DNA from: a virus
Direction: 5' to 3' (one strand)
Virus genome (UHGV): UHGV-0139776
DNA length: 64,000 nt
Shown here: positions 1 to 64,000 of the stretch, piece by piece
Layout of the letters: each line of letters opens with the position of its first letter
Position numbering within the stretch: position 1 is the stretch's first letter
The notes under the pieces: generated by a model
Database searches by the model: none
Seen by the model: the letters and a program-made list of their open reading frames with translations, nothing else
Told to the model about the DNA's origin: nothing
Program-made: the position numbers and the translations under genes

Positions 1-41
1 GAGGGCCACGGAACGGGCACACCAACGGGCAGCGCAGAGCC

Positions 42-67
42 TTCCCCCAAACCAACGTTTCTATGCC
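42..67. other. second crossover-like site (TTCCCCCAAACC-AA-CGTTTCTATGCC) overlapping the fibre stop codon; start of a further cassette
   Basis: Positions 1-55 are identical to 473-527; the minus-strand frame through 59..1 is open and encodes NVGLGEGSALPVGVPVPWP, the same junction peptide. Confidence 0.45.
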
Positions 68-2043
68 GCTCTTACGATGTAATTAAATGCAATATTACGC
101 GGACGAGCTGATACATAAGCCCACCAGTTATATCTTTGGGCACCTTTACTGGATGCATCAAATATCCACTTTTTGCCATTTATGGCCCCCCATTGATTAG
201 AGGTTAAAGTGTCACCAAATCCGTATTGTGTTGAGCTGAGTGAACTGATATCCCCAGTATCATTATCATCAAAACCGGAGACGATAGTGCCTTCCTGAAA
301 TGAAAGTATCTCTCGTCCTGCATCAATACCTCGTCCGTCATCCCAGCCACGGATAAATTCGCCCCGTAAATCCGGTAATTTATTGGTCGGATAAGCCTTT
401 GCCAGCCTGGGGTACATTTCAGAAGAAAATGCTGCGCCGTTACATTTCAGCCAGCCCGTTGGTGGTGTTGCTGAGGGCCACGGAACGGGCACACCAACGG
501 GCAGCGCAGAGCCTTCCCCCAAACCAAGGTAATCAAGAACGCTCTGAATACTGGTCTTACCAAGAATGGCGCGTCCAACACTTGTCAATGCAGTTAACGC
601 GGCACGATCAACACCTGTGAAATAAGGGAGTTTATCTGCTGCTGTAGCTAGTGCCGCTAGAGCAGTGAGCGTAGCGTCTGCCGCTTGCTTTCCATTAGCC
701 AAATCATATGCAGCCTTGACAGCTTTCGGTGTGGCGGCCAGCACTTCAGACGTACTGTTAGTGGCACTACTGAGCTGAGTGATGCCTTTCGCTGTCAATG
801 AAGCTGTTGGCACACCAGTGATCTGATTCCAGGGATGTGTATGACTGGATGGTGCCTTTCCGGCTGCTAGATCGTATGCAGCTTTAACCGCTTTTGGAGT
901 TGCAGCTAATGTTTCAGAAGTGCTGTTGGTGTCGCTACTGAGCTGAACTATCCCTTTTTGTGTCGTGGTTGCATCCTGGGCTGTATACTTCCCGTTAGCC
1001 AAATCATATGCAGCCTTGACAGCTTTCGGTGTGGCGGCCAGCACTTCAGACGTACTGTTAGTGGCACTACTGAGCTGAGTGATGCCTTTCGCTGTCAATG
1101 AAGCTGTTGGCACACCAGTGATCTGATTCCAGGGATGTGTATGACTGGATGGTGCCTTTCCGGCTGCTAGATCGTATGCAGCTTTAACCGCTTTTGGAGT
1201 TGCAGCTAATGTTTCAGAAGTGCTGTTGGTGTCGCTACTGAGCTGAACTATCCCTTTTTGTGTCGTGGTTGCATCCTGGGCTGTATACTTCCCGTTAGCC
1301 AGGTCATATGCAGCCTTGACAGCTTTCGGTGTGGCGGCCAGCACTTCGGACGTACTGTTAGTGGCACTACTGAGCTGAACTAATCCCTTTTGCGTTGTGC
1401 TTGCATCCTGCGCCGTATACTTGCTTTTCGCCAGATCGTAGGCTTTTTTAACTGCCAGCGAACTCGCAGCAACATCACTTCTGGTACTGGTTACAGAGTC
1501 TGAAATATCAATGCCGATCGTGCGGTTGATACGCTCGGATGTATCAATCATCTCTTGAGTAATGGTAGATACGCCAGCAGGGATATTCACCGTACAAACC
1601 AGCAGTTCCCCATCACCTAACTGATATGAATCGGTATAGGTTCTGGCAACAAATTCAGCTGCATGAATATGTGACGCGGTATTCACCTGATAGGTATCTT
1701 CTCCAAGAAGGTATCTTCCCTTCAGCACAATTGCATATTTCTTGCCTGCGTTAAGTGCAAGAGAGATATCCTTACGATGCTGAATAGTTACCTGGTAGAA
1801 TTCACCAATATCCACTGACGCCGCGCCAGCGGTTTTATCTCCATCCACTGAGGTGATTAACAGGTTCATTCCACCGCCAGGCTTAGGCAAGAAACCAGCA
1901 TAAAATCCTGGGTCAACAATTCCCCTGAATTTTCGGTTTAGAGCGGCTGACAGATATGGTTCGTGGTATTGCACATCAGCCACCAGAGCCAACGACTCGG
2001 GTGATGGGTAAGTAACCGATGTAACAACTGTAACGTCATTCAT
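61..2043 (-). CDS. tail fibre protein (S-like) with P2 gpH / Mu S-type repeat motifs and a variable C-terminal receptor-binding cassette
   Basis: ORF track 61..2130; preferred start ATG at 2043 preceded by AAGGA. Motifs LTAKGITQLSSATNSTSEVLAATPKAVKAAYDLA (repeated) and DATLTALAALATAADKLPYFTG are typical of Mu/P1/P2 tail fibres. Stop TAG at 61-63. Confidence 0.8.
   Translation of the reverse strand: MNDVTVVTSVTYPSPESLALVADVQYHEPYLSAALNRKFRGIVDPGFYAGFLPKPGGGMNLLITSVDGDKTAGAASVDIGEFYQVTIQHRKDISLALNAGKKYAIVLKGRYLLGEDTYQVNTASHIHAAEFVARTYTDSYQLGDGELLVCTVNIPAGVSTITQEMIDTSERINRTIGIDISDSVTSTRSDVAASSLAVKKAYDLAKSKYTAQDASTTQKGLVQLSSATNSTSEVLAATPKAVKAAYDLANGKYTAQDATTTQKGIVQLSSDTNSTSETLAATPKAVKAAYDLAAGKAPSSHTHPWNQITGVPTASLTAKGITQLSSATNSTSEVLAATPKAVKAAYDLANGKYTAQDATTTQKGIVQLSSDTNSTSETLAATPKAVKAAYDLAAGKAPSSHTHPWNQITGVPTASLTAKGITQLSSATNSTSEVLAATPKAVKAAYDLANGKQAADATLTALAALATAADKLPYFTGVDRAALTALTSVGRAILGKTSIQSVLDYLGLGEGSALPVGVPVPWPSATPPTGWLKCNGAAFSSEMYPRLAKAYPTNKLPDLRGEFIRGWDDGRGIDAGREILSFQEGTIVSGFDDNDTGDISSLSSTQYGFGDTLTSNQWGAINGKKWIFDASSKGAQRYNWWAYVSARPRNIAFNYIVRAA
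514..539. other. Cin/Gin/Hin-type crossover-like site (TTCCCCCAAACC-AA-GGTAATCAAGAA) at the constant/variable junction of the fibre gene
   Basis: Resembles hix/gix/cix half-sites around a central AA; identity with the copy at 42-67 ends exactly after the central AA dinucleotide. Confidence 0.5.
695..1380. repeat. perfect 300-bp tandem duplication (695-994 = 995-1294) plus a partial third copy, inside the tail fibre gene
   Basis: Direct comparison of the sequence lines: 300 bp identical, in frame (100 aa), third copy about 95 percent identical over 86 bp. Confidence 0.9.
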
Positions 2044-2054
2044 CAAGCATATCC

Positions 2055-2489
2055 TTATGCTGTAGTCGAGTTTATGGCCATAACTGCGGTATATGTTTTG
2101 CCCACATACAGCGAGTCTTCTTGGACACAAATAATGGCGATTGGCTTATTCTCGTTATCCAGAACAACCAGAGTGTTGAATGGGTAGTTTTTCCCTTCCT
2201 GCAACTGACTTTGATCAAGGTCCATTCGGACAGTAATTATCCCGCCTGAGTAGGTTGGAACGAGGTTGATGGTGCAAAATTGACTGGTCAGTTCTGCCAG
2301 ATCGAAAGCCTTTGGCAGTTCTCCAATCTCATAAGTGCCATCTCCTTTCTTAGTAACCAGTGAACTGGTACCGAAAACGGCCTTGCTGATTAAAAATCGA
2401 GAGCCTTTGTTAATGGACGATTCAGCGCGCCGCTGATAGTAATAGTCCAACAACTGACTCTTATAGAGGTTTGTTGAGACGTCAGACAT
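2055..2489 (-). CDS. tail-fibre-associated structural protein (R-like position), 144 aa
   Basis: ORF immediately upstream of the fibre gene in the same operon; no recognisable catalytic motif. Confidence 0.4.
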   Translation of the reverse strand: MSDVSTNLYKSQLLDYYYQRRAESSINKGSRFLISKAVFGTSSLVTKKGDGTYEIGELPKAFDLAELTSQFCTINLVPTYSGGIITVRMDLDQSQLQEGKNYPFNTLVVLDNENKPIAIICVQEDSLYVGKTYTAVMAINSTTA

Positions 2490-2567
2490 GATTTTCCCTA
2501 ATCAATGTTGTGAAGCCTCATTGTAAGATAAGTAACTTGTCACCCCGCCCTGCGGACGGGGTGATTG

Positions 2568-3407
2568 TCACGCATCGCTATCCAACAGCAAATCATCTGC
2601 GCGGGTGCGATCAAACGTAGGCGTTGCTTTCACAATAGTGCCGCCCGGCGTTGCAGTGATCGGGGCGTTAATCGACGTAACTTCAGTAAGCGAAGTTGTA
2701 TCCGAAGTTTCAAACCAGCAGAATGCTTTTTCGGTATCAGAAATCTCATTCAAAGTGATCATGTCGGCCTGTTCATTTACAACAACCGACAAATAGAGCG
2801 TAAGCCCATCAAACACTATATGCAGTGGCAGTAGAGGCTTTACGAACTGATTAAACTTTCTGAGAATTTCTTCTGTAATTGCGGACTGATCTATCGTTCC
2901 AGTAATACCCATTGTCCGGGCCAGGTCGTTTATGGGAATACTGATCATTCCTCTGGAAGTCAGAAACATCTCACCGAATGTGCCGCCGGTGGTTTCCAGT
3001 GTGCTTTCTGGAATCAGGACCGTGCCATAGGGATGACGTTCAAAGTCCACCGGAGCATATATGGGATCCCATAAAACCGATATACCGTTAAATTCGCGAT
3101 AAATTGTCTGGTTTATAGGGCGTTCAGTACCCTTAAAATGGATCTCATCAAACCGCTGTTGTAACAACATCGGAACGGAAGATGAATTCGACGTTCTGAT
3201 AGTAAAAAACTGGCCAAGTTCATTTGTCCTGGTCTCCAGATCCTCCTTGCTCATGGAGAAAATAGACTTCCGGTTGGTAATTCGCTCCAACCATGGGTCA
3301 ACAAAGGTGTCCATCATTGACTGAACCAAATCAGCCAATGATTTATAGAGCAATGACTTTTGCTTAGCTGATGTAAGCCGGTTATTAAACCAGGAACGTT
3401 GCATCAC
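2568..3407 (-). CDS. baseplate/tail structural protein, 279 aa
   Basis: ORF in the baseplate operon, 4-bp overlap with the upstream gene. Confidence 0.4.
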   Translation of the reverse strand: MMQRSWFNNRLTSAKQKSLLYKSLADLVQSMMDTFVDPWLERITNRKSIFSMSKEDLETRTNELGQFFTIRTSNSSSVPMLLQQRFDEIHFKGTERPINQTIYREFNGISVLWDPIYAPVDFERHPYGTVLIPESTLETTGGTFGEMFLTSRGMISIPINDLARTMGITGTIDQSAITEEILRKFNQFVKPLLPLHIVFDGLTLYLSVVVNEQADMITLNEISDTEKAFCWFETSDTTSLTEVTSINAPITATPGGTIVKATPTFDRTRADDLLLDSDA

Positions 3408-4837
3408 TCCTCCTCATACGAAATATTGAAGGTGGAGTTTCCTGTATCCAGATAAACGAAATCGTAAAAGCCGTTGGACTCATTCCACTCGACAAACTCC
3501 AGATAAAAGTCGCGGAAATAGCCCAACGTTTCGATAAACGCCCAAACGTCTTTTTTCTTAATCAGGATGTACTTTCCGACGCGGTTCGGATCAAAGAAAG
3601 TTGAGTCGCGCCCAAATTTTGTTTCCAGTGCCGACTTCAGCTCATCGGTCACGTTCTCAATGGTCAGGCTTGCCGATATCCGTCCGGTGATGGTTATCTT
3701 AAATGGTAGTTTTCTGACCTCTTTATAAGAGAATTTCTTGTTCAGTTCATTCGGTACCTTCTTAAAGGCAGTCAGGATCATTTCTTCAAGCTCTGACTGG
3801 CTTTTATTTGGATGCCATCCTGAAATAAATATCTTATTGATATTCTGAACATTATAAGCACCATCTAATTTCTCTTGCTGGCCTTCGCCCCATGCCTTTA
3901 CCCAGGACAGCCCCGGGATGTTACGAACCAGAAAATACGTATAGTCCCCGCCCCATACAACCTGATCATCATAGGCAAGGTAATATTGTGCACGGTTACG
4001 TGTGATCTCCGTTGTTTCAGCATCGGTACCTGCGGTTATAGGTGTCGTTGTCTTAACTGAAATCAAATTAGCTAAATTAGCCGCAGAATCGACAGGCGTC
4101 AGGTTTTGGCCAGCAACCAGGGTTATATCGCCGTTGGTGCACCATACCTTAAGCGTAATTGTCGAGCCTTCTGGCGGTATTTGCCCAATTAGCCCATCGC
4201 CGAATCGAACACCCAACTGTTCGGATGGTTTATAAAACTCAACGTAGACCTGGCTTTTACTACCAGCTAACCGGAACATTGTGCTGGAAGACCACTGCGT
4301 GGTCTTACCATCGGTCGTCACGAATACTTCCAGCTTATAGCAGACAGCAGTGAGAGCCTTTGATAACACGACTTCCAGAAATTCTTTGGCTGCCGTAACG
4401 GTATATGTCACCTCCTGGATTTCCAACTGTGCCACTTCTACCGTACCGGTGCCGTCAACCAACCTGCATACATCCATAGTCATGTAAGGGTACTGGTCGT
4501 CAGATATTAAAGGCGTGTTTTTGGGGATTACCGCTGGAGCATCTTCACTTGTGGCTGTGATCTCAACCATCCCGGATGACGGTGTTGGCTTGGTACCAAC
4601 GTAACTATTCGTTTCTGCCGCTGCCAGGATAGAGGAACGCCGCGTCGCGGTCGATATAAAGCCTTCAGCCAGTGCCGCATCGGCATACTGAAAGCACCTG
4701 TAGACAATCTGGGTAATAAACAATGTCAGCATCGAGACAAATTGAGAGCCGACAAACTTCGACCAGAATGAATCTTTCTCGACAAGCTCTTCAAACTCTG
4801 CACGAATACTGTCTTTAGTCGGTGTTGTTTTACTCAT
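3404..4837 (-). CDS. putative baseplate wedge (J-like) protein, 477 aa
   Basis: Size and position between a W-like small protein and the fibre genes; overlapping start/stop with neighbours. Confidence 0.4.
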   Translation of the reverse strand: MSKTTPTKDSIRAEFEELVEKDSFWSKFVGSQFVSMLTLFITQIVYRCFQYADAALAEGFISTATRRSSILAAAETNSYVGTKPTPSSGMVEITATSEDAPAVIPKNTPLISDDQYPYMTMDVCRLVDGTGTVEVAQLEIQEVTYTVTAAKEFLEVVLSKALTAVCYKLEVFVTTDGKTTQWSSSTMFRLAGSKSQVYVEFYKPSEQLGVRFGDGLIGQIPPEGSTITLKVWCTNGDITLVAGQNLTPVDSAANLANLISVKTTTPITAGTDAETTEITRNRAQYYLAYDDQVVWGGDYTYFLVRNIPGLSWVKAWGEGQQEKLDGAYNVQNINKIFISGWHPNKSQSELEEMILTAFKKVPNELNKKFSYKEVRKLPFKITITGRISASLTIENVTDELKSALETKFGRDSTFFDPNRVGKYILIKKKDVWAFIETLGYFRDFYLEFVEWNESNGFYDFVYLDTGNSTFNISYEEE

Positions 4838-5193
4838 AGCACCACGTCCTGTGTGATAGTTATATCCCTGATACGAATGGATATTTTCAACTTATCAAAA
4901 GCATCTCCCTCGGCTACTGACAAGCCAGAAATCGGTATGTCAGGTAAATCTACCGTCAGTTTTTGCAACAGCATTGCCTCAACCGCAATTTGAACATGCG
5001 ACAAGTTGGTCGGTTCGTGTTTAAACTGCGGTAAAACATTGCCCCATGACGGATCTCCGTATACCTCACCCTGATAAGTGTTTAGCCACTCATATAAACG
5101 AGCGCCCCAGGCCTCCTCCTGGGACTCATACGTTTTTACGCCGGATAACTCCAGCGTCAGCAAAGGATCAATTTCGTTATTGTTGGCCATCAA
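4834..5193 (-). CDS. putative baseplate assembly protein (GPW/gp25-like size), 119 aa
   Basis: Small ORF translationally coupled between sit and the J-like gene. Confidence 0.35.
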   Translation of the reverse strand: MMANNNEIDPLLTLELSGVKTYESQEEAWGARLYEWLNTYQGEVYGDPSWGNVLPQFKHEPTNLSHVQIAVEAMLLQKLTVDLPDIPISGLSVAEGDAFDKLKISIRIRDITITQDVVL

Positions 5194-8100
5194 TCAACTC
5201 TCGCGTAGTCATTCATCAACGGATCATCAATTGACAGTGGTACCGTGCGCATAACGCCCGGCTGAGGCGTGCTGACCTTTACGACAGTTCCCTGGCCTTT
5301 CGCCGAGTCTTTGGTGTGCTCTTCAATCCTGGCAAGCAATGAGGTCATCTGCGCAAACAGCCGCTTCGTTTCACCATCAAGTGAAACGGTATTATCAGCC
5401 AACTGCATTGTCGGCTTGGCACCGGAACCGCCAAGGTCACTAATAACCTGCCCGTCTATCTGCATACGACCGGTTGGTTGCTGCAAATCGTTGGCGGCAG
5501 TCGTCACCTGGGACGTGGAGGCTGGTTCAGGCGCATTATTTTTCCGCATCCCCGGCGAGTTGCGGAGTTTATCGAATAGTCCATCAATCCCCATTTGTGC
5601 GCCGAGTTGGTCAAAGTAACTTGAGTTGCTGGCCACCGGACGCGCCTCTTCAACTGGCATCGGAGTATCAACATACACATTGCCAGCTGCTGTTGCGGTC
5701 CCCTTCCCTCGTGCACGTTCTTCGAGCGTTCCCTGAACGACTTCCCGACGCATACCCCGGCCATTCATGAATTTGTTGACCAGATCGTTAACGCCAACAG
5801 CATTGCCGATTTTGTCTACCAGACCGCCTTTCTCAAACGGGCTATCACCAGGGGTAAACGCCAGACCAGTAGACTGATCGATAACGGCGTTATCAGGCAG
5901 TTGTCCCCTCACTCCATATTGCGCCCCACCCTGTGCTCCTGCCCCAGGTGTATAGATTTCACCACCTAAATAGCGAGCACGATGAGTATTGACCTTGATC
6001 GCGTACTCACGGTTTTCCTTCGATAAGTCACCGGTGCCTTTTTTCCACTTATTAATAGTGCCAAACCCAGCGTTATATGCAGTGATGGCCTCGTTTAAGT
6101 CTCCATTGGCTTGCTTCAGATACTTGCTCATGAGAAGAGCCGCAGCTTCTGCCGATTTCACAGGATCAAACGATTCACCTTCAGCTAAGCCAGTCTCTTC
6201 ACGAGCAATGCCCGTGAACTGAAACATTCCTAGAGCACCAGTTTGGGATTTTGCGTATGGATTACCACCAGATTCAGTTGCAGCAATCGCGTAAAGAGTG
6301 CCTTCAGGAAGACCATATTTATTCTCTAGTTCAGCAAAATACGGAGCTAACTTATCGAGATTTGCCTTACCTTCAGCGCCAAGGCTTCCGACTTTTACAT
6401 CTAAGTTGCCATTATTGTAGGTATCAGCAGCTTTCTGAATGTCATTCCCAGTGCCGGTGGTATTACGCGACGATGATGACGAGCTATTTTGTCCAATAGC
6501 TGAATCAATTTTCCGCACCGCGCTATTGCCCGTTTCTACGGCATTTGCATTGATAATCTGATTGGCAGTTTCTTTAACTGTTTTATTGCTATCTTTCGCC
6601 GTGTCCAGTGCCGCATTTATCACGCGGGTAGCAATATTAGTCTGTTTAGCATCGGATTCAGTTTTAGAATCAGATGTCTCCTGGTGGCTATTAACCGGAG
6701 CTTTTAACTCTGGAGTGATTTCTTTTGCATTAGCCTCGCCGATCGGATTGGGTATTTTTGATACAATCATTGCCGCTGGGGTATTTTTAACGGCATCAAC
6801 CGCTGCATCTAATGCTTTACCGGGTAAATTTTTAACCCCATCCCAAATATTACCAGCCGCCTCTTTAATGTGTTTCCCTGGGTTCTTAATGAAGTCAATT
6901 GCACTATCAATTGCATCACTGAAAACCTGTTTCAGGTTATCGACAGTAAAGAAGTCTTTTATGGCATCCAGCTTTTCAAGCAACTTATTAGATGTATCGC
7001 TAAACCATGCTGAAACAGCATCACCAATCTTTGCTGTGTAATCATCGAACTTGGTAGAAATGGTGTCGCCAAGGTTAGAAATATATGTTTCTAAGTTGGT
7101 AACCCCGCTATCAATGGCCTGGGCAATACTTTCCGTCGAAAATGATTGCAACATATTGCCGATATCCTCAAATCCAAGTGATTTGAGAACATCACCAATA
7201 GCACTGCTAATACCAGATACCAGTCCCCCCAAATCAAGAACATTGGCTAACGTATAAGCGGCTTTTTGCTGGAATGATGGATCTTGTCCTGATTTAAGCC
7301 CAAACGCTCGACGTTGCGCTTCTGTATCATTCCAACCGGTTACCGCATCATAAATACCTCCAGCCACTGTGCCGACTAGGGGAATTGCGCGTAACGCCCC
7401 TTTACCAACTGCCTTTAATCCAAGTTTACCTGCTGCCCGGGCAGCCAAATCTCCGCCTTCATGAGCGAGAGTCTTCTTGCCACCACCGCGTAGCATTCCT
7501 ACAAGTTTCTTTGCCCCCAGAGCGCCAAAAGCGAGTGCTCCAGCTTTTTTCAGCATGCCACGCCCCATTAACAACGACGCGACGCCACCGGCCCCCTTCC
7601 CTAACAGGCTAAATAGTTTGGACAGCAAGCCGCCCTTCTTTTTACCGGTGTTTTTGGCTATCTGATCAAGGGCGCGGAGAATCTTGTCATTGCCCTCTTT
7701 AATTTCGCTGGTCTGCTCCTGAAGTTCCTGAACCGTCCGTTTTTGGGTGTTAACCTGAACGACATCGGCACTATTTTGCGATTTACGCCTAAAAAAACCT
7801 TTTCTACGGCTGTTATCGTCATTGCCACGAATCACATCGGCAATAGACTTTCTGGCACCATTAAGCGATCCACCAACTTCTTTTGATATCCCGCCAAGCT
7901 CCTTCCCTGCTGCCCACAATGGACCAGCAACGGCATAACCTAACGCATCGACGGCACGAGTCTCTGAAGGGTTACCTATGCCTTCAGCTACTTTTGACAG
8001 TTTTTTTAATAAACCTGATTCAGCATTTAGACGCTCATCATCCTCTTTGCGCCTAGCCTTTTCAGCACGTTCAGCACGGGCATCTTCCGCTGCGGCCTTA

Positions 8101-8582
8101 CTCCCTGACTTTCCAATAAAACGACCACGCGCATCGCGTTGGTTTTGGCTTTTTTGCGCACCGCCTTTTTGACCGAACATTTCGCGAGCGTGTTCGGCTG
8201 CTTCGGTCCGTTGCGCCTTTACATCTTCTGTTATAGCCTTCTTGCGTCGTTTTTTACCCTTTCGCGTAGTTGATTTGGCCTGCGGTTCCTGTAGAGCAAC
8301 ATCCTCCTGAACTACACGAGAAACGTCCCCTAAATTAAGCCGTTTCATTGCCTCAACAATAGGGTCCACTGATGGCGCATTGGCCACAAAGTCTGGCCGG
8401 GAATTTTCGATTGTGCGATTTAATGCCGACACACTGCGAGAGACAGGATCAACTGTAGCAACTCGCCCCCCTTTCAAATCTTCAACGGCTTCCCGAATAC
8501 CTGCAAGCTCTTCCAGCTCTTTTGCGCTGGCGGTTTCAACCGTCCTTATCACATCGTCAATGTTGGCGTTTTTTCTTTCCAT
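5190..8582 (-). CDS. sit: tape-measure-like injection protein with a soluble lytic transglycosylase domain (Sit-like), 1130 aa
   Basis: SLT motif region LENKYGLPEGTLYAIAATESGGNPYAKSQTGALGMFQFTGIAREETGL...AYNAGFG; Gly/Ala/Lys-rich low-complexity segments; size matches my recollection of P1 Sit. Confidence 0.8.
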   Translation of the reverse strand: MERKNANIDDVIRTVETASAKELEELAGIREAVEDLKGGRVATVDPVSRSVSALNRTIENSRPDFVANAPSVDPIVEAMKRLNLGDVSRVVQEDVALQEPQAKSTTRKGKKRRKKAITEDVKAQRTEAAEHAREMFGQKGGAQKSQNQRDARGRFIGKSGSKAAAEDARAERAEKARRKEDDERLNAESGLLKKLSKVAEGIGNPSETRAVDALGYAVAGPLWAAGKELGGISKEVGGSLNGARKSIADVIRGNDDNSRRKGFFRRKSQNSADVVQVNTQKRTVQELQEQTSEIKEGNDKILRALDQIAKNTGKKKGGLLSKLFSLLGKGAGGVASLLMGRGMLKKAGALAFGALGAKKLVGMLRGGGKKTLAHEGGDLAARAAGKLGLKAVGKGALRAIPLVGTVAGGIYDAVTGWNDTEAQRRAFGLKSGQDPSFQQKAAYTLANVLDLGGLVSGISSAIGDVLKSLGFEDIGNMLQSFSTESIAQAIDSGVTNLETYISNLGDTISTKFDDYTAKIGDAVSAWFSDTSNKLLEKLDAIKDFFTVDNLKQVFSDAIDSAIDFIKNPGKHIKEAAGNIWDGVKNLPGKALDAAVDAVKNTPAAMIVSKIPNPIGEANAKEITPELKAPVNSHQETSDSKTESDAKQTNIATRVINAALDTAKDSNKTVKETANQIINANAVETGNSAVRKIDSAIGQNSSSSSSRNTTGTGNDIQKAADTYNNGNLDVKVGSLGAEGKANLDKLAPYFAELENKYGLPEGTLYAIAATESGGNPYAKSQTGALGMFQFTGIAREETGLAEGESFDPVKSAEAAALLMSKYLKQANGDLNEAITAYNAGFGTINKWKKGTGDLSKENREYAIKVNTHRARYLGGEIYTPGAGAQGGAQYGVRGQLPDNAVIDQSTGLAFTPGDSPFEKGGLVDKIGNAVGVNDLVNKFMNGRGMRREVVQGTLEERARGKGTATAAGNVYVDTPMPVEEARPVASNSSYFDQLGAQMGIDGLFDKLRNSPGMRKNNAPEPASTSQVTTAANDLQQPTGRMQIDGQVISDLGGSGAKPTMQLADNTVSLDGETKRLFAQMTSLLARIEEHTKDSAKGQGTVVKVSTPQPGVMRTVPLSIDDPLMNDYARVD

Positions 8583-8663
8583 GATCTTATCGCCTACCGC
8601 TTCGGTTTAAGTTTTTCTTCCAGTTTCTCCAACAGGAAAAACGCATAGGATTCAGTGAGCCTT

Positions 8664-9545
8664 TCAGCGTCCTGAATCGGTATACCCCCATACAAAACCA
8701 GGTTGGACACTAAGGTCTGATAGCTTTTCAATCCCCACCTGTGGAATGAAGTCGGTAGCCCGAAAGGGCACCCACAGACGGGTATACGCACCCTCTGTGG
8801 ACTCCTTTGTATCCTGGTTTGGGCATTTGTGCGGCGGGAGACGAAGACGCATTTCGCCTTTATCGATGTAGCACGGTAAACCATGTTCGAGCTTTTCATG
8901 AGCCAGCCGGATGTGTGCCGCCAGCTTCATAAATTCAGTATCAATGGCCATCCGTTTGATCGTTTCATAACGACGCTCAGCCTGCTCTTCACGAGTACCG
9001 CTAACATCGTTATAAAGTTCACACTGATAAGCGAATTCCCAAAAACGCAAATCAACGATCGCTTCTTTGAATTCCGCGTCGTCTTCAGGTGGCAATGCTG
9101 CACGGCGCATCTCCAGCATTTCCATTGCCCAACCATCAAGCGGCACGATACGCCATTGATAAGGCACGCCCTCTACAGACACCTCAATATCGTCAATGAA
9201 CGGTTCCACTTCCAGGACCTGGATATCTTCAGCCAGAGCATTCATATCGCAATCGTAATAATGCTCTTTACCGCAATGTTTACAGGTGTAGGTGAATGTC
9301 TCGACCGGTGTTTCACGGGAGCCAGTAAATATCCACCATAACGCGGTAATCCGGTCCTGCGCCGTCCATGTCAGGGGATCATATTTCGCGGGTTCAGCCA
9401 GCAAGACTTTTAAATACGCCGTTGTCTGTTGTTCTTGTTCCTCCGGTGTTATCGAGTTGAAACGCATCGCATCAGCAATATTTGGCTGACGGAACTGGAT
9501 CAATTCAGTTGGCCGCGATGGTAGCGGGAAAAGAGGTAAAAGCAT
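8664..9545 (-). CDS. hypothetical virion-associated protein, 293 aa (CKHCGKEHYYDC Cys/His cluster)
   Basis: ORF upstream of sit in the same orientation. Confidence 0.4.
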   Translation of the reverse strand: MLLPLFPLPSRPTELIQFRQPNIADAMRFNSITPEEQEQQTTAYLKVLLAEPAKYDPLTWTAQDRITALWWIFTGSRETPVETFTYTCKHCGKEHYYDCDMNALAEDIQVLEVEPFIDDIEVSVEGVPYQWRIVPLDGWAMEMLEMRRAALPPEDDAEFKEAIVDLRFWEFAYQCELYNDVSGTREEQAERRYETIKRMAIDTEFMKLAAHIRLAHEKLEHGLPCYIDKGEMRLRLPPHKCPNQDTKESTEGAYTRLWVPFRATDFIPQVGIEKLSDLSVQPGFVWGYTDSGR

Positions 9546-9559
9546 CCTTGCTCCTTAAT

Positions 9560-10171
9560 TCAAAGAGAAAAACTAAAGCCCAGAAGGGAAGCTAAAGAAC
9601 TTGAGGATTGGTTAAACGTGCTGTGCAATGCGAAGGTCATTGGGAATGACTTAAATTCCGTAACCTGATCCCGCGCATAGGTGACATCGCCGGTAGTGAC
9701 CGGGAATACCGTCATCTCATTTTCCAGTTTGGTTAAACCGGAGGACAGCAACCGATAAATACGCACATTGAGCAAATATTTAGACGGTATATTCCCGGTA
9801 CCGTCCGGATTGATAACCCGACCTTTTGCCGTCTTAAACCAGTCCAAAACGAGGCCATCAACGGTATCCCTGACCATCATTGTTATCTGCCCAGGCGAAC
9901 GCTCCGTTGGCTGAAGGATATTCCCTCCGCCGATTTTAATCGTTTCATATTCGATGCTGTAATCGTGGTAGGTAATGTCTTTAGCAAAGAAGTCTGCCCC
10001 CTCCAGACCATCAACTTCGACAGAGAACTGCCATCCTTGCGCGAACAGCATTTTGTTCATGATGATTGACGTCAGCTTACCAACTTCCCGCTCACCAACG
10101 CCGGAGCCAAATAATGTCGTCGTTAATGCCGAAGATACATAAGACTTTACTGAAGCAACATTAAGCCCCAT
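9560..10171 (-). CDS. hypothetical structural protein, 203 aa (possible tail tube)
   Basis: ORF in the structural operon; the size is compatible with a tube protein but no motif supports it. Confidence 0.3.
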   Translation of the reverse strand: MGLNVASVKSYVSSALTTTLFGSGVGEREVGKLTSIIMNKMLFAQGWQFSVEVDGLEGADFFAKDITYHDYSIEYETIKIGGGNILQPTERSPGQITMMVRDTVDGLVLDWFKTAKGRVINPDGTGNIPSKYLLNVRIYRLLSSGLTKLENEMTVFPVTTGDVTYARDQVTEFKSFPMTFALHSTFNQSSSSLASLLGFSFSL

Positions 10172-10181
10172 ATCAGCCCCC

Positions 10182-10772
<591 letters not shown>

Positions 10773-10806
10773 TTAACCGATTCTACGAGTAGTCATTTGT
10801 GACAGG

Positions 10807-11283
10807 TCATTTTGCGCGCTTCAGGCAGCCATCTTCAGGTGCCGCGTTGAAAAGCGCTGCGGCCTTACGTAGCGTAAATGTTGCGATTTTTTTTCCGTCT
10901 ACATATGCATCGAATGATTTAACTTCCATATCAGGGGTATCTGACCAAAAACCATACCAGTAACTATCACCTATAGAGGAACCGATAGAACTGATCGGAT
11001 ATTCATCATCACCAACTTTCAGTGTTATTTGTTCTTTTTCAGCATCAAATGACTCACCACCTGGTTCTGTTTTCATGAGTGTGAGTAGTCGTGTTCCTAC
11101 TTGATTGGGATCCGTATTATTAAATCCAACATCGCACTCAAATGTAAGCGTATAATTATCTTTGCTGGAAACAGCATAAGAACGAACACCATGAGTCTCG
11201 CCGGTTGACCATTTGCTTACATTTGCCATTGACGAAAAAGGAGTAAGCAAAGCAAGAATTAGAAAAAATCGTTTGATGCGCAT
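10807..11283 (-). CDS. secreted/periplasmic protein with signal peptide (MRIKRFFLILALLTPFSSMA), sim region
   Basis: Preferred start ATG at 11283 with an AAAGGAG RBS; hydrophobic N-terminal signal sequence. Confidence 0.5.
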   Translation of the reverse strand: MRIKRFFLILALLTPFSSMANVSKWSTGETHGVRSYAVSSKDNYTLTFECDVGFNNTDPNQVGTRLLTLMKTEPGGESFDAEKEQITLKVGDDEYPISSIGSSIGDSYWYGFWSDTPDMEVKSFDAYVDGKKIATFTLRKAAALFNAAPEDGCLKRAK

Positions 11284-11347
11284 TAATTTATCTCCTTTGG
11301 ATATTAACAATTATTATCAATATTTTAATTAATTACCCATCATATAT

Positions 11348-11995
11348 TTACCATTCATAGGGTAAATTAAGCGCTTTTAAACCTTGCTGGAAGGTATTAA
11401 GTGAGCCGTTCTTTTGTTGTTCCATTTTTTCGCGTGCCGCTTTCTCATACTGCTCCATCCGTTGGTTATACTCTTGCAATTCTTCTGGAGAGAGGTTTCC
11501 CATTGGGGAGTTTGTACCCGGCCCCCTGGCCCGCTCTTCAAGCGTACCCTGAACGTTTTGATGGCGCATTCCTGGGGCATTTCTGATTGAGTCAATGCCA
11601 TTTCTTCCAACATCTTCTTTATTAACGGCATTGCTCGCCACCAGCACCCCCCAGCTAGGGATAGCAAAATCAGGAGCGGTTTCGCATGCCTTTACCATAT
11701 AATCGAAAGAGCTTCGATTGATCTCGTTTGCGTCGGGATTTAATAGGCGAGAATATTGATATTTAGCATTTTCGTTGGTTGCGACTTTATACAGTTCTTG
11801 CTGCACCATCGCTTCAGAAAGTTTAAGGCGTTTCATATCTGACAGTAACTTCTTGCGCATGGATTCGTCTTGACTGACAGCAAAGCCGTAAACGTGCCCA
11901 AGGTATTTCGTATAATCGGTACAAATCTCCTTTACGCTTGATGCTGCATTAACAGTCCCAGCCATAAATAATAACGGTAGTAATAGTTTTCTCAT
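11348..11995 (-). CDS. Sim-like periplasmic protein (superinfection-exclusion candidate) with signal peptide MRKLLLPLLFMAGTVNA
   Basis: Start ATG at 11995 with a GGTGAGG RBS; signal peptide; position upstream of c4/icd/ant as for P1 sim; C-terminal motif shared with Sit. Confidence 0.45.
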   Translation of the reverse strand: MRKLLLPLLFMAGTVNAASSVKEICTDYTKYLGHVYGFAVSQDESMRKKLLSDMKRLKLSEAMVQQELYKVATNENAKYQYSRLLNPDANEINRSSFDYMVKACETAPDFAIPSWGVLVASNAVNKEDVGRNGIDSIRNAPGMRHQNVQGTLEERARGPGTNSPMGNLSPEELQEYNQRMEQYEKAAREKMEQQKNGSLNTFQQGLKALNLPYEW

Positions 11996-12091
11996 TATAA
12001 CCTCACCTGCCTTATAACTCATTTAGGGTACATATTTTCGCCTTTAAAAAAAAGAGGTTATTAGATCCAATTGTGTATTTATTAAGCATGC

Positions 12092-12108
12092 AATGCTCTA
12101 ATAAATTT
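12092..12108 (+). promoter_or_regulatory. C1-repressor operator-like site (16/17 match to ATTGCTCTAATAAATTT)
   Basis: Motif match; lies between the sim-like gene and the c4/icd/ant locus. Confidence 0.6.
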
Positions 12109-12295
12109 GTATTTTTAAGTCGCGAATGCTATCTTTTCGCATCATATTGACCTTTTAATCGTTCAGGCTTATAGTTCCGCCGTCGTAGCAAATTCTGCGA
12201 CCGGGTTTAGCAGCCTGAATGATTGTGCGGACAGCCGCAGATATCCGATATTGCGGTATTTTTGTGTCCGTAAAACCGCGTTACGCCCAAATTAT

Positions 12296-12372
12296 GGTGG
12301 GGCGTGATGGGGAGGCTTCGGCCTGCTGGTTTCACAATCGCCAGTCTGCTAACCCCGTCACGTCCTGCCACC
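12296..12372 (+). ncRNA. c4: candidate c4 antisense RNA (immunity I)
   Basis: Segment containing CACAATC and CTGCTAA, complementary to the repeated GATTGTG / TTAGCAG elements at 12205-12227 and 12373-12414 (the latter overlapping the icd RBS). Boundaries are approximate. Confidence 0.4.
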
Positions 12373-12422
12373 TGTTTAGCAGCGGGTAGCAGGTTGTTAA
12401 ACCTGATTGTGAGGCCGTAACT

Positions 12423-12644
12423 ATGGTTAATGCCAATCCTTGCGCACGCCCAGAATTCATCTGGCGTTTCTATTCCTGTAAAAAACACCACTATCACTTC
12501 GTTATCGCAGCAACTGAAGACGAAGCACGCTCTCAATTGCCTGATGGTCCCTGCATTTTTACTGCCCGTTTTTCTACTAACTCGCGCAATTCACTTAGTT
12601 ACTGGAACCTCCCCTTCTCTGCTGACGTTCAGGGGGTTTTATGA
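12423..12644 (+). CDS. icd: Icd-like protein, 73 aa, translationally coupled to ant
   Basis: 73-aa ORF; its stop overlaps the ant ATG (ATGA); RBS TGAGG overlaps the b2 target element. Confidence 0.55.
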   Translation: MVNANPCARPEFIWRFYSCKKHHYHFVIAATEDEARSQLPDGPCIFTARFSTNSRNSLSYWNLPFSADVQGVL

Positions 12645-13684
12645 AAAAACCTCTCGTCACCCGTAATGAAATAGCCGAAGCGATCGCCCTGCATACTGCC
12701 TGTATGCCGACACGGGAGATCCCCGGCGCAATTGCCAACTATTTCATGATAACCAGGCGTTTTTATACCCGAACAGATAAGGCTGTGATCAACAGGCTAC
12801 TGATAGCCGAGATCAGGGATTATTTGATTGAACAAGGACGTCTACGTTACGCAACGGTGGCAGCAGAAATGAGAAAGGAGGCACATAGAATGACCAGTAA
12901 TAATTTGAATGTTAAAAAACCAGCACCTGTTGCTTCAGCAACGTCAGCACCAGCCGTGAATGTCATCCCCACCACCGGAGACACAATCGACAGCCTGACA
13001 CTGTTAAAGATGGTCAATGAAGCGCGTAAGTTATGTGGGGAACCAGAGGTTCGGAACAACAAATTCATCGAAAAAATACTCGACGAATTAGAAGGTGAGG
13101 ACGGTTACACAAAAAGTGCAACCGTGCCGCCAGGTGGCGGTACGCCTATGGTTGTCATAACCATGACCTACAAACAAGCCCTGCGAGTCGCCGCGCGCGA
13201 ATCGAAAGCGGTCCGCCGTTCGCTGATCGACAAACTGGAAGAATTGCAGCAGGCAAACTCACCTACCCCATCGATCCCCCAAACATTACCAGAAGCTCTA
13301 CGCCTGGCTGCCGAGTTGGCAGAACAGAAAATGCAGTTGGAACAACAGCTGGTGGCCGCAGCCCCTAAAGTCGATTTTGCCGACCGGGTATCAGCGGCTA
13401 ATGGAATCCTGATCGGGAACTTTGCAAAGGTCGTTGGACTTAAGCAAAACGCCCTTTTCTCATGGTTGCGCCAGAACGGCATTCTCATGGCTTTTGGTGC
13501 GCGCAAAAACGTACCGCGCCAGCAGTACATCAACGCCGGATATTTCACGGTGAAAGAAGTGGTGCTGGATGATGAAAATGGCTACCAGATACGGCTGACG
13601 CCCCAATTAACGGGTAAAGGCCAGCAGTGGTTAACTCGCAAGCTACTTGATGCTGGTTTGTTAAAACCAGTAGCAATAGGTTAA
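12641..13684 (+). CDS. ant1: antirepressor Ant (C-terminal KilAC/Ant domain), 347 aa
   Basis: C-terminal IPQTLPEALRLAAELAEQK...GKGQQWL motif block shared with the next gene; an internal in-frame start (Ant2) is possible. Confidence 0.8.
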   Translation: MKKPLVTRNEIAEAIALHTACMPTREIPGAIANYFMITRRFYTRTDKAVINRLLIAEIRDYLIEQGRLRYATVAAEMRKEAHRMTSNNLNVKKPAPVASATSAPAVNVIPTTGDTIDSLTLLKMVNEARKLCGEPEVRNNKFIEKILDELEGEDGYTKSATVPPGGGTPMVVITMTYKQALRVAARESKAVRRSLIDKLEELQQANSPTPSIPQTLPEALRLAAELAEQKMQLEQQLVAAAPKVDFADRVSAANGILIGNFAKVVGLKQNALFSWLRQNGILMAFGARKNVPRQQYINAGYFTVKEVVLDDENGYQIRLTPQLTGKGQQWLTRKLLDAGLLKPVAIG

Positions 13685-13761
13685 CAAAAGAAAAAACCTG
13701 CCAGCAAACTGGCAGGTTTCTGAGCAGATCGACCAACCCGATCTGGATCGGGCCAGAAAAA

Positions 13762-13778
13762 TTTGCTCTAATAAATTT
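13762..13778 (+). promoter_or_regulatory. C1 operator-like site (16/17) upstream of kilA
   Basis: TTGCTCTAATAAATTT; the TTGCTC can serve as a -35 with TAAGTG 17 nt downstream. Confidence 0.6.
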
Positions 13779-13847
13779 CGTTTTCTAAGTGCAAAGAATC
13801 ACCATTTCGAGCTGGTGATTGAAGGTTGATGCAAATTTGGAGAAAAA

Positions 13848-14648
13848 ATGCAACAAACATTCAATGCGGATATGAATATATCAAACCTTCATCAAAATGT
13901 CGATCCTTCAACCACTCTGCCTGTTATTTGTGGTGTTGAAATTACGACCGACCGCGCTGGCCGTTACAACCTTAATGCTCTACACAGAGCGAGCGGACTC
14001 GGTGCCCATAAAGCGCCAGCTCAATGGCTAAGAACGCTGTCAGCCAAACAGCTCATCGAAGAGCTTGAAAAAGAAACTATGCAGAATTGCATAGTTTCTT
14101 TCGAAGGCCGTGGCGGCGGCACTTTTGCCCATGAATTGCTCGCTGTGGAGTACGCAGGCTGGATTTCTCCCGCGTTTCGGCTGAAGGTAAACCAGACATT
14201 TATCGACTATCGAGCCGGAAGATTACAACCTGCTATTCCGCAGAGTCTCCCTGAAGCTCTCCGTTTGGCTGCCGACCTGGCAGAGCAAAAGCAACGGCTG
14301 GAGCAAAAAATGCTTATGGATGCACCTAAAGTCGAATTCGCCGAACGCGTTGCTACCGCCAGCGGAGTTCTAATCGGCAACTATGCCAAAGTGCTCGGCC
14401 TGGGCCAAAACTATCTCTTCACCTGGTTGCGTGATAACGGAATTCTGATCGCAACCGGTGAACGCAGGAACGTCCCCAAACAAGAATACATATCCCGTGG
14501 GTATTTCACCCTTAAAGAAACCGTGATCGATACAAGCAATGGAAGCAGGATTTCTTTCACGACTCGTATAACCGGCAAAGGTCAGCAGTGGCTGATGAAG
14601 CGATTGCTTGATGCTGGTGTGCTGGTACCTGTCGCGGCAACGCGCTAA
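13848..14648 (+). CDS. kilA: KilA (KilA-N domain plus Ant-like C-terminal domain), 266 aa
   Basis: Size and order match P1 kilA; C-terminal domain paralogous to Ant (SLPEALRLAADLAEQK). Confidence 0.75.
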   Translation: MQQTFNADMNISNLHQNVDPSTTLPVICGVEITTDRAGRYNLNALHRASGLGAHKAPAQWLRTLSAKQLIEELEKETMQNCIVSFEGRGGGTFAHELLAVEYAGWISPAFRLKVNQTFIDYRAGRLQPAIPQSLPEALRLAADLAEQKQRLEQKMLMDAPKVEFAERVATASGVLIGNYAKVLGLGQNYLFTWLRDNGILIATGERRNVPKQEYISRGYFTLKETVIDTSNGSRISFTTRITGKGQQWLMKRLLDAGVLVPVAATR

Positions 14649-14677
14649 CAGACGTAGTAAGAACCACCAGCATTGTA

Positions 14678-15523
14678 ATGCTGGCTAAAGTCACTTTCCT
14701 GAGCTGTATAACGATGAGCGATTTTACTTTTTCTGGCTATGAATTGGCCTGCTTTGTAACACACTCCGGTCTATCCCGTAGCGCCGGGCATATCCTGTCG
14801 CAATGTGCAAATCTCGCGGCAACAACTAGTGAATACTTCATTCACAAGCCTCACCGCCTGATCGCGGCAGAAACTGGTTATAGCCAATCAACCGTCGTTC
14901 GTGCATTCCGTGAAGCTGTAAACAAAGGAATTCTGTCTGTAGAGATTGTTATCGGCGATCACCGTGAACGTCGCGCTAACCTGTACCGGTTTACACCATC
15001 CTTTTTGGCCTTCGCACAACAAGCCAAAAATGCGCTGATTGAAAGCAAATTAAAGATCTCTTCAGCGGCAACCAAGGTTAAAGCTGTTCTCGCTAAGACA
15101 TTGGCTTTATTTAATTTTTTATCCACACCCCCATGTCAAAATGATACCCCCTCCCCCTGTCAGGATGACGTGGCAATAAAGAATAAGAAGTCACAAGTTA
15201 AAAAAATAAAAAGATCAGTTTCCGGCGGTGCCGGAACGACCAGACTCAAAAAATTGACTTCATGGATCGCTGAGGCAAAAGCAAAGGCTGACAATCTGCG
15301 GTTATCCAAAAAACGCGCTCAAAAACATGAGTTCAAGCAGAAAGTAGAGGCGGCAGCGCGGAAATATGCTTACCTGAAGGACAAGCGTTCTCCTGATATT
15401 GGCGGGATATCAAACTTCGATAATCTGCCGCATTGCATGACGGTAAACGAAGCTCTTAATGCGGTTTTAGCCAAAAATAAAGATAACGAACAATGGGGTA
15501 TACCGGCAGGATTCAGAGGGTGA
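14678..15523 (+). CDS. repL: RepL lytic replication initiator, 281 aa
   Basis: Size and position after kilA; in P1 the lytic origin oriL lies inside repL (not verified here). Confidence 0.7.
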   Translation: MLAKVTFLSCITMSDFTFSGYELACFVTHSGLSRSAGHILSQCANLAATTSEYFIHKPHRLIAAETGYSQSTVVRAFREAVNKGILSVEIVIGDHRERRANLYRFTPSFLAFAQQAKNALIESKLKISSAATKVKAVLAKTLALFNFLSTPPCQNDTPSPCQDDVAIKNKKSQVKKIKRSVSGGAGTTRLKKLTSWIAEAKAKADNLRLSKKRAQKHEFKQKVEAAARKYAYLKDKRSPDIGGISNFDNLPHCMTVNEALNAVLAKNKDNEQWGIPAGFRG

Positions 15524-15573
15524 TAGATTGCTCTAATCTGGAGTCACCTGGCGTTTTCAGTTTGAGGTCGGAG

Positions 15574-15819
15574 ATGCAATCTGATTTTTTACAGTTAGCG
15601 ATCGCTTTTGCAGGATATGTTTGTATTGGCTTCTGTGTATACATGATCAGCCGAAAAATGCTTGTCGATATCGACCGCAAAGAACGAGCAGAGGAGATCT
15701 TAGTATGGATTTTCTTTGGCGCGGTCTGGCCATTAGGGATCATGTTTGCTGCAACATTTCTTCTGATGTGGATATTCACCCTTCCAGGTGATTTCTATAG
15801 AAAAAAAGCCAGACATTGA
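15574..15819 (+). CDS. small two-TM membrane protein, 81 aa
   Basis: ATG at 15574 with a GAGG RBS; hydrophobic segments. Confidence 0.4.
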   Translation: MQSDFLQLAIAFAGYVCIGFCVYMISRKMLVDIDRKERAEEILVWIFFGAVWPLGIMFAATFLLMWIFTLPGDFYRKKARH

Positions 15820-16230
15820 TACAATCGTTGCGGGTGCTTGAGGCTATCTGCTTCAGGCATTACCCGAAAAGCAGATAGAAGAAAGCCCCAGATAACATTA
15901 CGCGTCCTGCAAGACGCTTAACATTAATCTGAGGCCATATCTATGCTTAGCATACGTAGATTAGCCTCTTACCGACCAAAAGGTCAAGGAGAAGCAGGCT
16001 ATGAAGCAGCAAAAAGCGATGTTAATCGCTCTGATCGTCATCTGTTTAACCGTCATTGTGACGGCACTGGTAACGAGGAAAGACCTCTGCGAGGTACGAA
16101 TCCGAACCGGCCAGACGGAGGTCACTGTCTTCACAGCCTACGAATCTGAAAGGTAAGAGACCTGGCGGGGAGAGATCCTCGCCACTCTTCGTGTGTCAGG
16201 TATCCTCAATGCACCCTTTCCTCTCCAAAT

Positions 16231-16257
16231 AAAAAAGCTCCCGAAGGAGCTTTAAAA
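16231..16257 (-). terminator. rho-independent terminator ending the minus-strand structural operon
   Basis: Stem AAGCTCC/GGAGCTT with CGAA loop; T-run follows on the minus strand. Confidence 0.6.
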
Positions 16258-16272
16258 TACAAGGGATGACTC

Positions 16273-16782
16273 TTAATCCCACTCAATCCAGTTGTAGACG
16301 ATACGAAGTGACGGGCGCACAGCGGCAGTCACATCTTCGGTACTAAAGTCGATTGCATCACTGTAGATTTTGCAGTCCAACATTTCAATTGTTGTAGCAG
16401 CTTTTGTCACAGCGTTAACCCCGGAAGATTTGGATTCAGGGGTCGCAGCCATCGTGATATCAACATAGTCCTTCGCCGCAATGCGATCTTTAATGAACTG
16501 AAGAATATCGCCTTCGATAGTCTCCACGCACTGGACCTGGATTTCCCCAGAGTTTCGAATTGGACCGTGCTGGTTGAACTTCACACCATTCGGACCATAG
16601 TCCTCCACATCCTCGCGGGTCATTTCAGGAATTTGCGACGTGCGAACCAGTACGCTGATATCTTCATGGCCTGCAAAAGTGAGCTGGAATTCAGAAGATA
16701 CCAGTCGTTCGCCTTTGGCCGCGTTGGCAGTATAGCGGCCCTTAATAAATTTACGGTTTCCCTTAGTGTTATTGTGCCCCAT
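16273..16782 (-). CDS. virion structural protein, 169 aa
   Basis: ORF in the head/tail operon. Confidence 0.4.
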   Translation of the reverse strand: MGHNNTKGNRKFIKGRYTANAAKGERLVSSEFQLTFAGHEDISVLVRTSQIPEMTREDVEDYGPNGVKFNQHGPIRNSGEIQVQCVETIEGDILQFIKDRIAAKDYVDITMAATPESKSSGVNAVTKAATTIEMLDCKIYSDAIDFSTEDVTAAVRPSLRIVYNWIEWD

Positions 16783-16793
16783 ATAAAATCCTT

Positions 16794-17375
16794 TTACTGG
16801 AACGCCCGAACAATATCGGAGCTGTTATATATCGAAGAACCGGTCAACTGGAGGTTGACGGTGTTTTTCAGGAAATGCCCATTGCTGTCCCTGGGCGCAT
16901 CGAGATCGAAACTTATGTCCTGGATAGCGACATCAATGATGTTGATCCGGCGACCAATGTTTAGCGTCACACGCTCCGGGATTCGACCACCAATGCTGGC
17001 ATCTTTAAGTTCCGGGCTAATCATCGCTGACAATGCGGCGATAGCTCCTGAAACCTCCGTGAATGGGTCAAACAAAGCGATGAAAGTTACTGGCAGCGTG
17101 AAAGTCGGCGGTGTTCCCCCCTCCCAAACCATTAAGCTGTTCCAACGGGCCACCGACGTTGTTTCAGTACCAACCTGCGCAAAACCACTGAAAGCACCAG
17201 CAACAGACCCCATGGACATACCGGTAAACGGCGCTTCCCAATTCTGGGCCATGTTCATTGCTGCCCCCTGGCTGATATATCCGGTAACCTGGTACTGAGA
17301 GTTCGTTAAAGTAACTTTCAGAAATGGCGATACACCGTCAGCCTGGCTGTAAACCCCATAAGGTATAGGTGCCAT
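16794..17375 (-). CDS. virion structural protein, 193 aa (possible tail tube)
   Basis: ORF between the acidic 271-aa gene and the 169-aa gene; size about 21 kDa. Confidence 0.3.
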   Translation of the reverse strand: MAPIPYGVYSQADGVSPFLKVTLTNSQYQVTGYISQGAAMNMAQNWEAPFTGMSMGSVAGAFSGFAQVGTETTSVARWNSLMVWEGGTPPTFTLPVTFIALFDPFTEVSGAIAALSAMISPELKDASIGGRIPERVTLNIGRRINIIDVAIQDISFDLDAPRDSNGHFLKNTVNLQLTGSSIYNSSDIVRAFQ

Positions 17376-17410
17376 TCAAGTTAAAGGCCGGAGTTCTCCG
17401 GCCTCCTCCT

Positions 17411-18226
17411 TTAGCCAAGGCGCTTACGGCGCAGTTTCATTGACTTTTTGCGGGCAAGTTTTGCCGCGCCGGTCTGGGCTTTTCGACGCGCTTTTTTCAG
17501 CGCCGATTTTTGAGCCGCAGTCAGACGTTTTTTACGCAGGCGTTTACGGATGAGTTTGATCTCACCGTTACGAACAACCTTCTTAAATGCTTCAGTCAGC
17601 ATTTCATCAGAAGTGCCAGCAACAACAAACGCCGCTTCCAGTTCGTCGCGGTCGTCGCTATCTAAACCAGCGATAGAGGCACCAACATCAGCAGCAGCGT
17701 CGTCGTCTTCATCGTCAGCCAGTGCTTCGATCAGGTCATCATCTACACCGCATGCTGCGAGGAAGTCAGCAACATTTGCCCATGCTTCGTTATAGGCATC
17801 GTCCTGTTCTTCTGTAACTTCGGAGTCGTCGTCATCAGAGATACCAGCGATAGCCTGAACGAAACCATCAAGGGAGTCGAAAGTCAGATCACCGCTATCA
17901 GCCCAGGCGAAAACGGCGTCGGCCGCATCACTCAACGCATTCTGCATAGCACTTCGATTTGCAGCTTCCAGAATCATCTGGTGCGCCTGTTCGACGGTCC
18001 ATTCTTTACCGTCTTTCCCTTCCAGGATTTGCTCAGGAGCCTGGGCAGATGGAACGTTATCGTTAGTCTGTGCCGCCGGTTCCGGATTATTATTAATAAC
18101 CGGATCTGTTGGCGGTTCGGCGCTTGCTCGGGCAGACTCCATCAGCTGCACAGGATCAGAGTTCAAAGCGAAACGAGACAGTCCATTCCCCAAAAATGCC
18201 CCGGATTGAAAAAAGTTTTTGCTCAT
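17411..18226 (-). CDS. acidic protein with a basic C-terminal tail, 271 aa (scaffold or internal virion protein candidate)
   Basis: Asp/Glu-rich centre and a KRLRKKR...RRKRLG C-terminus. Confidence 0.4.
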   Translation of the reverse strand: MSKNFFQSGAFLGNGLSRFALNSDPVQLMESARASAEPPTDPVINNNPEPAAQTNDNVPSAQAPEQILEGKDGKEWTVEQAHQMILEAANRSAMQNALSDAADAVFAWADSGDLTFDSLDGFVQAIAGISDDDDSEVTEEQDDAYNEAWANVADFLAACGVDDDLIEALADDEDDDAAADVGASIAGLDSDDRDELEAAFVVAGTSDEMLTEAFKKVVRNGEIKLIRKRLRKKRLTAAQKSALKKARRKAQTGAAKLARKKSMKLRRKRLG

Positions 18227-18235
18227 TGTATTCCC

Positions 18236-19825
18236 TTACTTAATAAGCAGCGGTACGCCCTGGATACGACGGGCTACGCCAGTCGGGCAGCAGGCCCAGA
18301 CTACTTCCCATTTATCGAATTCCGCCTGCGTAACTTTCAGCACATACGGTTCTGTACCGTCAGCATCAGGATCACGAGGAGCCACCAGAGCGCCGGAGGC
18401 GACAAAGCGATCTAAAAGTTTGGTCATCCCTTTAGTCAGGCCAGCCGCAGTAATACCGTCCGGGCTATGCTTCATCTGTCGGGCTAACTGGACAAAGAAA
18501 CGGCTGATTGCATTCATCAGGGATGGGACGTGCTGGAAGTGCAGATAGTTATCCTGCGTGCAGCAAGTTAAAGCATCGTCGATGATCATCTGGCCAGAGG
18601 TGCCAACAGATACTTTATTGAGACGGCCCTTGACCATTGCTTCTTCGTCCGGGGTATCTTCCGGATACAGCGGTTGAATTGACGCACGAGCAATGACGGC
18701 ACGTTCTTCACCAGCCGGTGAGTAATGCCAACCGCCGACATCAGAGTTTTTCTTGACGCCACGAGCTTTCGCCGCATACGCCACGCCAGACAGACCAAAG
18801 ACCACACGGGATTGGGTCCATTTGTCTTTGCAGGAGAACGGGTAGTGATAGACAGAACAGCTTACATAATCGGTACCAAGTAAACCGGTATCCTCAACAG
18901 CTGGTAGTGCTTCTGCGTACGTTAATGTCGGTTTGACATCAAAGAAGCCATCAATCAGGCGATCTGCACAGATTCTACCTAATGCGGTGATAGCCGCATT
19001 GTCATAGCAGCCCAGGCCAAGAACAGCGGTGTACATGTACGGCGCATTGTTCAGCACTTTCACCGCACGCAGGTACGCAGCGGTTGAGATTTTCGACTGA
19101 TCACCGTTGGTACCACCAGTGAACGCCAACGATTTTTTGTTTGTTACTTTCGCTGTAGAAATCAGATCTTCATTAACAACCGCGCGAAGATATTTAGAAC
19201 GGGCTTCCAGAGCCGTAGGCAGATAACACAAGCGGCCCATGTCATCTTTCGCTTCTTCCGCCAAAGACACAGTGTGTGTCTCCAGGGTCGTTACCACACC
19301 GAGCGAAGTCGTCTGGGTCAGTTTTAAGAGGAAGCGTTCATTACCCGCGCTGTCCGCTGTTGCCGTTTCGATGGTTAACTCACGGGTAGGTGAAATACAC
19401 GGATCACCATCATCAACGTAGATAGCAAAGGCTTCGCCGCTATCAAGTTCAATTTCAGAACCGTATGGCAACGCACTGTAAGCCGGTTCGCCTGATTCAT
19501 CGAACATAATAATCGGGAACTTCGCATCATCCGGAACAGCACGGACAACATAACCAGACGTTTGCTGAATAGCTTCGTACACATGGCGAATTGGTTCGAA
19601 CTGTGAGCCGGAAGACGGCTTCAGCGGTTCGCCGAGAACATCTTCGTAATTGGACTCAGTAACCGCAAGAACAGTAAACGGCTTGCCACGCGCAAATACG
19701 CCAATACCAGCCCACAAGCTGCTATTTAATGCAACACCGGTAGATAACGTCGCATCGGCATTGATCGGGCTAACCGCGACGCCGGATGCATTACCTAATG
19801 ACTGTTGAATTGAATATTGAGACAT
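18236..19825 (-). CDS. putative tail sheath protein, 529 aa
   Basis: Size (about 58 kDa) and position downstream of the putative capsid gene; no motif-level proof. Confidence 0.4.
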   Translation of the reverse strand: MSQYSIQQSLGNASGVAVSPINADATLSTGVALNSSLWAGIGVFARGKPFTVLAVTESNYEDVLGEPLKPSSGSQFEPIRHVYEAIQQTSGYVVRAVPDDAKFPIIMFDESGEPAYSALPYGSEIELDSGEAFAIYVDDGDPCISPTRELTIETATADSAGNERFLLKLTQTTSLGVVTTLETHTVSLAEEAKDDMGRLCYLPTALEARSKYLRAVVNEDLISTAKVTNKKSLAFTGGTNGDQSKISTAAYLRAVKVLNNAPYMYTAVLGLGCYDNAAITALGRICADRLIDGFFDVKPTLTYAEALPAVEDTGLLGTDYVSCSVYHYPFSCKDKWTQSRVVFGLSGVAYAAKARGVKKNSDVGGWHYSPAGEERAVIARASIQPLYPEDTPDEEAMVKGRLNKVSVGTSGQMIIDDALTCCTQDNYLHFQHVPSLMNAISRFFVQLARQMKHSPDGITAAGLTKGMTKLLDRFVASGALVAPRDPDADGTEPYVLKVTQAEFDKWEVVWACCPTGVARRIQGVPLLIK

Positions 19826-19885
19826 AACTTTCCCTGTTATGCGCCCCGCACGGGGGCGCTATGTTAAACGGAGAACTTCCCCTGA

Positions 19886-21613
19886 TTACTCAGAGTCACC
19901 GGCATCAATCGTGTCGCCGCTTATGAAGTTAAGCCCGCCTTTTTTGGCCATTGTCAGCGTTACACGAGTGAAGTAATCAGCGCCGTTGCGTGGGTGCATA
20001 TCGTTGATAGCCGAACCCCACAGCGTGGTACGGTTGACCAGCGCCGGAGTGGTCGGATGCTGGAACGGGATGGCCGGGACAGCATCACCAGTCACGAAGC
20101 CTGCTTTACCTGGATTTTCATCACGGACGTAGCACAGCACATCCATCGAGCTGAACTGAATGTTCTCTGTCGTTAAGTTCTTACAAATACCAGCAGGTAC
20201 TTCGTACACTTTCACGTTACCGAACAGGGTACCGATGTAGTGAACATACGGAGTCTGGATATAGTCTTCGGCTGGCTGGAAGAAATCCTTCGGCAACTGT
20301 TTGAAGAAAGATGCTGCATCAGCACCAGCAAACATCCCCATCGCACCAGAAGATTTAACGCGCTCAATAATGTCGCGATATACAGTCTGGAATTTGCCAC
20401 GAATGATGGTTGCCCATACATCAAAGGACTGGTTAACCGGCAGAGCGATGTCAAAGGTGTCGGTCGCAAGAGTACGCCAGATCATGATGCGAAGACGCAG
20501 CATATCCTGTTCATGAGACAGGTATTCCTTCAGGGTGCGGAACTGTAGGGAACCCAGGTCCAGACCAAATTCACGCTGTGCTTCATACGCCGCCTGTACC
20601 GTGTGCTCAGCCGCGATAACGAACTGGCTTGGGAACAGGGTGTATTTCTTCATTTCGTGGTTGATCAGCGGGATCAGCTCAGGAGCGGCTTCAATATTGA
20701 TTTCCGTCTCAATTGCGATCTCAGTGCCTTTATCCGGCGCTTTGGAGAACGACAGGGCAATCTGACCAATGTTGTAGTTCAGAGAGCAGGTAACAGTGAT
20801 TTGCTCACCAGCAGCATTAGTAAACGAGTGAAGTAGGCTGCCGGAACCGTTATCAACAACAGACTTAATACGGTTAACGTAGATGTTAGTGCGACCTTTT
20901 CGGATTGGTACATTCTGGCCTTCGAAGTCTTCCATCTTGAAGGTTGCGGTTTTGCTGGTGCCATCGGAGCTTGCCACCAGCACATAGCGGCGGCGTAACT
21001 GGCTGTACACACCGACGGATTGCATGTCCAGAACATCACCAGCAGCATAAGAACCAAAAGAGGAACCTGCCACGTTAAAGACTTCATAGATGTCGGACTG
21101 GTCACGCGTAACCGGAATGAAGGTACACGCATCAGCGGTAGCTGCCCCCAACTGAACAGGCAGGATCATCGCGAGGAATAAAGGCAGACGCATAACACCG
21201 TCAGAAACGCTCATCATCTCTGCTGCGACAGATTCCAGCATCGCTTTATTAGTGGCATCCATGCTGTTGCGGGTGGACTCAATCAGGCAGTTTTCCAGCG
21301 TCTGGTGGCAGGAGGCCAGAATTTCCGGACGCGGCATAGATTTATGTGCTGCGGCGTAGTCAGCCAGTGCACTTGCCCACGCTGTAGCGATTTGAGCGGT
21401 GGCATTATCAGAGATACCCGCAAAAACCGGGTCTTTACGTGCAGCTTCAAGGATAGATGCGGCACGCGCGGCATCATCTTTAATGAATTGGTTATCAGTA
21501 CCGAACTGCGCAGTGCTTGCCCAGCCAAGCACAGCTTTAGAGCGTTTTGCGATATCTGCAATACGATTCTGGTATTCGCGTAAGTTACTCAATTTACTCT
21601 TCCTTAAACACAA
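19886..21613 (-). CDS. putative major head protein precursor, 575 aa (start uncertain)
   Basis: The ORF-track start is a TTG without a Shine-Dalgarno; internal ATGs exist. Adjacent to parB as I recall for P1 gene 23. Confidence 0.4.
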   Translation of the reverse strand: MCLRKSKLSNLREYQNRIADIAKRSKAVLGWASTAQFGTDNQFIKDDAARAASILEAARKDPVFAGISDNATAQIATAWASALADYAAAHKSMPRPEILASCHQTLENCLIESTRNSMDATNKAMLESVAAEMMSVSDGVMRLPLFLAMILPVQLGAATADACTFIPVTRDQSDIYEVFNVAGSSFGSYAAGDVLDMQSVGVYSQLRRRYVLVASSDGTSKTATFKMEDFEGQNVPIRKGRTNIYVNRIKSVVDNGSGSLLHSFTNAAGEQITVTCSLNYNIGQIALSFSKAPDKGTEIAIETEINIEAAPELIPLINHEMKKYTLFPSQFVIAAEHTVQAAYEAQREFGLDLGSLQFRTLKEYLSHEQDMLRLRIMIWRTLATDTFDIALPVNQSFDVWATIIRGKFQTVYRDIIERVKSSGAMGMFAGADAASFFKQLPKDFFQPAEDYIQTPYVHYIGTLFGNVKVYEVPAGICKNLTTENIQFSSMDVLCYVRDENPGKAGFVTGDAVPAIPFQHPTTPALVNRTTLWGSAINDMHPRNGADYFTRVTLTMAKKGGLNFISGDTIDAGDSE

Positions 21614-21649
21614 GGCACTTGTGTGAATCCCTTTTCGGAAGAGATTTTA

Positions 21650-21790
21650 TTGAAAGTCACTTGTTGACTTTCTCGTGACAAGCAATTTTTTTATTTTTTT
21701 CGGGAGTAGGGGAGGAAGGTAAAATCCAAGGTGAAATCGTGGCGATTTCACCTTGAAATTTTAGATGGATTTACTTTAAAAACAGTAGGT
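21650..21790. promoter_or_regulatory. parS: parS centromere: palindrome CAAGGTGAAATCG-TGG-CGATTTCACCTTG (21727-21755) with ATTTCAC (box A) and TCGCCA (box B) motifs
   Basis: Lies immediately downstream of parB; heptamer/hexamer boxes match the P1 parS organisation from memory. Confidence 0.75.
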
Positions 21791-21817
21791 TAATAGTGAA
21801 ATTTGAATGGCGAAAGT

Positions 21818-22819
21818 TTAAGGCTTCGGCTTTTTATCGAGGCTCTTTCTAAGGATATGCCCAATCATCCTGTCGAGTTCTTCCTGTAGCTCTTTTGAAA
21901 GTCGATTAAACTCATAAGAAAATGCACGGCCTTTCACGCGCTTTCTTGCAAAGCGATCCTTGTCCTCAAATTTCCATAATTCAGTAACTACGGACTTATC
22001 TTTAGAACCTTTATCCGTGAGTAGTGAGGCTTCCTTTGTTATCAAGCGCAGGATTTTATTTTTAACTTCATCTTCGGCCATTTCTTCAATGGATAAGATG
22101 TCGTTTATTTCCGGGGATATGTTTTGAATAAGCTGATCAAACTCTAAATTCTTGTTCCCCATTTCGTCGCCAACAGCACAAAGCGTTTTGTAGTCCGAAA
22201 AGGTTAATTCCGACTGCACAGGGAAAAGGGCGACTAATTCTTCCGGAGCACTCGCTGCCTGGAGAGCACGCGTGACCTTAGCCTGAGACAGCCCTTCTTT
22301 GGCTGCAATATCCTTCTGACTCATCCCATCATTTTTCATTCGCATCAAACGCAGACCTATTTCTCGAATGCTGTGCTGCAATGCTGTCTGAACGTCTTTC
22401 GCTAAATTTTGCGCTTCCTGAACGCTGATCTCCTGGTCCGTGACTAAAACCCGCAACCCTACGTTCTCTAAGATGGCAGAAGCTCGACGCCGGGAACCAT
22501 CCAAAATTTCAATTTTCCCTGTAGCCCGTCTAACACCTATTGCAGGGTAAAATTGCTGATGCTTAATAGTGCTTCGGATACTTTTTAATGATTTTGGCGT
22601 AAGAGATGCCTGGTCACGCCCGTTGTTATGCTGATCAACAAAGGTATCGCTTTCTACCTGGTTCGGAGGTATTACCTCTTCAATAAATGTGGCCTGGCGA
22701 CCAGTTGATAACTTGAATACCTGCTCGACTCGATCGCCAGAGGCTGAAGAACTATCAAATCCGCTTAATATTGAAGGATTAAGGGTTCGCCCAATTGTTG
22801 GTCTGTTTTTCTTTGACAT
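21818..22819 (-). CDS. parB: ParB partition protein, 333 aa
   Basis: Follows parA; ParB-like HTH region (GLSQAKVTRALQAA); size matches P1 ParB. Confidence 0.85.
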   Translation of the reverse strand: MSKKNRPTIGRTLNPSILSGFDSSSASGDRVEQVFKLSTGRQATFIEEVIPPNQVESDTFVDQHNNGRDQASLTPKSLKSIRSTIKHQQFYPAIGVRRATGKIEILDGSRRRASAILENVGLRVLVTDQEISVQEAQNLAKDVQTALQHSIREIGLRLMRMKNDGMSQKDIAAKEGLSQAKVTRALQAASAPEELVALFPVQSELTFSDYKTLCAVGDEMGNKNLEFDQLIQNISPEINDILSIEEMAEDEVKNKILRLITKEASLLTDKGSKDKSVVTELWKFEDKDRFARKRVKGRAFSYEFNRLSKELQEELDRMIGHILRKSLDKKPKP

Positions 22820-22835
22820 GGGGGTTTCTTACTCC

Positions 22836-24032
22836 TCAGTTAGATCTGATAAATTCAATACGGTCAAAAACTGCTTTAGCAAAATCTTCCGCGGCAATTC
22901 GCGCGTTCTTCAATGCATCAGCACTACCAACATACGTTGCCGGGTTAGCTGAAATAACAGTGTCAAAAGACTCGCCGCAACGTTCAAAACCGTCAAGGCG
23001 AGGGAGGACGACATCGAGCATATCCCCACCGAACACTTCTTTAGCCAGGCTATGGCAATACTTATGATCTGCCTTGTTACTCAACTTGGACATAAAACCA
23101 ATGTTAGTCGCAAGCTGGCACTCGCAGCCTTCATCCGAAATGAGTTTTACCAACTCAGGAAGGCGGGCAACGTATTTAAGCGATGAGTGGAAATCGACAG
23201 TTGCTGGCGGCAGAGGTGTAAACAGTATATTGGCCGAGGCCAAAGCATTTTTCAGGAAGGCGTCAAGGTGAGGACCACTATCAACGAGGATAAAGTCATA
23301 ATCGCTCTTCAGCTTATCAATCACATTTTCTTTCAGGACAGCATGGATGTTCTGACCCGGTAGATGCTCATTGCACAGCTCTCTCCAATCGGATGCAATA
23401 AAGGCATCGTCAATCGACGCAGGCATAACGTCAACCCCAGGTACAACAGAAGGAACAATAAACTCCTCTAACAGCTCTTCACGGCTTACATTCTGCAACA
23501 TAGCCTGTGCAGATGTTGCGTTTACGATACCAATAGAGTGTTTATGGCTTAAAAACATCGTTGCTGAAGATTGCGGATCAAGGTCAATAACCAGAATCCT
23601 TAAATCTTCCATCAGAAGATGAGGGTGGGCACGCATTGCATGCGCCAGAGAAACCGTCGATACAGTTTTTGACACACCGCCTTTAAGATTGGAGATGAAA
23701 ATCACATACGCTTCGCTGTAGCGATCCCGGTATTTTGGCACTCCGCGATGTTCATATATGTCAATGATGTTCTGAATTGACATCGCATATTTCATTGAAG
23801 AGCCAGCAGGGCGTTTATCGAAAACATAACCCTTTTCTTCCATTTCACTTACGGCATAGTCAACGTTCGCTCGAGTCAGTAGAGGCAATTTTGCCAGTGC
23901 CGCTTTCGCATAGACCTGGTAAAACTCGTTCGCGTGTAGCTCATCCTTTTGCAACTGTACTTGTTCAGTCAGAACATTGAGCATTCTGTTTGCTCTTTGA
24001 GCAACCTTGTGAAGCTGGCTGGAATCACTCAT
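22836..24032 (-). CDS. parA: ParA partition ATPase (type Ia, with N-terminal HTH extension), 398 aa
   Basis: Deviant Walker A motif NLKGGVSKT; N-terminus MSDSSQLHKVAQRANRMLNVLTEQ matches my memory of P1 ParA. Confidence 0.9.
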   Translation of the reverse strand: MSDSSQLHKVAQRANRMLNVLTEQVQLQKDELHANEFYQVYAKAALAKLPLLTRANVDYAVSEMEEKGYVFDKRPAGSSMKYAMSIQNIIDIYEHRGVPKYRDRYSEAYVIFISNLKGGVSKTVSTVSLAHAMRAHPHLLMEDLRILVIDLDPQSSATMFLSHKHSIGIVNATSAQAMLQNVSREELLEEFIVPSVVPGVDVMPASIDDAFIASDWRELCNEHLPGQNIHAVLKENVIDKLKSDYDFILVDSGPHLDAFLKNALASANILFTPLPPATVDFHSSLKYVARLPELVKLISDEGCECQLATNIGFMSKLSNKADHKYCHSLAKEVFGGDMLDVVLPRLDGFERCGESFDTVISANPATYVGSADALKNARIAAEDFAKAVFDRIEFIRSN

Positions 24033-24299
24033 CGAAAGTCATCCTTTATGCTGTATTTTTGAATTTAATTAAAAATGCTGCATAAAATAATAATGTATGC
24101 GTAGATGCTTGTATATAGCATTCTCTGCATGTTTACTCCTTTGCCAAGTGTGTCACAACATGCTTTGGCATCCTCCACGCATAAAGGACGCGGATTTCTT
24201 CTATGTTCAGGTTGTAGCCTGAATCATTTTGGTGATTTCCTGCTTCAACGAGCAGCCAGGCTTCACTCTCTATCAACTGGTGAGAACGGCTTGCCCGGC

Positions 24300-24590
24300 A
24301 GCTTCGATGTGTGCTGGAGGGAGAATAAAAGTCTAAGATGTGCGATAGAGGGAAGTCGCATTGAATTATGTGCTGTGGAGGGATCGCTGGTATCAAATAT
24401 GTGTGCTGGAGGGAAAGACAGAGAATTACATGTGCACTGGAGGGAAAAACGGATGGACAGATGTGTGCTGGAGGGAAAGTCTGAGCAAACTGCGGGGCGT
24501 CCCCCTCCAGCGCACATCAAAAACGGGAAATTGGACAAGCCTTCCCGGCAGCACACATTTTTTTGAATGCAGCTGCCCTCCAGCACACAC
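24300..24590. repeat. incA iteron array: nine GATGTGTGCTGGAGGG-type repeats, the last three inverted
   Basis: Copies at 24306, 24337, 24367, 24398, 24429, 24460 and inverted at 24502, 24546, 24574; downstream of repA. Confidence 0.85.
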
Positions 24591-25451
24591 TTATTCGGGG
24601 AGTTTCAGCTTTGGATTGCGAGAATGGACGATTACAAAACTTTCCCGGCCTTTCTTCTCAATTGAACAGTCGAGATAGCCGATTGTTTTAAGCTGTTCTA
24701 TCGCTTTCTTAATGATACGGTTTTGCTCGCCAACAGCTGACTGCAAAGCCAGGCGCTCACGGATTCGCGCGAACGATAGCGGCAACGGGTTCTGCGGAAG
24801 GCTTTCGATGAAAGTGTAAATGGCTTGTGCAGCTTCTTTCTTCGGAAGGGCACGCAAGGCGTGGTGTTGCAACAGAACGCGATAATCAAGCTGGAACAGC
24901 TCCCACAGCTTCGAATCAGCCTCCAGCTCTATCAGATCAAGGTCAGCATCAAAACGCCCGACCTTCAGCAGACCAGTCTGATAGCCGCCTTTAGCATCTT
25001 TTCCGCGCTTAAAAGCGATACCCTTGTTACGCAAGCGTCCAAGTGATTCATGAATGGTTAAACGCAGTTTCGCATCCAGACGTTTTGAGGGGAAACCACA
25101 GGCTTTAGCGAATTCCTGAAACGATAACTGGATGGTGTTTGAGGACAAGCCGTATTTGCTGAACGCGTAGATGACACCGATCCACGTTTTGAAATCAGTA
25201 TCCATATCGAGTCGAGGACCGGTGATTTTAATATCATCGTAACCCTCGGCTTTAGCTATCTCCAGCTGGGAAAACGCTTTGGTGGCATCAATCTCTTTAC
25301 TTTCTCCTTTGCTCTTTGATGGCTTCGGCACGAATACCCCCAAGCGCATCAACGCTACAGGCTGCACAGTGTTGTTTGAATTAACTGTTAGTTCTTTTGC
25401 CTTACTTTCAATGTCTGCGTAAAGAATATCGGAGATAAAAGATTGATTCAT
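24591..25451 (-). CDS. repA: RepA plasmid replication initiator, 286 aa
   Basis: Flanked by iteron arrays on both sides; size matches P1 RepA. Confidence 0.85.
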   Translation of the reverse strand: MNQSFISDILYADIESKAKELTVNSNNTVQPVALMRLGVFVPKPSKSKGESKEIDATKAFSQLEIAKAEGYDDIKITGPRLDMDTDFKTWIGVIYAFSKYGLSSNTIQLSFQEFAKACGFPSKRLDAKLRLTIHESLGRLRNKGIAFKRGKDAKGGYQTGLLKVGRFDADLDLIELEADSKLWELFQLDYRVLLQHHALRALPKKEAAQAIYTFIESLPQNPLPLSFARIRERLALQSAVGEQNRIIKKAIEQLKTIGYLDCSIEKKGRESFVIVHSRNPKLKLPE

Positions 25452-25504
25452 ATTACTTTTTCCGAATTATGTGGATAGCTTTTATAAGTGGTGATAACTA
25501 CCCA

Positions 25505-25735
25505 GGCTTTCCCGTCAGCACACATCCTATATCCCGCCAGCACACATTAGCAACCCGTCAGCACACATTTTTATCCCGCCAGCACACATCTTTTTCCCTC
25601 CAGCACACATCGCGATACACTTCTAAGCCAGACGTGGCGCGGCCTGCAACGATCAGGGATCTATATGGATCTAATTGGGATCTGTATGGACCTAATTATT
25701 GGATCTACCCAGTGGATAATGTGGATAAGTGAAAA
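25505..25735. other. incC iterons (five CCCNYCAGCACACAT repeats) and plasmid origin oriR (five GATC sites plus tandem DnaA boxes)
   Basis: Iterons at 25511-25610; GATC cluster 25650-25700; GTGGATAATGTGGATAAG at about 25710-25727. Confidence 0.8.
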
Positions 25736-25777
25736 ACCGGCCACTGAGGACCGATTTCTGTGAAGAGTTGAAGCGAA

Positions 25778-26179
25778 TTAGTTGTCGTTTTCCGTACCTA
25801 CTTCTTCGATCAACAAACTACTTGTATAGATGCGTAACGTATCACCTTTGTAGAGGAATTGATAACCAACACCTCCTATGGCAGGGAGGTCGGGGAACAT
25901 TTCAGAAGCAACCCCAGAGCAAATCACGGCGATACAGTCATCCCGCTGTACATCCTTACGCTCTGTACTCAAAGTTTGCTCTTCCCCGATTGCCTTTGTC
26001 ATCTCCTCATCTTCGTACGCAACAGGGATATATTCAATCGCATCAGGCGTTTTGATACCCAGTTCTTCAGCAATCTCGAACGCCTGTTTAAATTGATCTG
26101 ACCCAGGATATCCAACGGTAATACTCTCAATTTCGAACAAAGAAGTAGCGTTGTTTATTTCTTGTTTAACCGCAAACAT
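25778..26179 (-). CDS. hypothetical acidic protein, 133 aa
   Basis: ORF only. Confidence 0.4.
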   Translation of the reverse strand: MFAVKQEINNATSLFEIESITVGYPGSDQFKQAFEIAEELGIKTPDAIEYIPVAYEDEEMTKAIGEEQTLSTERKDVQRDDCIAVICSGVASEMFPDLPAIGGVGYQFLYKGDTLRIYTSSLLIEEVGTENDN

Positions 26180-26249
26180 GTTGTTTGTCCTTAGTGGCTT
26201 CCTGCCAAAGTAAAGTCATGAGTGTTGATATTACGATTTCTACAGTTGA

Positions 26250-26609
26250 TTAAATCTGCTCGCTGAGCTTTTGCTTCAGCAGATAACCTTCCAGCGGCCA
26301 GATTTTCTCAATGGCGTTCTTACGGGCCACCTTACGGCCAATCTCCGCGTCGAAATTTTTAGGGCTGGCACAGGCGCTTTCCCCGGTAACAATTAATCCA
26401 TTGCACAGCACCAAGACACAGATGGTCAGGCTACGCGTAGAGGGATGAACAGACAGCACCTCACGAACGCCTTCATGCGCAGCGCGAATGCCGTCAAAAG
26501 CTGTGAAATAATGCTCTTCGGCAATCACACTCTCGATGTGATCAGGAGTCAGGCGTGGTGCTGTTTTGCCTTTGGCCAGAATCTCTTTTTCAATTTCCAT
26601 ATCGGACAT
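26250..26609 (-). CDS. hypothetical protein, 119 aa
   Basis: ORF only. Confidence 0.4.
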   Translation of the reverse strand: MSDMEIEKEILAKGKTAPRLTPDHIESVIAEEHYFTAFDGIRAAHEGVREVLSVHPSTRSLTICVLVLCNGLIVTGESACASPKNFDAEIGRKVARKNAIEKIWPLEGYLLKQKLSEQI

Positions 26610-26620
26610 AGTTTTTCCTT

Positions 26621-26872
26621 TTAGTTACCGCTGATAGCGCGGTTGTAATCATTAACGTTGCGATTCTTCCTGTTAATCCCCATCAGCATCGTTTCTGTAT
26701 CGAGGATATACGCTGGCAGATCATCAAAATATTCACTGCTAAACTCTGGCATTCTGCACATAAATGCACTTTTGGGGGCAGGGTGGTTAACCTTTGTCGG
26801 CGTCGGCGTTAAATTCGCTGATCGACTCCCGGAGCAACCGCTGAGTGTCAGCAGGAATGCGCTGGCGAACAT
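26621..26872 (-). CDS. outer-membrane lipoprotein, o-spanin (Rz1-like) candidate
   Basis: Lipobox LTLSGC; proline-containing mature part; its start lies inside the 3-prime end of the upstream coiled-coil gene in another frame. Confidence 0.5.
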   Translation of the reverse strand: MFASAFLLTLSGCSGSRSANLTPTPTKVNHPAPKSAFMCRMPEFSSEYFDDLPAYILDTETMLMGINRKNRNVNDYNRAISGN

Positions 26873-27209
26873 TACCCGCCGCAACCAGTTGTTTCTGAAC
26901 TTCAGCTTTTCGTTCCATTTGCCTGTCAGCATATTTGGCTTGTTCTGATTCATTTTTCACTTCCTGGCTGTGAAAATGTTGATCTGCTTTGTTCATCGTC
27001 TCAATGGTCTGGTTAAGATCCATTATTGACTTATCACGTTCCTTAACAGCCTGATCAAGACTGCCAATTTTATCCAAGGCTTGCTTTAGCTGATGACGTT
27101 CCCATGCAAACCCGGCACCAACAAGTGCGCAAATCAGAACAAGAACACCAGTAGCAGCAAGTTTCTCCTTCAAAGACAAAGCTGTTTTTAACGTAGAAAA
27201 GAATGACAT
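26787..27209 (-). CDS. N-terminal-TM coiled-coil protein, i-spanin (Rz-like) candidate
   Basis: Start ATG at 27209 with an AGGAGG RBS; TMD VLVLICALVGAGFAW; C-terminal VAAGNVRQRI resembles lambda Rz VAAGRRRLHI. Confidence 0.5.
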   Translation of the reverse strand: MSFFSTLKTALSLKEKLAATGVLVLICALVGAGFAWERHQLKQALDKIGSLDQAVKERDKSIMDLNQTIETMNKADQHFHSQEVKNESEQAKYADRQMERKAEVQKQLVAAGNVRQRIPADTQRLLRESISEFNADADKG

Positions 27210-27248
27210 GTCTTCCTCCTGAAGAAAAATTATCAATGAAGTCCTTTG

Positions 27249-28037
27249 TTACTGTGCCGCTTTGTTTAATTCATCAAGAACAGAATCAGGAACCAAAGCA
27301 GCAACTGCGCTGGCTGTGCTGGCCTTATTTGCTGATGCTTCCGCAAGCGCAGTACCGATAGCATGGTTATAAGCAGTTATGGCTACATTGGCGCTTTCAT
27401 TCGCTCGTTCATACTGCTGTTGTAACGCAGTTGTGGGCGCTGTTGTCTGGTTGAAAACAACCCCAAACTGTTCAGTTGCTACTTTCAGAGATTCAATTTG
27501 CTCTTCTGTTAGTGCTGGTGGGGGAGTGGCAGTGCCGCCGCCTGAACCAGAGCCTGGCGAGCTTCCTGAGCCAGTGTTAAGGGTCTGGTTAATCTCCCCC
27601 ATTGCAGCGACTAAACTTGATGTATTAAGCGCGTTAACAGCGTCCTCAAGCGATTTAGTAATATTCACATCACCAATGGCAATAGAGATCGGCAGTTCTG
27701 AAACTTCTCGCTCATTAGCACGGCAGTAAACATCCCAACCAATATCGAGTTGAAGCAGCATTGACAGATCTGCATAACCAGCCAACAGGTCCGCGTGCTT
27801 AGTTGCCAGTTCTCCAATGTTCGTTAAGCCGGTTGTGGTTGTTCTGATCGTTGAAACATAGCTGGTAATAGTGTCGGGATAGACAATTGTATCCAGAATT
27901 AATCCGGTCAATTCTTCTGCAAGCAGTTTTGCTGTGTTAGCACTGTTTCGTGCCGATGTTATGGCACCAGGTGTTTTCATCCCACCGGCGGCGGCCAATT
28001 TTTTATATGCGGATAACTGGTAGTCTTTTTCCAGCAT
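27249..28037 (-). CDS. hypothetical protein, 262 aa, translationally coupled to the PAAR-like gene
   Basis: Start ATG at 28037 with a GGAG RBS overlapping the upstream stop; Gly/Ser-rich linker. Confidence 0.4.
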   Translation of the reverse strand: MLEKDYQLSAYKKLAAAGGMKTPGAITSARNSANTAKLLAEELTGLILDTIVYPDTITSYVSTIRTTTTGLTNIGELATKHADLLAGYADLSMLLQLDIGWDVYCRANEREVSELPISIAIGDVNITKSLEDAVNALNTSSLVAAMGEINQTLNTGSGSSPGSGSGGGTATPPPALTEEQIESLKVATEQFGVVFNQTTAPTTALQQQYERANESANVAITAYNHAIGTALAEASANKASTASAVAALVPDSVLDELNKAAQ

Positions 28038-28045
28038 GATATCTC

Positions 28046-28330
28046 CTAACTTACCTGAACCAGGCCGTCTCCGGACGCTACGGTAGATCCGCATGAAACA
28101 GGGTCACCAACGCATACGATCCCTTTACCATTGACGGTAAACCATGCCCTGGTTGATATAGCTTGCCCACCGTGCGTACTGTTTCCATCGGTATGCTGTG
28201 CATATTGCTTACCATCAACTAACACTTCGACTCCGTTGACTTTAAGTAGTGGTTCACTCTCTACAGGAGCCCTGGATGGGAATCCTCCGTGCCCCGAACA
28301 AATGCTGTCTTTTGTTGCAATACTTGCCAC
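28046..28330 (-). CDS. PAAR-like repeat protein (spike-tip candidate), 94 aa
   Basis: Repeated SGHGG / VNG / VGDPVSCG elements resembling PAAR motifs. Confidence 0.45.
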   Translation of the reverse strand: MASIATKDSICSGHGGFPSRAPVESEPLLKVNGVEVLVDGKQYAQHTDGNSTHGGQAISTRAWFTVNGKGIVCVGDPVSCGSTVASGDGLVQVS

Positions 28331-28411
28331 GTCATCACCAATTATTTGCTCTGATTTTCGTTATTTTAATTCAGGTTGTTTGTGGTCTACATGGAGTTCA
28401 ACTATTGCAAA

Positions 28412-28428
28412 ATTGCTCTAATAAATAT
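28412..28428 (+). promoter_or_regulatory. C1 operator-like site (16/17) with overlapping promoter (TTGCTC-N17-TATGTC)
   Basis: Motif match upstream of the uhr-hrdC-dmt block. Confidence 0.6.
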
Positions 28429-28499
28429 TGTTTTTTATGTCGTATTTTCGGTACCATTCAGCCATCGCCCTTCAATGGGCATTTGTTTGGAGTCGTCAG

Positions 28500-28784
28500 A
28501 TGCAGATGGAGCTAATAAGCCGCAAAGAGTTCGATAGCCGTGTAACCAGCGGTGAACTCGACAACTTGCAGGCTATCAAGGTGAAAGAAGGCTTTTGCCT
28601 CATTGGGAATCAGAGCGGAACAAATCGCGTTTTTATGCTTCGCCGTACGGATTTGAAGCCATTTGTCTGGAAGAACGAAATTGGTCCCAGCTCATACGCT
28701 CAAACGAGGGGGTGCCACAACCTGGCCTTTTTCTACAAAGACGAGCTTTCTGTGGTTGATATTCAAGGGTTACAACATGTTTAA
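28500..28784 (+). CDS. small protein upstream of hrdC, about 94 aa
   Basis: Start ATG at 28500 with a GGAG RBS; the earlier in-frame ATG would overlap the operator. Confidence 0.4.
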
Positions 28785-29682
28785 GCACTGGAAAAACATT
28801 ACTATTTATAAACTTTCTCGTGAGGCGGATCTGACCGACTTAGAAGATAAAAAGAAAATGATCCTTTTCACGCCATGCGGTAGTCAGGATATGGCTAAGT
28901 TCGGTTTTGTATCGCCATTTGGTGATAATTCCGAAGTTATCGCTATGCATGGAAATGGTTTTATCCTTGTTGAAGCAAAGCGCGAAACAAAAATTCTTCC
29001 CCCGCCGGTTATCCAGCGAGCTATTCAAGAAAAAATTGAAAAACTTGAGCAAGAACAAGCGCGTAAACTGAAGAAAACAGAGAAGGACTCCCTGAAAGAC
29101 GAAGTTCTGCATTCTCTTCTGCCACGGGCTTTTTCAAAGTTTTCTGTTATCCAGGCGATCTACGACGGTTCAACTAAACGTATCTATATCAATGCCAGCG
29201 CGCGGCAGGCAGAGGATATGCTCGCGCTTATGCGTAAGTCTCTTGGTTCTCTTCCTGTTGTTCCCCTGAGTGTTGAAAATCCCATTGAATTAACGCTGAC
29301 CGACTGGGTACGTGATGGTAGTGCTCCACAGGGATTTCAAATGGGGGATGCGGCAGAACTTAAGGCAGTGCTTGAGGATGGCGGTATTGCCCGAGTGAAA
29401 AAGCAGGATTTGGGAAGCGATGAAATTTCCACACACCTGGAAGCTGGCAAGCTCGTCACTAAGTTGGCACTCGACTGGCAGAACCGCATTAAATTTACAC
29501 TGGACCATAACTTCAGCCTTACCAGCGTCAAATTTGCGGATGAATTGCTTGAGCAGAACTCTGATATTGATAGTGAAGATGTTGCGCAGCGACTGGACGC
29601 AGATTTCTTCCTGTTAACCAGTGAAATTTCGTGCCTGGTTGATGCTCTGGTAAATGCCCTTGGTGGAGAGGCTAAGCAGTGA
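28777..29682 (+). CDS. hrdC: RdgC-like recombination-associated protein, about 301 aa
   Basis: N-terminus [16 protein letters not shown] resembles E. coli RdgC (MLWFKNLMVYRLSRE). Confidence 0.7.
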
Positions 29683-31943
29683 AAGAGCTGTGCTATGGAT
29701 CTGTTTGCAGTGGAATTGAAGCCGCGAGTATTGCCTGGGAACCGTTGGGTATGCGTCCGGCGTGGTTTGCTGAAATCGAGCCTTTTCCATCTGCCGTTCT
29801 TGCGCACCGCTGGCCCCATGTCGCCAACCTTGGCGACATGACAAAACTTGCCAAAAAAGTCCTGGCTGGGGAAATCGAATCCCCTGATGTGCTCGTCGGG
29901 GGAACACCTTGTCAGGCATTCAGTATCGCGGGCTTACGTGGTGGGCTTGATGATGAACGCGGCGCGCTAACTTTGAAGTATGTGGAGCTTGCAAATGCAA
30001 TTGACGACAAACGGTCTGAGTCCTTCCTCAAACCGACAGTTATCGTCTGGGAAAATGTCCCAGGAGTCCTGTCATCGGCAGATAACGCCTTCGGATGTTT
30101 CCTTGCCGGATTGGCTGGAGAAGATGCGCCATTTGAACCAGGTGATCGACCTGAATCAGGAAAAAGTAACGCGTTCTGGCGGTGGGATGGCAAAACCGGT
30201 TGCCATGCTCCAAAGTGGCCGCAGTGTGGTTGTATTTATGGACCGCAGCGAAAGGTGGCCTGGAGAATCCTTGATGCCCAATACTTCGGAGTGGCACAAC
30301 GACGCCGACGCGTGTTTGTTGTCGCAAGTGCTCGAACAGACCTCGATCCCGCAACGGTACTTTTTGAGTTCGAAGGCGTGCGCCGGGATATTGCGCCGAG
30401 CCGAAAAAAGAAGGAAATCGCTTCCGCCATTATTGCAAATGGCGCTGCAATCAGTGGCGAAAGCCTAAATCCATGCCTACACGCTGACATTCCACCCGGT
30501 ATGAAATCGACGAAAGCCGTAAACGCTTTCAGGATGGCAGCATTTGGGGAATATATTGACGATGAAACCGCATCGACAGTAAAGGCAAGAGATTTTAAAG
30601 ATGCCACTGACCTTGCCGTTTTTAGCAGCACAGGAGCAGGTTTTTGGTCAGAAGGGCATGGTACATTGCGGGCACGTGAGCAAGAAAGCCATGAGCATCT
30701 TGTTACATTGGCTTTTCCTGAGCGTATGAGCGGTACACAACATGCTGCAACTAAGAATACTTCACCATCTCTAATGGCTAAAAATCCAACAGCTGTTTGC
30801 TATGAAGTAAGAAACGCAGAAGTAGCTGTCCGCCGTCTTACCCCTGTCGAATGTGAAAGGCTGCAAGGTTTTCCTGATGGGCATACGTTGATCCCGACGG
30901 AAAAGCGTAAAAAAGTTAATTCAGATGAACTGGCATATCTTCGCAATCACTATCCAGATTTAAGCGAAGAAGAGGCCGCGATGCTTGCAGCTGACGGACC
31001 GCGTTACAAAGCGATCGGCAATAGTATGGCAATACCAGTAATGCGCTGGATTGGCGATCGGATTACTAAGGCCGTATGTCGGCAGAAAGAAGGAAGTAAA
31101 ACAAAAGAGCGAAAAGTTAAACCAGCGGCAGAATTCGAACGGTCCATATTCAAATGGGCTGGTGGAAAATTTGGTGTTCTGGAACAAATCTTTCGCTATT
31201 TGCCAGAAGGGAAGCGCCTGATTGAACCTTTCGTTGGTGGCGGAGCTGTCTTCATGAATGCCGGATACCAGGAAAATCTGCTAAATGATGTGAATGCTGA
31301 CCTGATTAACTTTTACAAGACTCTGCAACGCGAGGCGCATTCACTTATCACTCTGGCACATCGTTTCTTCCAGGACTACAACACACAGGAAGGATACCTG
31401 GCAGTACGGAATGCGTTTAACAAACAAGTCTATGATGATTTACATCGCGCAGCGGCGTTTTTGTTCCTGAACCGACATTGTTTTAACGGATTGACGCGTT
31501 ACAACCAGGCCGGTGAGTTCAATGTCGGTTATGGGAAGTATAAAACTCCGTATTTCCCATTACAGGAGATGGAAGCCTTCCTCGGTGCGGAAGGGCGGTC
31601 TGAGTTTGTATGCGGTGATTTTGCAGTGGTGATTGAAGCTGCCGGAGAAGGAGATGTCATCTTTTGCGATCCGCCGTATGAACCGCTTCCAAATACAGAG
31701 GGATTCACGAACTATTCCGGTCATGACTTTAAGTTTGAAGAGCAAAAACGCCTGGTGTCTCTGTTGACGGATGCTCATCGTCGAGGTGCAAAGGTTCTCA
31801 TTACTAACAGTGGCGCGCCAAATATCAGAGAGCTTTATCATGACAGTGGCTTCAGAGTGGAACCTCTTTTTGCCAGACGTTCTGTGTCTTGTAAGGGGGA
31901 CACTCGAGGTGTAGCTCATGACGTTTTAGGTATATTGCTCTAA
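29679..31943 (+). CDS. dmt: bifunctional DNA methyltransferase: N-terminal C5-cytosine MTase fused to C-terminal Dam-like N6-adenine MTase, 754 aa
   Basis: C5 motifs: GGTPCQAFS (IV), ENVPGVL (VI), QRRRRVFVV (VIII); Dam motifs: KWAGGK and CDPPYEP. Confidence 0.85.
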
Positions 31944-31964
31944 TAAATTTATTAGTGTAATATC
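31934..31964 (+). promoter_or_regulatory. perfect C1 operator (ATTGCTCTAATAAATTT) overlapping a near-consensus promoter (TTGCTC-N17-TAATAT)
   Basis: 17/17 operator match; -35 and -10 hexamers with 17-nt spacing. Confidence 0.65.
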
Positions 31965-31970
31965 GCCTCA

Positions 31971-32151
31971 ATGAATCGTGATTTATAGAGCGATTTAGCT
32001 GTTAGCCGCGACAGGCGCGGCGGTAAGCATGGCTGGGCCTAGTCCTCCCAGACAAACCACCGAGTTGCCAGGTTGACCATGCGCCTAAGTGGCAACTCCG
32101 AAGTGCGTTACGAGCTTCCAGTTTGCCCATCTTCGGGTGGGCGTTTTTTTT
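31971..32151 (+). ncRNA. candidate small RNA or leader transcript: promoter to UUCG-tetraloop terminator with no credible ORF
   Basis: Longest ATG-initiated ORFs that stop before the terminator encode 5 and 15 aa; bounded by the promoter at 31936-31964 and the terminator at 32125-32151. Confidence 0.3.
32125..32151 (+). terminator. rho-independent terminator (7-bp stem, UUCG loop, T8 run)
   Basis: GCCCATC-TTCG-GGTGGGC followed by GTTTTTTTT. Confidence 0.75.
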
Positions 32152-32327
32152 CAGGGTTTTCGTCATGGTTAGCGACTTTGCGGCGGTTTAGAAACTGACC
32201 ATTAAAGTAAATGCAAACGATGATCTGATGATGGTAGCGGCCTAAGAAGCCAGACGCCACGGGGTATGAGTCGTCCCCCGTCAAAAAATCGACCGCAGAG
32301 TGTCCCCGTCTGTGTATTAGGGAACGG

Positions 32328-32425
32328 GGAGACACAACAGGTAAGGGCGCTGGTGTGATTAACCAGATGAACGAGAAGGGGCCATCTGTTGGTCAGCGTC
32401 CTTTCCTGTTGCGTTTTCTTTTCAG
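32328..32425 (+). repeat. long imperfect hairpin, unit 0 of the ACAACAGGTAAGGG...CCTTTCCTGTTG family
   Basis: 5-prime arm CAACAGGTAAGGGCGCTGG pairs with TCAGCGTCCTTTCCTGTTG; followed by a T-rich tract. Confidence 0.5.
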
Positions 32426-32616
32426 CGTAACAGCGGTGCTTAACAGCACTTTGGGTACAGTTCCACGAATTTACGGGTATATCCCGTCATGCTGAAAGCG
32501 CTAATCACGCTGGAAGCCAGGGTTATGCATCCCCTGTTACCGAATTGCAGCCAGGGCGCGGTGCGCCGAAAAGCATACGGAGGTGGAAGCCCTCGCCGGA
32601 GACGTGCCCGGCAAGT

Positions 32617-32692
32617 GATGGTGTAGCTCAGCGGTTAGAGCGGTTGACTGTTAATCAACGGGTCGATGGTTCAAATCCATCCACCATCGCCA
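32617..32692 (+). tRNA. tRNA-Asn (anticodon GUU)
   Basis: Cloverleaf: acceptor GATGGTG/CACCATC, anticodon loop CUGUUAA, T-arm GGTTCAAATCC, encoded CCA. Confidence 0.85.
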
Positions 32693-32694
32693 AT

Positions 32695-32770
32695 GCCGGT
32701 TTAGCTCAGTTGGTAGAGCGCCTGCCTTGTAAGCAGGATGTCAGCGGTTCGAGTCCGTTAATCGGCACCA
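32695..32770 (+). tRNA. tRNA-Thr (anticodon UGU)
   Basis: Acceptor GCCGGTT/AATCGGC, anticodon loop CUUGUAA, T-arm GGTTCGAGTCC, encoded CCA. Confidence 0.85.
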
Positions 32771-33575
32771 GCACAACAGGTAAGGGTATTTTGCGACGTC
32801 GGAGATCGCCGAGCTTGGCAGAGGGTTCGAATCCCTACGAAGTACCCTTACCGTTGTGATGAATGCGCAGGCTGATGCGCGAAAGACATTGCAGCTATTG
32901 CGGAAAAGAGCTGTTCGGCGGGGCAATTAAACGCCCGTGAGAGTCTGAAATAACCGCAAGCCGGAGATCAGCACCGGTCATCACAACACAACAGGTAAGG
33001 GCATTCTCCCTTATGGGGCTTGGCTTAAATGCATCGAGTGCTCTTACCGTTGTGATGAAGTGCAGCTCTTTGAAGCAACCAGAAGATAAGCATCTGGCTT
33101 CACAACATAAACCGCAGGAACGACCAATAAACGGTAGTCCGTATGGAGAACACCCCGTTGAGGAAGAGGCCTGGCCGGAACCGTAACCGGCACTACAACG
33201 TTGAGAACACTGGCGTAACGGGGTCATATCCCAATCTACGAATAAATGTTGCGTTGCAGCGTGACAACCAGTGTTCTCAACATTGTGGTGAATGCACAGG
33301 CTGATGTGCCGCAACTACAGTAGTGCGCGCTTTGCGGGGCTTGCTACAACCCTGTGTCGGAGTTCAGCACCGACCATCACAGTTTGATTCTCTGGCATGA
33401 GCATAACGCTGAAATAAGTCCAGTCTGGTGCGGCCCGATCACCCGCCGTTAGCTCCACGAAACGGAGCACGTAACAGGTAAGAGCATTCTCCTGTAACGG
33501 GTTCATATCCCAATCTACAGGTCCACCAGGAATGCTCTTTCCGTTGCGGTGAATGCGGCTAAGCGCACGCGGAAC
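32771..33575 (+). repeat. array of four structured hairpin units (about 32776-32880, 32990-33066, 33194-33312, 33470-33572), each a long stem plus GTTGTGATGAATGC-type tail and short hairpin
   Basis: Conserved stem bases ACAACAGGTAAGRG / CTTACCGTTGTG, variable interiors, compensatory changes in the 3-prime mini-hairpin (GCGCA..TGCGC versus GCACA..TGTGC); unit 1 contains a T-arm-like GGGTTCGAATCCC. Confidence 0.5.
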
Positions 33576-33697
33576 AGTTAAAACAATCCTCCTTAATGGT
33601 TAAACATTCCGACGTTAATTGTTAACTGGTTAACGTCACCGGGAGGCACTCGGCACCGCAATCTAATAAATATGTCACTTTTATTGAGGGATAACCA

Positions 33698-34132
33698 ATG
33701 TTCGGTAAATTGTTCGGCAAGAAAGTCGCTTCTGCAAAAGTAGAGCTGAAAAAAGTTGAGAATCGCGATCTGATGGAGGCCATCATCGGTGGCTGTTTGT
33801 TGGTGTCTGCCGCTGATGGTGAAATCGAAAAAGAAGAAACAGCGAAACTTGATCAGCTTGTCCGCTCTAATCCGCGTCTTAGTCATTTTGGTAACGAAAT
33901 TACTGCAACAATTACCCGCTTTACCGAGCAACTGGAAGCTGGCTTCCGTGTTGGTCGCATGAATATCCTTCGCGAAATTGAAGATATCAAAAACGATCCA
34001 AAAGAAGCGGAAGAAGTATTCGTTAACATGCTGACAATTGCAGAAGCGGACGGTGAAATCGAGCCAGCAGAACACAAAGTACTGGAAGAAGTAGGCCGTC
34101 GTTTAGGTCTTCGTGTGGAAGATTATCTGTAA
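33698..34132 (+). CDS. tciA: TerB-like protein, 144 aa
   Basis: TerB-like duplicated motif (AADGEIEKEE ... AEADGEIEPAE). Confidence 0.65.
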   Translation: MFGKLFGKKVASAKVELKKVENRDLMEAIIGGCLLVSAADGEIEKEETAKLDQLVRSNPRLSHFGNEITATITRFTEQLEAGFRVGRMNILREIEDIKNDPKEAEEVFVNMLTIAEADGEIEPAEHKVLEEVGRRLGLRVEDYL

Positions 34133-34296
34133 TGGCAAGCAAGGCACGTATCGCAATCGCCATTGGTTTTCTCTTGCTGTCCGTGCTGGTGGATTTCACC
34201 AGCACAATCCTGTCAGTTTTATCGGACGGGGCGTTGGTGGCAGTAGCTGTAACATTGGTATGGCCGATATTAAAAACAGCTTCTAAGGATCAGTGA
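34132..34296 (+). CDS. small membrane protein, 54 aa
   Basis: ATG overlaps the tciA stop; hydrophobic. Confidence 0.4.
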   Translation: MASKARIAIAIGFLLLSVLVDFTSTILSVLSDGALVAVAVTLVWPILKTASKDQ

Positions 34297-34403
34297 TGGG
34301 CTTCTGGGATTTTGCTGACAAGCATCCAATTGTTCTCGTTGTCATTGCTGGCATAGTTGTAGGCGGTATTGCTGGCGTCATAGAAGCACTCAGGAAACAG
34401 TAA
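34296..34403 (+). CDS. small membrane protein, 35 aa
   Basis: Start overlaps the upstream stop; single TM segment IVLVVIAGIVVGGIAGVI. Confidence 0.35.
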   Translation: MGFWDFADKHPIVLVVIAGIVVGGIAGVIEALRKQ

Positions 34404-34406
34404 TCC

Positions 34407-34482
34407 GGCCCTTTAGCTCAGTGGTTAGAGCTGGCGACTCATAATCGCACGGTCACCGGTTCAAGTCCGGTAGGGGCCACCA
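34407..34482 (+). tRNA. tRNA with CAU anticodon (Met or lysidine-modified Ile)
   Basis: Acceptor GGCCCTT/AGGGGCC, anticodon loop CUCAUAA, T-arm GGTTCAAGTCC, encoded CCA. Confidence 0.8.
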
Positions 34483-34762
34483 TATTTGGTTGTAACACGG
34501 CGTCTGGCACATGCGTCGTTAGCGGTCTGGTGACGTTAAAAGGGGGGAACCTTGCCCCTAGCTCAGGCAACGAACCAGGTAGCCGGAATGTGCAAGCCAC
34601 CGTTTGTTGTTTCTCGGGTAAAGGGATTCACCATCCTGGCGATTCGGTGTGACAGCCGGGAAGAGTCCGGCGCATTAATCCTGATTTTCTGGTGATGACT
34701 CATATCGTTAGGAGTGATTTGAGTATGCCGATTATATCTGACATTCAGCACGCCTGGGTGGA

Positions 34763-36133
34763 GTGCTAATGTCTGCATCCCCTCTTGAATCCATGCCAAA
34801 TTCCCTTAGTGCAGAACAAGCTGTACTTGGTGGCTTAATGCTTGATAACTGCCGCTGGGATGAAGTTGCAGATCGTATAGTTGCTGATGATTTTTATACC
34901 AGTGCTCATCGTGAAATTTTCAGTGAGATGGAGAGGTTATTAAGTCATGGCAAACCGATTGATTTGATAACACTTGCTGAAGCACTTGAACAGAACGGTA
35001 AATTAGAACGCGCCGGTGGTTTTGCGTACCTTGCGGAGATGTCAAAGAACACGCCCAGCGCGGCAAATATTTGTGCTTATGCGGATATCGTTCGTGAACG
35101 CGCGGTCGTTCGTGAAATGATTTCCGTCGCAAATGAAATAGCCGAAGCTGGATATGCGCAGGATGGCAGGGGCAGCAATGAATTGCTGGATATGGCCGAG
35201 CGCCGCGTTTTTGAAATAGCTGAAAAACGACAAAAGAGCGGTAGTGGTCCAAAAGATATCGCCAGCATTCTCGATGCAACGGTATCTCGCATAGAAGAGT
35301 TGTTTCAGCGACCACATGATGGTGTAACGGGGCTTGATACGGGATTTACCGATCTCAATAAGAAGACGGCAGGGCTTCAGCCGTCCGATCTCATCATTGT
35401 CGCCGCCCGCCCATCTATGGGGAAGACCACGTTTGCGATGAATCTCGTCGAAAATGCCGCAGTCCGTAACTATAAGCCCGTATTGGTTTTTAGCCTTGAG
35501 ATGCCGAGCCACCAGCTGATGATGCGCTCACTGGCTTCTCTTGCACGCGTTGATCAGACTCGTATTCGAACAGGGCAACTTAACGACGAGGATTGGGCGC
35601 GGGTTTCTGGCGCAATGGGGATTCTGTTGGACAAGCAAAATATTTTTATTGATGACTCAAGCGCCCTGACACCTACAGAGCTTCGTTCCCGCGCTCGTCG
35701 TGTTTATAAAGAAAATGGTGGTTTGAGCATGATTATGATCGACTACCTGCAACTTATGCGCGTCCCCGAGCTGCAAGATAACCGAACGCTGGAAATTGCC
35801 GAGATTTCTCGCTCACTGAAGGCTTTGGCGAAGGAATTACAAGTACCGGTGGTGGCATTGTCACAACTTAATCGTTCACTTGAACAGCGTGCGGACAAAC
35901 GACCGGTAAATTCAGATTTACGTGAATCAGGAGCAATTGAGCAGGACGCAGACCTGATCATGTTTCTGTATCGCGACGAAGTTTATCACCCGGATAGCGA
36001 AATGAAGGGCATTGCCGAGGTGATTATCGGTAAGCAACGAAATGGCCCAATTGGCACGGTGAGATTGGCTTTTAACGGCCAATACTCACGGTTTGATAAC
36101 TATGCTGGTGCTGACTGGCAAGAGGATTATTGA
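34763..36133 (+). CDS. ban: DnaB-family replicative helicase, 456 aa
   Basis: Walker A ARPSMGKTTFA; DnaB N-terminal and RecA-like C-terminal motif order. Confidence 0.9.
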   Translation: MLMSASPLESMPNSLSAEQAVLGGLMLDNCRWDEVADRIVADDFYTSAHREIFSEMERLLSHGKPIDLITLAEALEQNGKLERAGGFAYLAEMSKNTPSAANICAYADIVRERAVVREMISVANEIAEAGYAQDGRGSNELLDMAERRVFEIAEKRQKSGSGPKDIASILDATVSRIEELFQRPHDGVTGLDTGFTDLNKKTAGLQPSDLIIVAARPSMGKTTFAMNLVENAAVRNYKPVLVFSLEMPSHQLMMRSLASLARVDQTRIRTGQLNDEDWARVSGAMGILLDKQNIFIDDSSALTPTELRSRARRVYKENGGLSMIMIDYLQLMRVPELQDNRTLEIAEISRSLKALAKELQVPVVALSQLNRSLEQRADKRPVNSDLRESGAIEQDADLIMFLYRDEVYHPDSEMKGIAEVIIGKQRNGPIGTVRLAFNGQYSRFDNYAGADWQEDY

Positions 36134-36435
36134 TGCAACGGAAACTAACTAAGCGTAATAAAAATTGGTTGAGCGACATGCTGAAAAAAGCCAATCGCAA
36201 CCATATGTACCTCAACGACTGGCTATCAATTAAAGGTAATCTCAGTGATGCAAAAATGATCGACAGACATGTTGCGCGCTATGGTGTTTCACTTGTCTTA
36301 GAAAAGGCTGAATTAGTATTTTCGGAATATTATTCCATTCCGCAAATTAGCTCCAAAGGAAAAATATGTGGCTATGTGCTCAAACATAAAAGCAAGCTGG
36401 ATGAGCTTTTAGTCAGGGAAAAGGAGACGCAATGA
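36130..36435 (+). CDS. hypothetical protein downstream of ban, 101 aa
   Basis: Translationally coupled ORF. Confidence 0.45.
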   Translation: MMQRKLTKRNKNWLSDMLKKANRNHMYLNDWLSIKGNLSDAKMIDRHVARYGVSLVLEKAELVFSEYYSIPQISSKGKICGYVLKHKSKLDELLVREKETQ

Positions 36436-37406
36436 ACATCCTGATCATTGGGCGAAAATTTGAAGCTATCAGTGATGTGAAAACATATACGGAAATGTGG
36501 GCTTACAACCTGGCCTGCGCCTTTAGTGAGGCTGGGGTAACATTGCAATACCATCGTCCATATTCCCCTGGCGTCGAAAGCCCCGAGGATTATGTTGAAG
36601 CTGTGTTGACTGCTGCGACAGCATGTTCTGCGAAGGCCATTTTGGCACCAGGATTGAGGTATTTTACTACGGTACCCAGGGAAATAGGCATGCAACTGTG
36701 TCGCCGATTCTCTGGATGGGTAGCCCAGGTATATGACGGTTCTATGCTGGATTCGGCACCAGTCGATATTACTTTTACTGTCCGCGATGATACCTGGCGG
36801 TACCTGGATAATCCCGGTCGGTTAGAACGTCATAATCGCTTTAACAAACATGTTGGATGGGCAGCGAATCAGGAGCTGTTCCATCTGGAAACCAAAACGG
36901 ACGATGTTCTGCGTATTTTTGTAGACCACGCTGCATTTGATGTTAGTGGTTTTGATCACTCCTTAAGTATCCTTATGAACCTTCAGCGTCTGACCGTTCC
37001 GTATGAGGCCAGAACGTTGACTGATGACGGATTGGTTACCATTGATCCGGGGAATATTTCGGTAACTCCATACAGGCGGACGCCGGTGCCAGCAACCGAA
37101 TTTGCAGCTGAATTGCGTAAGAGTGACGTTTTTATCGTTACGCATCCCGAAAGCCTTGGATTAACTGTACTTGAGGCGGCAATGTGCGGGGCGTTGGTAT
37201 TAACGCCTCCCGATTGCCTTCCGCCAGATCGCCTGGCTTTGGTGAACCATATGGTTATCAAGTCGCGGATTGATTGGGATGAGGTTATTGCTCGCGTTGA
37301 TCGCGTGAAAAATGCTGAAAAGGTCCAGTGTCACACCTGGTCGGCAATTGCGGAAAAGATGCTTGAGACGTTTATCACGCAGAAACCGTCGTGCGGTAAC
37401 GGATAA
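36432..37406 (+). CDS. GT-B-fold glycosyltransferase-like protein, 324 aa
   Basis: C-terminal HPESLGLTVLEAAMCGALVL resembles the EX7E motif of GT1/GT4 enzymes. Confidence 0.5.
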   Translation: MNILIIGRKFEAISDVKTYTEMWAYNLACAFSEAGVTLQYHRPYSPGVESPEDYVEAVLTAATACSAKAILAPGLRYFTTVPREIGMQLCRRFSGWVAQVYDGSMLDSAPVDITFTVRDDTWRYLDNPGRLERHNRFNKHVGWAANQELFHLETKTDDVLRIFVDHAAFDVSGFDHSLSILMNLQRLTVPYEARTLTDDGLVTIDPGNISVTPYRRTPVPATEFAAELRKSDVFIVTHPESLGLTVLEAAMCGALVLTPPDCLPPDRLALVNHMVIKSRIDWDEVIARVDRVKNAEKVQCHTWSAIAEKMLETFITQKPSCGNG

Positions 37407-37424
37407 AAAATTGAACCCGTCATA

Positions 37425-37452
37425 ACAGAAAAGCCCGAACGCCGGGCTTTTC
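37425..37452. terminator. bidirectional rho-independent terminator between convergent operons
   Basis: Stem AGCCCG/CGGGCT flanked by A-run and T-run. Confidence 0.6.
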
Positions 37453-40599
<3,147 letters not shown>

Positions 40600-41817
40600 T
40601 TATCCTTTCCGTTTACGGGCTTCGTTAATTTGTGTCTCAAGAATGCTTCGCGCCTGCGCAGTGGCAGCGGCCTTGTCCATTCCCTGACTCATGAAAAACT
40701 TTATGAGGTTGTTCGCCTGCGTTTGCAGGGCTTTTTTGAGAGCGTCGGCTTCAGCGCGAGCCTGGGCTTCCCTCACCCGCGATGCTTTTAGTTCGGCATT
40801 CTTCCTGTTTGCCGTGGTGCGAGCTTTTTTTAACAACCGGCGAACGTTGTCCGTGGCGCTATCTTTTGCGCGTAGTTTTTTGCCTAATGCATCCTGAGAT
40901 TTCAGATACAGCTCATACTCACGCGCAGCTTTAGCCTGATCCGTCGTTGTTGTCCGGTTGCGCGCGAGCGATTTAGCCAGTTCGCCTTTGAAATAGGTTG
41001 TTGTCTTCCGCTTGTCATCGCCGAAGGCTACCTGTTCAGCTGCTTTTTCCAGGGCAATAATGATGGCCTTGTGCCATGTGGGAGACTGAAAACGCGTCAT
41101 AGCGTGCAACACATGTTTGCAGGCTACACCAGTCAGATCAGGGTTGCGGATCTTGGGGAAGGCATACTCTTTTGGCGGCGCGACAGCATAGTTACCAGCA
41201 GTGGCCATATAACGATACCAGTATTGATGGCGTCCACAATCACAGTCGAAAGATACCCGGCCCTTGCAGAGATCGGCAGCGATTCGGGCTTTTTTCGCAC
41301 CGTCTTCAGCAATATCCTCAACGGCTTTATCCCATTCCTCAAATCGAATTCTGACACGGTGATGCTGGTGGACCGACTCATCTGAGGCATTAACAGATAT
41401 CAATGCAAGGTTGTGTTTTAGCCCGAGGAATGTCGCGGCTTTGATCCCTGTGCCATCAGAAACTTTGTTGTTAGCGCGTTTTATATCAATGCTGGTGGAC
41501 TGCGCCACCAACTGAGCATAGGTAATGCCGGGTACCGTGCTCTTGAATTTTGTTTTATGAGCCTGCCTTGAGGTGTTGAAGCTGCGTATATCTTCGGGCG
41601 TAAAGTAGGTGCCATCTTTCTTTTTCCCAAGGCTGAGGAATGCCTCAAGTTCGCGGTTACGCATCCCCATAATCCTTGGGGTGAGTGTACGTCGCGCGTT
41701 TCGCCGATTCTGACGCTGCTGTTTACGGATAAGATCGAAGACCTTGTTAAAGTCTTTTGCACTTAATCCATCAGTCTGATAGCGACCAAGGTTGTCGCGA
41801 GCATATTCAGTTGGCAT
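40600..41817 (-). CDS. hypothetical protein with a SWIM-like Cys/His cluster (CDCGRHQYWYRY...CKHVLH), 405 aa
   Basis: Cys/His spacing; basic coiled-coil C-terminus. Confidence 0.35.
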   Translation of the reverse strand: MPTEYARDNLGRYQTDGLSAKDFNKVFDLIRKQQRQNRRNARRTLTPRIMGMRNRELEAFLSLGKKKDGTYFTPEDIRSFNTSRQAHKTKFKSTVPGITYAQLVAQSTSIDIKRANNKVSDGTGIKAATFLGLKHNLALISVNASDESVHQHHRVRIRFEEWDKAVEDIAEDGAKKARIAADLCKGRVSFDCDCGRHQYWYRYMATAGNYAVAPPKEYAFPKIRNPDLTGVACKHVLHAMTRFQSPTWHKAIIIALEKAAEQVAFGDDKRKTTTYFKGELAKSLARNRTTTTDQAKAAREYELYLKSQDALGKKLRAKDSATDNVRRLLKKARTTANRKNAELKASRVREAQARAEADALKKALQTQANNLIKFFMSQGMDKAAATAQARSILETQINEARKRKG

Positions 41818-41826
41818 TCATTTCCC

Positions 41827-51176: not shown

Positions 51177-51925
51177 GCAAGATTGACTATCAGGCACTGC
51201 GTGAGGCGGCAGAGCGTGCAATTCCGGCAATGGAACGCCTGTTAATGTTGCCAGTTGATGATGATCTGATAAGCGAACAGGAACTTAAAGATTACGGCGT
51301 GGATATTGATGCGCTCAACGCCTTCAAATTTCTGACCGGACCAGAAACCGTGCTGGCGCTGCTGGATGAACGGGAAAGAAACCAGCAATACATAAAACGC
51401 CGCGATCAGGAGAACGAGGATATTGCGCTAACGGTAGGGAAGCTGAGAGTTGAGCTTGAGGAAGTAAAACAACACGCTGAAGAATTATCCGAAACCAAGG
51501 CTGTTCGTAACCAATGGCGGCCAGATATTTGCCCAATAACCGGACGTGCATTTTTCATGTGGATTGAGCATCCAACATTGGGAAATGTGCCGACATATGG
51601 TGGCCCATTAGATAGTTACACCATTCCAACAAAGGACGGTGACGGTGAGTTTTCATGTGAGCGTTACGATCATGATTTTGGCGGTTGGGTAGAAAGCGAA
51701 TGTCTTGGGGTATATCTGATTGATGATAGAGAACAATGCAGGGTCTACGAACTGGAGGAACGCGTTAAGGAACTGGATGCTCGGGAAATATCGCTCCCGG
51801 AACGTAGCAGCATGCTTCATCGAACAGATTTTCACGATGATTACCAAACGGTAATGGCATACAAAGTTTCTGAAGTCATCGCTGCAATCCGCGCCGCAGG
51901 CATTCGCATCAAAGGAGGTGAGTAA
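51173..51925 (+). CDS. hypothetical protein, paralogue B (N-terminus SKIDYQALREAAERA)
   Basis: GTG start with GGAGG RBS; tandem paralogue of the previous gene. Confidence 0.45.
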   Translation: MSKIDYQALREAAERAIPAMERLLMLPVDDDLISEQELKDYGVDIDALNAFKFLTGPETVLALLDERERNQQYIKRRDQENEDIALTVGKLRVELEEVKQHAEELSETKAVRNQWRPDICPITGRAFFMWIEHPTLGNVPTYGGPLDSYTIPTKDGDGEFSCERYDHDFGGWVESECLGVYLIDDREQCRVYELEERVKELDAREISLPERSSMLHRTDFHDDYQTVMAYKVSEVIAAIRAAGIRIKGGE

Positions 51926-52460
51926 TGCGTGTGGCATGTATCGGCTTGTTACCGTACCCGACTCGTTTTTGGGCTTCTGCGCTAATTGCAAAGCCGTATG
52001 TCCTGATGGCTGACAACATCATCCCGGCACCAAAGCGCCGCCATACCGGTATTGCAGCGGCACGACGAGCAGCAAAGAGACGCAGGAGAGCAAAGCGATG
52101 AAAAACCGTAAGGCAAAACGACTTTTTTTACAGCGACCTGTGCGTGTGGTGGAGCTGGTTATTAGCAACCATAAGATAGCGGTACTCCATCCATTTGGTC
52201 AGGTGGCTTTTGCCGCAAAGCGTAAGCCTACTGCGTCACAGAACAGGCGGAAGAAAGGGTACGCTGTAAGATGAAAAACCGTAAAGCAAAGATTCTGTTA
52301 GTTCGTAGAAACGCTCCTGGCGTCTGGCAGTGGGTGAGACTCAGCAACCGACGGATGGGGTTGATGAAATATTACGGGATGATGGATTGTGGTTTTTGCA
52401 AAAAGCCCAGCGCGGCGCAAAACCGCTGGAAAAACCACTTGCGCACTAAAGGAGAGTGAT

Positions 52461-52976
52461 ATGGCGTTAACACACCGCGAACTCTGTCAGATTGCGTATA
52501 AGTTCCTTAAGCGCAACGGGTTCAAGGTTTGTTTTCATGACCGCTTTATAGCTGTAACCAGTACCGGAGAACAGCCAGATGCTATGGGATTCAGAAATTC
52601 AGCATCATGCCTGATAGAGGCGAAGTGTTCTCGTGCTGACTTGTTGGCAGATAGGAAAAAGCGTTTTCGTAAAAATCCATCTCTTGGAATGGGCGACTGG
52701 CGATTCTTTATTAGTGAGCCGGGAATTATTTCAGTTGAGGATTTACCACCTGGCTGGGGATTACTTCACGTTGTTAACGGAAGAGTACGGAAAGTACATG
52801 GGTGGCCCAAGGGTAATTGCTGTTGGGGTAATCCTGACGATAAGCCATTTACTGGAAATAAGCAGGTTGAATGCGATTACATGTTATCTGCATTAAGGCG
52901 CATGGAGTTGAGAGGGCACCTTAATGAAATATATGACGGTGTAATTGTTAATAAGAAAGAAGGAAACGCGGCATGA
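52461..52976 (+). CDS. PD-(D/E)xK-like nuclease-fold protein, about 171 aa
   Basis: ATG at 52461 with AAAGGAG RBS; DAMGF...LIEAKCS resembles a D...E-x-K motif. Confidence 0.35.
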   Translation: MALTHRELCQIAYKFLKRNGFKVCFHDRFIAVTSTGEQPDAMGFRNSASCLIEAKCSRADLLADRKKRFRKNPSLGMGDWRFFISEPGIISVEDLPPGWGLLHVVNGRVRKVHGWPKGNCCWGNPDDKPFTGNKQVECDYMLSALRRMELRGHLNEIYDGVIVNKKEGNAA

Positions 52977-53776
52977 TCACTATTACCAAAGAGCGACTGC
53001 TGACAATCAAGCAGTGGCGCGAAACATACGGACCTGGTAGCAACGTTGTACTGCCAGCAGAAGAAGCGGAAGAACTGGCACGAATTGCTCTGGCATCGCT
53101 GGAAGCAGAACCGGTTGCAGTAAACGACGACATGGCTTACGCATTCCATCACGCATTGTCAGATTCATCGCTAGGCGCTGATGAAGTAGAGGAAATTAAG
53201 GCCGGTTTGCGTGCTGCCTTTGCCAACGTCACTATCCAACCAGAGCCGGTAGTGCCGGATGAAATCGAGTTAGCAATTGAAAACCTCAAGCAGAAATTAG
53301 TGGAATGCAATCGCTATAACTACTGCGCAGATGCAGTGAAGAACGTTGAGGATGCCTGCCACGCTGCCATGCTTCAGGGTAGCCAACCTGTAAGCCAAAC
53401 TTACAAGTTGCCAGTTAATACACCTTGCCAAGATGCGCCAGCCCATATCTGGCTGCAAACAGCTGGAGTATGGCCAGAAGATGGCGAGTTAAGCGAATTA
53501 ACGTGGTGCAGCCACAATCAGCACCATGATGACACGCTATATGTTCGAGCTGACCTTGTGAATGGCAACTATCCGGTAACTCCGGATGGTTGGATAAGCT
53601 GTAGTGAGCGAATGCCCGCTCAAGATGATTGGATTTTAATTTATTCAAAGCACGGCGAGTATATGGCAGGACAGGTACAAGGGGAATACGTGGAGTTGAG
53701 CGACGGCACTTTATCGTGGTTAGGGAACGCCTTGTACTGGATGCCGCTACCAGAACCGCCGCAGGAGGCGAAATGA
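52973..53776 (+). CDS. hypothetical protein, 267 aa
   Basis: ORF with overlapping start and stop. Confidence 0.4.
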   Translation: MITITKERLLTIKQWRETYGPGSNVVLPAEEAEELARIALASLEAEPVAVNDDMAYAFHHALSDSSLGADEVEEIKAGLRAAFANVTIQPEPVVPDEIELAIENLKQKLVECNRYNYCADAVKNVEDACHAAMLQGSQPVSQTYKLPVNTPCQDAPAHIWLQTAGVWPEDGELSELTWCSHNQHHDDTLYVRADLVNGNYPVTPDGWISCSERMPAQDDWILIYSKHGEYMAGQVQGEYVELSDGTLSWLGNALYWMPLPEPPQEAK

Positions 53777-54033
53777 TGGATGTAAAAGAGAAGGTTTTGC
53801 AGGTGATGCGTTCCCGGGCTGCCCTGCAAGATAAAGCTCTCGGCGGGGAATATCCATTCAGGATGGCAACCTGGAATCTGCGGTTGGCAATGGAGAAGGA
53901 ATTTCCTGATGAAGAATGGCGTTCGGCAGATTTGCGCAAAATTCTTATGGAGATGGCTAAAGATGGAACAGTATCCAAAGATACCCATGCCAGCCGGATT
54001 GGTCAGGCGGTATGGAGACTGGAGGTGAGATAA
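53773..54033 (+). CDS. small hypothetical protein, about 86 aa
   Basis: ATGA overlap with the upstream stop; CAGGAGG RBS. Confidence 0.4.
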   Translation: MMDVKEKVLQVMRSRAALQDKALGGEYPFRMATWNLRLAMEKEFPDEEWRSADLRKILMEMAKDGTVSKDTHASRIGQAVWRLEVR

Positions 54034-54118
54034 TGAGCTGGCCTGAAGCATTCGCAACGGTAGGAATTGTGATGGCGGCAGCACTGGGTTTGTATTCAAT
54101 TTGTCGCTGGTGGTAACG

Positions 54119-54352
54119 ATGGGAAAATTAACTTTTGTAGTCGAATTTGAGGATGGTAAAGAGCCACCTGTTAGCGCCAATCTTGATGTTGCTGGTGGCA
54201 GGCTTGTTTCGGTTCTATTTGGTGACTACCGAGATGATTTCTTCCAACCAGAAGAAGTTGATGTGGTGCGAGAGGCATTAAACGAGTTAAGTGTTGATAA
54301 CGATGATGCTCATGCGGAAATCATCCAAAAAATGGAGCTGCTAACTCACTAA
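54119..54352 (+). CDS. small acidic protein, about 77 aa
   Basis: ATG at 54119 (track shows a TTG at 54101). Confidence 0.35.
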   Translation: MGKLTFVVEFEDGKEPPVSANLDVAGGRLVSVLFGDYRDDFFQPEEVDVVREALNELSVDNDDAHAEIIQKMELLTH

Positions 54353-54530
54353 ATTATCAATTATGGTGCTATCACCTACGACACCGAGAGAAAATTTATA
54401 ATGTCAAAAGTAAATGTTTTGATTTTTTCAGCAATTGTTGGCTTTGGTTTTACTGCCGGAGTGCAGATTTATATTACGTGGGAAAAAATCATCAACTACG
54501 CATGGAGTTGTTTTATTAAGTGAGGTAAGT

Positions 54531-54824
54531 ATGTGGAGAGGTAATAGTCATGGCAAAAGCCAGATGATACTTACCGGATATCAGCTCGACCACAAAACCA
54601 ATAAATCACGTTCAGTATATTTGCTTCGCCACAATAGCCGCGTAAGGAATACCGTACTGGAGCAAAATCTGACCGTTGAAATGGATAATTACGGGGGCTT
54701 CAAGCCAACAATATCGCTTGATGATTTTCCTCGTGGTTTAAGCGAAAGAGAAGCAATGCTGAAATTAGCAGAATGGCTACAAAGATTAAGCATTGCTATT
54801 GAAGATAACTGGTCTGAACCTTAA
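54531..54824 (+). CDS. small hypothetical protein, about 97 aa
   Basis: ATG at 54531 with GAGG RBS. Confidence 0.4.
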   Translation: MWRGNSHGKSQMILTGYQLDHKTNKSRSVYLLRHNSRVRNTVLEQNLTVEMDNYGGFKPTISLDDFPRGLSEREAMLKLAEWLQRLSIAIEDNWSEP

Positions 54825-54830
54825 ATTTAT

Positions 54831-55205
54831 ATGATGACACTAAAACATTTTCTTGACCGCCCATTATGGGCGGCAGCCGCAGGCTATGACTTTAATTATA
54901 TGGATTGCATGTCTTATACTGCCAATGCATACGACCATTCGTTCAGCCTGCTGTTTAATTCTTTAAGAATATTGCCGGAAACAGAAGTTGGAGAGCTTCA
55001 TTTATGGCTATTGGGCTTTATCGCGGCTGTCGTTGGTATTGCTGTATGGCCTTTTATTTTCTGGCTGGTGGCTGTTGTAGTGTGGTTTAAGTGCAAGACA
55101 TACCGGAAAAAGTATTTCTTAGGTGATGGAATGACTGATATTGCCAAAATGAACATTGAAAAATGGATTAAGGAATGTGAAAAGAAATGGCGCAAAAAGA
55201 AATGA
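54831..55205 (+). CDS. membrane protein (two TM segments), 124 aa
   Basis: Hydrophobic segment LWLLGFIAAVVGIAVWPFIFWLVAVVVWF. Confidence 0.4.
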   Translation: MMTLKHFLDRPLWAAAAGYDFNYMDCMSYTANAYDHSFSLLFNSLRILPETEVGELHLWLLGFIAAVVGIAVWPFIFWLVAVVVWFKCKTYRKKYFLGDGMTDIAKMNIEKWIKECEKKWRKKK

Positions 55206-55837
55206 CCAGAATCACTGAAGAGCGTATATCAGAGATTATTTCCCGTATCGAAATGTATGGTCACGGTGCTGGATATACGGCAGATGAAGTATTGGAAATA
55301 GCCCAGCAGATGCTGGCCTTGAGACAAAAAGAGCAACATGAAAGTAATACGTGTAGATTGAATTTTGAGCAGTGGCTGGAACAGCAACGCGGAAAAATCG
55401 ATGTGGACTGTGGTTGTGTGTCCACTGAAACATTCATGCACTGGCTGCGGGTAGCTTACGAGGCTGGCAACTATCCGGATATTCCGGATAGTTCGGTGCC
55501 AGCGCCAGGAAAGGGCGTCACCGGTGAACGTATCCGCATTAAGCCGCATGTTTATCGCGAACTGGTTAACCGTCTCCACGATACAGCGATCAAGTGTGCT
55601 GGCACCCAGCAATTACGAGAAAGAATTAGCCGAGTTTTGGGCGACGTTATTACGCCAGATCATCATAAACAAGCCGAGAAAAGTGGCTTGGAAAGGTGTC
55701 ACCTTGAGGCGGCATTAAACATTAAGCCGGGGCATACGCTTGGCATTATTGATGCACTATTGGTTCATAAGATGGCCAGGGCTTTATTGCCGCTGGTGGC
55801 TGAAAAGCATGAGGCGGACCATGCCAACGAAAGCTGA
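55187..55837 (+). CDS. hypothetical protein, 216 aa
   Basis: ORF; the start could alternatively be 55202. Confidence 0.4.
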   Translation: MAQKEMTRITEERISEIISRIEMYGHGAGYTADEVLEIAQQMLALRQKEQHESNTCRLNFEQWLEQQRGKIDVDCGCVSTETFMHWLRVAYEAGNYPDIPDSSVPAPGKGVTGERIRIKPHVYRELVNRLHDTAIKCAGTQQLRERISRVLGDVITPDHHKQAEKSGLERCHLEAALNIKPGHTLGIIDALLVHKMARALLPLVAEKHEADHANES

Positions 55838-56105
55838 GTTACAGGCGCGCATAGAGATTCTTGAAAAAGAGAATGCGAGTCTAAAAGGAATGCTGGCGCG
55901 GGCGGAAAGGGAATTATCAGGAAAATTATTGCCAGAAGAGCTGCCACCAGCAGATATACCTGATCGAGTGTCCTGGTGGATGAAGTATTTCCGTGCACCG
56001 TGGGAGGCGTTTTGGTGCTACGACCATCGCAGATGGTGTGATGAGCTTGATAGCAGTTTCCCCTATTTTGCGGAAGGGAACTCTTGCCCTGAATGTAGGA
56101 GTTAA
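55821..56105 (+). CDS. coiled-coil plus C-terminal zinc-ribbon protein, paralogue 1 (about 94 aa)
   Basis: ATG at 55821 with GAGG RBS; C-terminus WEAFWCYDHRRWCDELDSSFPYFAEGNSCPEC. Confidence 0.45.
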   Translation: MPTKAELQARIEILEKENASLKGMLARAERELSGKLLPEELPPADIPDRVSWWMKYFRAPWEAFWCYDHRRWCDELDSSFPYFAEGNSCPECRS

Positions 56106-56413
56106 TGATGACCGGCGAGCTTTATTTTAAAATGGCACGGGAGCGGCGTGTGCATCTGGATCGGATATTTCATCTCCAGAAGAGAGTAGAAGAACTGGAA
56201 CGTCGTCTGAACTGTTATCCTGTTGATATGGTGTCTGCAATACCGCCGATTCCAATAGAAATGCAGATCCGCCTATGGATGGAAGAATATGGAATGCCGT
56301 GGGAGATATTTTTCTGCTTCGACCATAAACAGTGGGTAGATGAGCTGGATAATAGTTTCCCATATTTCACAGAGAACACATGCCCAGTATGCAGGAAGAG
56401 AAAGGAATCATGA
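56105..56413 (+). CDS. coiled-coil plus C-terminal zinc-ribbon protein, paralogue 2 (102 aa)
   Basis: C-terminus WEIFFCFDHKQWVDELDNSFPYFTENTCPVC; tandem paralogue. Confidence 0.45.
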   Translation: MMTGELYFKMARERRVHLDRIFHLQKRVEELERRLNCYPVDMVSAIPPIPIEMQIRLWMEEYGMPWEIFFCFDHKQWVDELDNSFPYFTENTCPVCRKRKES

Positions 56414-56667
56414 TTCTCCCGCGTCCGCGCCCACCGAAAATGGAGAAAAAAAGGATGATTAATGGCTATCAGCCGCATACCCCAGAAATACAAGGGAGCG
56501 AGGGGCTTAAACCACCACTAGCACCACGGAACGCATCATTACGGCGAGAGTTAATATTAACTTTGTCGCCCGTTCTGGCTGCCCGCCAGGATTGGGTAAG
56601 TAATGATGACCTGGCAGAAAAAATCACATCGCTGGTGGATAAAATTCTGCATAAAGCTGATCTCTGA
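56410..56667 (+). CDS. small basic protein, about 85 aa
   Basis: ATGA overlap start with AAAGGA RBS. Confidence 0.35.
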   Translation: MILPRPRPPKMEKKRMINGYQPHTPEIQGSEGLKPPLAPRNASLRRELILTLSPVLAARQDWVSNDDLAEKITSLVDKILHKADL

Positions 56668-56706
56668 TCACCATGCTAAAATCCCCTCAATTCACAGAGG
56701 GGATTT

Positions 56707-56979
56707 TTGTCTATGTTGTATAGAGTTTTATGGAAAAGCGTTATTGTCGGCGCGATACTGGCTATATCTGGGTGTGCAATGGTGCAATACAACGACGGTG
56801 AAAAGGTAAGCATACAGTCAGATGGTTGGTATGGCCTTGATAGCTTGCAAAAAACCGCAGATAAAGCCTGTCAGCAATATGGGAAGTCTAAAGCCGTATA
56901 TCAGCATAGCGCGAACGCTAATCCCCATCTCGCTCCCGGTTCGGGTGTTCAGAATACCATCTGGAAATGTGAGCTTTAA
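56707..56979 (+). CDS. lipoprotein, 90 aa (lipobox AISGC)
   Basis: Signal peptide plus lipobox. Confidence 0.5.
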
Positions 56980-56981
56980 AC

Positions 56982-57221
56982 ATGAGCAACTGCAATATTG
57001 CAGCTAAAAGCCAGGAAGAGCGAGACAAGGTGAACGTAGACCTTGCCGCCAGCGGCGTTGCTTACAAAGAACGACTGAATATACCGGTGATTGCAGAGCA
57101 GGTGGCCCGTGAGCAACCGGAAAACCTGCGCGCCTATTTCATGGAACGGCTACGGCACTACAGGCAGTTAAGCCTCCAGTTGCCAAAAGGGAGCGATCCG
57201 GCATATCAGAAAACAGAATAG
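56982..57221 (+). CDS. hot: DNA polymerase III theta-subunit (HolE) homologue, 79 aa
   Basis: [43 protein letters not shown] closely parallels E. coli HolE. Confidence 0.8.
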
Positions 57222-57232
57222 TTGTTAGGCTA

Positions 57233-57595
57233 TTACGCAATGCCCGCGCCATTCTTAGCGGGTTTTAAGCCATATTCACCGTTGTAGAAATTACTCATGT
57301 TCCATTCATTGGGAAGCTCTTTTCTGTCCAATGTATAGTGGCGCACGATATAACGATCTTCATCTTCTTCGATGGACAGGCGGACATAGCCAATGTGAAT
57401 TACCGATACGGGCGGCGTCCGTATTGCATAGATGTCGCGGAGATATACCGGTAGCTCGACAAATGCATCAGGTGTATCTGTGATGCTCATTTTTTCACAG
57501 TATTCATATAACGCATCGTTGATATCGTTAAGAGATTCATGATCGTATATTTCCAGGTAATTACCGCGATCGCGATGGTACTCGATTTTAGCCAT
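57233..57595 (-). CDS. hypothetical protein, 120 aa (second gene of the LexA-box-proximal minus-strand unit)
   Basis: ORF only. Confidence 0.4.
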   Translation of the reverse strand: MAKIEYHRDRGNYLEIYDHESLNDINDALYEYCEKMSITDTPDAFVELPVYLRDIYAIRTPPVSVIHIGYVRLSIEEDEDRYIVRHYTLDRKELPNEWNMSNFYNGEYGLKPAKNGAGIA

Positions 57596-58180
57596 TCAAA
57601 ATCCCCTGTTATCGTTTTGCATTTCTCTAATCCGGTTCAGAACTACTTCGTGCTGGGCTTGGATAGCGGCTTTTTCGTTTTCAAGCCGGGCAATAGACAT
57701 CTCTAATTCTTTGCTGTACCAGGCGAGTTGGGCCAGGTTCATCTGGTTGTGGTCGAGAGTTGGAGACACTTCGACGCGATCCCTTTCTTCTTGCTTTAAT
57801 GAGAAGAGATTCATCTCATCCCTTGAGGAAAATTCAGCAACAATTTCTTGTTGATGATCCGGTCGCTGCGGCATCCTCGCCAGTATAAATGGCGGTTCTT
57901 TTGAAAACATAAATGTCGGTTCAGAACGTGTTTTCACCCATCTAGCCTGCTGTCTTTCGGCAAGTTCACAGGCTTCATCATAGTTATTTGCCAAACCAAG
58001 CACGGATGGACGGTCCCACGCGCCACCATTCAGACAATAAACAACAATTTTCCCGTCAGGTTGTGTAACCCCATAGGGATGGTCCCACCAGGCGTCCAGC
58101 TGAGCTTTAGAGCGTTTCTCGTTAGGAGTGCAGTCAAAATTTTTGGGCAATACAGGATCGAGAGGAATGCGATTAGGCAT
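57596..58180 (-). CDS. hypothetical protein, 194 aa, divergent from humD
   Basis: ORF starting about 135 bp from the LexA box. Confidence 0.4.
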   Translation of the reverse strand: MPNRIPLDPVLPKNFDCTPNEKRSKAQLDAWWDHPYGVTQPDGKIVVYCLNGGAWDRPSVLGLANNYDEACELAERQQARWVKTRSEPTFMFSKEPPFILARMPQRPDHQQEIVAEFSSRDEMNLFSLKQEERDRVEVSPTLDHNQMNLAQLAWYSKELEMSIARLENEKAAIQAQHEVVLNRIREMQNDNRGF

Positions 58181-58315
58181 AGCTAATTCCTTATTAACTG
58201 ATTGGCAACGAGGTTACGCTGATCCGTTGGTGATGAATAGTAGCAAAGAGCACAAAATCATCAGCGGTGGTTGATGTACGTAACGCGTTTGCACCAAAGG
58301 TGTCTCTTTAATGTA

Positions 58316-58335
58316 TACTGTATAAATGAACAGTA
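58316..58335. promoter_or_regulatory. LexA box (TACTGTATAAATGAACAGTA) in the humD promoter
   Basis: CTGT-N8-ACAG palindrome 20 bp upstream of the humD start. Confidence 0.8.
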
Positions 58336-58354
58336 TTGTTGAGGTAAAAACGCT

Positions 58355-58744
58355 ATGGGCTTCCCTTCTCCTGCGGCGGATTATGTTGAAAGCCGAATTT
58401 CTCTTGATCAGCAACTAATCAGGCATCCATCAGCAACCTACTTCATGCGGGCAGCTGATAGCCATCACCGTGAGGGAATATTGCAGGGTGCTTTGCTGGT
58501 GGTTGATTCCTCGCTTACTCCGGTTGATGGTTCTCTGCTTGTGTGCGCTATGGAGGGTGAATATCGCATAAAGAGATACCGAAAGTATCCGCGCCAGCAC
58601 CTGGAGGATTTAAGCACCGGGAAGAAAGAGGCGTTACCAGTAGATGACGATGGTTACACGGGTAGTAATGCTGTTTTTGGTGTGATCACTCATGTCATCA
58701 ATGATGCCCGAAGTGGGGAATTTGATGATTGTCCGGTGATTTAA
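58355..58744 (+). CDS. humD: UmuD-prime-like protein, 129 aa
   Basis: UmuD C-terminal domain similarity; LexA-boxed promoter. Confidence 0.75.
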   Translation: MGFPSPAADYVESRISLDQQLIRHPSATYFMRAADSHHREGILQGALLVVDSSLTPVDGSLLVCAMEGEYRIKRYRKYPRQHLEDLSTGKKEALPVDDDGYTGSNAVFGVITHVINDARSGEFDDCPVI

Positions 58745-58816
58745 GCTGCAAAGTGCTGGTGCTTTATGCCTGTGAAGTTTATAATTGTGTACACATAACG
58801 AGTACACGAGGTGTTT

Positions 58817-59038
58817 ATGCAATCCATTAACTTCCGTACCGCGCGCGGCAACCTTTCTGAAGTGCTCAACAATGTTGAAGCCGGGGAAGAGGTTGAAATC
58901 ACCCGCAGAGGCCGTGAGCCAGCAGTAATTGTCAGCAAGGCTACTTTCGAAGCCTACAAAAAAGCGGCGCTGGATGCTGAATTTGCATCCCTGTTTGACA
59001 CCCTGGACTCCACCAACAAGGAACTGGTTAACCGATAA
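58817..59038 (+). CDS. phd: Phd antitoxin, 73 aa
   Basis: [39 protein letters not shown] matches P1 Phd from memory. Confidence 0.85.
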
Positions 59039-59418
59039 TGAGGCATATATCACCGGAAGAACTTATTGCGCTTCATGATGCGAATATAAACCGCTACGGC
59101 GGCCTGCCGGGAATGTCAGATCCGGGTAGGGCAGAGGCCATTATCGGGAGAGTTCAGGCCAGAGTTGCCTACGAAGAGATCACCGACCTTTTCGAAGTCT
59201 CCGCCACCTACCTGGTGGCTACAGCGAGAGGGCATATATTCAATGATGCCAATAAGCGTACCGCGCTAAACAGTGCGCTGTTATTTCTACGCCGTAACGG
59301 GGTGCAAGTATTTGATTCACCTGAACTGGCAGACCTTACCGTAGGGGCTGCGACCGGAGAGATATCTGTATCTTCTGTCGCCGACACGTTACGTAGATTG
59401 TATGGTTCCGCGGAGTAG
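59038..59418 (+). CDS. doc: Doc toxin (Fic-fold kinase), 126 aa
   Basis: Fic-like core [13 protein letters not shown]; overlapping start with phd. Confidence 0.85.
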
Positions 59419-59422
59419 ATTA

Positions 59423-59602
59423 ATGGCACGTAAATACAACAAATTGTCCCGTGAAGCGTTAAAGATGCTTCTTGATGGCGTGAGTCGCCGCAAGGTAAAG
59501 CAATACCTGGTTGGTAAGCAAATTGGTGCCAGGACCGCTATTGCTGTGTTATGCCGTCAGGAAATGGTTGTGCTTAAACAGAGAATGCCGGGCAGCAGAT
59601 AA
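59423..59602 (+). CDS. small basic protein, about 59 aa
   Basis: ATG at 59423 with GGAG RBS. Confidence 0.35.
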   Translation: MARKYNKLSREALKMLLDGVSRRKVKQYLVGKQIGARTAIAVLCRQEMVVLKQRMPGSR

Positions 59603-59629
59603 AGCCCAATCAGTGATGAAAGGTGTGAT

Positions 59630-60673
59630 GTGAAAGCCGTAATTACTCCCTTTGTACAGAAAGAGCTTGGCCTCGCCACGTTCAAAGTGGATCAGGAGGT
59701 CAGAAAGCTGGTGGAGGCTGGCCGTAAATTTATTATGGAGCCGGTGCCGCGTGAGTTAATCGAGCACATGGAAGACGGCCTCGTTGTTACCGAGCAAACC
59801 ATGGCAACAAATGAGGCGTTGCAGCCGTTTTTTAACAGCGATGAACTGTTTCGCCGTATTGGTGGAATTGACGCGCTGGTGGCGTGGTTGCGCAGGAAAG
59901 AGGGACAATGCCAGGCCGCAGATCGTAGCTGGTGTGACAACCATATTGTCCACGCAGAACGAGACAATAGCGCGGTGTTGTTGTGCTGGCATCACGATAA
60001 CCATTACCGGATGCGTGGTTTTAATGAGCTGAAAGAAACGCTGCATAATAATCGCGTTAACTGGATACTGGATGTCGCCCGTCAGGAAATGGGGCTTTCA
60101 GATGGCCATGATTTAAGTATTCAGGAACTGTGCTGGTGGGCTTTCATGCGCAACATGATGCACCTGATGCCGGAAGAAGTTTGCCGTATATCAATAAATA
60201 AGATGAAAGCCGCAACGCAGGATAGCGGACCTCTGAAAGAGGCGGATATTCGCCCGTATGACGATCGCGCTACAGCATATGTTCAGATGATGGAAGAACG
60301 CGCCGCGCCGATGCGTGCAAAAGTATGCCCTGTGGATGTTGACTCCGACCCTGGCATGGCGCATTTCAAAATACCAAAACTGCAATCGCTAAAATTACCT
60401 GAGTACATGGACTTTGTTGCTTCCCGTCCATGCTGTGGGTGTGGAGCTGCGGGAGCTGGCGCTCACATTACGCCTTATATCGTTCGTCATAGTCGATTAT
60501 GCGCGCATGACATTTATGCGATTCCTCTGTGCCAGTCATGCCAGCGTGATATTGAGCGTGACCGCGATAATTGGGAGAAAACACACGGCAGGCTGGCGAT
60601 GCATCAACGATTGTTCTTTGATTACGCGCTTGGAGTCGGCGCTATCACAAGTCATTCGTCGAGTGTTAGATAA
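59630..60673 (+). CDS. hypothetical Cys-rich protein, 347 aa
   Basis: ORF; multiple Cys/His clusters in the C-terminal half. Confidence 0.45.
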
Positions 60674-60674
60674 A

Positions 60675-60691
60675 ATTGCTCTAATGTGTTG
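60675..60691 (+). promoter_or_regulatory. C1 operator-like site (13/17) upstream of lpa
   Basis: ATTGCTCTAATGTGTTG; in P1, lpa is C1-controlled. Confidence 0.4.
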
Positions 60692-60761
60692 CTATTTCTT
60701 TAATCGAGGGTATTATATTCCACGTTGATTAGTTGACATGGGCTAATCAGTAGGTGACAGG

Positions 60762-61214
60762 ATGTTACTTAACTGGCAGGGACGCCACTTCATGGAAATA
60801 AATCACTCACGAATAACATCGTATGAGATTGCGGATTACATGATCCGCACTAAATCTCTTCTATCAGCGAAAGAACTCGCAGCAATCCTTGAAAAGGAAT
60901 ACCCGCATCTGGATGTCGATAAGCGCGACGTTTATCTGCGCTTAAAGGCTATCGCTGTGTCTAAGTATTCGTCTGTTTTGATTGATGACAGTACACGCCC
61001 ACGTAGATTTCAGATCCACTCTCTGAACCCTGAATTCTTTCGCCGCAGCCGCGCACCGCGCCGGTTTGATGAAAAACTCCAGAACGAACTCTATATGACG
61101 CAGGACGAAAAGGAACGCCGGGAGCACCAGCCTTGGGTAATGGCGCGTCAACTTTTCAATAAGGTGGCCCGTCAGCACCGTAATTACGGTAATGCCACAT
61201 CCGCACGTATCTGA
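60762..61214 (+). CDS. lpa: late promoter activator Lpa, 150 aa
   Basis: Size and position immediately upstream of pacA. Confidence 0.6.
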   Translation: MLLNWQGRHFMEINHSRITSYEIADYMIRTKSLLSAKELAAILEKEYPHLDVDKRDVYLRLKAIAVSKYSSVLIDDSTRPRRFQIHSLNPEFFRRSRAPRRFDEKLQNELYMTQDEKERREHQPWVMARQLFNKVARQHRNYGNATSARI

Positions 61215-61299
61215 TTGATTGCTTGCCCGTTCCGGGCCTTTTGACATGTGACTTTCGTTACCCTCGCGTCAAAAAGAGTTTTTACGAAAGGAAGCATAA

Positions 61300-62493
61300 G
61301 TGACCTGGGACGATCACAAGAAGAATTTTGCTCGCCTGGCGCGAGATGGTGGTTACACCATCGCACAGTATGCCGCCGAGTTTAATCTTAACCCTAATAC
61401 CGCACGTCGTTATCTCCGTGCCTTCAAAGAAGACACCAGGACAGCGGACAGCCGCAAGCCAAATAAGCCAGTCAGGAAGCCACTAAAAAGCATGATCATT
61501 GATCACTCTAATGATCAACATTCAGGTGATCACATTGCGGCGGAAATAGCGGAAAAACAAAGAGTTAATGCCGTTGTCAGTGCCGCAGTAGAGAATGCGA
61601 AGCGCCAAAATAAGCGCATAAATGATCGTTCAGATGATCATGACGTGATCACCCGCGCCCACCGGACCTTACGTGATCGCCTGGAACGCGACACCCTGGA
61701 TGATGATGGTGAACGCTTTGAATTCGAAGCTGGCGATTACCTGATAGATAACGTTGAAGCGCGGAAGGCCGCGCGCGCTATGTTGCGTCGGTCCGGGGCC
61801 GATGTTCTGGAAACCACTCTTCTTGAAAAGTCTCTTTCTCATCTCCTTATGCTGGAGAACGCCAGGGATACGTGTATTCGCTTGGTGCAGGAAATGCGCG
61901 ATCAGCAAAAAGCCGATGATGAAGGTACTCCGCCTGAATACCGTATCGCGAGCATGCTAAACAGCTGTTCCGCGCAGATAAGCAGCCTGATCAACACCAT
62001 TTACAGCATCCGGAATAACTATCGAAAAGAAAGCCGGGAGGCGGAAAAGCACGCTTTATCTATGGGGCAAGCTGGCATTGTTAAGCTGGCATACGAACGA
62101 AAGCGTGAAAATAACTGGTCAGTGCTGGAAGCGGCTGAATTCATCGAGGCGCATGGAGGGAAAGTGCCGCCCCTGATGCTGGAACAAATCAAAGCCGATC
62201 TGCGTGCTCCTAAGACAAATACCGATGATGAGGAAAGGCAAACTGCCGTCGGTGGCCCTTCTCTTGAAGATCTGGACAAAGTTGCGCGAGAACGGGCCGC
62301 CAACCGCCGCGCCGATGCTGCATTGTGGATTGAGCAACGTAGGGAAGAAATCGCCGATATCGTTGATACAGGCGGTTATGGAGATGTTGATACTGAAGGT
62401 GTATCAAACGAACCATGGCTGGAACAAGACCTGGACGAAGACGAGGAGGAAGACGAAGAAGTTACCCGCAAGCTATACGGGGATGATGATTAA
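61300..62493 (+). CDS. pacA: terminase small subunit PacA, 397 aa (GTG start), contains the pac site
   Basis: AAAGGAAG RBS before the GTG; pac hexamer cluster lies within the 5-prime part of the gene. Confidence 0.85.
61493..61651. other. pac: pac packaging site: seven TGATC(A/G) hexamers (four at 61493-61532, three at 61623-61651)
   Basis: Hexamer arrangement with Dam GATC sites matches the P1 pac architecture. Confidence 0.8.
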
Positions 62494-63977
62494 TGGCCAG
62501 AAGTTGCGTAACGGATCCACGTTGGCGCGAGCTGGTGGCGCTATATCGTTATGACTGGATTGCGGCCGCTGATGTTTTGTTCGGCAAAACACCTACCTGG
62601 CAGCAGGATCTGATTATTGAGTCTGTGCAGGAACAGGGTAGCAAGACATCTGTTTCGTCTGGTCACGGTACCGGGAAATCAGACATGACTTCTATCATGA
62701 TCATGTTGTTCATAATCATGTATCCCGGTGCCCGTGCCATTATCGTTGCGAACAAAATTCAGCAGGTAATGACCGGTATATTCAAGTACATCAAGATAAA
62801 CTGGGCTACGGCCACCAGCCGTTTTCCATGGCTTGCTGATTATTTTGTTCTGACAGAAACCGCTTTTTATGAAGTTACTGGTAAAGGTGTATGGACTGTA
62901 GTACCGAAGGGCTTTCGTCTGGGAAGTGAAGAAGCTCTCGCAGGTGAACACGCAGATCATCTTCTGTATATTATCGATGAAGCCTCCGGTGTCAGTGATA
63001 GAGCTTTCGGTATCATCACCGGTGCTCTTACCGGACAGGATAACCGCATCTTATTGCTGTCACAGCCTACACGCCCAAGCGGCTATTTCTACGATACTCA
63101 CCATAAACTGGCCAAGCGTCCTGGTAACCCTGATGGCGTTTATACGGCGATCACGCTTAACAGTGAGGAATCACCGCTGGTAACGCCAGCATTTATCAAA
63201 ATGAAGCTGGCGGAGTACGGCGGGCGTGATAACCCTATGTACATGATTAAGGTACGCGGCCTATTCCCTAAATCACAGGATGGCTTCCTTCTTGGACGTG
63301 ATGAGGTTGAACGTGCAACGCGGCGGAAAGTCAAGATTGCCAAAGGATGGGGCTGGCTTGCATGTGTGGACGTTGCTGGTGGTACGGGACGGGATAAGTC
63401 CGTTATCAATATCATGATGGTGTCCGGCCAGCGAAATAAACGCCGTGTAATCAACTATCGAATGCTGGAATACACAGACGTTACAGAAACGCAGCTTGCC
63501 GCCAAAATTTTCGCAGAATGTAATCCTGAGCGATTCCCAAATATCACCATAGCGATAGACGGCGATGGCCTGGGTAAAGCAACGGCGGATCTGATGTACG
63601 AGTATTATGGTATTACCGTACAGCGTATACGCTGGGGTAAAAAGATGCATAGCCGTGAAGATAAGAGCCTGTACTTTGATAAACGTGCTTATGCCAACGT
63701 TCAAGCCGCAGAGGCCGTAAAATCTGGTCGTATGAGACTGGATAAGGGTAATGAAACTATTGAGGAAGCGTCGAAAATCCCTGTAGGGATTAACTCCGCA
63801 GGTCAATGGAAAGTGATGAGTAAGGAGGATATGAAGAAAAAACTCAACCTGCACTCACCAGACCATTGGGATACATATTGTTTCGCTATGCTGGCTGATT
63901 ATGTTCCCCAGGATGAAGTGCTTAGCGTCGAAGACGAAGCGCAGGTTGATGAAGCTCTGGCATGGCTTAATGAATAA
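62493..63977 (+). CDS. pacB: terminase large subunit PacB, 494 aa
   Basis: Walker [10 protein letters not shown]; start overlaps the pacA stop. Confidence 0.85.
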
Positions 63978-64000
63978 CTCATTGACCATGCCGGATAGAA

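Follow-up and report, generated by a model that had tools for sequence, protein, structure and literature searches.

The window, by which we mean the whole 64-kb stretch of DNA that was analysed, opens with the 3′ end of a tail-fibre gene, S, which is followed at higher coordinates by gene R of the same operon (Table 1). The S protein is 61% identical to S of phage P1 over residues 1–516, and window positions 1355–2200 match the S and R genes of P1, P7 and other Punavirus records with a DNA identity of 94–96.5%. Pfam placed a Phage Tail Collar domain (PF07484) at the C-terminus of S, and NCBIfam assigned neither the fibre nor the chaperone to a specific family. The tandem repeat inside the constant part of S, hereafter Sc, represents an in-frame duplication of 100 aa. 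The genes run S, R, gp16, baseplate and then a tape measure containing an SLT domain, in the order of P1, and positions 40,000–64,000 are about 98% identical to P1-like E. coli plasmids. These similarities identify the window as part of a P1-like phage-plasmid.

Table 1 Features of the tail-fibre locus at the left end of the window
Feature	Position	Strand	Remarks
Start of cassette B, second silent fibre cassette	1..55	minus	ends at contig/window start
26-bp Din-family crossover site, cassette/cassette type	42..67	no strand	TTCCCCCAAACC AA CGTTTCTATGCC
Tail-fibre gene S	61-2043	minus	ATG at 2043, TAG 63..61, 660 aa
TAG stop codon of S	61..63	minus	inside right half of first site (42-67)
Expressed variable cassette A, type T1	64..525	minus	154 aa, GLGEGS to NYIVRAA
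Cassette A, conserved C-terminus	64-105	minus	RPRNIAFNYIVRAA
Cassette A, variable body	about 106-297	minus	
Cassette A, conserved Collar-domain module	about 298-525	minus	
26-bp crossover site, constant/variable junction of S	514..539	no strand	TTCCCCCAAACC AA GGTAATCAAGAA
Constant part Sc of S	528..2043	minus	six Phage_fiber_2 repeats, Pfam PF03406
300-bp tandem repeat inside Sc	688..1378	minus	2.3 copies, 98%
Gene R (P1 tail-fibre protein R)	2055..2489	minus	PF26881; upstream of S, same operon

The initial annotation had noticed that positions 1–55 recur at 473–527 and that the match breaks off behind the central AA of a 26-bp site. A repeat search confirmed this: all 55 positions match within 540 bases, which is far above chance, and the search extended the repeat to 58 nt at 98%, with the sole mismatch at 56/528. 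The two copies thus stop being identical directly after the central AA (54–55 and 526–527), beyond which the right half-sites diverge (CGTTTCTATGCC at 56–67 against GGTAATCAAGAA at 528–539). The 14-mer TTCCCCCAAACCAA has two exact copies in the 64-kb window, both on the plus strand, and these define the only two sites in the window, which lie 472 nt apart in direct orientation. Across the site at 514–539 the coding strand reads LDYLGLGE, and the 660-aa open reading frame of S passes through it uninterrupted. At the other site, the right half is the end of cassette A, stop codon included, and the earlier remark that the fibre terminates within a site was therefore correct. The right limit of the repeat, after the central AA, is biological.

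We compared these sites with those of the Min system of plasmid p15B, which has six crossover sites, using the mix site sequences in Table 3 of PMC3241671. The site at 514–539 is identical to mixQ''R' at 26 of 26 bases, and the site at 42–67 differs by 2 nt (24/26) from mixMr''N', mixO''P' and mixP''Q' (TTCCCCTAAACC AA CGTTTTTATGCC; PMC3241671). By contrast, the P1 sites cixL and cixR have only the pattern TTC.C..AAACC AA in common with the window sites and differ from them in both halves.

At the first site and to its left lies the beginning of another cassette, B, consisting of the left half-site with its central AA (42–55) and 41 nt of coding sequence for GLGEGSALPVGVPVPWP. The initial annotation had proposed such a second cassette at the window edge. 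A cassette start is indeed present. The frame 53..3 on the minus strand, which reads GLGEGSALPVGVPVPWP, is one base off from the frame of the S stop codon, and the cassette start is therefore silent and not a read-through. A precise exchange at the AA would put the beginning of cassette B (GLGEGS...) in frame. The Phage Tail Collar domain (PF07484) begins with the sequence GEGSALPVGVPVPWP. Describing this junction as of Mu/P1/P2 type was imprecise, as the variable part of P1 begins with RELGTSGEK and that of the window with GEGSALPVGVPVPWP. Tips of this Collar-domain kind also occur in p15B, e14 and lambda Stf.

The organization that the window only begins to reveal was mapped in seven complete or near-complete records of P1-like relatives (six plasmids and one phage) and in one chromosomal prophage. 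These eight relatives carry 5–10 sites per record, and in six of the eight the retrieved stretches have sites on both strands. Each relative has one site with the Sc right half GGTAAT[C/T]AAGAA and one with the right half CGTTTTAGTCTT, the latter adjoining the recombinase gene; in the remaining sites, the right half is the end of the neighbouring cassette. The invertase-proximal site, TTCCCC[C/T]AAACC AA CGTTTTAGTCTT, is the p15B site mixMI''L' in four records and is one base off in a fifth. In pSA186_4 and phage vB_EcoM-673R5, the site at the Sc junction is opposed to those at the invertase end. The 26-mer of window positions 42–67 occurs unchanged in pSA186_4 (L002), at 8042 and 10020. The cassettes of the relatives encode 143–169 aa and share their first ~76 residues (the Collar domain) and their last 14 (RPRNIAFNYIVRAA), with a middle that differs. 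Their conserved 5′ module spans ~225 nt with 84–94% identity between cassettes. The cassettes in the arrays have no chaperone gene of their own, and most arrays contain one chaperone gene for the whole array. Annotations routinely list silent cassettes of this kind as "phage tail protein" genes in their own right.

A Min-type serine invertase adjoins the array in all six relatives that were read across that flank. It is a protein of 190 aa with Resolvase and HTH_7 domains (UniRef representative Q05517_ECOLX) and is 74% identical to Cin of P1; the record of phage vB_EcoM-673R5 lists it in two annotated pieces, Hin1 and Hin2. By alignment, the first 100 nt of min appear to correspond to the 5′ part of P1 cin with its annotated inversion enhancer (ungapped, 79%). 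The prophage of E. coli A33 encodes a Min-like invertase with 182 of 190 residues identical. Further sites and a serine invertase, to which the initial annotation had pointed as the expected companions of the window sites, are thus found in the relatives, and its suggestion of a multi-site, Min-like arrangement is borne out, to the extent that the window and its relatives permit, by the identity with mixQ''R', the P1-like backbone and the arrays just described. From the identity of the sites and the homology of the recombinase in the relatives, the system would be of the Din-family serine-invertase kind, and it appears to be the Min system of p15B itself or a direct relative, on a P1-like backbone.

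Comparison of the records indicates that the cassettes are shuffled. Twelve cassette types were distinguished across the mapped relatives, and one and the same type can be expressed, that is, fused to Sc, in one record and lie silent in another. T9 is expressed in pSA186_4 and silent in L010, L012, L013 and L014; T5 is expressed in two records (L013, L014) and silent in two others (L002, L012), and the silent copy in L012 encodes a protein identical to that of the expressed copy in L013; T4 is the expressed type in L012 but lies silent in L002, L010 and L013. The T1 cassette of the window is silent in both pSA186_4 and the E. coli A33 prophage, and window positions 61–527 differ from the silent T1 of pSA186_4 by 8 mismatches in 467 nt. 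Window positions 1–530 are collinear with both records, at 97.2% identity for pSA186_4 and 95.8% for E. coli A33. Past 527 the window enters Sc, which in pSA186_4 is on the opposite strand, and this loss of collinearity puts the breakpoint at the central AA. Such a breakpoint would fit the prediction for a single Min inversion. On this comparison, starting from a pSA186_4-like array, one inversion with its crossovers at the Sc and T1 sites would produce the arrangement of the window, with Sc–T1 followed by T4 in direct orientation.

The identity of cassette B can be approached in the same way. Window positions 1–75 are identical, at 75 of 75 positions, to the junction between the start of T4 and the end of T1 in the E. 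coli A33 chromosome, where the cassette that opens with the same 55-mer is a T4-type cassette of 159 aa. Because of this match, cassette B is probably of the T4 type. In pSA186_4, T4 is likewise the left neighbour of T1. The cassette/cassette junction of window positions 1–75 is widespread: of 5,426 complete E. coli genomes, 307 contain a match, for the most part within a chromosomal prophage.

We propose the following mechanism. The constant 5′ part of S ends at a 26-bp crossover site, behind which, as in the relatives, short cassettes of about 143–169 aa would follow head to tail. Every cassette begins with the same left half-site and the Collar-domain module and ends with RPRNIAFNYIVRAA, its stop codon lying in the right half of the next site. 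The Min invertase, encoded beside the array, would act on pairs of inversely oriented sites and exchange DNA at their central AA, such that the inversion of the intervening DNA brings a different cassette in frame with Sc and alters the receptor-binding tip of the fibre. Cassettes caught in the same inversion would come to stand in direct orientation behind the expressed one. This is the state captured in the window, with Sc–T1 followed by the start of a second cassette, probably of the T4 type. Taking the site identity, the backbone and the relatives together, we consider it highly probable that the window opens inside a Min-type multiple DNA inversion region of a P1-like phage-plasmid, as on p15B.

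The orientation of the two window sites deserves comment, as the initial annotation set it apart from the canonical two-site invertible segment and raised, next to a multi-site arrangement, the replacement of a cassette by deletion. Recombination between the direct sites or modules could in principle drop cassette A and join B to Sc, a programmed switch that would work in one direction only. The direct orientation of both sites would suit such an event, as would the fact that cassette B would start in frame after a precise exchange at the AA. The number of cassettes also varies among the relatives (5–10), and one plasmid, pGPT24-01-B, carries the same cassette twice in tandem. The varying numbers and the tandem duplicate indicate that unequal, homologous exchange between direct repeats occurs over evolutionary time; we take this to be, judging from the sequences compared, an evolutionary side process that also happens. 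A programmed deletion is nevertheless very improbable. The relatives retain large sets of cassettes in both orientations with the invertase adjacent, a pattern that marks inversion, whereas progressive loss would not leave it. Moreover, Din-family invertases such as Hin, Gin and Cin need an enhancer and Fis and are well established to favour inverted sites strongly, deletion between direct sites being rare. Since co-flipped cassettes end up in direct orientation, directly repeated neighbouring sites are expected under the inversion mechanism, and the orientation seen here is a normal state of an array after inversion.

We then considered what the contig end contributes to the picture. The start of the window is base 1 of ena:ERZ1311524:NODE_54_length_95183_cov_6.59 (hereafter NODE_54), the one contig of the public collection on which this fibre protein was found. 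Its name has the SPAdes format, and its coverage is 6.6x. The largest default k of metaSPAdes is 55, and a contig that ends at a branching vertex would open with the last 55 shared bases before the divergence. The repeat has precisely this length, 55 nt, and its first base is that of the contig. Its left limit is thus most likely an assembly boundary (k = 55), and the true repeat is at least 55 nt.

These same features could be read as an assembly artefact, in which the first 55 bases are a k-mer overlap, or Sc–T1 is a wrong path, and no second cassette follows T1. Besides the exact length of the repeat from contig base 1, the SPAdes-format name and the 6.6x coverage, such a reading could draw on the long, near-identical 5′ modules that the cassettes have in common. 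Against it, the reads must have contained the 56-mer made up of the 55-mer and the C at base 56 for the contig to start as it does; the first 75 bases of the window match, at 75 of 75 positions, junctions in two independent complete chromosomes; and positions 1–530 are collinear with pSA186_4 and E. coli A33. The idea that Sc–T1 is a mis-joined path is disfavoured by the distribution of mismatches, since positions 139–468 have zero mismatches to T1 of pSA186_4, with no sign of a path switch inside T1, and positions 437–527 have zero mismatches to the T4 module of A33. The mismatch pattern near the site looks like natural mosaicism or localized conversion rather than a path error, as far as alignment can tell. 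We therefore regard an artefact as very unlikely. A more limited caution does apply to the fusion itself. The exact repeat that the Sc–T1 join crosses is no shorter than the assembler's k, the coverage of the contig is 6.6x, and no other searched record has the same T1 fused to Sc at high identity; which cassette was expressed in the sample thus rests on the path chosen by the assembler. The plasmid pVTB937v-2 (L008) was examined as an independent T1–Sc fusion and discarded, as a BLAST search with window positions 1–700 matched conserved modules only and the T1 body (106–318) had no match in it.

Neither the invertase nor the tail-fibre assembly genes were found in the 64-kb window by tblastn. 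This leaves room for a static remnant, in which the array is present and the invertase is missing from the element or broken, so that the fibre is fixed as Sc–T1 and the second site is a fossil. Truncated or rearranged cin/min genes have been reported from some P1-like plasmids (PMC6906374). However, in the gene order of P1 the invertase and the tail-fibre assembly genes are on the far side of the cassettes, which would place them outside the window, in the other 31 kb of NODE_54. The length of NODE_54, 95,183, matches that of the complete relatives (95–97 kb), and an intact gene for the 190-aa invertase is present in six of six relatives read across the flank, with the two annotated fragments in the phage record. 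Both window sites are intact, one of them being identical to a p15B site, and invertases of other prophages are able to act in trans (PMC4134206). A protein search with the relatives' invertase gave cluster representatives, and the one followed up lies in P2-like prophages and not on NODE_54. On balance, a static remnant seems unlikely, though less so than an artefact or a deletion, and we infer that the invertase and the other cassettes lie on NODE_54 beyond the window and that the system is active there.

How does this region compare with known systems? The Min system of the E. coli plasmid p15B was reportedly described by Sandmeier, Iida, Arber and colleagues in 1990–1992. It shares with the window the mix-type 26-bp sites, their position at the Sc end of S and a P1-related backbone, and with the relatives the invertase-proximal site, which matches mixMI''L', and the adjacent Din-family invertase. 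It differs in scale, as p15B has six sites and the relatives have up to 9–10, with at least 12 cassette types. The Cin system of P1, with which we group the Gin system and G-segment of Mu as a comparison, has the same operon of R and S, the same crossover position (...YLGL|), the central AA and the left half-site TTC.C..AAACC, as well as the recombinase related to that of the relatives (74% identity). The C-segment of P1 nevertheless has two inverted sites bounding one segment of 4.2 kb, with two Sv parts of ~530 aa that have their own chaperones, U and U', whereas in the window and the relatives the cassettes are many and short (~150 aa), the sites are tandem and direct, and a single chaperone gene usually serves the array. 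Two inverted cix sites flanking an Sv–U/Sv'–U' segment, the two-site switch of the P1 type, are thus not what is found here.

Also comparable are the switches of E. coli prophages, including Pin and the P-segment of e14, which have Collar-domain fibre tips and near-identical sites. Invertible fibre regions with 26-bp sites of the window type have been described in E. coli prophages (PMC4134206), and reverse-complementing the 3′ site of EC958 Phi2, GAGAGATAAACGTT GGTTTGGGGGAA (PMC4134206), gives a site that shares this left half with those of the window. The E. coli A33 prophage has both the same 75-nt junction and a Min-like invertase. These chromosomal switches differ from the present region in their other tail modules, and most of the described cases have two sites. 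The initial annotation had also called the arrangement shufflon-like. As an analogy this holds, as the R64 shufflon follows the same logic, in which several sites bound overlapping invertible segments and a single protein is given alternative C-termini. The likeness does not extend to the machinery: R64 uses the tyrosine recombinase Rci on sfx sites to vary a pilus tip adhesin, whereas the sites here are Din-type 26-mers and the recombinase in the relatives is a serine invertase.

Since 1990, Min has served as a standard example of how multiple DNA inversion varies host range, and the region at the left end of the window is an ordinary, already described system with nothing new in it. Of mild interest are the size of the present arrays, which exceeds that of p15B with its six sites, and the many cassettes that a single chaperone gene would have to serve. 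In this respect, we entertain as possible, but doubtful, a reading in which the present arrays are an expanded form of Min, with 9–10 sites per element, at least 12 short Collar-domain cassettes from a pool near base-identical to that of chromosomal P2-like prophages, and usually a single chaperone gene. That gene may be locked in one central block and stand antisense to S in some isomers. If this reading of the arrays as an expanded Min were true, most tips would fold without a cognate, co-transcribed Tfa, and whole arrays would move between unrelated phage types.

The finding also bears on how such elements are read from metagenomes. Regions of the Min type break short-read assemblies exactly at the crossover site, as in NODE_54, and the contig ends and the apparently "expressed" cassette of P1-like elements from metagenomes should therefore not be taken at face value. 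The cassette pool sets which hosts can be reached by these widespread and often resistance-carrying phage-plasmids.

The 5′ conserved module of the fibre cassettes is not fixed within a cassette type: its alleles (EMYPRLAKAYPTNKL, EKYPNLAKVYPTLKL and EEYPELAKAYPTNKL) differ by record among pSA186_4 (L002), pVTB937v-2 (L008), the Escherichia coli A33 prophage (L015) and two other relatives, L011 and L012. The expressed cassette of the window, T1, agrees with T1 of pSA186_4 up to position 468 but, over 437-527, with the module of the T4 cassette of A33. These sequence comparisons suggest gene conversion between cassettes close to the crossover site. In pGPT24-01-B (L013), the T12 cassette (WP_023156927.1) is present as two tandem copies (5755-6622), a sign that direct cassette repeats have undergone unequal exchange.

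Most relatives' arrays contain one tail-fibre assembly gene, tfa (Caudo_TAP), and the placement of this single gene is constant, in the block T9 → tfa → ← T2. P1 has two convergent tfa genes, as does L014.

Mapped features of the window and of related arrays
Feature	Location	Orientation or context
tfa (Caudo_TAP)	L002 6010-6621	
tfa (Caudo_TAP)	L010 6021-6632	antisense to fibre gene S
tfa (Caudo_TAP)	L011 5843-6484	antisense to fibre gene S
two tfa genes	L014 2403-3393	convergent
tandem repeat, 300-bp unit, 2.3 copies, 98%	window 688-1378	within constant part of S
three tRNA genes (Asn-GTT, Thr-TGT, Met-CAT)	window 32617-34482	+ strand
Min-type array in chromosomal prophage	L015, E. coli A33 chromosome 4993184-5007258	P2-like tail module

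The repeat in the tail-fibre gene S is an in-frame duplication of 100 aa. Across relatives the length of S lies between 660 and about 1030 aa, so the number of repeat copies seems to vary between them; the count in the window could be wrong, as this is a short-read contig. In the deposited records of L001, L008, L010 and L011, cassettes and fibre genes of the array region are broken by frameshifts or truncation; these defects are probably consensus errors of long reads or mixtures of isomers in the assembly. Silent cassettes are annotated in the relatives' records as separate 'phage tail protein' genes. Carriage of tRNA genes, as in the window, is known for P1-like genomes.

An array of the same kind also lies in the chromosome of E. 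coli A33, in a prophage whose tail module is P2-like. This array has 7 sites, its invertase is Min-like (182 of 190 residues identical), and its junction is identical to window 1-75 at all 75 positions. Matches to this junction occur at 477 places in complete E. coli genomes, and 431 of them are chromosomal. Whole arrays seem to have been exchanged between unrelated phage types.

Follow-up and report, generated by a model that had tools for sequence, protein, structure and literature searches.

The window analysed in this work (i.e., the whole 64,000-nucleotide stretch of the virus genome UHGV-0139776) carries, close to its first position, a tail-fibre gene with a tandem repeat inside its coding sequence. 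The following features of the gene and its surroundings were distinguished:

61-2043, minus strand: gene S of a P1-like phage-plasmid, coding for its tail-fibre protein, which has 660 aa in the assembled form (ORF, Pfam, P1/P7 identity).
528-2043, minus strand: constant part Sc, i.e., the N-terminal attachment region, the repeat array and a conserved stretch reaching the inversion crossover site (P1 record M81956.1).
61-527, minus strand: variable C-terminal part Sv, now fused to Sc, a putative collar-type receptor-binding tip (Pfam Collar, PDB sequence matches).
473-527, minus strand: junction between Sc and Sv, which encodes GLGEGSALPVGVPVPWPS and holds a crossover-site core TTCCCCCAAACCAA at 514-527 (sequence comparison).
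1-55, minus strand: contig-terminal 55-mer, the start of a second C-terminal cassette in the same orientation, with a crossover-site core TTCCCCCAAACCAA at 42-55 (identical to 473-527).
2055-2489, minus strand: gene R, which precedes S in the tail-fibre operon of P1 (PF26881, Phage_P1_tail_fiber_R).
1288-1455, minus strand: counterparts of the P1 'repeated element a1' (132 nt, best at 1288, 77%) and of a partial 'a0' (36 nt) (M81956.1, sliding comparison).

Based on the Pfam matches and on the nucleotide identity of S, R and the rest of the window to P1 and P7, the window was assigned to a P1-like (Punavirus) phage-plasmid and the repeat-bearing gene was identified as the tail-fibre gene S. 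The region 1355-2500 shows 96-97% nucleotide identity to the S and R genes of P1 and P7, and the remainder of the window is 97-98% identical to P1 across most of its length. Upstream of gene S lie R (PF26881) and gp16 (PF26903); gene S is located directly after R and its N-terminal region is homologous to P1 S, both as expected of a P1-type gene S. The translation of P1 Sc is near-identical to the gene S product over approximately the first 240 aa and again near ...DATLTALA..LPYFTG.... The protein matches the Pfam family PF03406 (Phage_fiber_2) with 355.5 bits (cut-off 22, E 7.6e-109) in six stretches, and it holds a Collar domain at aa 517-564. In the PDB sequence search, the tip matched 9cuy, a short tail fibre (E 7e-17), and 2xgf, the tip of T4 gp37 (E 4.6e-14). 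An initial sequence-only reading had placed the repeat in a tail-fibre shaft, and the Pfam matches, the P1/P7 identity and the record M81956.1 agree with this, locating the array in the constant part Sc of a P1-type gene S. Two crossover-like cores (42-55 and 514-527) and the conserved Sc/Sv junction lie within the window, while the recombinase gene and other cassettes would be situated past the contig end; related plasmids hold 3-5 crossover sites, several C-terminal cassettes and a recombinase gene.

Within Sc, positions 695-994 and 995-1294 are identical over 300 nt (100% identity in sequence comparison). The longest exact match at an offset of 300 is 307 nt (695-1001 = 995-1301), and Tandem Repeats Finder reported a period of 300 over 688-1378, with 2.3 copies, 98% matches and no indels. 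Chance can be excluded as the origin of this arrangement, because a 30-mer derived from the unit (823-852) recurs at 1123-1152, i.e., two occurrences were found versus none expected in shuffles. The unit length corresponds to 100 codons, both copies lie in frame within the minus-strand ORF 61-2043, and this ORF is unbroken across all copies. The elements of the array are as follows:

695-994, minus strand: copy 1 of the 300-nt unit in the register of the sequence-only reading, aa 350-449, identical to 995-1294.
995-1294, minus strand: copy 2 of the 300-nt unit, aa 250-349, with the exact run reaching 1301.
688-778, minus strand: A2, an A-type element, core of the 44-aa Phage_fiber_2 repeat, adjoining the 3' flank of the array (three-A-copy alignment, motif mapping).
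779-987 and, as a second copy, 1079-1287, minus strand: B element, i.e., the 56-aa Phage_fiber_2 repeat with the linker APSSHTHPWNQITGVPT (motif mapping, 30-mer recurrence).
988-1078, minus strand: middle A element (A-copy alignment; 55-mers from 948-994 cross the B-to-A junction).
1288-1378 (1295-1378 in the 84-nt register), minus strand: A1, the A-type element that forms the partial third copy (A-copy alignment).

On the plus strand, the order is thus A2 (688-778), B (779-987), A (988-1078), B (1079-1287) and A1 (1288-1378), and the linker of B holds an HxH motif. The identical in-frame duplication described from the sequence alone is therefore present, with an exact run slightly longer than the unit itself and an ORF reading through it. 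The partial third copy had been put at about 95% identity; it exists, and its values were corrected to 84 nt (1295-1378) with three mismatches (1302, 1303 and 1348), i.e., 96.4% identity. It measures 91 nt when the register is set at 1288-1378, and past 1378 the identity in the offset-300 comparison drops to background. The proposed subdivision of each unit into two 50-aa sub-repeats did not hold, as an offset of 150 within the unit gives only 33% identity; each 100-aa unit is instead composed of a 56-aa and a 44-aa Phage_fiber_2 repeat, at nucleotide offsets of 168 and 132.

The perfect identity of the two copies has to be considered together with the way in which the sequence was assembled. 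An exact-sequence look-up of the 660-aa protein gave one record (ENA ERZ1311524, NODE_54_length_95183_cov_6.591971), a contig with a SPAdes-style name and a coverage of 6.6, in which gene S lies 60 nt from the contig end. Its locus is identical to window positions 1-5043, and position 1 of the contig is position 1 of the window. The terminal 55-mer (1-55) equals 473-527 for exactly 55 nt, with divergence from position 56. The default final k of metaSPAdes is 55, and this overlap points to a k=55 graph and a contig starting at a branching node. Apart from the terminal 55-mer (1/473), the 64 kb reuse only the 55-mers starting at 695-947 and 995-1247. The exact repeat of 307 nt exceeds k=55, and no other internal sequence is used twice by the contig; since the two copies derive from shared graph nodes, they are identical by construction, and small differences between the real copies would have been merged at a coverage of 6.6. 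As judged from how the contig is named, from its 55-nt terminal overlap and from its k-mer pattern, the two perfect copies most likely reflect a k=55 de Bruijn graph assembler circling a 300-nt loop once beyond the minimum. SPAdes sometimes places short repeats correctly using read pairs.

It should be stressed that the loop does not remove the repeat. Each 55-mer that starts at 948-994 is found just once in the window, and these 55-mers link the end of B to an A element continuing into B; the reads consequently included a B-A-B junction, which makes at least two units real. The number two is a lower bound for the unit number in the window. The caveat that the duplication might be an assembly artefact was accordingly justified with respect to the number and identity of copies, which are unreliable in a SPAdes-style loop, but not with respect to the existence of at least two copies, which the unique junction 55-mers imply. 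The middle A element looks like a crossover hybrid (its first 7 nt resemble A1 and the rest A2); this pattern was dropped as evidence, because in a contig built from a graph loop the middle copy is not an independent observation.

To place the array among natural variants, 23 Escherichia coli records with the unit were fetched (17 evenly spaced in the match ranking, the two best overall, and four picked as two-copy). Motif counts in these records gave from one to five units per gene, always in frame and with 300-nt spacing:

1 unit: L024, L028 and L033.
2 units: L029, L035 and L041-L044.
3 units: L036 and L030 (L030 plus one 301-nt variant unit).
4 units: L022, L031, L032, L034, L037 and L039.
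5 units: L023, L025, L026, L027 and L040.

Moreover, the 60 best complete-genome matches with the 3' flank of the window were sorted with a query across the array plus both flanks, which revealed nine one-unit and seven two-unit arrays, 42 arrays with three or more units and two ambiguous cases. Copy numbers were taken from spans and fetched loci, as the coverage of a B-A-B junction query was misleading (permuted pieces were joined in one-copy records). Arrays of one, two, three, four or five units were found in plasmids with 0 differences across 1150 nt of flank, and in most relatives the gene is annotated as an intact tail-fibre CDS of matching length. The array is thus a copy-number polymorphism of P1-like plasmids, with one to five units, and the supposition that copy number can change was borne out, even for identical flanks. 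Within the literature on P1-like phage-plasmids and PF03406, no description of this polymorphism of P1-like S genes was found. In IMG/VR, 17 of the 19 unit-bearing contigs hold a single B element, and 12 of the 19 end within approximately 850 nt of the motif; as these 12 are probably broken or collapsed near the motif, the IMG/VR contigs were left out of the copy-number distribution. Since most relatives with at least two units have three to five, the true unit number in the window may well be above two, as far as it can be read from the relatives.

The array was also found outside the P1-type gene S. An A-B array of at least 96% identity is present in a chromosomal lambdoid side-tail-fibre gene located after gpJ and lom (L038), and another one in a plasmid-borne gene whose N-terminal part is unrelated (L039), which suggests that the module moves between fibre genes.

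Comparison of the units themselves showed a pattern of concerted evolution, i.e., they are more alike inside an array than across arrays: the mean number of differences per 300 positions was 2.4 within and 5.6 between arrays, a contrast reached by 0 of 2000 relabellings and partly confounded by the shared ancestry of the plasmids (23 records, four of them chosen for two copies). Runs of identical units were frequent, and ones private to one plasmid were found in L023 (four units), L040 (five), L030 (three) and L041 (two). Amongst the two-unit arrays, L041 has two identical units (a 353-nt exact match), and in the remaining ones the units differ at 2, 4 or 8 positions. All eight combinations of the marker sites at unit positions 8-9, 54 and 60 are present among the units, as expected from recombination or conversion among them. 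The 71 units comprise 37 DNA variants and nine protein variants, with 29 synonymous versus eight non-synonymous changes, and 51 of the 71 encode exactly the 100 aa of the window. The identity of the two copies had been ascribed to a very recent duplication or to ongoing homogenisation. The family-wide pattern supports homogenisation and recombination across units, but the perfect identity in the window is not evidence of a very recent duplication, because a loop traversed twice yields identical copies whatever the true sequences and their number.

Taken together, these data argue strongly for a tandem array of 100-aa shaft modules in a P1-like gene S, polymorphic in the family, whose two identical copies in the window are most likely the product of an assembler loop over at least two real units. 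We hold this explanation with considerable confidence. The 91-nt A elements on both sides of every B element provide homology for unequal homologous recombination or replication slippage, events by which units of 300 nt are gained or lost as a whole without a shift of the reading frame. Gene conversion among units maintains near-identical copies, and purifying selection conserves the protein sequence of the unit. Every added unit would be expected to lengthen the trimeric fibre, by roughly 5-7 nm per unit when scaled from T4 fibres, and a longer shaft would alter the reach of the interchangeable receptor-binding tips; we infer in this way that copy number alters fibre length. The AlphaFold2 monomer model of aa 182-461 was unusable (mean pLDDT 37, pTM 0.22) and showed only a recurrent helix over PKAVKAAYDLA. 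In the PDB sequence search, the repeat region matched only a short stretch of the Mu fibre protein S (aa 88-152 of 5yvq, 9ki1 and 8ju3), of which the N-terminus alone was modelled in the Mu cryo-EM work (PMC11915804), and no structural rule of length per unit was derivable from these matches.

The alternative that fares best takes the assembled state literally, with exactly two 100% identical units produced by a very recent unequal crossover or gene conversion. Such a state could be correct, since two-unit arrays occur in six complete plasmids (L029, L035 and L041-L044), one of which (L041) holds identical units; in addition, L024 and L028, with 1-2 differences from the unit of the window, are possible one-copy parents, and the unique junction 55-mers require at least one B-A-B junction in the reads. 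Nevertheless, a k=55 short-read graph cannot tell two identical units from three to five and makes the copies identical by construction, the coverage was only 6.6, and approximately 85% of the same-flank relatives with at least two units have three or more. We therefore see this alternative as a realistic though not a probable one.

A further proposal concerns the rate of change rather than the sequence as assembled. The array might be a fast, reversible contingency locus, in which the unit number switches in lysogens, perhaps aided by phage recombination functions, and tunes the reach of the fibre to the thickness of the O-antigen or capsule, complementing the inversion of the tip. Variation of copy number between plasmids with identical flanks, the independent expansion of private unit variants (L023 and L040) and the mixtures of copy numbers in isolates of EfV12-phi1 (PMC6365445) are consistent with such switching. 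P1 infection is also affected by the O-antigen (bioRxiv 10.1101/2022.07.24.501295), so that a role for fibre reach would be plausible. The 1150-nt flank is, however, so conserved that identical flanks do not imply a high rate, and 300-nt units would use ordinary homologous recombination, not the simple-sequence slippage of classical contingency loci. We consider fast switching doubtful. If the unit number does switch fast, shaft length would be a second layer of host-range variation (through reach across O-antigen or capsule). Similarly speculative, and in our opinion improbable, is the broader idea that the array is a length-tuning device, forming such a second layer atop the Cin/Min tip swapping, with the module being traded between P1-like S and lambdoid side-tail-fibre genes.

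Finally, a wholly artefactual duplication, i.e., a single real unit (A-B-A) whose second copy came from misassembly or from the mixing of two strains, is very hard to sustain: the contig is indeed a low-coverage, short-read, SPAdes-style one from a possibly mixed sample, one-copy alleles exist, and a single B element predominates in the IMG/VR contigs, but the 55-mers of 948-994, which join the B end to an 'AA...A'-type A element running into B, differ from the flank-to-A2 and B-to-A1 paths and are absent from any single-unit molecule, a different 55-mer, AA with G at unit position 54, would be contributed by a second strain like L041 or L044, and many IMG/VR contigs break off a few hundred bases or less from the motif, so that their single B may reflect collapse.

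For the window, the explanation preferred here, i.e., a polymorphic array of shaft modules seen through an assembler loop, serves chiefly as a caution. Perfect identity, the most striking feature of the window, is the output that a short-read assembler gives for any array of at least two near-identical units, and no evolutionary event should be dated from it. In the family, the comparison shows that the P1-type tail-fibre shaft is polymorphic in length, with one to five conserved 100-aa modules. As P1-like phage-plasmids spread resistance genes and serve as transduction and delivery tools, such putative fibre-length alleles could matter in practice. The amplification of repeats in a fibre shaft is ordinary in kind and would be expected by specialists.

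The closest known system is the Sc part of P1 itself. Sandmeier, Iida and Arber (J Bacteriol 1992) reportedly described 'sequence amplifications' in Sc of P1 and p15B. The amplified elements of P1 Sc are already annotated in GenBank M81956.1, namely a0 (36 nt), a1 (132 nt) and b1 and b2 (222 nt each), followed by the cix crossover site (cixR) and Sv. The array of the window lies in the same gene and at the same position, the 132-nt 'a' element corresponds to the 44-aa Phage_fiber_2 repeat and has its counterpart at 1288-1419 (77%), and the partial a0 as well as an offset-132 periodicity are present in the window too. The two systems differ in what follows: in P1, a1 is succeeded by two 222-nt 'b' elements sharing 63% identity, whereas the window has, in place of b, units of (168+132) nt with near 100% identity, the number of which varies among natural plasmids. 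The 'b' elements are absent from the window, as the best identity to b1 anywhere in 300-1600 was 38%.

In a wider context, the array belongs with the PF03406 (Phage_fiber_2, 'Pf2') repeats of lambda Stf, StfR and E. coli prophage fibres, which the strong HMM match in six stretches of gene S reflects. In those proteins the repeats are usually diverged, while the window carries a double repeat amplified into near-identical units. Little is known of the structure and role of Pf2 repeats (PMC3368898).

A similar behaviour was described for the Enterococcus phage EfV12-phi1, in which in-frame duplications of a tail-fibre segment, varying in number, arose repeatedly in experimental coevolution (PMC6365445). 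Both cases share an in-frame duplication of a shaft segment upstream of the binding domain, a variable number of copies and copies without internal diversification (PMC6365445). In EfV12-phi1, the unit is 1.8 kb long, lacks a recognised domain and arose de novo under laboratory selection (PMC6365445), whereas the array described here has a 300-nt unit built of recognised repeats and is a standing natural polymorphism.

The last system to be compared, the Cin (P1) and Min (p15B) inversion systems, would act directly downstream in the same gene; crossover-site cores lie at 42-55 and 514-527. Site-specific inversion changes the receptor specificity of the fibre, whereas homologous recombination or slippage changes the array, with an expected effect on the length of the shaft only.

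The window's contig begins with a copy of the junction between the constant part (Sc) and the variable C-terminal part (Sv) of tail-fibre gene S.

Junction copies, crossover-site cores and linker motifs in the window:
1-58: Sc/Sv junction, contig-terminal copy, at the start
473-530: Sc/Sv junction, second copy, in the same orientation, with exact 55-nt identity to the first
42-55: crossover-site core TTCCCCCAAACCAA in the contig-terminal copy
514-527: the same core in the second copy (one core per copy)
823-852: SSHTHPW (HxH motif), aa about 398-404, in the linker that follows the 56-aa repeat
1123-1152: SSHTHPW (HxH motif), aa about 298-304, likewise in the linker that follows the 56-aa repeat

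A second C-terminal cassette begins at the contig-terminal junction copy (1-58), and the assembly evidently broke inside a Min-like multiple-inversion region. The relatives carry three to five crossover sites each, in both orientations, together with several cassette ORFs (~150 aa), tail-fibre assembly genes and a recombinase. Among the 19 IMG/VR viral contigs with the B motif of the shaft unit (L003-L021), 12 end within about 850 nt of this motif; the tandem array of shaft units and the inversion region together look like a common breakpoint in short-read assemblies, and the single-copy counts obtained from these contigs are untrustworthy.

The S genes of several relatives are annotated as frameshifted, incomplete or split, and the spacing in such relatives is irregular: units measure 299 or 301 nt, or a gap of 380 nt within the array separates units that can still be recognised. 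This concerns the E. coli records L032 (about 2892-3481), L030 (2501-2802), L031 and L037, as well as phage vB_EcoM-673R5 (L002; unit length 299 nt). These irregular genes may reflect long-read indel errors or be real pseudogenes.

The array of elements A and B was also found in two other fibre genes. One is a chromosomal side-tail-fibre gene of lambdoid type that lies downstream of gpJ and lom (L038, NZ_CM167659.1, locus 1904-4465); the other is carried by a plasmid and has an unrelated N-terminal part (L039, NZ_CP020051.1). Both arrays are at least 96% identical to that of the window, and their presence in these genes suggests that P1-like and lambdoid fibres have exchanged shaft modules horizontally.

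Each shaft unit contains an HxH motif. Motifs of this kind in T4 gp37 coordinate iron along the axis of the fibre, and those in the window may do the same.

The tip joined to Sc in the window (61-527) is a short collar-type domain of ~156 aa, and in this contig no tail-fibre assembly gene separates its stop codon from the cassette that comes next. In P1, by contrast, Sv is much longer and is followed by gene U.

Follow-up and report, generated by a model that had tools for sequence, protein, structure and literature searches.

Introduction

The HK97 protein gp15 is an exclusion protein that acts at the tape-measure step. Phage T4 encodes Spackle, a small secreted helical protein that inhibits the gp5 tail lysozyme when the muralytic part of an incoming tail arrives in the periplasm. 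How the genome of contractile-tailed phages passes the periplasm and the inner membrane is still poorly understood. T4 Imm binds the tape measure gp29 (bioRxiv 10.64898/2026.03.06.709160) and Ltp of Streptococcus phage TP-J34 is reported to exclude phages at the tape-measure step (PMC3952083). In P1, the tape measure is Sit (PMC9024508), the one major tail component that was left unresolved in the cryo-EM maps of 2026 (PMC12810830). The sim region is one of eight hypervariable regions of P1-like elements (PMC9603915), and simABC are non-essential (PMC10695390). Here, we analyzed a 64,000-nt stretch of DNA (virus genome UHGV-0139776, hereafter called the window). A preliminary description of this DNA had noticed that a secreted, Sim-like protein shares a short motif with the C-terminal region of Sit, and had proposed that it might compete with Sit for an envelope target.

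Results

Genomic context of the sim locus

The region around this gene matches P1-type phages (genus Punavirus). The closest record for positions 10700..12700 is Escherichia phage vB_EcoM-Ro157c2YLVW (coverage 100%, identity 96.5%), and the alignable part of the same interval is 47% for P1 and 36% for P7. The gene order on the minus strand is the c4-icd-ant immunity region, a variable cassette, the late promoter LPsit, and pmgC, tub, pmgB and sit. The 215-aa ORF belongs to the superimmunity (sim) locus, which is hypervariable and precedes the late tail operon; the P1 annotation for the same locus is also superimmunity. The counterpart of LPsit (10780..10798, minus strand; AAATGACTACTCGTAGAAT) is identical to the annotated P1 late promoter and forms the left edge of the variable sim cassette, and the similarity of P1 and P7 to the window stops just upstream of it. 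All cassettes seen at the sim locus encode proteins with an N-terminal signal sequence. Apart from the YfjT-like neighbor described below, no segment shared with window-encoded proteins was found in SimB, SimC, P7 Upf50.0 and Upf50.5, the 394-aa protein of locus L033 or the 117-aa protein of locus L079. Upstream of the 215-aa gene, at approximately 12060..12108, alignment with the P1 annotation places a predicted sigma-70 promoter, PsimA, which was missed by a simple promoter scan of the window. PsimA adjoins the C1 operator Oc4, so that cassette expression may be tied to the immunity circuit.

The neighboring gene (10807..11283, minus strand) encodes a second secreted protein, belonging to phrog_3429, of 158 aa from an ATG or 167 aa from a TTG at 11310. 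In related loci, the corresponding proteins bear PF27224 (YfjT) as a precomputed mark, and those compared (L033 and L079) are 27-34% identical. A YfjT-like neighbor adjoins the SimA-family gene in all six loci examined (the window, JK004, L033, L079, L081 and L083), and the two genes may act as a pair. Two near-identical E. coli P1-like sequences (L074, L075) are found on contigs labeled 'Candidatus Paenibacillus intestinavium' and 'Bacillota bacterium' MAG, and a divergent Sit-type fragment (P0067, 49% identical) is labeled Bacillus altitudinis. These labels are probably binning or contamination errors in public assemblies.

The 215-aa gene is a full-length member of the SimA family

The ORF itself (11348..11995, minus strand; 215 aa plus stop) was found as first described, including its signal peptide. 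It begins with MRKLLLPLLFMAGTVNA/ASS and has a strong Shine-Dalgarno sequence, AGGTGAGG, 5 nt upstream of the ATG at 11995, while an alternative in-frame ATG at 12022 gives 224 aa. The phrog_3933 profile matches the ORF over its full length (E=4.8e-137, residues 10-224). Counting from the ATG at 12022, P1 SimA (52 aa) equals the ORF exactly over its first 45 aa, and the DNA of the window and of P1 is near-identical from about 11860 rightwards and unrelated leftwards. The exact match and the break in the DNA together indicate that the annotated simA of P1 is the 5' remnant of a gene of which the 215-aa ORF is the full-length form, and the annotation is corrected in this sense. The remainder of this gene and the next gene are replaced by simB-simC in P1 and by two other secreted proteins in P7. 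When window 11857..12022 is aligned with L001 2885..3043, identity stops at codon 46, where the simB-simC cassette starts.

The designation 'Sim-like' had to be given up, as the ORF is unrelated to SimC (best BLASTP E=29) and is full-length simA instead; comparison with SimB likewise revealed no homology. What makes the ORF a candidate exclusion protein is thus only its position in the sim locus. Further candidate assignments were rejected. A match to PTP-like phytase (PF14566) stays below the gathering threshold, the CX5R catalytic loop is missing and the fold class is not the alpha/beta one of that family. The ORF does not encode a Sit-type tape-measure protein, a type that combines a long helical N-terminal ruler, a glycine-rich hydrophobic segment, an SLT domain and a conserved C-terminal domain, since only residues 138-180 match phrog_2533 (929-972) and no SLT match was obtained. 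A membrane-anchored exclusion protein of the Imm/Ltp/gp15 type does not fit a protein whose sole hydrophobic stretch is the signal peptide, which has no lipobox cysteine and whose AF2 model is soluble and helical. PADLOC defense profiles gave nothing at E<=0.1 for the ORF or its YfjT-like neighbor, an NCBIfam search returned no family, and literature searches retrieved no report of the full-length SimA family or of a motif that it has in common with Sit.

A family search of a large protein set yielded 28 clusters, and those on long contigs belong to P1-like elements (about 90 kb) found in Escherichia, Salmonella and Klebsiella. Cronobacter phage JK004 also carries a member. P1-like phage-plasmids are common in Enterobacteriaceae: in PLSDB, 267 plasmids contain at least the start of the gene, and in 84 of them the match covers at least 80% of it. 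Other PLSDB plasmids encode a shortened form of 163 aa, and about half of the PLSDB matches are the P1-type remnant only. In a common variant (L033, 9974..12258), the 163-aa SimA-family gene stops within three residues of the end of the motif described below (…ERARGPGVAP); next come a divergent YfjT-like gene (168 aa) and the extra gene of 394 aa. This variant is mostly linked to a Sit of the GAFQI type (10/12; see below).

Domain organization of the secreted protein

The N-terminal signal peptide (11945..11995, minus strand; MRKLLLPLLFMAGTVNA), as read from the sequence, has a positive n-region, a hydrophobic core of 12 residues and V-N-A at positions -3 to -1, with cleavage predicted after VNA. 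Because this is a typical Sec signal peptide without a lipobox cysteine, the mature product is probably a soluble periplasmic protein, in line with the secreted, periplasmic location that had been assigned to it. The signal peptide is followed by a conserved all-helical domain (residues 18-128; 11612..11944, minus strand) with two invariant cysteines, for which AF2 gives block-mean pLDDT values of 90-96 over residues 21-120. Among 19 aligned family members this domain is the best conserved part of the protein. A PDB fold search with the helical domain gave no match, and a PDB sequence search with the family profile gave one non-significant match (E=0.023).

The putatively Sit-derived module (SNAVNKEDVGRNGIDSIRNAPGMRHQNVQGTLEERARGPGTNSPMGNL; 11492..11635, minus strand), with its 25-residue core at 11513..11587, is situated in a linker. 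This linker is variable and rich in indels across the 19 members, yet all of them (19/19) keep a variant of N-x-x-G-M-R-[HQ]-Q; within the pattern N..GMR.Q, N and R are conserved, and G and Q nearly so. Some members continue into the second half of the motif (V-x-G-T-L-x-x-R-A-x-G), and others have cysteine-containing tails in its place. In the window, the variable C-terminal tail (11372..11488, minus strand) is predicted as a long helix (AF2, residues 170-208). In other members this tail is absent or replaced by a cysteine-containing one; at least three alternative tails exist. Natural short forms of 163, 176 (P0160) and 179 aa stop at the motif or at most about 20 residues past it. Together with the retained N-x-x-G-M-R-[HQ]-Q, these short forms indicate that the conserved unit is the helical domain plus the motif. 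The C-terminus of the ORF reads …NLPYEW (11351..11371), and a Salmonella homolog (P0011) also ends in LPYEW. The aromatic C-terminal residue may resemble the C-terminal outer-membrane protein signal that is recognized by periplasmic PDZ proteins.

Sit and its conserved post-SLT module

The sit gene (5190..8582, minus strand) encodes a tape-measure protein of 1130 aa that matches phrog_2533 over its full length and contains an SLT lytic transglycosylase domain (Pfam SLT, residues 748-857). A PDB sequence search with Sit retrieved SLT domains only. The SLT domain is well modeled by AF2, unlike the conserved module that follows it (residues ~900-970; 5673..5885, minus strand; block-mean pLDDT 34-56), which harbors the first copy of the motif. 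Between divergent Sit proteins and the Sit of the window, identity is 63-70% in this module, 52-57% over the whole protein and 17-50% in the adjacent linker. The Sit of L033 has a different SLT domain, 40% identical, next to a post-SLT module that is 100% identical to that of the window. Comparison of L033 14579..17953 with window 5190..8582 shows two alternative SLT domains, of GMFQF and GAFQI type (40% identical), between flanks that are 94-100% identical, the right-hand junction lying in a short linker (33% identical) before the post-SLT module. The exchange between conserved flanks points to domain swapping by recombination within sit.

A second, partial copy of the motif (PVASNSSYFDQLGAQMGIDGLFDKLRNSPGMRKNNAPEP; 5523..5636, minus strand) lies within an insertion of about 43 aa that is restricted to the E. 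coli P1 lineage and is absent from the Sit proteins of Salmonella, Klebsiella and Cronobacter. Outside E. coli, Sit lineages carry a single copy; that of a Salmonella element, KFLSAPGMRHQVVQGTLAERAYGRGTTTTMGNV, agrees with the motif of the window ORF at 21/29 positions and is thereby closer to it than P1's own copy 1. Copy 2 of E. coli-type Sit is dimorphic, either FDKLRNSPGMRKNNAPEP or YDKLINARGMRSNNSPQP (window 5523..5567; L013, L029, L049-L057). The two versions disagree at about half of their residues, although the 141-aa C-terminal segment searched is otherwise 93-99% identical between the proteins. This marks copy 2 as a local hypervariable spot. With the same 141-aa segment, a word-indexed protein search found seven fragments only, and tblastn against phages found only P1-like phages and Cronobacter phage JK004.

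The secreted protein and Sit share a specific segment

The motif core of the ORF (IRNAPGMRHQNVQGTLEERARGPGT; 11513..11587, minus strand; 25 residues) corresponds to copy 1 of Sit (FMNGRGMRREVVQGTLEERARGKGT; 5697..5771, minus strand), within the post-SLT module, and to the partial copy 2 (LRNSPGMRKNNAPEP; 5523..5567, minus strand); the positions first reported for the Sit copies are right to within about 20 bases. BLASTP between the two proteins gave one significant segment only, which aligns ORF residues 131-177 (from the ATG at 12022) with Sit 927-969 (23/47 identical, E=7e-9). When the ORF was searched against all six frames of the 64-kb window by tblastn, copy 1 was found with E=1.8e-7 and copy 2 with E=0.19, the latter as VASN..GID..RN.PGMR at Sit 983-1017. 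Of the two Sit copies originally claimed, the first is thus well supported, whereas the second is weak on its own and depends mainly on the recurring RN[AS]PGMR pattern. A profile comparison of the two segments, as had been suggested, gave cross-matches at the same positions, from the ORF (phrog_3933) to phrog_2533 with E=9e-8 and from Sit to phrog_3933 with E=7.8e-6. The common motif is therefore real but longer than described: the homologous stretch comprises about 45 residues (44-48), from about VASN/G-I-D to M-G-N-[LV]. Nucleotide identity had been overestimated at roughly 75%; over the 25-codon core of the ORF and Sit copy 1 it is 51/75 (68%), with 12/25 at third positions.

The motif might have been a common low-complexity element of unrelated proteins. 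A motif profile of 52 positions, built from 12 motif segments of both protein families, was therefore compared with 1.84 billion protein representatives and matched 11 proteins at E<=0.001. These are Sit-type tape-measure proteins, relatives of the ORF, fragments of these, and one spurious repeat protein; no host proteins and no other secreted proteins were among them. This confinement shows that the motif is not a common low-complexity element. The matches include a divergent Sit-type protein of 1124 aa (DKARNAPGMRHQVATGSMADRAYGMGT), a divergent ORF relative of 176 aa (P0160; MENAPGMRHQAVKGSMAERARGDGT) that ends 15 residues past the motif, and a Sit-type protein of 1367 aa (P0161) with two copies of AEGMRHQV. 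In this distant tape measure the core occurs twice in tandem, as …AEGMRHQVSAGTLAARS… and …AEGMRHQVATGEG…, so that duplication of the motif appears to have happened more than once. Structure prediction, the other comparison that had been proposed, placed the segment in stretches of low AF2 confidence in both proteins (ORF linker, pLDDT 47-59; Sit module, 34-56). Judged by these models, the stretch is probably disordered in both, and such a setting is what a binding or competition motif would need.

Age of the shared segment and direction of transfer

For the 25-codon core, pS ranges from 0.46 to 1.04 and pN from 0.11 to 0.47 across all pairs compared, whether two family members, two Sit proteins or the two copies of a single genome. 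For the ORF and Sit copies of the window, pS is 0.71 and pN is 0.22. Saturation at synonymous sites, with the amino acids preserved, shows that the similarity is old and maintained by purifying selection, and does not result from a recent copy or gene conversion; the shared ancestry assumed earlier is borne out. The segment was probably transferred from sit to the accessory gene, because every Sit homolog examined has the motif and the secreted family occurs only in a subset of P1-like elements. The module has a G+C content of 0.54, equal to that of sit, against 0.41-0.44 in the other parts of the 215-aa gene. This excess points the same way, although the amino-acid content (Gly/Arg/Ala/Pro) could account for it.

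Comparison of ORF and Sit motifs from the same genome gave a mixed picture. In its second half, the motif agrees best within the E. coli lineage (13/16 vs 10-11). For the first half, L083 scores 10/15 with its own Sit vs 5-9 with most others, and L045 also scores 10/15 with its own Sit, but 11 with the Sit of L083. In L041, L077 and L081 no same-genome co-variation was detected. Co-variation of the two motifs is thus inconsistent and only suggestive. Where copy-2 alleles of Sit (RNSP or INAR) or variants of its copy 1 are associated with the type of cassette, linkage explains it, and no escape-like pattern was seen. P0160 could not be paired with a Sit gene, as its contigs are only about 1 kb long, and the contig of P0158, a divergent Sit, contains no sim locus.

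Discussion

In this study, a protein encoded at the sim locus of a P1-type phage was found to carry a segment homologous to one in the phage's own tape-measure protein. It is tempting to propose that the product of the 215-aa ORF is a periplasmic Sit mimic that interferes with genome delivery, and thus a candidate for an exclusion function; we put the probability of this reading at roughly 40%. Upon tail contraction, Sit would be expelled into the periplasm, where in a phage-carrying cell the secreted SimA-family protein would display the Sit module. A secreted protein that carries the Sit module in a flexible linker would thereby share a compartment with the delivered Sit and could meet the same partner. 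The displayed module could then intercept whatever the Sit module must engage during genome delivery. Potentially, this partner is a host envelope factor, for which the secreted protein would be a competing decoy. It might also be Sit itself, if the module mediates self-association, in which case co-assembly would lead to dominant-negative poisoning, or it might be the SLT domain of Sit. The expected outcome would be a post-adsorption block of DNA entry by P1-type phages, i.e., superinfection exclusion at the tape-measure step.

Several observations speak for the mimic. By BLASTP, phrog profiles, tblastn and the motif profile, the homology is real and specific. The motif is old and selected, it was kept despite the indels of the linker and the presence of at least three tails, and the short forms stop at or soon after it. 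On the side of Sit, it is kept in divergent proteins, and the module around it is a peak of conservation that is unchanged on exchange of the SLT domain. The predicted low-pLDDT setting of both copies, the signal sequences in all cassettes seen and the superimmunity annotation of the P1 locus are consistent with such a role. By analogy, exclusion proteins that act on tape measures have a precedent in T4 Imm and Ltp, and with 84 PLSDB plasmids at a coverage of at least 80% the full-length gene is common. Other observations count against it. The ORF has no homology to SimC, the annotated superimmunity determinant of P1, or to known defense families, and the match between its motif and the Sit of the same genome is inconsistent. 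Beyond linkage, nothing escape-like connects the Sit motif alleles with the cassette type, and members with cysteine tails keep only the first half of the motif. It is rather doubtful that this protein will prove to be the first exclusion protein built on tape-measure mimicry, in which a prophage would secrete a soluble copy of the linear motif that Sit needs in the periplasm and so poison or out-compete that step for incoming P1-type phages.

Alternatively, the motif could be a short linear docking or handling signal. A chaperone, a protease or some other host factor of the periplasm would recognize it, and both Sit and the secreted protein would depend on this factor to be folded, processed or turned over. 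There would then be no competition, and the helical domain would do an unrelated job. The position of the motif in low-confidence regions of both proteins, its independent conservation in both lineages, the inconsistent co-variation within genomes and the helical domain being the best conserved part all agree with such a signal. However, it should be more widespread, whereas the profile found neither host proteins nor other secreted proteins among 1.84 billion representatives, and two ligands of one factor in the same compartment would compete anyway. We consider this explanation unlikely. The secreted protein might instead guard the carrier cell against the lytic transglycosylase of Sit, as an immunity factor comparable to T4 Spackle or to periplasmic immunity proteins. 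By binding the SLT domain of Sit, whether incoming or released, its helical domain or tail would shield the cell wall of the carrier, and the shared module would be a copy of a segment that is normally packed beside the SLT domain. The ORF product resembles Spackle in being small, secreted and helical; in contrast, the PDB search gave no fold match between them, and SLT binding by the ORF product is putative. We consider an immunity factor quite improbable. Finally, mosaic recombination could have left the segment behind as a relic, with part of sit captured when the accessory gene was assembled in a hot spot and kept as a linker with no Sit-related role. This would suit a locus among the eight hypervariable regions (PMC9603915), tail swaps with break points inside or just after the motif, and the sit-like G+C content of the module (0.54 against 0.41-0.44 elsewhere in the gene). 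However, a neutral copy should have decayed, yet G-M-R, G, R-A and G are invariant in both proteins although synonymous sites are saturated, the motif is the one conserved island in a variable, indel-rich linker, and the G+C excess may just reflect Gly/Arg/Ala/Pro content. We consider a relic quite improbable as well.

The motif of about 45 residues, confined to Sit and a secreted protein of the sim locus, offers a defined site to mutate on both sides. If Sit mimicry is true, a mimicry or decoy mechanism would join the few exclusion systems known in molecular detail, a functional site on Sit for DNA entry would be pinpointed for the first time, and it would become easier to explain some of the turnover of sim cassettes among P1-like phage-plasmids. 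If the mechanism fails, the well-supported sharing of the module and the correction of the simA annotation remain.

Among the described systems, P1 SimA (annotated as 'putative superimmunity accessory function'; phrog_3933, 'simA domain protein') has the same start, upstream region and signal peptide as the ORF. It differs in being a 5' remnant only, in which the helical domain, the Sit-like motif and the tail are replaced by the simB-simC cassette. P1 Sim (SimC) shares the locus, the orientation and an N-terminal signal sequence with the ORF, but has no sequence similarity to it and no Sit-like segment. Imm, Ltp and gp15 are envelope proteins encoded by phages. They act at the tape-measure step and halt genome delivery once the phage has adsorbed, as is proposed here for the ORF product. 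No relationship in sequence or fold was found between this group and the ORF. To our knowledge, none of the three has been reported to contain a segment homologous to its own target. They are membrane-anchored, as transmembrane proteins or lipoproteins, whereas the ORF product looks soluble and carries a segment of the tape measure. If the proposed mechanism holds, it would represent a new variant of exclusion at the tape-measure step.

Follow-up and report, generated by a model that had tools for sequence, protein, structure and literature searches.

Sequence analysis of ppfA and mlp, a predicted overlapped spanin gene pair behind the baseplate genes of a P1-like phage-plasmid

Two overlapping minus-strand genes in a 64,000-nucleotide stretch of viral DNA (UHGV-0139776; the whole stretch is referred to as the window) very probably encode the two-component spanin of a P1-like phage-plasmid, and we put the probability of this reading at about 0.88. 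It is carried by the gene architecture, the topology signals of both products, the selection seen on two reading frames, and the homology of the lipoprotein, Mlp, to LysC of phage P2. The finding adds little to what has been published on P1. [quoted passage not shown] The questions of start codon, promoter, and timing raised here bear on the last step of lysis in P1, a phage with unusually scattered lysis genes.

Identity of the Locus and Previous Assignments

A 3-kb stretch around the gene pair matches the DNA of P1, P7, and other P1-like phage-plasmids with 95–98% identity, and the annotated features beneath the P1 match are repA, oriR, upfA, mlp, ppfA, upfB, and upfC. On the BLAST map, the window spans the P1 genome from the tail-fibre gene S to pacB, with a few segments replaced or divergent. 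Judged from these matches, the window is a P1-like phage-plasmid, and the gene pair (Table 1) is ppfA (gp064) and mlp (gp063) of P1. The lengths, the overlap, the lipobox, and the neighbours upfC, upfB, oriR, and repA all correspond to the P1 locus, and the predicted protein PpfA is 94–98% identical to proteins that carry this name. The pair differs from that of P1 by a few substitutions (for example, residue 32 of Mlp is Ala in the window and Val in P1).

The spanin assignment of ppfA and mlp is not new; it has been published and is found in curated spanin tables. In Kongari et al. 2018 (PMC6139136, supplementary table), the overlapped i-spanin of P1 is gp064 and its overlapped o-spanin is gp063; each has a family to itself, named 'P1', and gp063 carries the remark 'Too long signal sequence'. 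Bednarek et al. 2022 (PMC9025707), citing Summer et al. 2007, reported that the P1 spanin genes were recognised from predicted features, and described ppfA and mlp as partly overlapping genes in an operon unlinked to the remaining lysis genes. The Introduction of that paper has the two roles swapped, with ppfA as the o-spanin gene and mlp as the i-spanin gene, whereas the sequence features say the reverse. Several GenBank records label these genes Rz and Rz1 or 'Rz-like spanin'. Two small additions may be made here, namely the position of the pair directly behind the baseplate genes upfC and upfB, and a possible start of mlp at codon 24.

Table 1. Features of the ppfA/mlp locus and of the genes directly upstream (window coordinates)
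Feature	Position	Strand	Basis
upfC, PAAR-like spike tip	28046–28330	−	PAAR Pfam and PHROG matches; P1 annotation; cryo-EM (PMC12810830)
upfB, baseplate tripod	27249–28094	−	P1 annotation; cryo-EM (PMC12810830)
Shine-Dalgarno sequence AGGAGG of ppfA, 5 nt 5' of the ATG	27215–27220	−	Sequence; same site marked in the table of Kongari et al. 2018
ppfA, predicted i-spanin; type II inner-membrane protein with helical periplasmic domain	26787–27209	−	ORF of 140 aa; phrog_89; gp064 in Kongari et al. 2018
Predicted single N-terminal transmembrane helix LAATGVLVLICALVGAGFA, PpfA codons 17–35	27105–27161	−	Kyte-Doolittle hydropathy; helical in AlphaFold2
mlp, predicted o-spanin; outer-membrane lipoprotein precursor	26621–26953	−	110 aa from the annotated ATG; LysC, phrog_30284, and phrog_456 matches; gp063 in Kongari et al. 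2018
Overlap coding for both PpfA and Mlp, 167 nt with the annotated mlp ATG; 98-nt core from 26884	26787–26953	−	Identity and substitution pattern
Possible alternative mlp start TTG, codon 24; 87-aa precursor with 16 residues before the Cys	26882–26884	−	Relatives; LysC alignment; substitutions
Lipobox L-S-G-C; Cys40 (26834–26836) is the predicted lipid-modified first mature residue	26834–26845	−	Sequence

PpfA, the Predicted i-Spanin

The first gene encodes a 140-residue protein with a hydrophobic segment near its N terminus, just as the earlier note had described it. In 19-residue Kyte-Doolittle windows, the hydropathy of PpfA peaks at 2.35 over residues 17–35, and the remainder is hydrophilic, with a maximum of −0.03. 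PpfA accordingly has the form of a small type II i-spanin with one N-terminal transmembrane helix. Where a coiled coil had been proposed for the rest of the protein, the AlphaFold2 model has a long helical domain after the transmembrane segment. The model was calculated from a ten-sequence alignment and is of moderate confidence (mean pLDDT 67.5); it consists of a helix at residues 13–110, a break at residues 111–119 (AGNVRQRIP), and a second helix at residues 120–137. A mainly alpha-helical periplasmic domain of two helices and a linker, such as i-spanins possess, is thus predicted with moderate support.

Mlp, the Predicted o-Spanin, and Its Start Codon

The lipobox LTLSGC to which the earlier note had pointed is present in the second gene, and residue +2 after its Cys is Ser, so that Mlp has no inner-membrane retention signal. 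Mlp in this respect resembles the small o-spanins, which have a lipobox Cys and no Asp at +2. In relatives the lipobox reads LSAC, LNGC, or LSSC, and for gp063 a LipoP cleavage site at position 39 was given by Kongari et al. 2018 (PMC6139136). Mature Mlp comprises 71 residues, with one Cys besides the lipid-modified one. Its description as a proline-containing protein stands with a reservation, as prolines are present but their number is modest (6 of 71 residues), and lambda Rz1 is far more Pro-rich (10 of 41).

Translation from the annotated ATG at 26953 gives Mlp a signal of 39 residues, which is unusually long. This start is doubtful, and Mlp may really begin at the TTG of codon 24. P1 has TTG at this position, like the window, whereas L005 and L006, two diverged relatives, have ATG; in the alignment with P2 LysC, the codon falls on Met1. 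The 23 mlp codons upstream of the TTG have only 30% protein identity, and their substitutions track the ppfA frame only. The 16 residues before the Cys in the short form make a canonical signal, and when a PROSITE-type lipoprotein rule was applied to both forms, the short form passed and the long form failed. Against the short form, the upstream ATG and a Shine-Dalgarno-like sequence are conserved across all lineages.

Public gene calls shorten mlp to a 46-residue product lacking the signal peptide and the lipobox (L002, 2505–2645; L005, 4449–4589). One such shortened call nonetheless carries the label 'outer membrane lipoprotein Rz1'.

Overlap and Selection on Both Reading Frames

As had been noted from the raw sequence, the lipoprotein gene starts inside the 3' end of the first gene and in another frame; its register is +1 relative to ppfA, the two genes share 167 nt, and mlp runs 166 nt past the end of ppfA. 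Spanin genes are adjacent, being embedded, overlapped, or separated, and ppfA and mlp are of the overlapped kind.

The nucleotide identity to L005 and L006 is 0.86–0.88 in the core overlap, 0.59 in the part that codes for PpfA only, and 0.71–0.79 in the part that codes for Mlp only. In each single-coding part the substitutions lie mostly at third positions (in the mlp-only part, 18 of 34 and 30 of 47 changes), and in the core overlap they are rare and evenly spread, with no third-position bias. This is the substitution pattern expected for dual coding, and both frames are under selection in the relatives. In P1-like elements of Cronobacter and Salmonella, whose PpfA is 58–63% identical to that of the window, the +1 frame runs without interruption, a lipobox (LSAC, LNGC) is again present, and mature Mlp is ~80% identical. 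The mature-domain motifs AFMC-MP, DDLP-YI, and INRKN-NVN-YN are conserved at this level of PpfA identity and also in two remoter relatives. The PpfA homologues of these two came from an exhaustive HMMER search, and the gene of each is overlapped by a lipoprotein gene that encodes these motifs.

It has to be considered whether ppfA alone is real, the mlp frame being open by accident or left over from a decaying gene. In automatic annotation mlp is usually overlooked or shortened to 46 residues, the annotated precursor has the long signal described above, and Mlp has no Pfam match. The conservation data contradict an accidental frame, however, since five lineages have kept the frame together with the lipobox and the mature-domain motifs, conservation peaks in the overlap, and the changes in the mlp-only part favour third positions. 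With the match of Mlp to LysC being significant as well, we find this alternative barely credible and treat mlp as a gene.

The exhaustive HMMER search with the PpfA profile showed the family to be narrow, the only full-length distant relatives being P0078, P0084, and P0097. The remaining matches were repeats in unrelated coiled-coil proteins. P0097 (from L012) adjoins small multi-TMD genes and a lipoprotein gene. It was considered as a bridge to a lysis cassette and rejected, as its neighbours match no lysis PHROG and its homology is marginal (2.7e-4).

Relationship to the Spanins of P2 and Lambda

From the sequence comparisons, the nearest characterised relative of the pair is best described as LysB/LysC of P2, a distant one, and not Rz/Rz1 of lambda. 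The homology is found on the lipoprotein side. Mlp matches P2 LysC with a BLASTP E value of 5e-8 and 37% identity over 68 residues (tblastn 7.7e-5), and the two proteins have the motif P-PK--(F/L)-C-MP in common. Mlp matches phrog_30284 at 2.2e-77 and phrog_456 at 4e-5, and reciprocally P2 LysC matches the Mlp PHROG at 5.4e-4. With the LysC model NF038368, Mlp scores 14.3 bits, below the equivalog cut-off of 27 bits.

The relationship of PpfA to LysB appears at the level of profiles. PpfA matches phrog_89, 'Rz-like spanin', at E = 2.6e-24 over positions 3–137 of 143, and P2 LysB matches the same family at 5.8e-61. The diverged PpfA homologues P0078 and P0084 also match the i-spanin PHROGs 89, 739, and 214, and P0084 additionally matches a tape-measure PHROG. 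The matches of PpfA to spanin PHROGs can be partly compositional, as it is a protein with a transmembrane segment and a coiled coil, and phrog_89 may include PpfA among its members, in which case the match would be circular. The match to TIGR03495 (LysB) at E = 0.0021 is sub-threshold (18.3 bits against an equivalog cut-off of 92.75). Since no similarity between PpfA and P2 LysB was detected by pairwise or profile-to-sequence comparison (BLASTP E = 19; hhalign probability 1.3%), the i-spanin link is made through profiles only.

The layout of lysB/lysC in P2 is the same overlapped one, in which the lipoprotein gene is read in the +1 frame and extends past the end of the i-spanin gene, and the products are similar in size (141 residues in P2 and 140 here for the i-spanin; 96 and 110, respectively, for the o-spanin). 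The P2 pair closes a holin-endolysin-lysA cassette, whereas ppfA and mlp are unlinked from such genes and lie behind baseplate genes.

The segment VAAGNVRQRI of PpfA had been likened in the earlier note to lambda Rz, and on that comparison the pair could belong to the lambda Rz/Rz1 family proper. The local similarity around VAAG is real (17 of 48 identities), and hhalign aligns the same stretch, but it is not significant (BLASTP E = 0.25; hhalign probability 1.7%). The Pfam models of Rz (PF03245) and Rz1 (PF06085) gave no match to PpfA or Mlp at E values up to 1. Lambda Rz and Rz1 belong to phrog_13 and phrog_3198, neither of which is matched by PpfA or Mlp, and the BLASTP match of Mlp to lambda Rz1 (E = 0.007) covers the signal peptide region only. 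The arrangement of the genes also differs, as Rz1 is wholly embedded in Rz and mlp is overlapped with ppfA. Membership in the lambda family was rejected on these negative Pfam, PHROG, BLASTP, and hhalign results, and we regard it as very improbable.

What the pair does have in common with lambda Rz/Rz1 is the predicted topology, a type II inner-membrane protein together with an outer-membrane lipoprotein, and the +1 register. Lambda Rz and Rz1 depend on intermolecular disulfides. Rz has periplasmic cysteines, whereas PpfA has none (0) and mature Mlp has the one extra Cys mentioned above; this we count against the spanin reading, as we do the failure of PpfA to show significant pairwise or profile-to-sequence similarity to either lambda Rz or P2 LysB. 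The lambda pair is located in the S-R-Rz cassette, and ppfA and mlp lie outside any such cassette.

Proposed Mode of Action

If the pair is a spanin, PpfA would be anchored in the inner membrane by its single N-terminal helix, and its mostly helical, coiled-coil-type domain of ~104 residues would reach into the periplasm. After export, Mlp would receive its lipid at the lipobox Cys and lose its signal to signal peptidase II. With Ser at +2, the mature lipoprotein would be expected to travel by the Lol pathway to the outer membrane and settle in the inner leaflet there. On the model of lambda Rz/Rz1, the C-terminal regions of PpfA and Mlp may bind to each other and form a periplasm-spanning bridge threaded through the murein. 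Lyz, a SAR endolysin controlled by a holin system (LydA/LydB) whose genes lie in another part of the genome, would remove the murein and free the complexes, and lysis would be completed as these fuse or disrupt the inner membrane and the outer one. Complex formation between PpfA and Mlp, membrane fusion, and the timing of expression are what we infer, and the phenotype expected for ppfA and mlp would likewise be that of lambda Rz/Rz1.

In CRISPRi experiments, knock-down of mlp or ppfA did not abolish plaque formation, and both genes were scored non-essential, with plating efficiencies of 0.24 and 0.19 (mlp) and of 1.3 and 1.2 (ppfA). This result fits a spanin function because, according to Bednarek et al. 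2022 (PMC9025707), spanins are not needed in laboratory cultures that are shaken.

Gene Neighbourhood and Transcription

The genes upfC and upfB are located directly upstream on the same strand, with 39 nt from the upfB stop to the ppfA start, and the order upfC-upfB-ppfA-mlp is constant in the P1-like relatives examined (L005, L006, and L008–L010). In a 2026 cryo-EM study (PMC12810830), UpfC is identified as the spike tip of the P1 baseplate and UpfB as its tripod. The earlier note had assigned the pair to a plasmid-maintenance neighbourhood. The oriR and repA are indeed found ~1 kb downstream, but the description is correct for position only, as the pair is co-oriented behind the virion genes upfC and upfB.

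On the downstream side, the window has a gene of the PF13876 family (N4 gp49/Sf6 gp66) at 26250–26609 (−), between mlp and a diverged upfA-like gene. This extra gene is absent from the reference P1 and present in the Cronobacter, Salmonella, and remoter P1-like relatives. The upfA-like gene at 25778–26179 (−) has 54% protein identity to P1 UpfA, and the flanking DNA is 96–98% identical; by sequence, it is a local replacement adjoining oriR. Further along, the partition region parA/parB (21771–24302) is either ~64% identical to P1 or has no P1 match, between flanks of 98% identity, which suggests that the window carries a partition type different from that of P1.

A motif for Lpa-type late promoters, AAGTNACTT-N4-TANNNT, was built from LPlyz together with the perfect matches present in the window; it is absent between 26 and 29 kb, the region of upfC-upfB-ppfA-mlp. 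With no Lpa motif nearby and only predicted sigma-70 promoters for ppfA in the P1 record, late expression of ppfA and mlp is an assumption. We infer that the pair may be co-transcribed with the virion genes upfC and upfB. Scans with promoter and terminator consensus sequences gave sites no commoner than chance, and Rfam gave no match between 25 and 29 kb. Perfect matches to the Lpa-type motif are found at 2520–2538 (−) and at 21644–21662 (−), the second being on the upstream side of capsid gene 23 by the P1 map.

The spanin pair could conceivably stand outside the Lpa system and be transcribed from a sigma-70-type promoter together with upfC and upfB. Outer-membrane disruption might then be timed or dosed apart from the holin-endolysin step, or the pair might have a second role in the envelope, possibly in the lysogen. 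We consider this speculation unlikely.

The same observations bear on the view that ppfA and mlp form a non-lysis envelope module, whose expression might be tied to the tail-tip genes or come from the plasmid prophage. Such a module could act in superinfection exclusion, receptor masking, or help in DNA entry, in the manner of phage lipoproteins such as T5 Llp or lambda Bor. The lack of an Lpa-type motif near the operon and the restriction of the P1 record to predicted sigma-70 promoters would suit it, as would the place behind upfC and upfB, constant in all P1-like relatives examined, and the separation of the pair from every other lysis gene. That the pair is dispensable for plaques in CRISPRi would suit it too, but the same is expected of spanins. 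In the passages of the cryo-EM study (PMC12810830) consulted, neither PpfA nor Mlp is named as a component of the virion, and this speaks against such a module. The homology of Mlp to the o-spanin LysC of P2 and the presence of i-spanin and o-spanin topologies with a +1 overlap, exactly as in known spanins, argue for a two-component spanin, and an envelope module of another kind appears quite improbable to us.

Other Lysis Genes

In tblastn searches of the window, P1 Lyz, LydA, LydB, LydC, LydD, and LydE, lambda S and R, and P2 Y and K gave no significant match, and ten ORFs of the one large non-P1 segment match no lysis PHROG. The earlier statement that neither a holin nor an endolysin is present in the window holds for every P1, lambda, and P2 query run; its scope is that of the named queries and the profile matches of the ten ORFs. 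The separation of the spanin pair from a lysis cassette, also proposed from the raw sequence, is in keeping with the failure of the queried lysis genes to match the window, and the same was stated for P1 by Bednarek et al. 2022 (PMC9025707). The gene groups lyz-lydD-lydE and lydC-lydA-lydB lie at ~15–27 kb of the P1 record, a part of the genome outside the window. Location in or beside a holin-endolysin cassette is typical for spanin genes but not obligatory, and ppfA and mlp are not so located.

The large segment mentioned above (48623–58593, 10 kb) is a variable region unmatched in the P1 record used. Its genes include a PAPS-reductase-like one and several whose function is unknown and which also occur in other P1-like and lambdoid phages.

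Follow-up and report, generated by a model that had tools for sequence, protein, structure and literature searches.

Identity and genomic context of the gene pair

The window, that is, the whole stretch of 64,000 nt that was analysed, belongs to a P1-like phage-plasmid, and its DNA is 95-98.5% identical to that of P1-group phages. P1, much used for transduction, is the prototype of a large phage-plasmid family. On the minus strand of the window, two adjacent ORFs code for proteins of 94 and 262 residues (Table 1). In the P1 record, these ORFs are named upfC (P1_gp066) and upfB (P1_gp065), respectively. The 1.8 kb around the gene pair were 98.5% identical at the DNA level to vB_EcoM-Ro157c2YLVW, the closest record, 97-98% identical to several P1 isolates and 94.9% identical to the reference P1. 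At the protein level, identity to the P1 reference was 98% for UpfC and about 91% for UpfB.

The neighbourhood is also that of P1. The ORFs flanking the pair correspond to P1 ParA, RepA and the 754-aa Dmt methyltransferase, and ppfA, mlp, uhr, hrdC and dmt are neighbours of the pair in both genomes. In the P1 record, upfB is followed by ppfA, mlp and upfA, and a divergent C1-controlled promoter (Pdmt) with uhr, hrdC and dmt lies upstream of upfC. The window thus carries the two genes of P1 (PDB 9vyi and 9vzk; PMC12810830) in another allelic form. At synonymous sites, the divergence from P1 was about 0.2 across upfC-upfB, versus 0.015-0.04 in the adjacent ppfA, repA and parA.

Taken together, the pair is the known upfC-upfB spike tip module of P1, in which UpfB, as reported, very likely sits on the UpfC cone. 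A preliminary description, made from the sequence of the window, had proposed a PAAR tip with a dedicated partner. This reading is correct but not new, since the pair corresponds to the previously described upfC and upfB.

Table 1. Features of the window around the upfC-upfB pair.
Feature	Coordinates	Strand	Remarks
ppfA/mlp, overlapped Rz/Rz1-type spanin pair	26621..27209	-	39 nt downstream of upfB
upfB, all-alpha partner, 262 aa, two helical parts and a Gly/Ser linker	27249..28037	-	ATG start at 28037
UpfB Gly/Ser linker codons (residues 155-169)	27531..27575	-	TGSGSSPGSGSGGGT
upfC/upfB coupling junction	28035..28049	-	TAG stop within the Shine-Dalgarno sequence TAGGAG
upfC, PAAR-type spike tip, 94 aa	28046..28330	-	GTG start, TAG stop
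Variable accessory insert, spike to tip gene	28331..37452		ORFs named as in the P1 record
Gene 5, trimeric beta-helical spike capped by UpfC	37453..38085	-	PDB 9vzk_q 'Gp5', E 1.5e-136 over residues 1-210
Gene 6, baseplate hub, adjoining gene 5 on its upstream side	38078..39094	-	homologues precede the spike gene in all related loci

The product of gene 6 is named as the hub in PMC12810830. In the window, gene 5 and upfC are 9.1 kb apart, and both the hub-spike pair and the upfC-upfB pair are read from the minus strand. Most of the ORFs between them (including an RdgC-like gene, a methyltransferase and a DnaB-type helicase) are on the opposite, plus strand. This interval contains uhr, hrdC, dmt, ban, an ORF at the position of P1 dbn and then a 324-aa ORF; its tRNA/plp/upl/tci stretch was assigned from the P1 record. 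Because of the opposite-strand ORFs, gene 5 and upfC are placed in separate transcription units, which agrees with the preliminary description, where the spike gene, now identified as that of P1 gp5, had been attributed to another operon.

UpfC is a PAAR-type spike tip protein

The PAAR spike tip is in itself textbook knowledge. The sequence elements that had suggested such a protein are indeed present in the 94-aa ORF: SGHGG at residues 12-16, STHGG at residues 51-55, VNG at residues 31-33 and 66-68, and VGDPVSCG, which occurs once, at residues 74-81. When UpfC was compared with the PDB by phmmer, 92 of its 94 residues were identical to chain A of the cryo-EM entry 9vyi, named 'UpfC'. The other matches were the PAAR protein of phage KP1 (9f4b_BA), T4 gp5.4 (5iv5 and 4ku0; E 5.5e-8) and Vibrio VCA0105 (4jiv; E 3.4e-3). 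Profile searches gave a match to PHROG 281 'PAAR motif' (4.8e-30) and one to Pfam PF05488 PAAR_motif (E 6.5e-6) whose score of 26.7 bits is just under the gathering score of 27.0; precomputed PF05488 matches exist on most of the 94-aa UpfC homologues.

Structure prediction, which had been proposed as a check, gave a PAAR fold. The AF2 model of UpfC (pLDDT 95.7) consists of beta strands only, and Foldseek superimposed it on 9vyi, 9f4b_BA, 4jiw_D, 4jiv_D and 4ku0_D with TM-scores of 0.95, 0.92, 0.90, 0.88 and 0.85, respectively. Furthermore, residues H14, H46, H53 and C80 align with the His/His/His/Cys ligands of gp5.4, the KP1 PAAR protein and VCA0105, and they are invariant across 18 distinct UpfC homologues. 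This His3-Cys set at the vertex of the cone is probably a metal site of the zinc type. Solved-structure, fold and ligand evidence agree on a PAAR-type tip.

The same assignment had been reached by others. A note on upfC in the P1 record mentions 31% identity to T4 ORF5.4, Gonzales et al. 2022 (PMC9024508) predicted by HHpred that UpfC is a gp5.4-like tip, and in the 2026 cryo-EM study (PMC12810830), UpfC was built on the gp5 spike trimer. A close counterpart is gp5.4 on the gp5 spike of T4 (4ku0, 5iv5). Both proteins measure 94-97 aa, form a single PAAR cone on top of a trimeric beta-helix and share the His3-Cys positions. The PAAR tip is reported to be non-essential in both T4 and P1 (PMC9024508). 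Unlike that of T4, the P1 spike carries no lysozyme domain (PMC12810830, PMC9024508), and T4 has no UpfB. As a candidate relative of UpfB, T2 gp5.1 (T4/T2 gp5.1 is the proposed partner of gp5.4) was compared with it by hhalign and was rejected, with a probability of 0.05%.

UpfB is an all-helical protein with a disordered linker

The Gly/Ser-rich linker that had been reported for the 262-aa partner was located at residues 155-169 of UpfB. The protein (27 kDa) is acidic, with a pI of 4.5, and rich in Ala, Thr and Leu. Its AF2 model (pLDDT 82, pTM 0.76) contains only helices, among them long hairpin helices. In the linker, the pLDDT falls below 50 at residues 158-169, indicating disorder. Length variation and indels among UpfB homologues are concentrated in this segment, which is also the least conserved block of the family. 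Conservation peaks at residues 1-23, 91-107 (xSxLxQxxIGWD), 141-150, 221-230 and 241-250, and the N-terminus of the family follows the conserved pattern ML[DEN]xxxQxxAFxxLxxxGG.

Neither a signal peptide nor a hydrophobic segment of transmembrane strength was present in UpfB, its best 19-residue hydropathy window being below 1.0. No relatives were found in Pfam, in NCBIfam or among PDB sequences. The fold search returned generic helical-bundle matches only, with no structural analogue, and no toxin or enzyme domain was found by Pfam, NCBIfam or the fold search. UpfB was matched by phrog_1559 (1.4e-137), its residues 1-262 being aligned to positions 1-263 of the 263 in that family. An exhaustive profile search among 1.84 billion proteins yielded only 89 representatives at 50% clustering, nearly all of which are full-length, single-domain proteins of 240-265 aa. 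Named carriers of UpfB are P1, P7, SJ46, RCS47, JK004 and D6. In PLSDB, 719 plasmids, almost all from Enterobacterales, match a D6-type member, and the members of a distant subgroup are encoded by plasmids of Vibrio and Photobacterium, which are non-mobilizable and measure 80-140 kb.

In RefSeq, P1 upfB is annotated with 281 aa; the corresponding longer ORF of the window starts at 28094, inside upfC. The homologues all measure about 240-265 aa and begin with ML[D/E/N], and, when the starts at 28037 and 28094 were compared, a strong ribosome-binding site was found at 28037 only. Because of these homologue lengths, the PHROG 1559 alignment and the ribosome-binding site, the 262-aa model is preferred, and the RefSeq start is probably too far upstream. 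The corrected upfB start is a practical output of this analysis.

Translational coupling of upfC and upfB

The junction between the two genes reads GTAAGT-TAG-GAGATATC-ATG. The TAG stop codon of upfC (28048..28046) forms the first half of the Shine-Dalgarno sequence TAGGAG, and there are 8 nt from this stop to the upfB ATG. The translational coupling that had been postulated from an overlap of the upfC stop with the upfB ribosome-binding site is thus evident from the sequence itself. Among 26 relatives, 25 have a one-base overlap between stop and start (TAATG or TGATG), and in the remaining one the two genes abut; in these relatives, a Shine-Dalgarno-like GAGGT or CAGGTG lies inside the last upfC codons.

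The region upstream of upfC was scanned for promoters. With the pattern AAGTNACTT, which has five exact matches across the window, no Lpa-type late-promoter box was found in 28331-28600, even when one mismatch was allowed. For comparison, the -22 box of P1 LP23 is AAGTGACTT; the corresponding box before gene 23 of the window, at 21654, is AAGTCACTT. A sigma-70-like match upstream of upfC (28369..28341) was weak. Upon these Lpa-box and sigma-70 scans, no promoter was evident upstream of upfC.

Synteny and evolution of the pair

In order to follow the pair through related genomes, UpfB loci were gathered by subgroup alignments in IMG/VR, where homologues were included down to 29% identity to the subgroup query, and by tblastn against plasmids. 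A UpfC homologue was directly upstream of the UpfB homologue in all 26 IMG/VR loci, which are enterobacterial relatives. These upstream proteins are of the 94-aa class, two of the raw ORFs being longer (105 and 130 aa). The idea of a dedicated downstream partner is thus borne out by this constant adjacency, by the stop/start overlap in nearly all of the loci and by the tripod described on the tip in the literature (PMC12810830).

The pairwise identities of UpfC and UpfB correlate (r = 0.89). In 350 of 351 pairs, UpfB was less conserved than UpfC, and mean identity was 43% for UpfB versus 68% for UpfC. Between the window and P1, dN/dS was 0.24 for upfB and 0.044 for upfC. UpfB evolves faster than UpfC.

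In the relatives, the co-oriented order is hub (gp6), spike (gp5), a variable insert that often includes hrdC and dmt, UpfC and UpfB. Behind UpfB come lysis genes, a plasmid replication module or both, and after these a 575-aa ORF and the sheath gene. In the window, the 575-aa ORF (19886..21613) occupies the position of the P1 major capsid gene 23.

The interval between spike and tip genes varies widely. On a Vibrio alginolyticus plasmid (locus L033), whose UpfB was assigned to the family with an hhalign probability of 99.9%, the hub, spike, PAAR and UpfB genes are contiguous and only 8 nt separate spike from tip. The interval is about 165 nt in locus L028, about 1.8 kb in L023, about 3.9 kb in L024, about 5.5 kb in the D6-like L002 and 9.1 kb in the window. 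Inserts are found instead between PAAR and UpfB in L028 (about 3 kb) and on the Photobacterium plasmid L034 (two genes). The PAAR gene directly follows the spike gene in L033, in L028 and in the P2-like locus L029; in the other relatives it is co-oriented with the hub-spike genes and downstream of them. Judged from these gene orders, the ancestral arrangement is hub-spike-PAAR-UpfB, and the 9-kb gap of P1 is inserted accessory DNA. The tip genes are thus not oddly placed; they have kept their ancestral position as accessory DNA accumulated between spike and tip.

The P2-like baseplate module of L029 also bears on the origin of UpfB. There, a 94-aa PAAR protein about 41% identical to UpfC is encoded directly after the gpV spike gene and is followed by the gpW/gpJ baseplate genes; unlike the window, this module has no UpfB-like gene. 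Since a UpfC-type PAAR protein occurs in it without UpfB, UpfB is regarded as an addition specific to the P1-like lineage.

The genes that follow upfB were also considered. The ppfA and mlp products matched PHROG families of Rz-like spanins (2.6e-24 and 2.2e-77) and are taken here as context, outside the tip device. Their start only 39 nt downstream of upfB, together with the presence of spanin-like or endolysin genes behind the UpfB homologue of many relatives (in the Vibrio one, a GH108 endolysin), could mean that UpfB acts in the lysis cassette and not at the tail tip. We regard this as extremely unlikely. In most relatives, tight coupling is conserved with the upstream PAAR gene and is absent with the lysis genes; neither a signal peptide nor a transmembrane segment nor a match to a lysis family was found in UpfB; and the cryo-EM assignment puts it at the tip. 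It was the conserved coupling to the PAAR gene, with none to lysis genes, that led to the rejection of a lysis role suggested by the adjacent spanins.

Published data on the virion and on mutants

The location of UpfC and UpfB in the virion has been published by others. In the cryo-EM study (PMC12810830), a medium-resolution 'tripod' density at the tip was attributed to UpfB on the basis of an AF3 model fitted into it, and a membrane-piercing role of the assembly was offered as speculation. The later PMC13611949 describes three UpfB copies on UpfC. The two studies thus differ in stoichiometry, three trimers being given in PMC12810830 versus three copies in PMC13611949.

As regards phenotypes, in-frame deletions of upfC and upfB caused no plaquing defect (PMC9024508), and both genes were non-essential in the CRISPRi experiments of Piya et al. 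2023 (PMC10695390; EOP about 1), in which gene 5 was essential (EOP <2.1e-6). Neither deletion thus revealed a function.

LC-MS/MS of purified P1 virions detected 27 proteins, and UpfB and UpfC were not among them; gp5, gp26 and PmgA, which are low-copy baseplate proteins, were missed as well (PMC9024508). A predicted tryptic digest of UpfB contained about nine MS-observable peptides. Tryptic peptides of UpfB include DYQLSAYK, TTTTGLTNIGELATK, EVSELPISIAIGDVNITK and ASTASAVAALVPDSVLDELNK. At the claimed nine copies, UpfB would match the abundance of the hub gp6, which was detected in the virion proteome. The discrepancy between the cryo-EM assignment of UpfB and the virion proteomics is flagged here.

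One way to account for this discrepancy is that UpfB is an assembly factor or a chaperone-adaptor for the PAAR tip and that mature particles contain none of it or less than a stoichiometric amount. Its role would then be comparable to that of the adaptor genes which adjoin PAAR/VgrG genes in type VI secretion loci. The absence of UpfB from the virion proteome despite suitable peptides, its tight coupling to the tip gene and its all-helical structure without an enzymatic signature are all compatible with such a role. The published tip density was nevertheless fitted by the UpfB model, and the same mass spectrometry missed the genuine low-copy components gp5, gp26, PmgA and UpfC. Furthermore, the upfB deletion mutant plates normally, so that UpfB is not needed for an infectious particle, although upfC is equally dispensable. 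On balance, a function in assembly is considered very unlikely.

Comparison with PAAR-borne effectors

The PAAR proteins of type VI secretion systems (T6SS), VCA0105 (4jiv) and c1882 (4jiw), share the fold of UpfC, with TM-scores of 0.88-0.90, and the two kinds of system have a common logic, namely a spike-borne cone able to carry an extra protein. The context is different: the window is that of a phage-plasmid and contains no T6SS genes. UpfC scored 34.9 bits against the NCBIfam T6SS_PAAR equivalog, for which the cut-off is 124. In addition, it is a bare PAAR protein of 94 aa, and its partner UpfB, which is helical and encoded separately, lacks a toxin domain and has no accompanying immunity gene, so that the pair does not have the make-up of a T6SS PAAR-effector.

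The resemblance to a tip-plus-cargo arrangement, put forward in the preliminary description, therefore holds for the tip and its dedicated partner, whereas the cargo part is unproven. According to this idea, UpfB would be a cargo or effector on the PAAR tip that reaches the periplasm or membrane before the DNA does. It would have an activity of its own there and could for instance form or prime a channel or interfere with an envelope-associated defence. Against it stand the absence of toxin, enzyme and transmembrane signatures in UpfB and of any structural analogue, the absence of an immunity-like gene (the downstream genes being spanins) and the lack of a phenotype upon deletion or knock-down. 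A cargo function was accordingly judged unlikely.

Proposed function and implications

The preferred reading is that of a spike tip module carrying UpfB on the cone. UpfC is a PAAR cone, probably stabilised by its His3-Cys metal site. According to the cryo-EM of P1 (PMC12810830), one copy per spike sits on the blunt end of the gp5 beta-helical trimer, where, like T4 gp5.4, it would sharpen the membrane-piercing device. UpfB is made from the upfC mRNA by translational coupling and most likely binds, in several copies, to the faces of the cone, where it forms the tripod that has been described at the outermost end of the tail. In evolutionary terms, the pair belongs to the hub-spike module, from which about 9 kb of inserted accessory genes separate it in P1. 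Both proteins are accessory for plaque formation on laboratory E. coli. We infer that UpfB may modulate the first contact with the envelope or the passage through it, and that it may be shed, or carried into the periplasm, upon contraction of the sheath.

A more specific proposal can be made only tentatively, and we hold it to be unlikely as a whole. UpfB could be a fast-evolving, detachable protein mounted on the tip, which enters the envelope before the DNA and has a conditional function of its own there, such as the penetration of particular types of outer membrane or periplasm or the countering of an envelope-level barrier. Since such a function might be invisible on E. coli K-12, it would explain why deletion has no phenotype. 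If true, UpfB would be a phage counterpart of the PAAR-borne cargo in type VI secretion.

What the present analysis adds to the published description is the adjacency and overlap of the two genes across relatives, the ancestral gene order, the restriction of UpfB to the P1-like lineage, its faster evolution and the corrected upfB start. These comparative data explain the genomic position of the pair and make it more credible that UpfB is a partner dedicated to the tip. When a contractile tail crosses the bacterial envelope, its tip goes first, and many P1-type phage-plasmids sit in clinical Enterobacterales. From E. coli to Vibrio, this lineage has retained an additional, fast-evolving helical protein coupled to the tip, although phages can do without it in the laboratory. 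The role of UpfB, once resolved, could reveal a host-range or penetration accessory of these phages.

Presence of UpfB in virions

At the tail tip, UpfB was assigned by cryo-EM as three trimers (PMC12810830), and another paper gives three copies of the protein (PMC13611949). In the published LC-MS/MS proteome of the virion, UpfB is missing (PMC9024508). As about 9 observable tryptic peptides are expected from UpfB, this absence is not a peptide-chemistry artefact.

Start, transcription and naming of upfC and upfB

In the RefSeq and GenBank records of P1, upfB encodes 281 aa and starts within upfC. A predicted start at 28037, which gives a protein of 262 aa, fits better with the lengths of the homologues and with the PHROG profile, and it is also the start that the ribosome-binding site supports.

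Upstream of upfC, in the region 28331..28600, no Lpa-type late-promoter box (AAGTNACTT, at most 1 mismatch) was detected. The sole sigma-70-like match in this region is weak, and the same region also contains the divergent C1-controlled Pdmt promoter and its operator.

Many of the 94-aa UpfC-type PAAR proteins (UpfC homologues P0141-P0193) are named "alanine racemase" at NCBI, and the PAAR chain of phage KP1 in the PDB (9f4b_BA) carries the name "Phospholipase". These labels look like propagated misannotations.

Coordinates of the features discussed in the text
Feature	Coordinates	Strand	Remark
Extra N-terminal stretch of 281-aa upfB	28038..28094	minus	P1 RefSeq/GenBank annotation vs 262-aa start
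324-aa ORF	36432..37406	plus	Immediately upstream of, and oriented opposite to, gene 5
Weak sigma-70-like match	28369..28341	minus	Upstream of upfC
Putative mosaic boundary	about 27210..27250		upfB/ppfA junction
ppfA and mlp	26621..27209	minus	Match Rz-like spanin PHROG families
133-aa ORF	25778..26179	minus	Overlaps annotated position of plasmid origin oriR

Accessory DNA around the tip genes

In two relatives, the PAAR and UpfB genes are separated by additional DNA. On L028, an 87-kb viral contig, the insert is about 3 kb long and includes a DNA methyltransferase gene, the stop codon of which overlaps the start of the UpfB homologue. The UpfC-like PAAR gene of this contig (4662..4944) is split into two frames, which fits a 2-nt deletion within a CACAC run, and could be a pseudogene or reflect a sequencing error. 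On the Photobacterium damselae plasmid p1_510 (5842..6945), the insert between the PAAR and UpfB homologues consists of two hypothetical genes, one of them with a weak SLATT-like (2TM effector) match under the cut-off (E 3e-4). In the window itself, the matches of the 324-aa ORF to glycosyltransferase group 1 are weak (E 1.5e-5, under the Pfam cut-off), and this ORF may be an accessory gene of the variable spike-to-tip interval.

Putative boundary downstream of upfB

Originally, ppfA was annotated as "possible periplasmic function" and mlp as "membrane lipoprotein"; the two genes overlap, like an Rz/Rz1 pair. Further downstream, the position of oriR in the window was derived by offset from its coordinates in the P1 record; the 133-aa ORF, which overlaps this position, is probably not a gene.

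When compared with reference P1, upfC and upfB show a synonymous divergence of 0.18-0.22, whereas that of ppfA, repA and parA is just 0.015-0.04. This difference in divergence implies a putative recombination (mosaic) boundary directly downstream of upfB.

Follow-up and report, generated by a model that had tools for sequence, protein, structure and literature searches.

The region at positions 31934-32151 of the window, by which we mean the whole 64,000-nt stretch of viral DNA that was analysed, was identified as the control region and leader of the ban operon of a P1-like phage, the source of this DNA. Its promoter and C1 operator are already known P1 ban-operon biology (Pban/Op72). The leader behind them is, as judged from alignments, a copy of a three-part cassette consisting of a structured RNA domain of about 95 nt (element A), a variable single-stranded module and an intrinsic terminator. 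We favor, with a probability of roughly 0.55, a reading in which this control region, joined to a dicF-type leader, would upon derepression give rise to a short terminated RNA together with read-through transcripts of the operon. This anatomy most simply predicts a terminated RNA of about 180 nt. The small-RNA and leader readings of the region are compatible and not mutually exclusive, as the analogous case of DicF illustrates, for which termination and read-through transcripts are both sources of the RNA.

Control Region of the ban Operon

The coordinates of all features in the control region and leader are presented in Table 1.

Table 1. Features of the ban operon control region and leader (window numbering).
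Feature	Position	Strand	Description
Predicted second promoter P2ban	31918-31949	+	-35 at 31918-31923, -10 at 31944-31949; AF234172 68651-68682, prediction only
C1 operator Op72a (Obana)	31934-31950	+	17/17 to ATTGCTCTAATAAATTT; AF234172 68667-68683; also annotated in P7
Promoter P1ban	31935-31963	+	-35 TTGCTC at 31935-31940, 17-nt spacer, -10 TAATAT at 31958-31963; AF234172 68668-68696
C1 operator Op72b (Obanb)	31945-31961	-	15/17; AF234172 68678-68694
Leader 5' end, small predicted hairpin	31970-32004	+	1 of 26 columns variable (31970-31995) in 15 P1-like sequences
Element A, conserved structured RNA domain	32005-32098	+	BLAST, alignments, RNAalifold; common to lambdoid dicF loci
Hairpin a	32005-32021	+	part of element A
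Stem b	32022-32024 with 32059-32061	+	part of element A
Probable pseudoknot	32027-32032 with 32077-32082	+	GCAUGG with CCAUGC; part of element A
Hairpin I	32033-32051	+	part of element A
Hairpin II	32062-32098	+	part of element A
Mostly single-stranded module	32099-32124	+	CGAAGUGCGUUACGAGCUUCCAGUUU; DicF's position in Qin; candidate small-RNA seed
Intrinsic terminator	32125-32151	+	7-bp stem GCCCAUC/GGUGGGC, UUCG loop (32125-32142), G, U8

A sequence-only reading of this DNA had proposed a perfect C1 operator overlapping a strong TTGCTC-N17-TAATAT promoter, followed by a C1-controlled small RNA of about 180 nt. The operator does match at every position, and the promoter, which can be read directly in the sequence, coincides exactly with the feature annotated in AF234172 as 'sigma 70 promoter P1ban'. 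A second operator on the minus strand, absent from that reading, overlaps the first by 6 bp, and the two jointly make up the bivalent operator Op72ab/Obanab annotated in both P1 and P7. Operator-like sites with at most three mismatches occur nine times in the window compared with 0.42 expected, a count reached by none of 100 shuffles. Only the word strong did not hold, as P1ban scores 3/6 + 4/6 = 7/12 against the consensus and was left out by the promoter scan, whose threshold was 9/12. From the position of the -10 element, transcription would start near 31970.

As the overlapping operators Op72ab cover the -35 and -10 elements of P1ban, Pban should be silent in lysogens and become active once C1 is inactivated. 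Repression by C1 at Op72ab/Pban is taken from the GenBank annotation (AF234172, P7) and from older literature, and the P7 record places the tRNAs under Op(ban) control. Past the leader the operon runs in the order tag RNA, tRNA-Asn/Thr, tciABC, tRNA-Ile and ban, and AF234172 annotates no further plus-strand promoter between Pban and ban. Some read-through of the leader terminator must therefore occur, and every transcript of the tRNA-tciABC-ban operon has to begin with the segment 31970-32151 as its leader, so that the earlier alternative of a leader or attenuator is at least partly true as well. AF234172 further labels positions 32058-32159 (window numbering) as a 'dicF-like region', so that a small-RNA reading had been proposed already in 2004. 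Searches of the accessible literature yielded no transcript mapping for this leader and no expression data for a stable short species.

A Conserved Structured RNA Domain Upstream of DicF

Comparison with the dicF locus of prophage Qin located the shared portion of the leader. Positions 32006-32100 are 76-80% identical (about 78%) to the segment lying just upstream of mature DicF, and by this alignment the homology of P1 to the dicF locus is with the structured domain upstream of DicF and not with DicF itself. Of the proposed C1-controlled small RNA, the C1-controlled promoter (Pban/Op72 in AF234172) is sound; the likeness to dicF falls outside DicF. The segment homologous to element A was found by BLAST in 4243 of 5426 complete E. 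coli genomes, as well as in many lambdoid phages; element A matches no Rfam family. Elsewhere the cassette is located in the early-left operons of lambdoid prophages, as the dicF locus of Qin. In every phage examined, element A is followed by a variable small-RNA-like module and then by a terminator, and element A is better conserved than the module. A run of at least five T lies within 44-93 nt past element A in all 102 distinct copies retrieved, with a GC-rich hairpin preceding the T run in the copies listed. Genes on the same strand lie beyond the terminator, namely dicB, kil and exo in lambdoids and the tRNAs and ban in P1.

Element A is modelled as three hairpins with the enclosing stem b and a probable pseudoknot. 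In this model 94.7% of cells are paired compared with 36-56% when the partner is slid, and compensatory changes are seen in 12 pairs compared with 0-4. One pseudoknot pair appears in P1-like phages as C-G, U-A or U.G but never as C.A, and the G.U pairs found in element A are compatible with the plus strand only. A closing stem GUUGUGG/CCACAAC was also considered as part of the domain. It is supported in lambdoids, and is 11 bp long and very clear in an E. fergusonii plasmid, but was rejected since it is absent in P1 and three other lineages and competes with the recurrent 'module H' hairpin.

The same alignments bear on whether the leader encodes a small protein, which we consider extremely improbable. 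The longest ATG-initiated reading frames that end before the terminator are, as had been reported, of 5 aa (31971-31988) and 15 aa (32029-32076). Records of JL22 and SJ46 do carry 'hypothetical protein' features under the leader match, and longer frames are present, one of 39 aa on the plus strand (32079-32198) and one of 54 aa on the minus strand (32002-32166). The 39-aa frame, however, has no Shine-Dalgarno sequence, runs across the terminator, and has its start ATG replaced by ATA in P7-type phages. P1-like phages differ in hairpin I by indels whose lengths are not divisible by three, one being of about 25 nt; these break the minus-strand frame and argue against coding on either strand. What the lambdoid homologues have in common is RNA pairing with compensatory changes and no common reading frame.

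The Module at the Position of DicF

The mostly single-stranded module occupies the position that DicF has in Qin, downstream of the conserved dicB-operon leader segment and ending in an intrinsic terminator, as determined by alignment and a survey of modules. It is nevertheless not a member of the DicF family by sequence. The DicF covariance model (RF00039) gave no match to 31900-32650 at E values up to 10, whereas the K-12 dicF control scored 76.7 bits, and DicF membership of the P1 module was rejected on this basis; the model likewise gave no match to the cdtI, Salmonella F1055 or ApPE4 variants. The conserved CAGUUU motif was considered as a seed that P1 would share with DicF variants and was weakened by the finding that homology among P1-, D6- and E. 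fergusonii-type plasmids begins at UUUGCCC, which belongs to the terminator unit. The module is identical between P1 and P7, although P1-like sequences are too alike for this conservation to carry weight as evidence for a seed.

No target could be proposed, with complementarity to ftsZ and to the phage's own genes not rising above chance. Against the ribosome-binding site of ftsZ the module can form only 5 bp (AGUUU/AAACU). Duplex energy (RNAduplex on whole sequences and in sliding windows) and longest complementary run were no better than shuffles, but authentic K-12 DicF was likewise not significant by these crude measures, so that the comparison carries little weight. Among the phage's own genes, two 11-nt complementarities were found in the window (at 13231 and 33930), which is about the level expected by chance.

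Predicted Termination and Read-Through at the Leader Terminator

The UUCG-tetraloop terminator described from the sequence was detected independently by a terminator scan, with a hairpin of -12.8 kcal/mol and the U8 tract reaching 32151. D6-like and E. fergusonii plasmids have the same hairpin ahead of the downstream tag RNA, but behind a different upstream sequence. As hairpin and tag RNA thus stay together where element A is missing or the seed is another one, the pairing of seed and terminator in P1 may be a recombinational accident and not a selected small-RNA gene.

Folding of the leader was used to weigh a classical attenuator, in which alternative pairing of the leader with the 5' arm of the terminator would let some signal determine whether polymerase terminates or reads through. 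Folding of the nascent RNA as far as 32131 does give a 7-bp helix between GGUAAGC (32022-32028) and GUUUGCC (32121-32127), occupying the first bases of the terminator stem. This fold is better by only 0.5 kcal/mol than that without the helix, and the full-length minimum-free-energy structure retains the terminator, being 10 kcal/mol better than any fold which leaves the 3' arm unpaired. The helix would also compete with two covariation-supported elements, stem b and the pseudoknot, and neither a leader peptide, an Rfam riboswitch match nor an equivalent pairing in the K-12 cassette was found. An attenuator is accordingly very unlikely, and the candidate pairing was discarded on its marginal energy difference.

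More weight attaches to the alternative that the region is a leader only, which we nonetheless judge unlikely. Element A, made within the first 130 nt, would here modify the elongating RNA polymerase in a put-like manner such that it passes the terminator, and would also carry it across the 1.7 kb of RNA ahead of tciA, which is untranslated and exposed to Rho; the short RNA would be a by-product without function in trans. Consistent with this, a stable hairpin and U8 tract stand 180 nt from the sole annotated promoter, in an operon with its last gene at a distance of 2.8 kb, and element A always lies directly upstream of an intrinsic terminator with same-strand genes beyond. Its conservation above that of the small-RNA module behind it points the same way, no N-type antiterminator was recognized among the neighboring lambdoid ORFs using PHROGs, and in P1 element A comes right after the promoter, like putL in HK022 (PMC9378689).

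Other observations count against this alternative. The putL and putR sites were located in the HK022 genome, with numbering checked against the published description (PMC9378689), and extracted; neither blastn nor nhmmer gave any match to element A, and a sequence relationship to put was rejected. The architectures also differ, since put RNA, as seen by cryo-EM, is V-shaped, with two long stems and a triple helix (PMC9378689), whereas element A has three hairpins and a pseudoknot. In D6-like plasmids the terminator and downstream genes are kept but element A is absent. A lambda-type nut site was considered as well. The boxA-like motif upstream of the lambdoid copies, GUGCUCU, is the 3' strand of the module H hairpin and thus offers no evidence for Nus recruitment, which led to rejection of that candidate. 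The motif is poorly matched in P1, and PHROGs gave no N-like protein. That element A represents a new class of cis-acting termination-resistance RNA, put-like in function, unrelated to put in sequence and fold, and recruited by P1 behind Pban, is a doubtful proposition in our assessment. Were antitermination to be true, the 180-nt RNA would be only the most conspicuous part of an array of structured RNAs under repressor control, comprising the tmRNA-like tag RNA, tRNAs and tRNA-like units over 1.7 kb of untranslated RNA, and not a stand-alone small-RNA gene, and the element A class would be carried by dicF-type cassettes in most E. coli genomes.

A tmRNA-Like Tag RNA Downstream of the Leader

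Just downstream of the leader we observed a conserved structured RNA (32152-32345) with a tmRNA-like 10-codon tag, ANDDLMMVAA. The tag frame with its stop codon is at 32213-32245, in a resume-codon context, with an Ala-Ala-stop end and pseudoknots following. Related sequences encode 21 different tag peptides through 27 different coding sequences, each 10 codons long, with synonymous changes present, and all four pairs of the pseudoknot after the tag covary. Matches to RF04321 were below threshold, at 26-34 bits. ARAGORN with default settings reported no tmRNA in the window or in 129 related loci, and no tRNA-like domain (acceptor stem, G3-U70, T-arm, 3' CCA) joined to the tag domain was found. 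Nearby there are tRNA-like units without an anticodon arm, at 32781-32855 in the window and, with CCA, at 1693-1843 in Klebsiella L150; these have a non-canonical topology and no G3-U70. With relaxed settings (-ps80), ARAGORN reported a 'tmRNAp' whose 5' tRNA-like domain was drawn from a portion of element A; this call was rejected because lambdoid copies of element A occur without a downstream tag RNA. The tag RNA of P1 is not listed in the 2014 survey of phage tmRNAs. The leader terminator gates this RNA and, should the tag RNA engage ribosomes, the leader would make its expression depend on C1 derepression.

Discussion

In the reading that we favor, based on what is known of DicF, most polymerases leaving Pban after derepression would stop at 32151 and yield the RNA of about 180 nt. 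This RNA may be trimmed behind element A to a U-tailed, Hfq-type small RNA of about 50 nt carrying a P1-specific seed. Polymerases that read through would go on to make the tmRNA-like tag RNA, tRNA-Asn/Thr, tciABC, tRNA-Ile and ban. Element A would act in cis, in one of two ways: it may serve as a platform on which the small RNA is processed or stabilized, or it may help polymerase to read through.

Taken alone, the earlier finding adds little, with a promoter and operator that are textbook P1 and a 'dicF-like' label dating from 2004. That label, however, points to the wrong part of the leader, as the portion held in common is a pseudoknotted domain supported by covariation and without an Rfam family. 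DicF is among the oldest known bacterial small RNAs. A homologue of element A adjoins it in many lambdoid phages and in about 78% of complete E. coli genomes. The presence of such a conserved partner in the DicF precursor bears on the production of DicF-type RNAs, or on the passage of polymerase beyond them to dicB, kil or ban. P1 provides a clean test bed, since the promoter just ahead of element A can be turned on by heat in c1.100 lysogens.

With respect to known systems, the repressor and operator consensus at Op72ab are the same as at the Op sites of the other C1-controlled P1 operons. Control of P1 immunity itself uses a processed small antisense RNA, c4, which is encoded in immI and targets ant/icd. 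The put RNAs, in which residues such as U28, G35 and U68 are conserved, act in cis to allow terminator read-through by binding the zinc-binding domain of the RNA polymerase beta' subunit. Both HK022 put and element A are structured RNAs of about 70-100 nt placed early in a phage operon, upstream of terminators to be passed, and neither has a dedicated antiterminator protein recognizable nearby.

Another close comparison is with the dicF locus of Qin (RF00039), where, as in P1, a conserved segment is followed by a short RNA module and an intrinsic terminator in an operon that needs read-through. The module sequence and terminator hairpin differ between the two, and the P1 cassette stands directly behind a C1-repressed promoter whereas that of Qin is about 900 nt into its operon. 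An STnc100-like element comes after dicF in Qin and lies further down the operon in P1, at 33545-33660. DicF is produced by early termination and RNase E trimming and is also processed from read-through transcripts, and Hfq-dependent small RNAs derived from 3'UTRs or from within operons are likewise freed from longer RNAs by termination and RNase E (PMC9438474). SroC, CpxQ and MicL resemble the P1 leader in having a GC-rich terminator hairpin, a long U tail and a single-stranded stretch 5' of the hairpin, while the P1 precursor, unlike theirs, would be just the primary transcript itself, about 180 nt long and without an upstream ORF.

Operator, promoter and existing annotation

The sequence-only reading had described 31934-32151 as a C1 operator overlapping a strong promoter at the end of dmt, followed by about 180 nt without an ORF and an intrinsic terminator. 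As an observation on the region as a whole (operator, promoter position, ORFs and terminator) this was confirmed. Relatives of 31800-32900 were identified by megablast in the P1-like phages JL22, RCS47, P1, SJ46 and P7 (96-99.8% identity), and positions in the annotated P1 record AF234172 are 36733 higher than those of the window. The C1 operator consensus is matched at 17/17 positions by the first operator site, and since a second operator, absent from the earlier reading, is present on the opposite strand, this site is the known bivalent Op72ab. The TTGCTC-N17-TAATAT promoter is exactly P1ban, and its occlusion by C1 bound at Op72ab is documented; the label "strong" is unjustified from sequence, as P1ban scores only 7/12 against consensus and was missed by a consensus promoter scan. 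Operator-like sites with up to three mismatches number nine in the window versus 0.42 expected. The further ones outside the ban region, with one to three mismatches, at 12092, 13762, 28412, 42277, 45901/45950 (a closely spaced inverted pair) and 48042, are presumably other known P1 Op sites.

Downstream, AF234172 gives the order tRNA-Asn, tRNA-Thr, plp and upl (opposite strand), tciA, tciB, tciC, tRNA-Ile and ban, and according to the P7 record the tRNAs are also under Op(ban) control. The gene at 34407-34482, called tRNA-Met (CAT) by ARAGORN and annotated tRNA-Ile2 in the P1 record, is ileX-like, with a CAT anticodon read as Ile after lysidine modification. The proposal of a C1-controlled small RNA, or instead a leader or attenuator for the downstream operon, is partly supported and was largely foreshadowed by existing annotation. 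New here are the recognition that dicF-type cassettes contain a widespread structured RNA domain, seemingly not described before (element A), and what the leader terminator gates, namely a tmRNA-like tag RNA, tRNAs and ban.

Features of the ban leader and adjoining RNAs, in window coordinates
Feature	Position	Source	Remark
dmt	end at 31943	AF234172	
P2ban		AF234172	"predicted sigma 70 promoter P2ban"
P1ban	31935-31963	AF234172	"sigma 70 promoter P1ban"
Obanab	31934-31950; 31945-31961 (opposite strand)	AF234172	divalent C1-controlled operator, former Op72ab, controlling ban expression
"dicF-like region"	32058-32159	AF234172	misc_feature 68791-68892
Hairpin a	32005-32021	RNAalifold	
Stem b	32022-32024 with 32059-32061	RNAalifold	3 bp; encloses hairpin I
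Hairpin I	32033-32051	RNAalifold	
Hairpin II	32062-32098	RNAalifold	
Pseudoknot	32027-32032 with 32077-32082	added by hand	G(U/C)AUGG with CCAU(A/G)C in hairpin II loop
3' module	32099-32124		26 nt, element A to terminator
Tag RNA	32152-32345		starts directly after leader U tract
Tag frame	32213-32245		
tRNA-like unit	32781-32855		inside one module H

The leader and its terminator

As claimed, the ATG ORFs that stop before the terminator encode 5 and 15 aa. A 39-aa ORF spans the terminator, lacks a ribosome-binding site and has ATA in place of its ATG in P7-type phages. The terminator itself (GCCCAUC-UUCG-GGUGGGC plus U8) is real and stable (-12.8 kcal/mol), and the folding energy of the full 182-nt leader is -65 kcal/mol (z = -1.9 versus shuffles). 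That the leader acts as a simple attenuator is unlikely, being disfavoured on energetic grounds. The same terminator hairpin occurs in D6-like and E. fergusonii plasmids that have another sequence, or no element A, upstream of it; the downstream unit therefore has at least as strong a claim to the hairpin as a "small-RNA gene" does. The 3' module is identical in P1 and P7, which carries little weight at such divergence. No target for it was found in the ftsZ initiation region (complementarity of 5 bp at most, no better than shuffles, in crude tests which authentic DicF also fails and which are thus uninformative) or in the phage's own genes, where complementarity was at chance level only.

Distribution and structure of element A

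With E values of up to 10 allowed, Rfam still gave no DicF match in the leader region; the same tool scored K-12 dicF, the positive control, at 76.7 bits. Full-length BLAST matches to 31965-32160 in 493/5426 complete E. coli genomes were to P1-like plasmids, and a 95-nt match to 32006-32100 (76-80% identity) was found in 4243/5426, with up to seven copies per genome; nhmmer detected one copy in the 64-kb window. The K-12 match (2263-2359 of locus L003) directly precedes the mature dicF sequence of prophage Qin (2383-2435). The segment is also carried by lambdoid phages (mEp460, cdtI, Stx2c phages, a Salmonella phage and an Actinobacillus phage), and a species-level scan placed it in Escherichia, Shigella, Citrobacter, Trabulsiella, Serratia symbiotica, Erwinia and Izhakiella. 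Lambdoid copies lie in the early-left operon, 3' of the repressor gene and 5' of dicB, kil or exo. A T run follows element A within 44-93 nt in all 102 distinct copies retrieved, preceded by a GC-rich hairpin in the copies listed, and the intervening stretch is variable: DicF proper, several DicF-like variants or the P1 type. In the dicF-type cassettes of Erwinia, Izhakiella, Trabulsiella, Serratia symbiotica and Salmonella phage F1055 (L148, L149, L146, L137 and L006, respectively) the large terminator hairpin holds a Shine-Dalgarno-like GGAG(G/A) and an ATG (ATGTTCTACCG...), the frame from which passes through the terminator; the module may be translated in this variant.

Element A is a structured RNA. 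The structure was predicted by RNAalifold on 18 representatives; on the more diverse alignment A4, 94.7% of cells were paired versus 36-56% with 3' partners slid, and compensatory changes affected 12 pairs (six in hairpin II alone) versus 0-4 in slid controls. The observed covariation was reached by 0/500 shuffles. The pseudoknot is mostly invariant, its variable pair being C-G, U-A or U.G and never C.A in 15 P1-like sequences. The G.U pairs are consistent with the plus strand only, and coding is unlikely on either strand because of non-triplet indels in hairpin I. An 11-bp closing stem, which P1 lacks and lambdoid copies likely have, is clear (GUUGUGGUUAU/AUAACCACAAC) in an E. fergusonii P1-like plasmid (NZ_CP099330; L152 634-745). 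This divergent copy has no hairpin a, shows compensatory changes in hairpin II, and is followed by a 3' module unlike that of P1, although the terminator and tag RNA are those of P1. The 2,070-nt locus, which takes in about 630 nt upstream of element A, yielded no C1 operator.

The tag RNA and adjoining units

The tag frame, GCA AAC GAU GAU CUG AUG AUG GUA GCG GCC UAA (ANDDLMMVAA*), is preceded by a tmRNA-like resume-codon context. Its stop codon sits in a small hairpin loop, and the following hairpin forms a pseudoknot in which 4/4 pairs covary. This conserved structured RNA recurs in at least 120 IMG/VR contigs (pattern scan), every tag having exactly ten codons plus stop, with many synonymous differences; other tags are ANDDVVLMAA, ANEEMYLAVA, ANDEQFLAVA and ANEERFLMAA. 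For comparison, E. coli tmRNA encodes ANDENYALAA. The Rfam permuted-tmRNA model RF04321 gave sub-threshold scores, 26 bits in the window and 34 bits (E = 2.6e-5) in a Klebsiella plasmid. No canonical tRNA-like domain was found on the tag RNA, ARAGORN at default being negative in all 129 loci. P1 is absent from a 2014 survey of phage tmRNAs (PMC4131195).

The tRNA-like unit, which lacks an anticodon arm, has an acceptor-like stem GGGUAUU/AGUACCC, a GCGACGUCGGAGAUCGC arm and the T-arm AGGGUUCGAAUCCCU (fold z = -4.8); it was called by neither ARAGORN nor the Rfam tRNA model. Homologues lie directly 3' of the tag RNA in other phages (L158, L199), and a version in Klebsiella plasmid L150 (1693-1843), also without an anticodon arm, has a perfect tmRNA T-arm and 3' CCA. 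Exact copies of CACAACAGGTAAGGG occur at 32333-32347, 32772-32786 and 32987-33001 (three versus 0.06 expected), the first two visibly opening a long imperfect hairpin, module H (CACAACAGGUAAGRGC...GYGCUCUUUCCGUUGUG). In other enterobacterial phages module H flanks the tag RNA, tRNA genes and element A, as if to set RNA cassettes apart, and it might act as a signal for processing or recombination.

Expression of the leader

On derepression, transcription would start near 31970, element A would fold within the first 130 nt of the leader, and polymerase would next encounter the strong terminator. DicF arises by early termination and RNase E trimming, and also from read-through RNA (PMC9438474). 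By analogy two products may be expected, read-through transcripts and a short RNA of about 180 nt, perhaps cut down to about 50 nt. Since the annotation shows no further plus-strand promoter ahead of ban, polymerase must sometimes pass the terminator. Some non-P1 members of the tag RNA family have a consensus promoter at the position of P1's leader terminator, and element A lies upstream of the tag RNA in the P1 lineage only; in P1 the tag RNA, tRNAs and ban therefore all depend on read-through from Pban.

Element A may be a maturation or stability platform or, alternatively, an antiterminator. Antitermination would fit an element which invariably precedes a terminator inside an operon, is conserved better than the module after it, adjoins the promoter in P1 as does HK022 putL, and has no recognised N-like protein in its neighbourhood. 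However, element A has no similarity to the HK022 antiterminator RNAs putL or putR, D6-like plasmids do without it, and a boxA-like motif was dropped as an antitermination signal, being part of another hairpin.

Relationship to the dicF locus

Just 5' of tciA, 33545-33660 gives a sub-threshold Rfam match to STnc100 (42 bits, gathering score 47, E = 7e-7). The same element separates dicF from dicB in K-12 Qin and lies 5' of terB in an E. fergusonii P1-like plasmid. The P1 ban operon thus looks at its start like a lambdoid dicF-dicB leader into which RNA genes were inserted. On the Rfam, BLAST and module comparisons, P1 has the conserved domain upstream of DicF and the layout of the cassette in common with the dicF locus, but not DicF itself.
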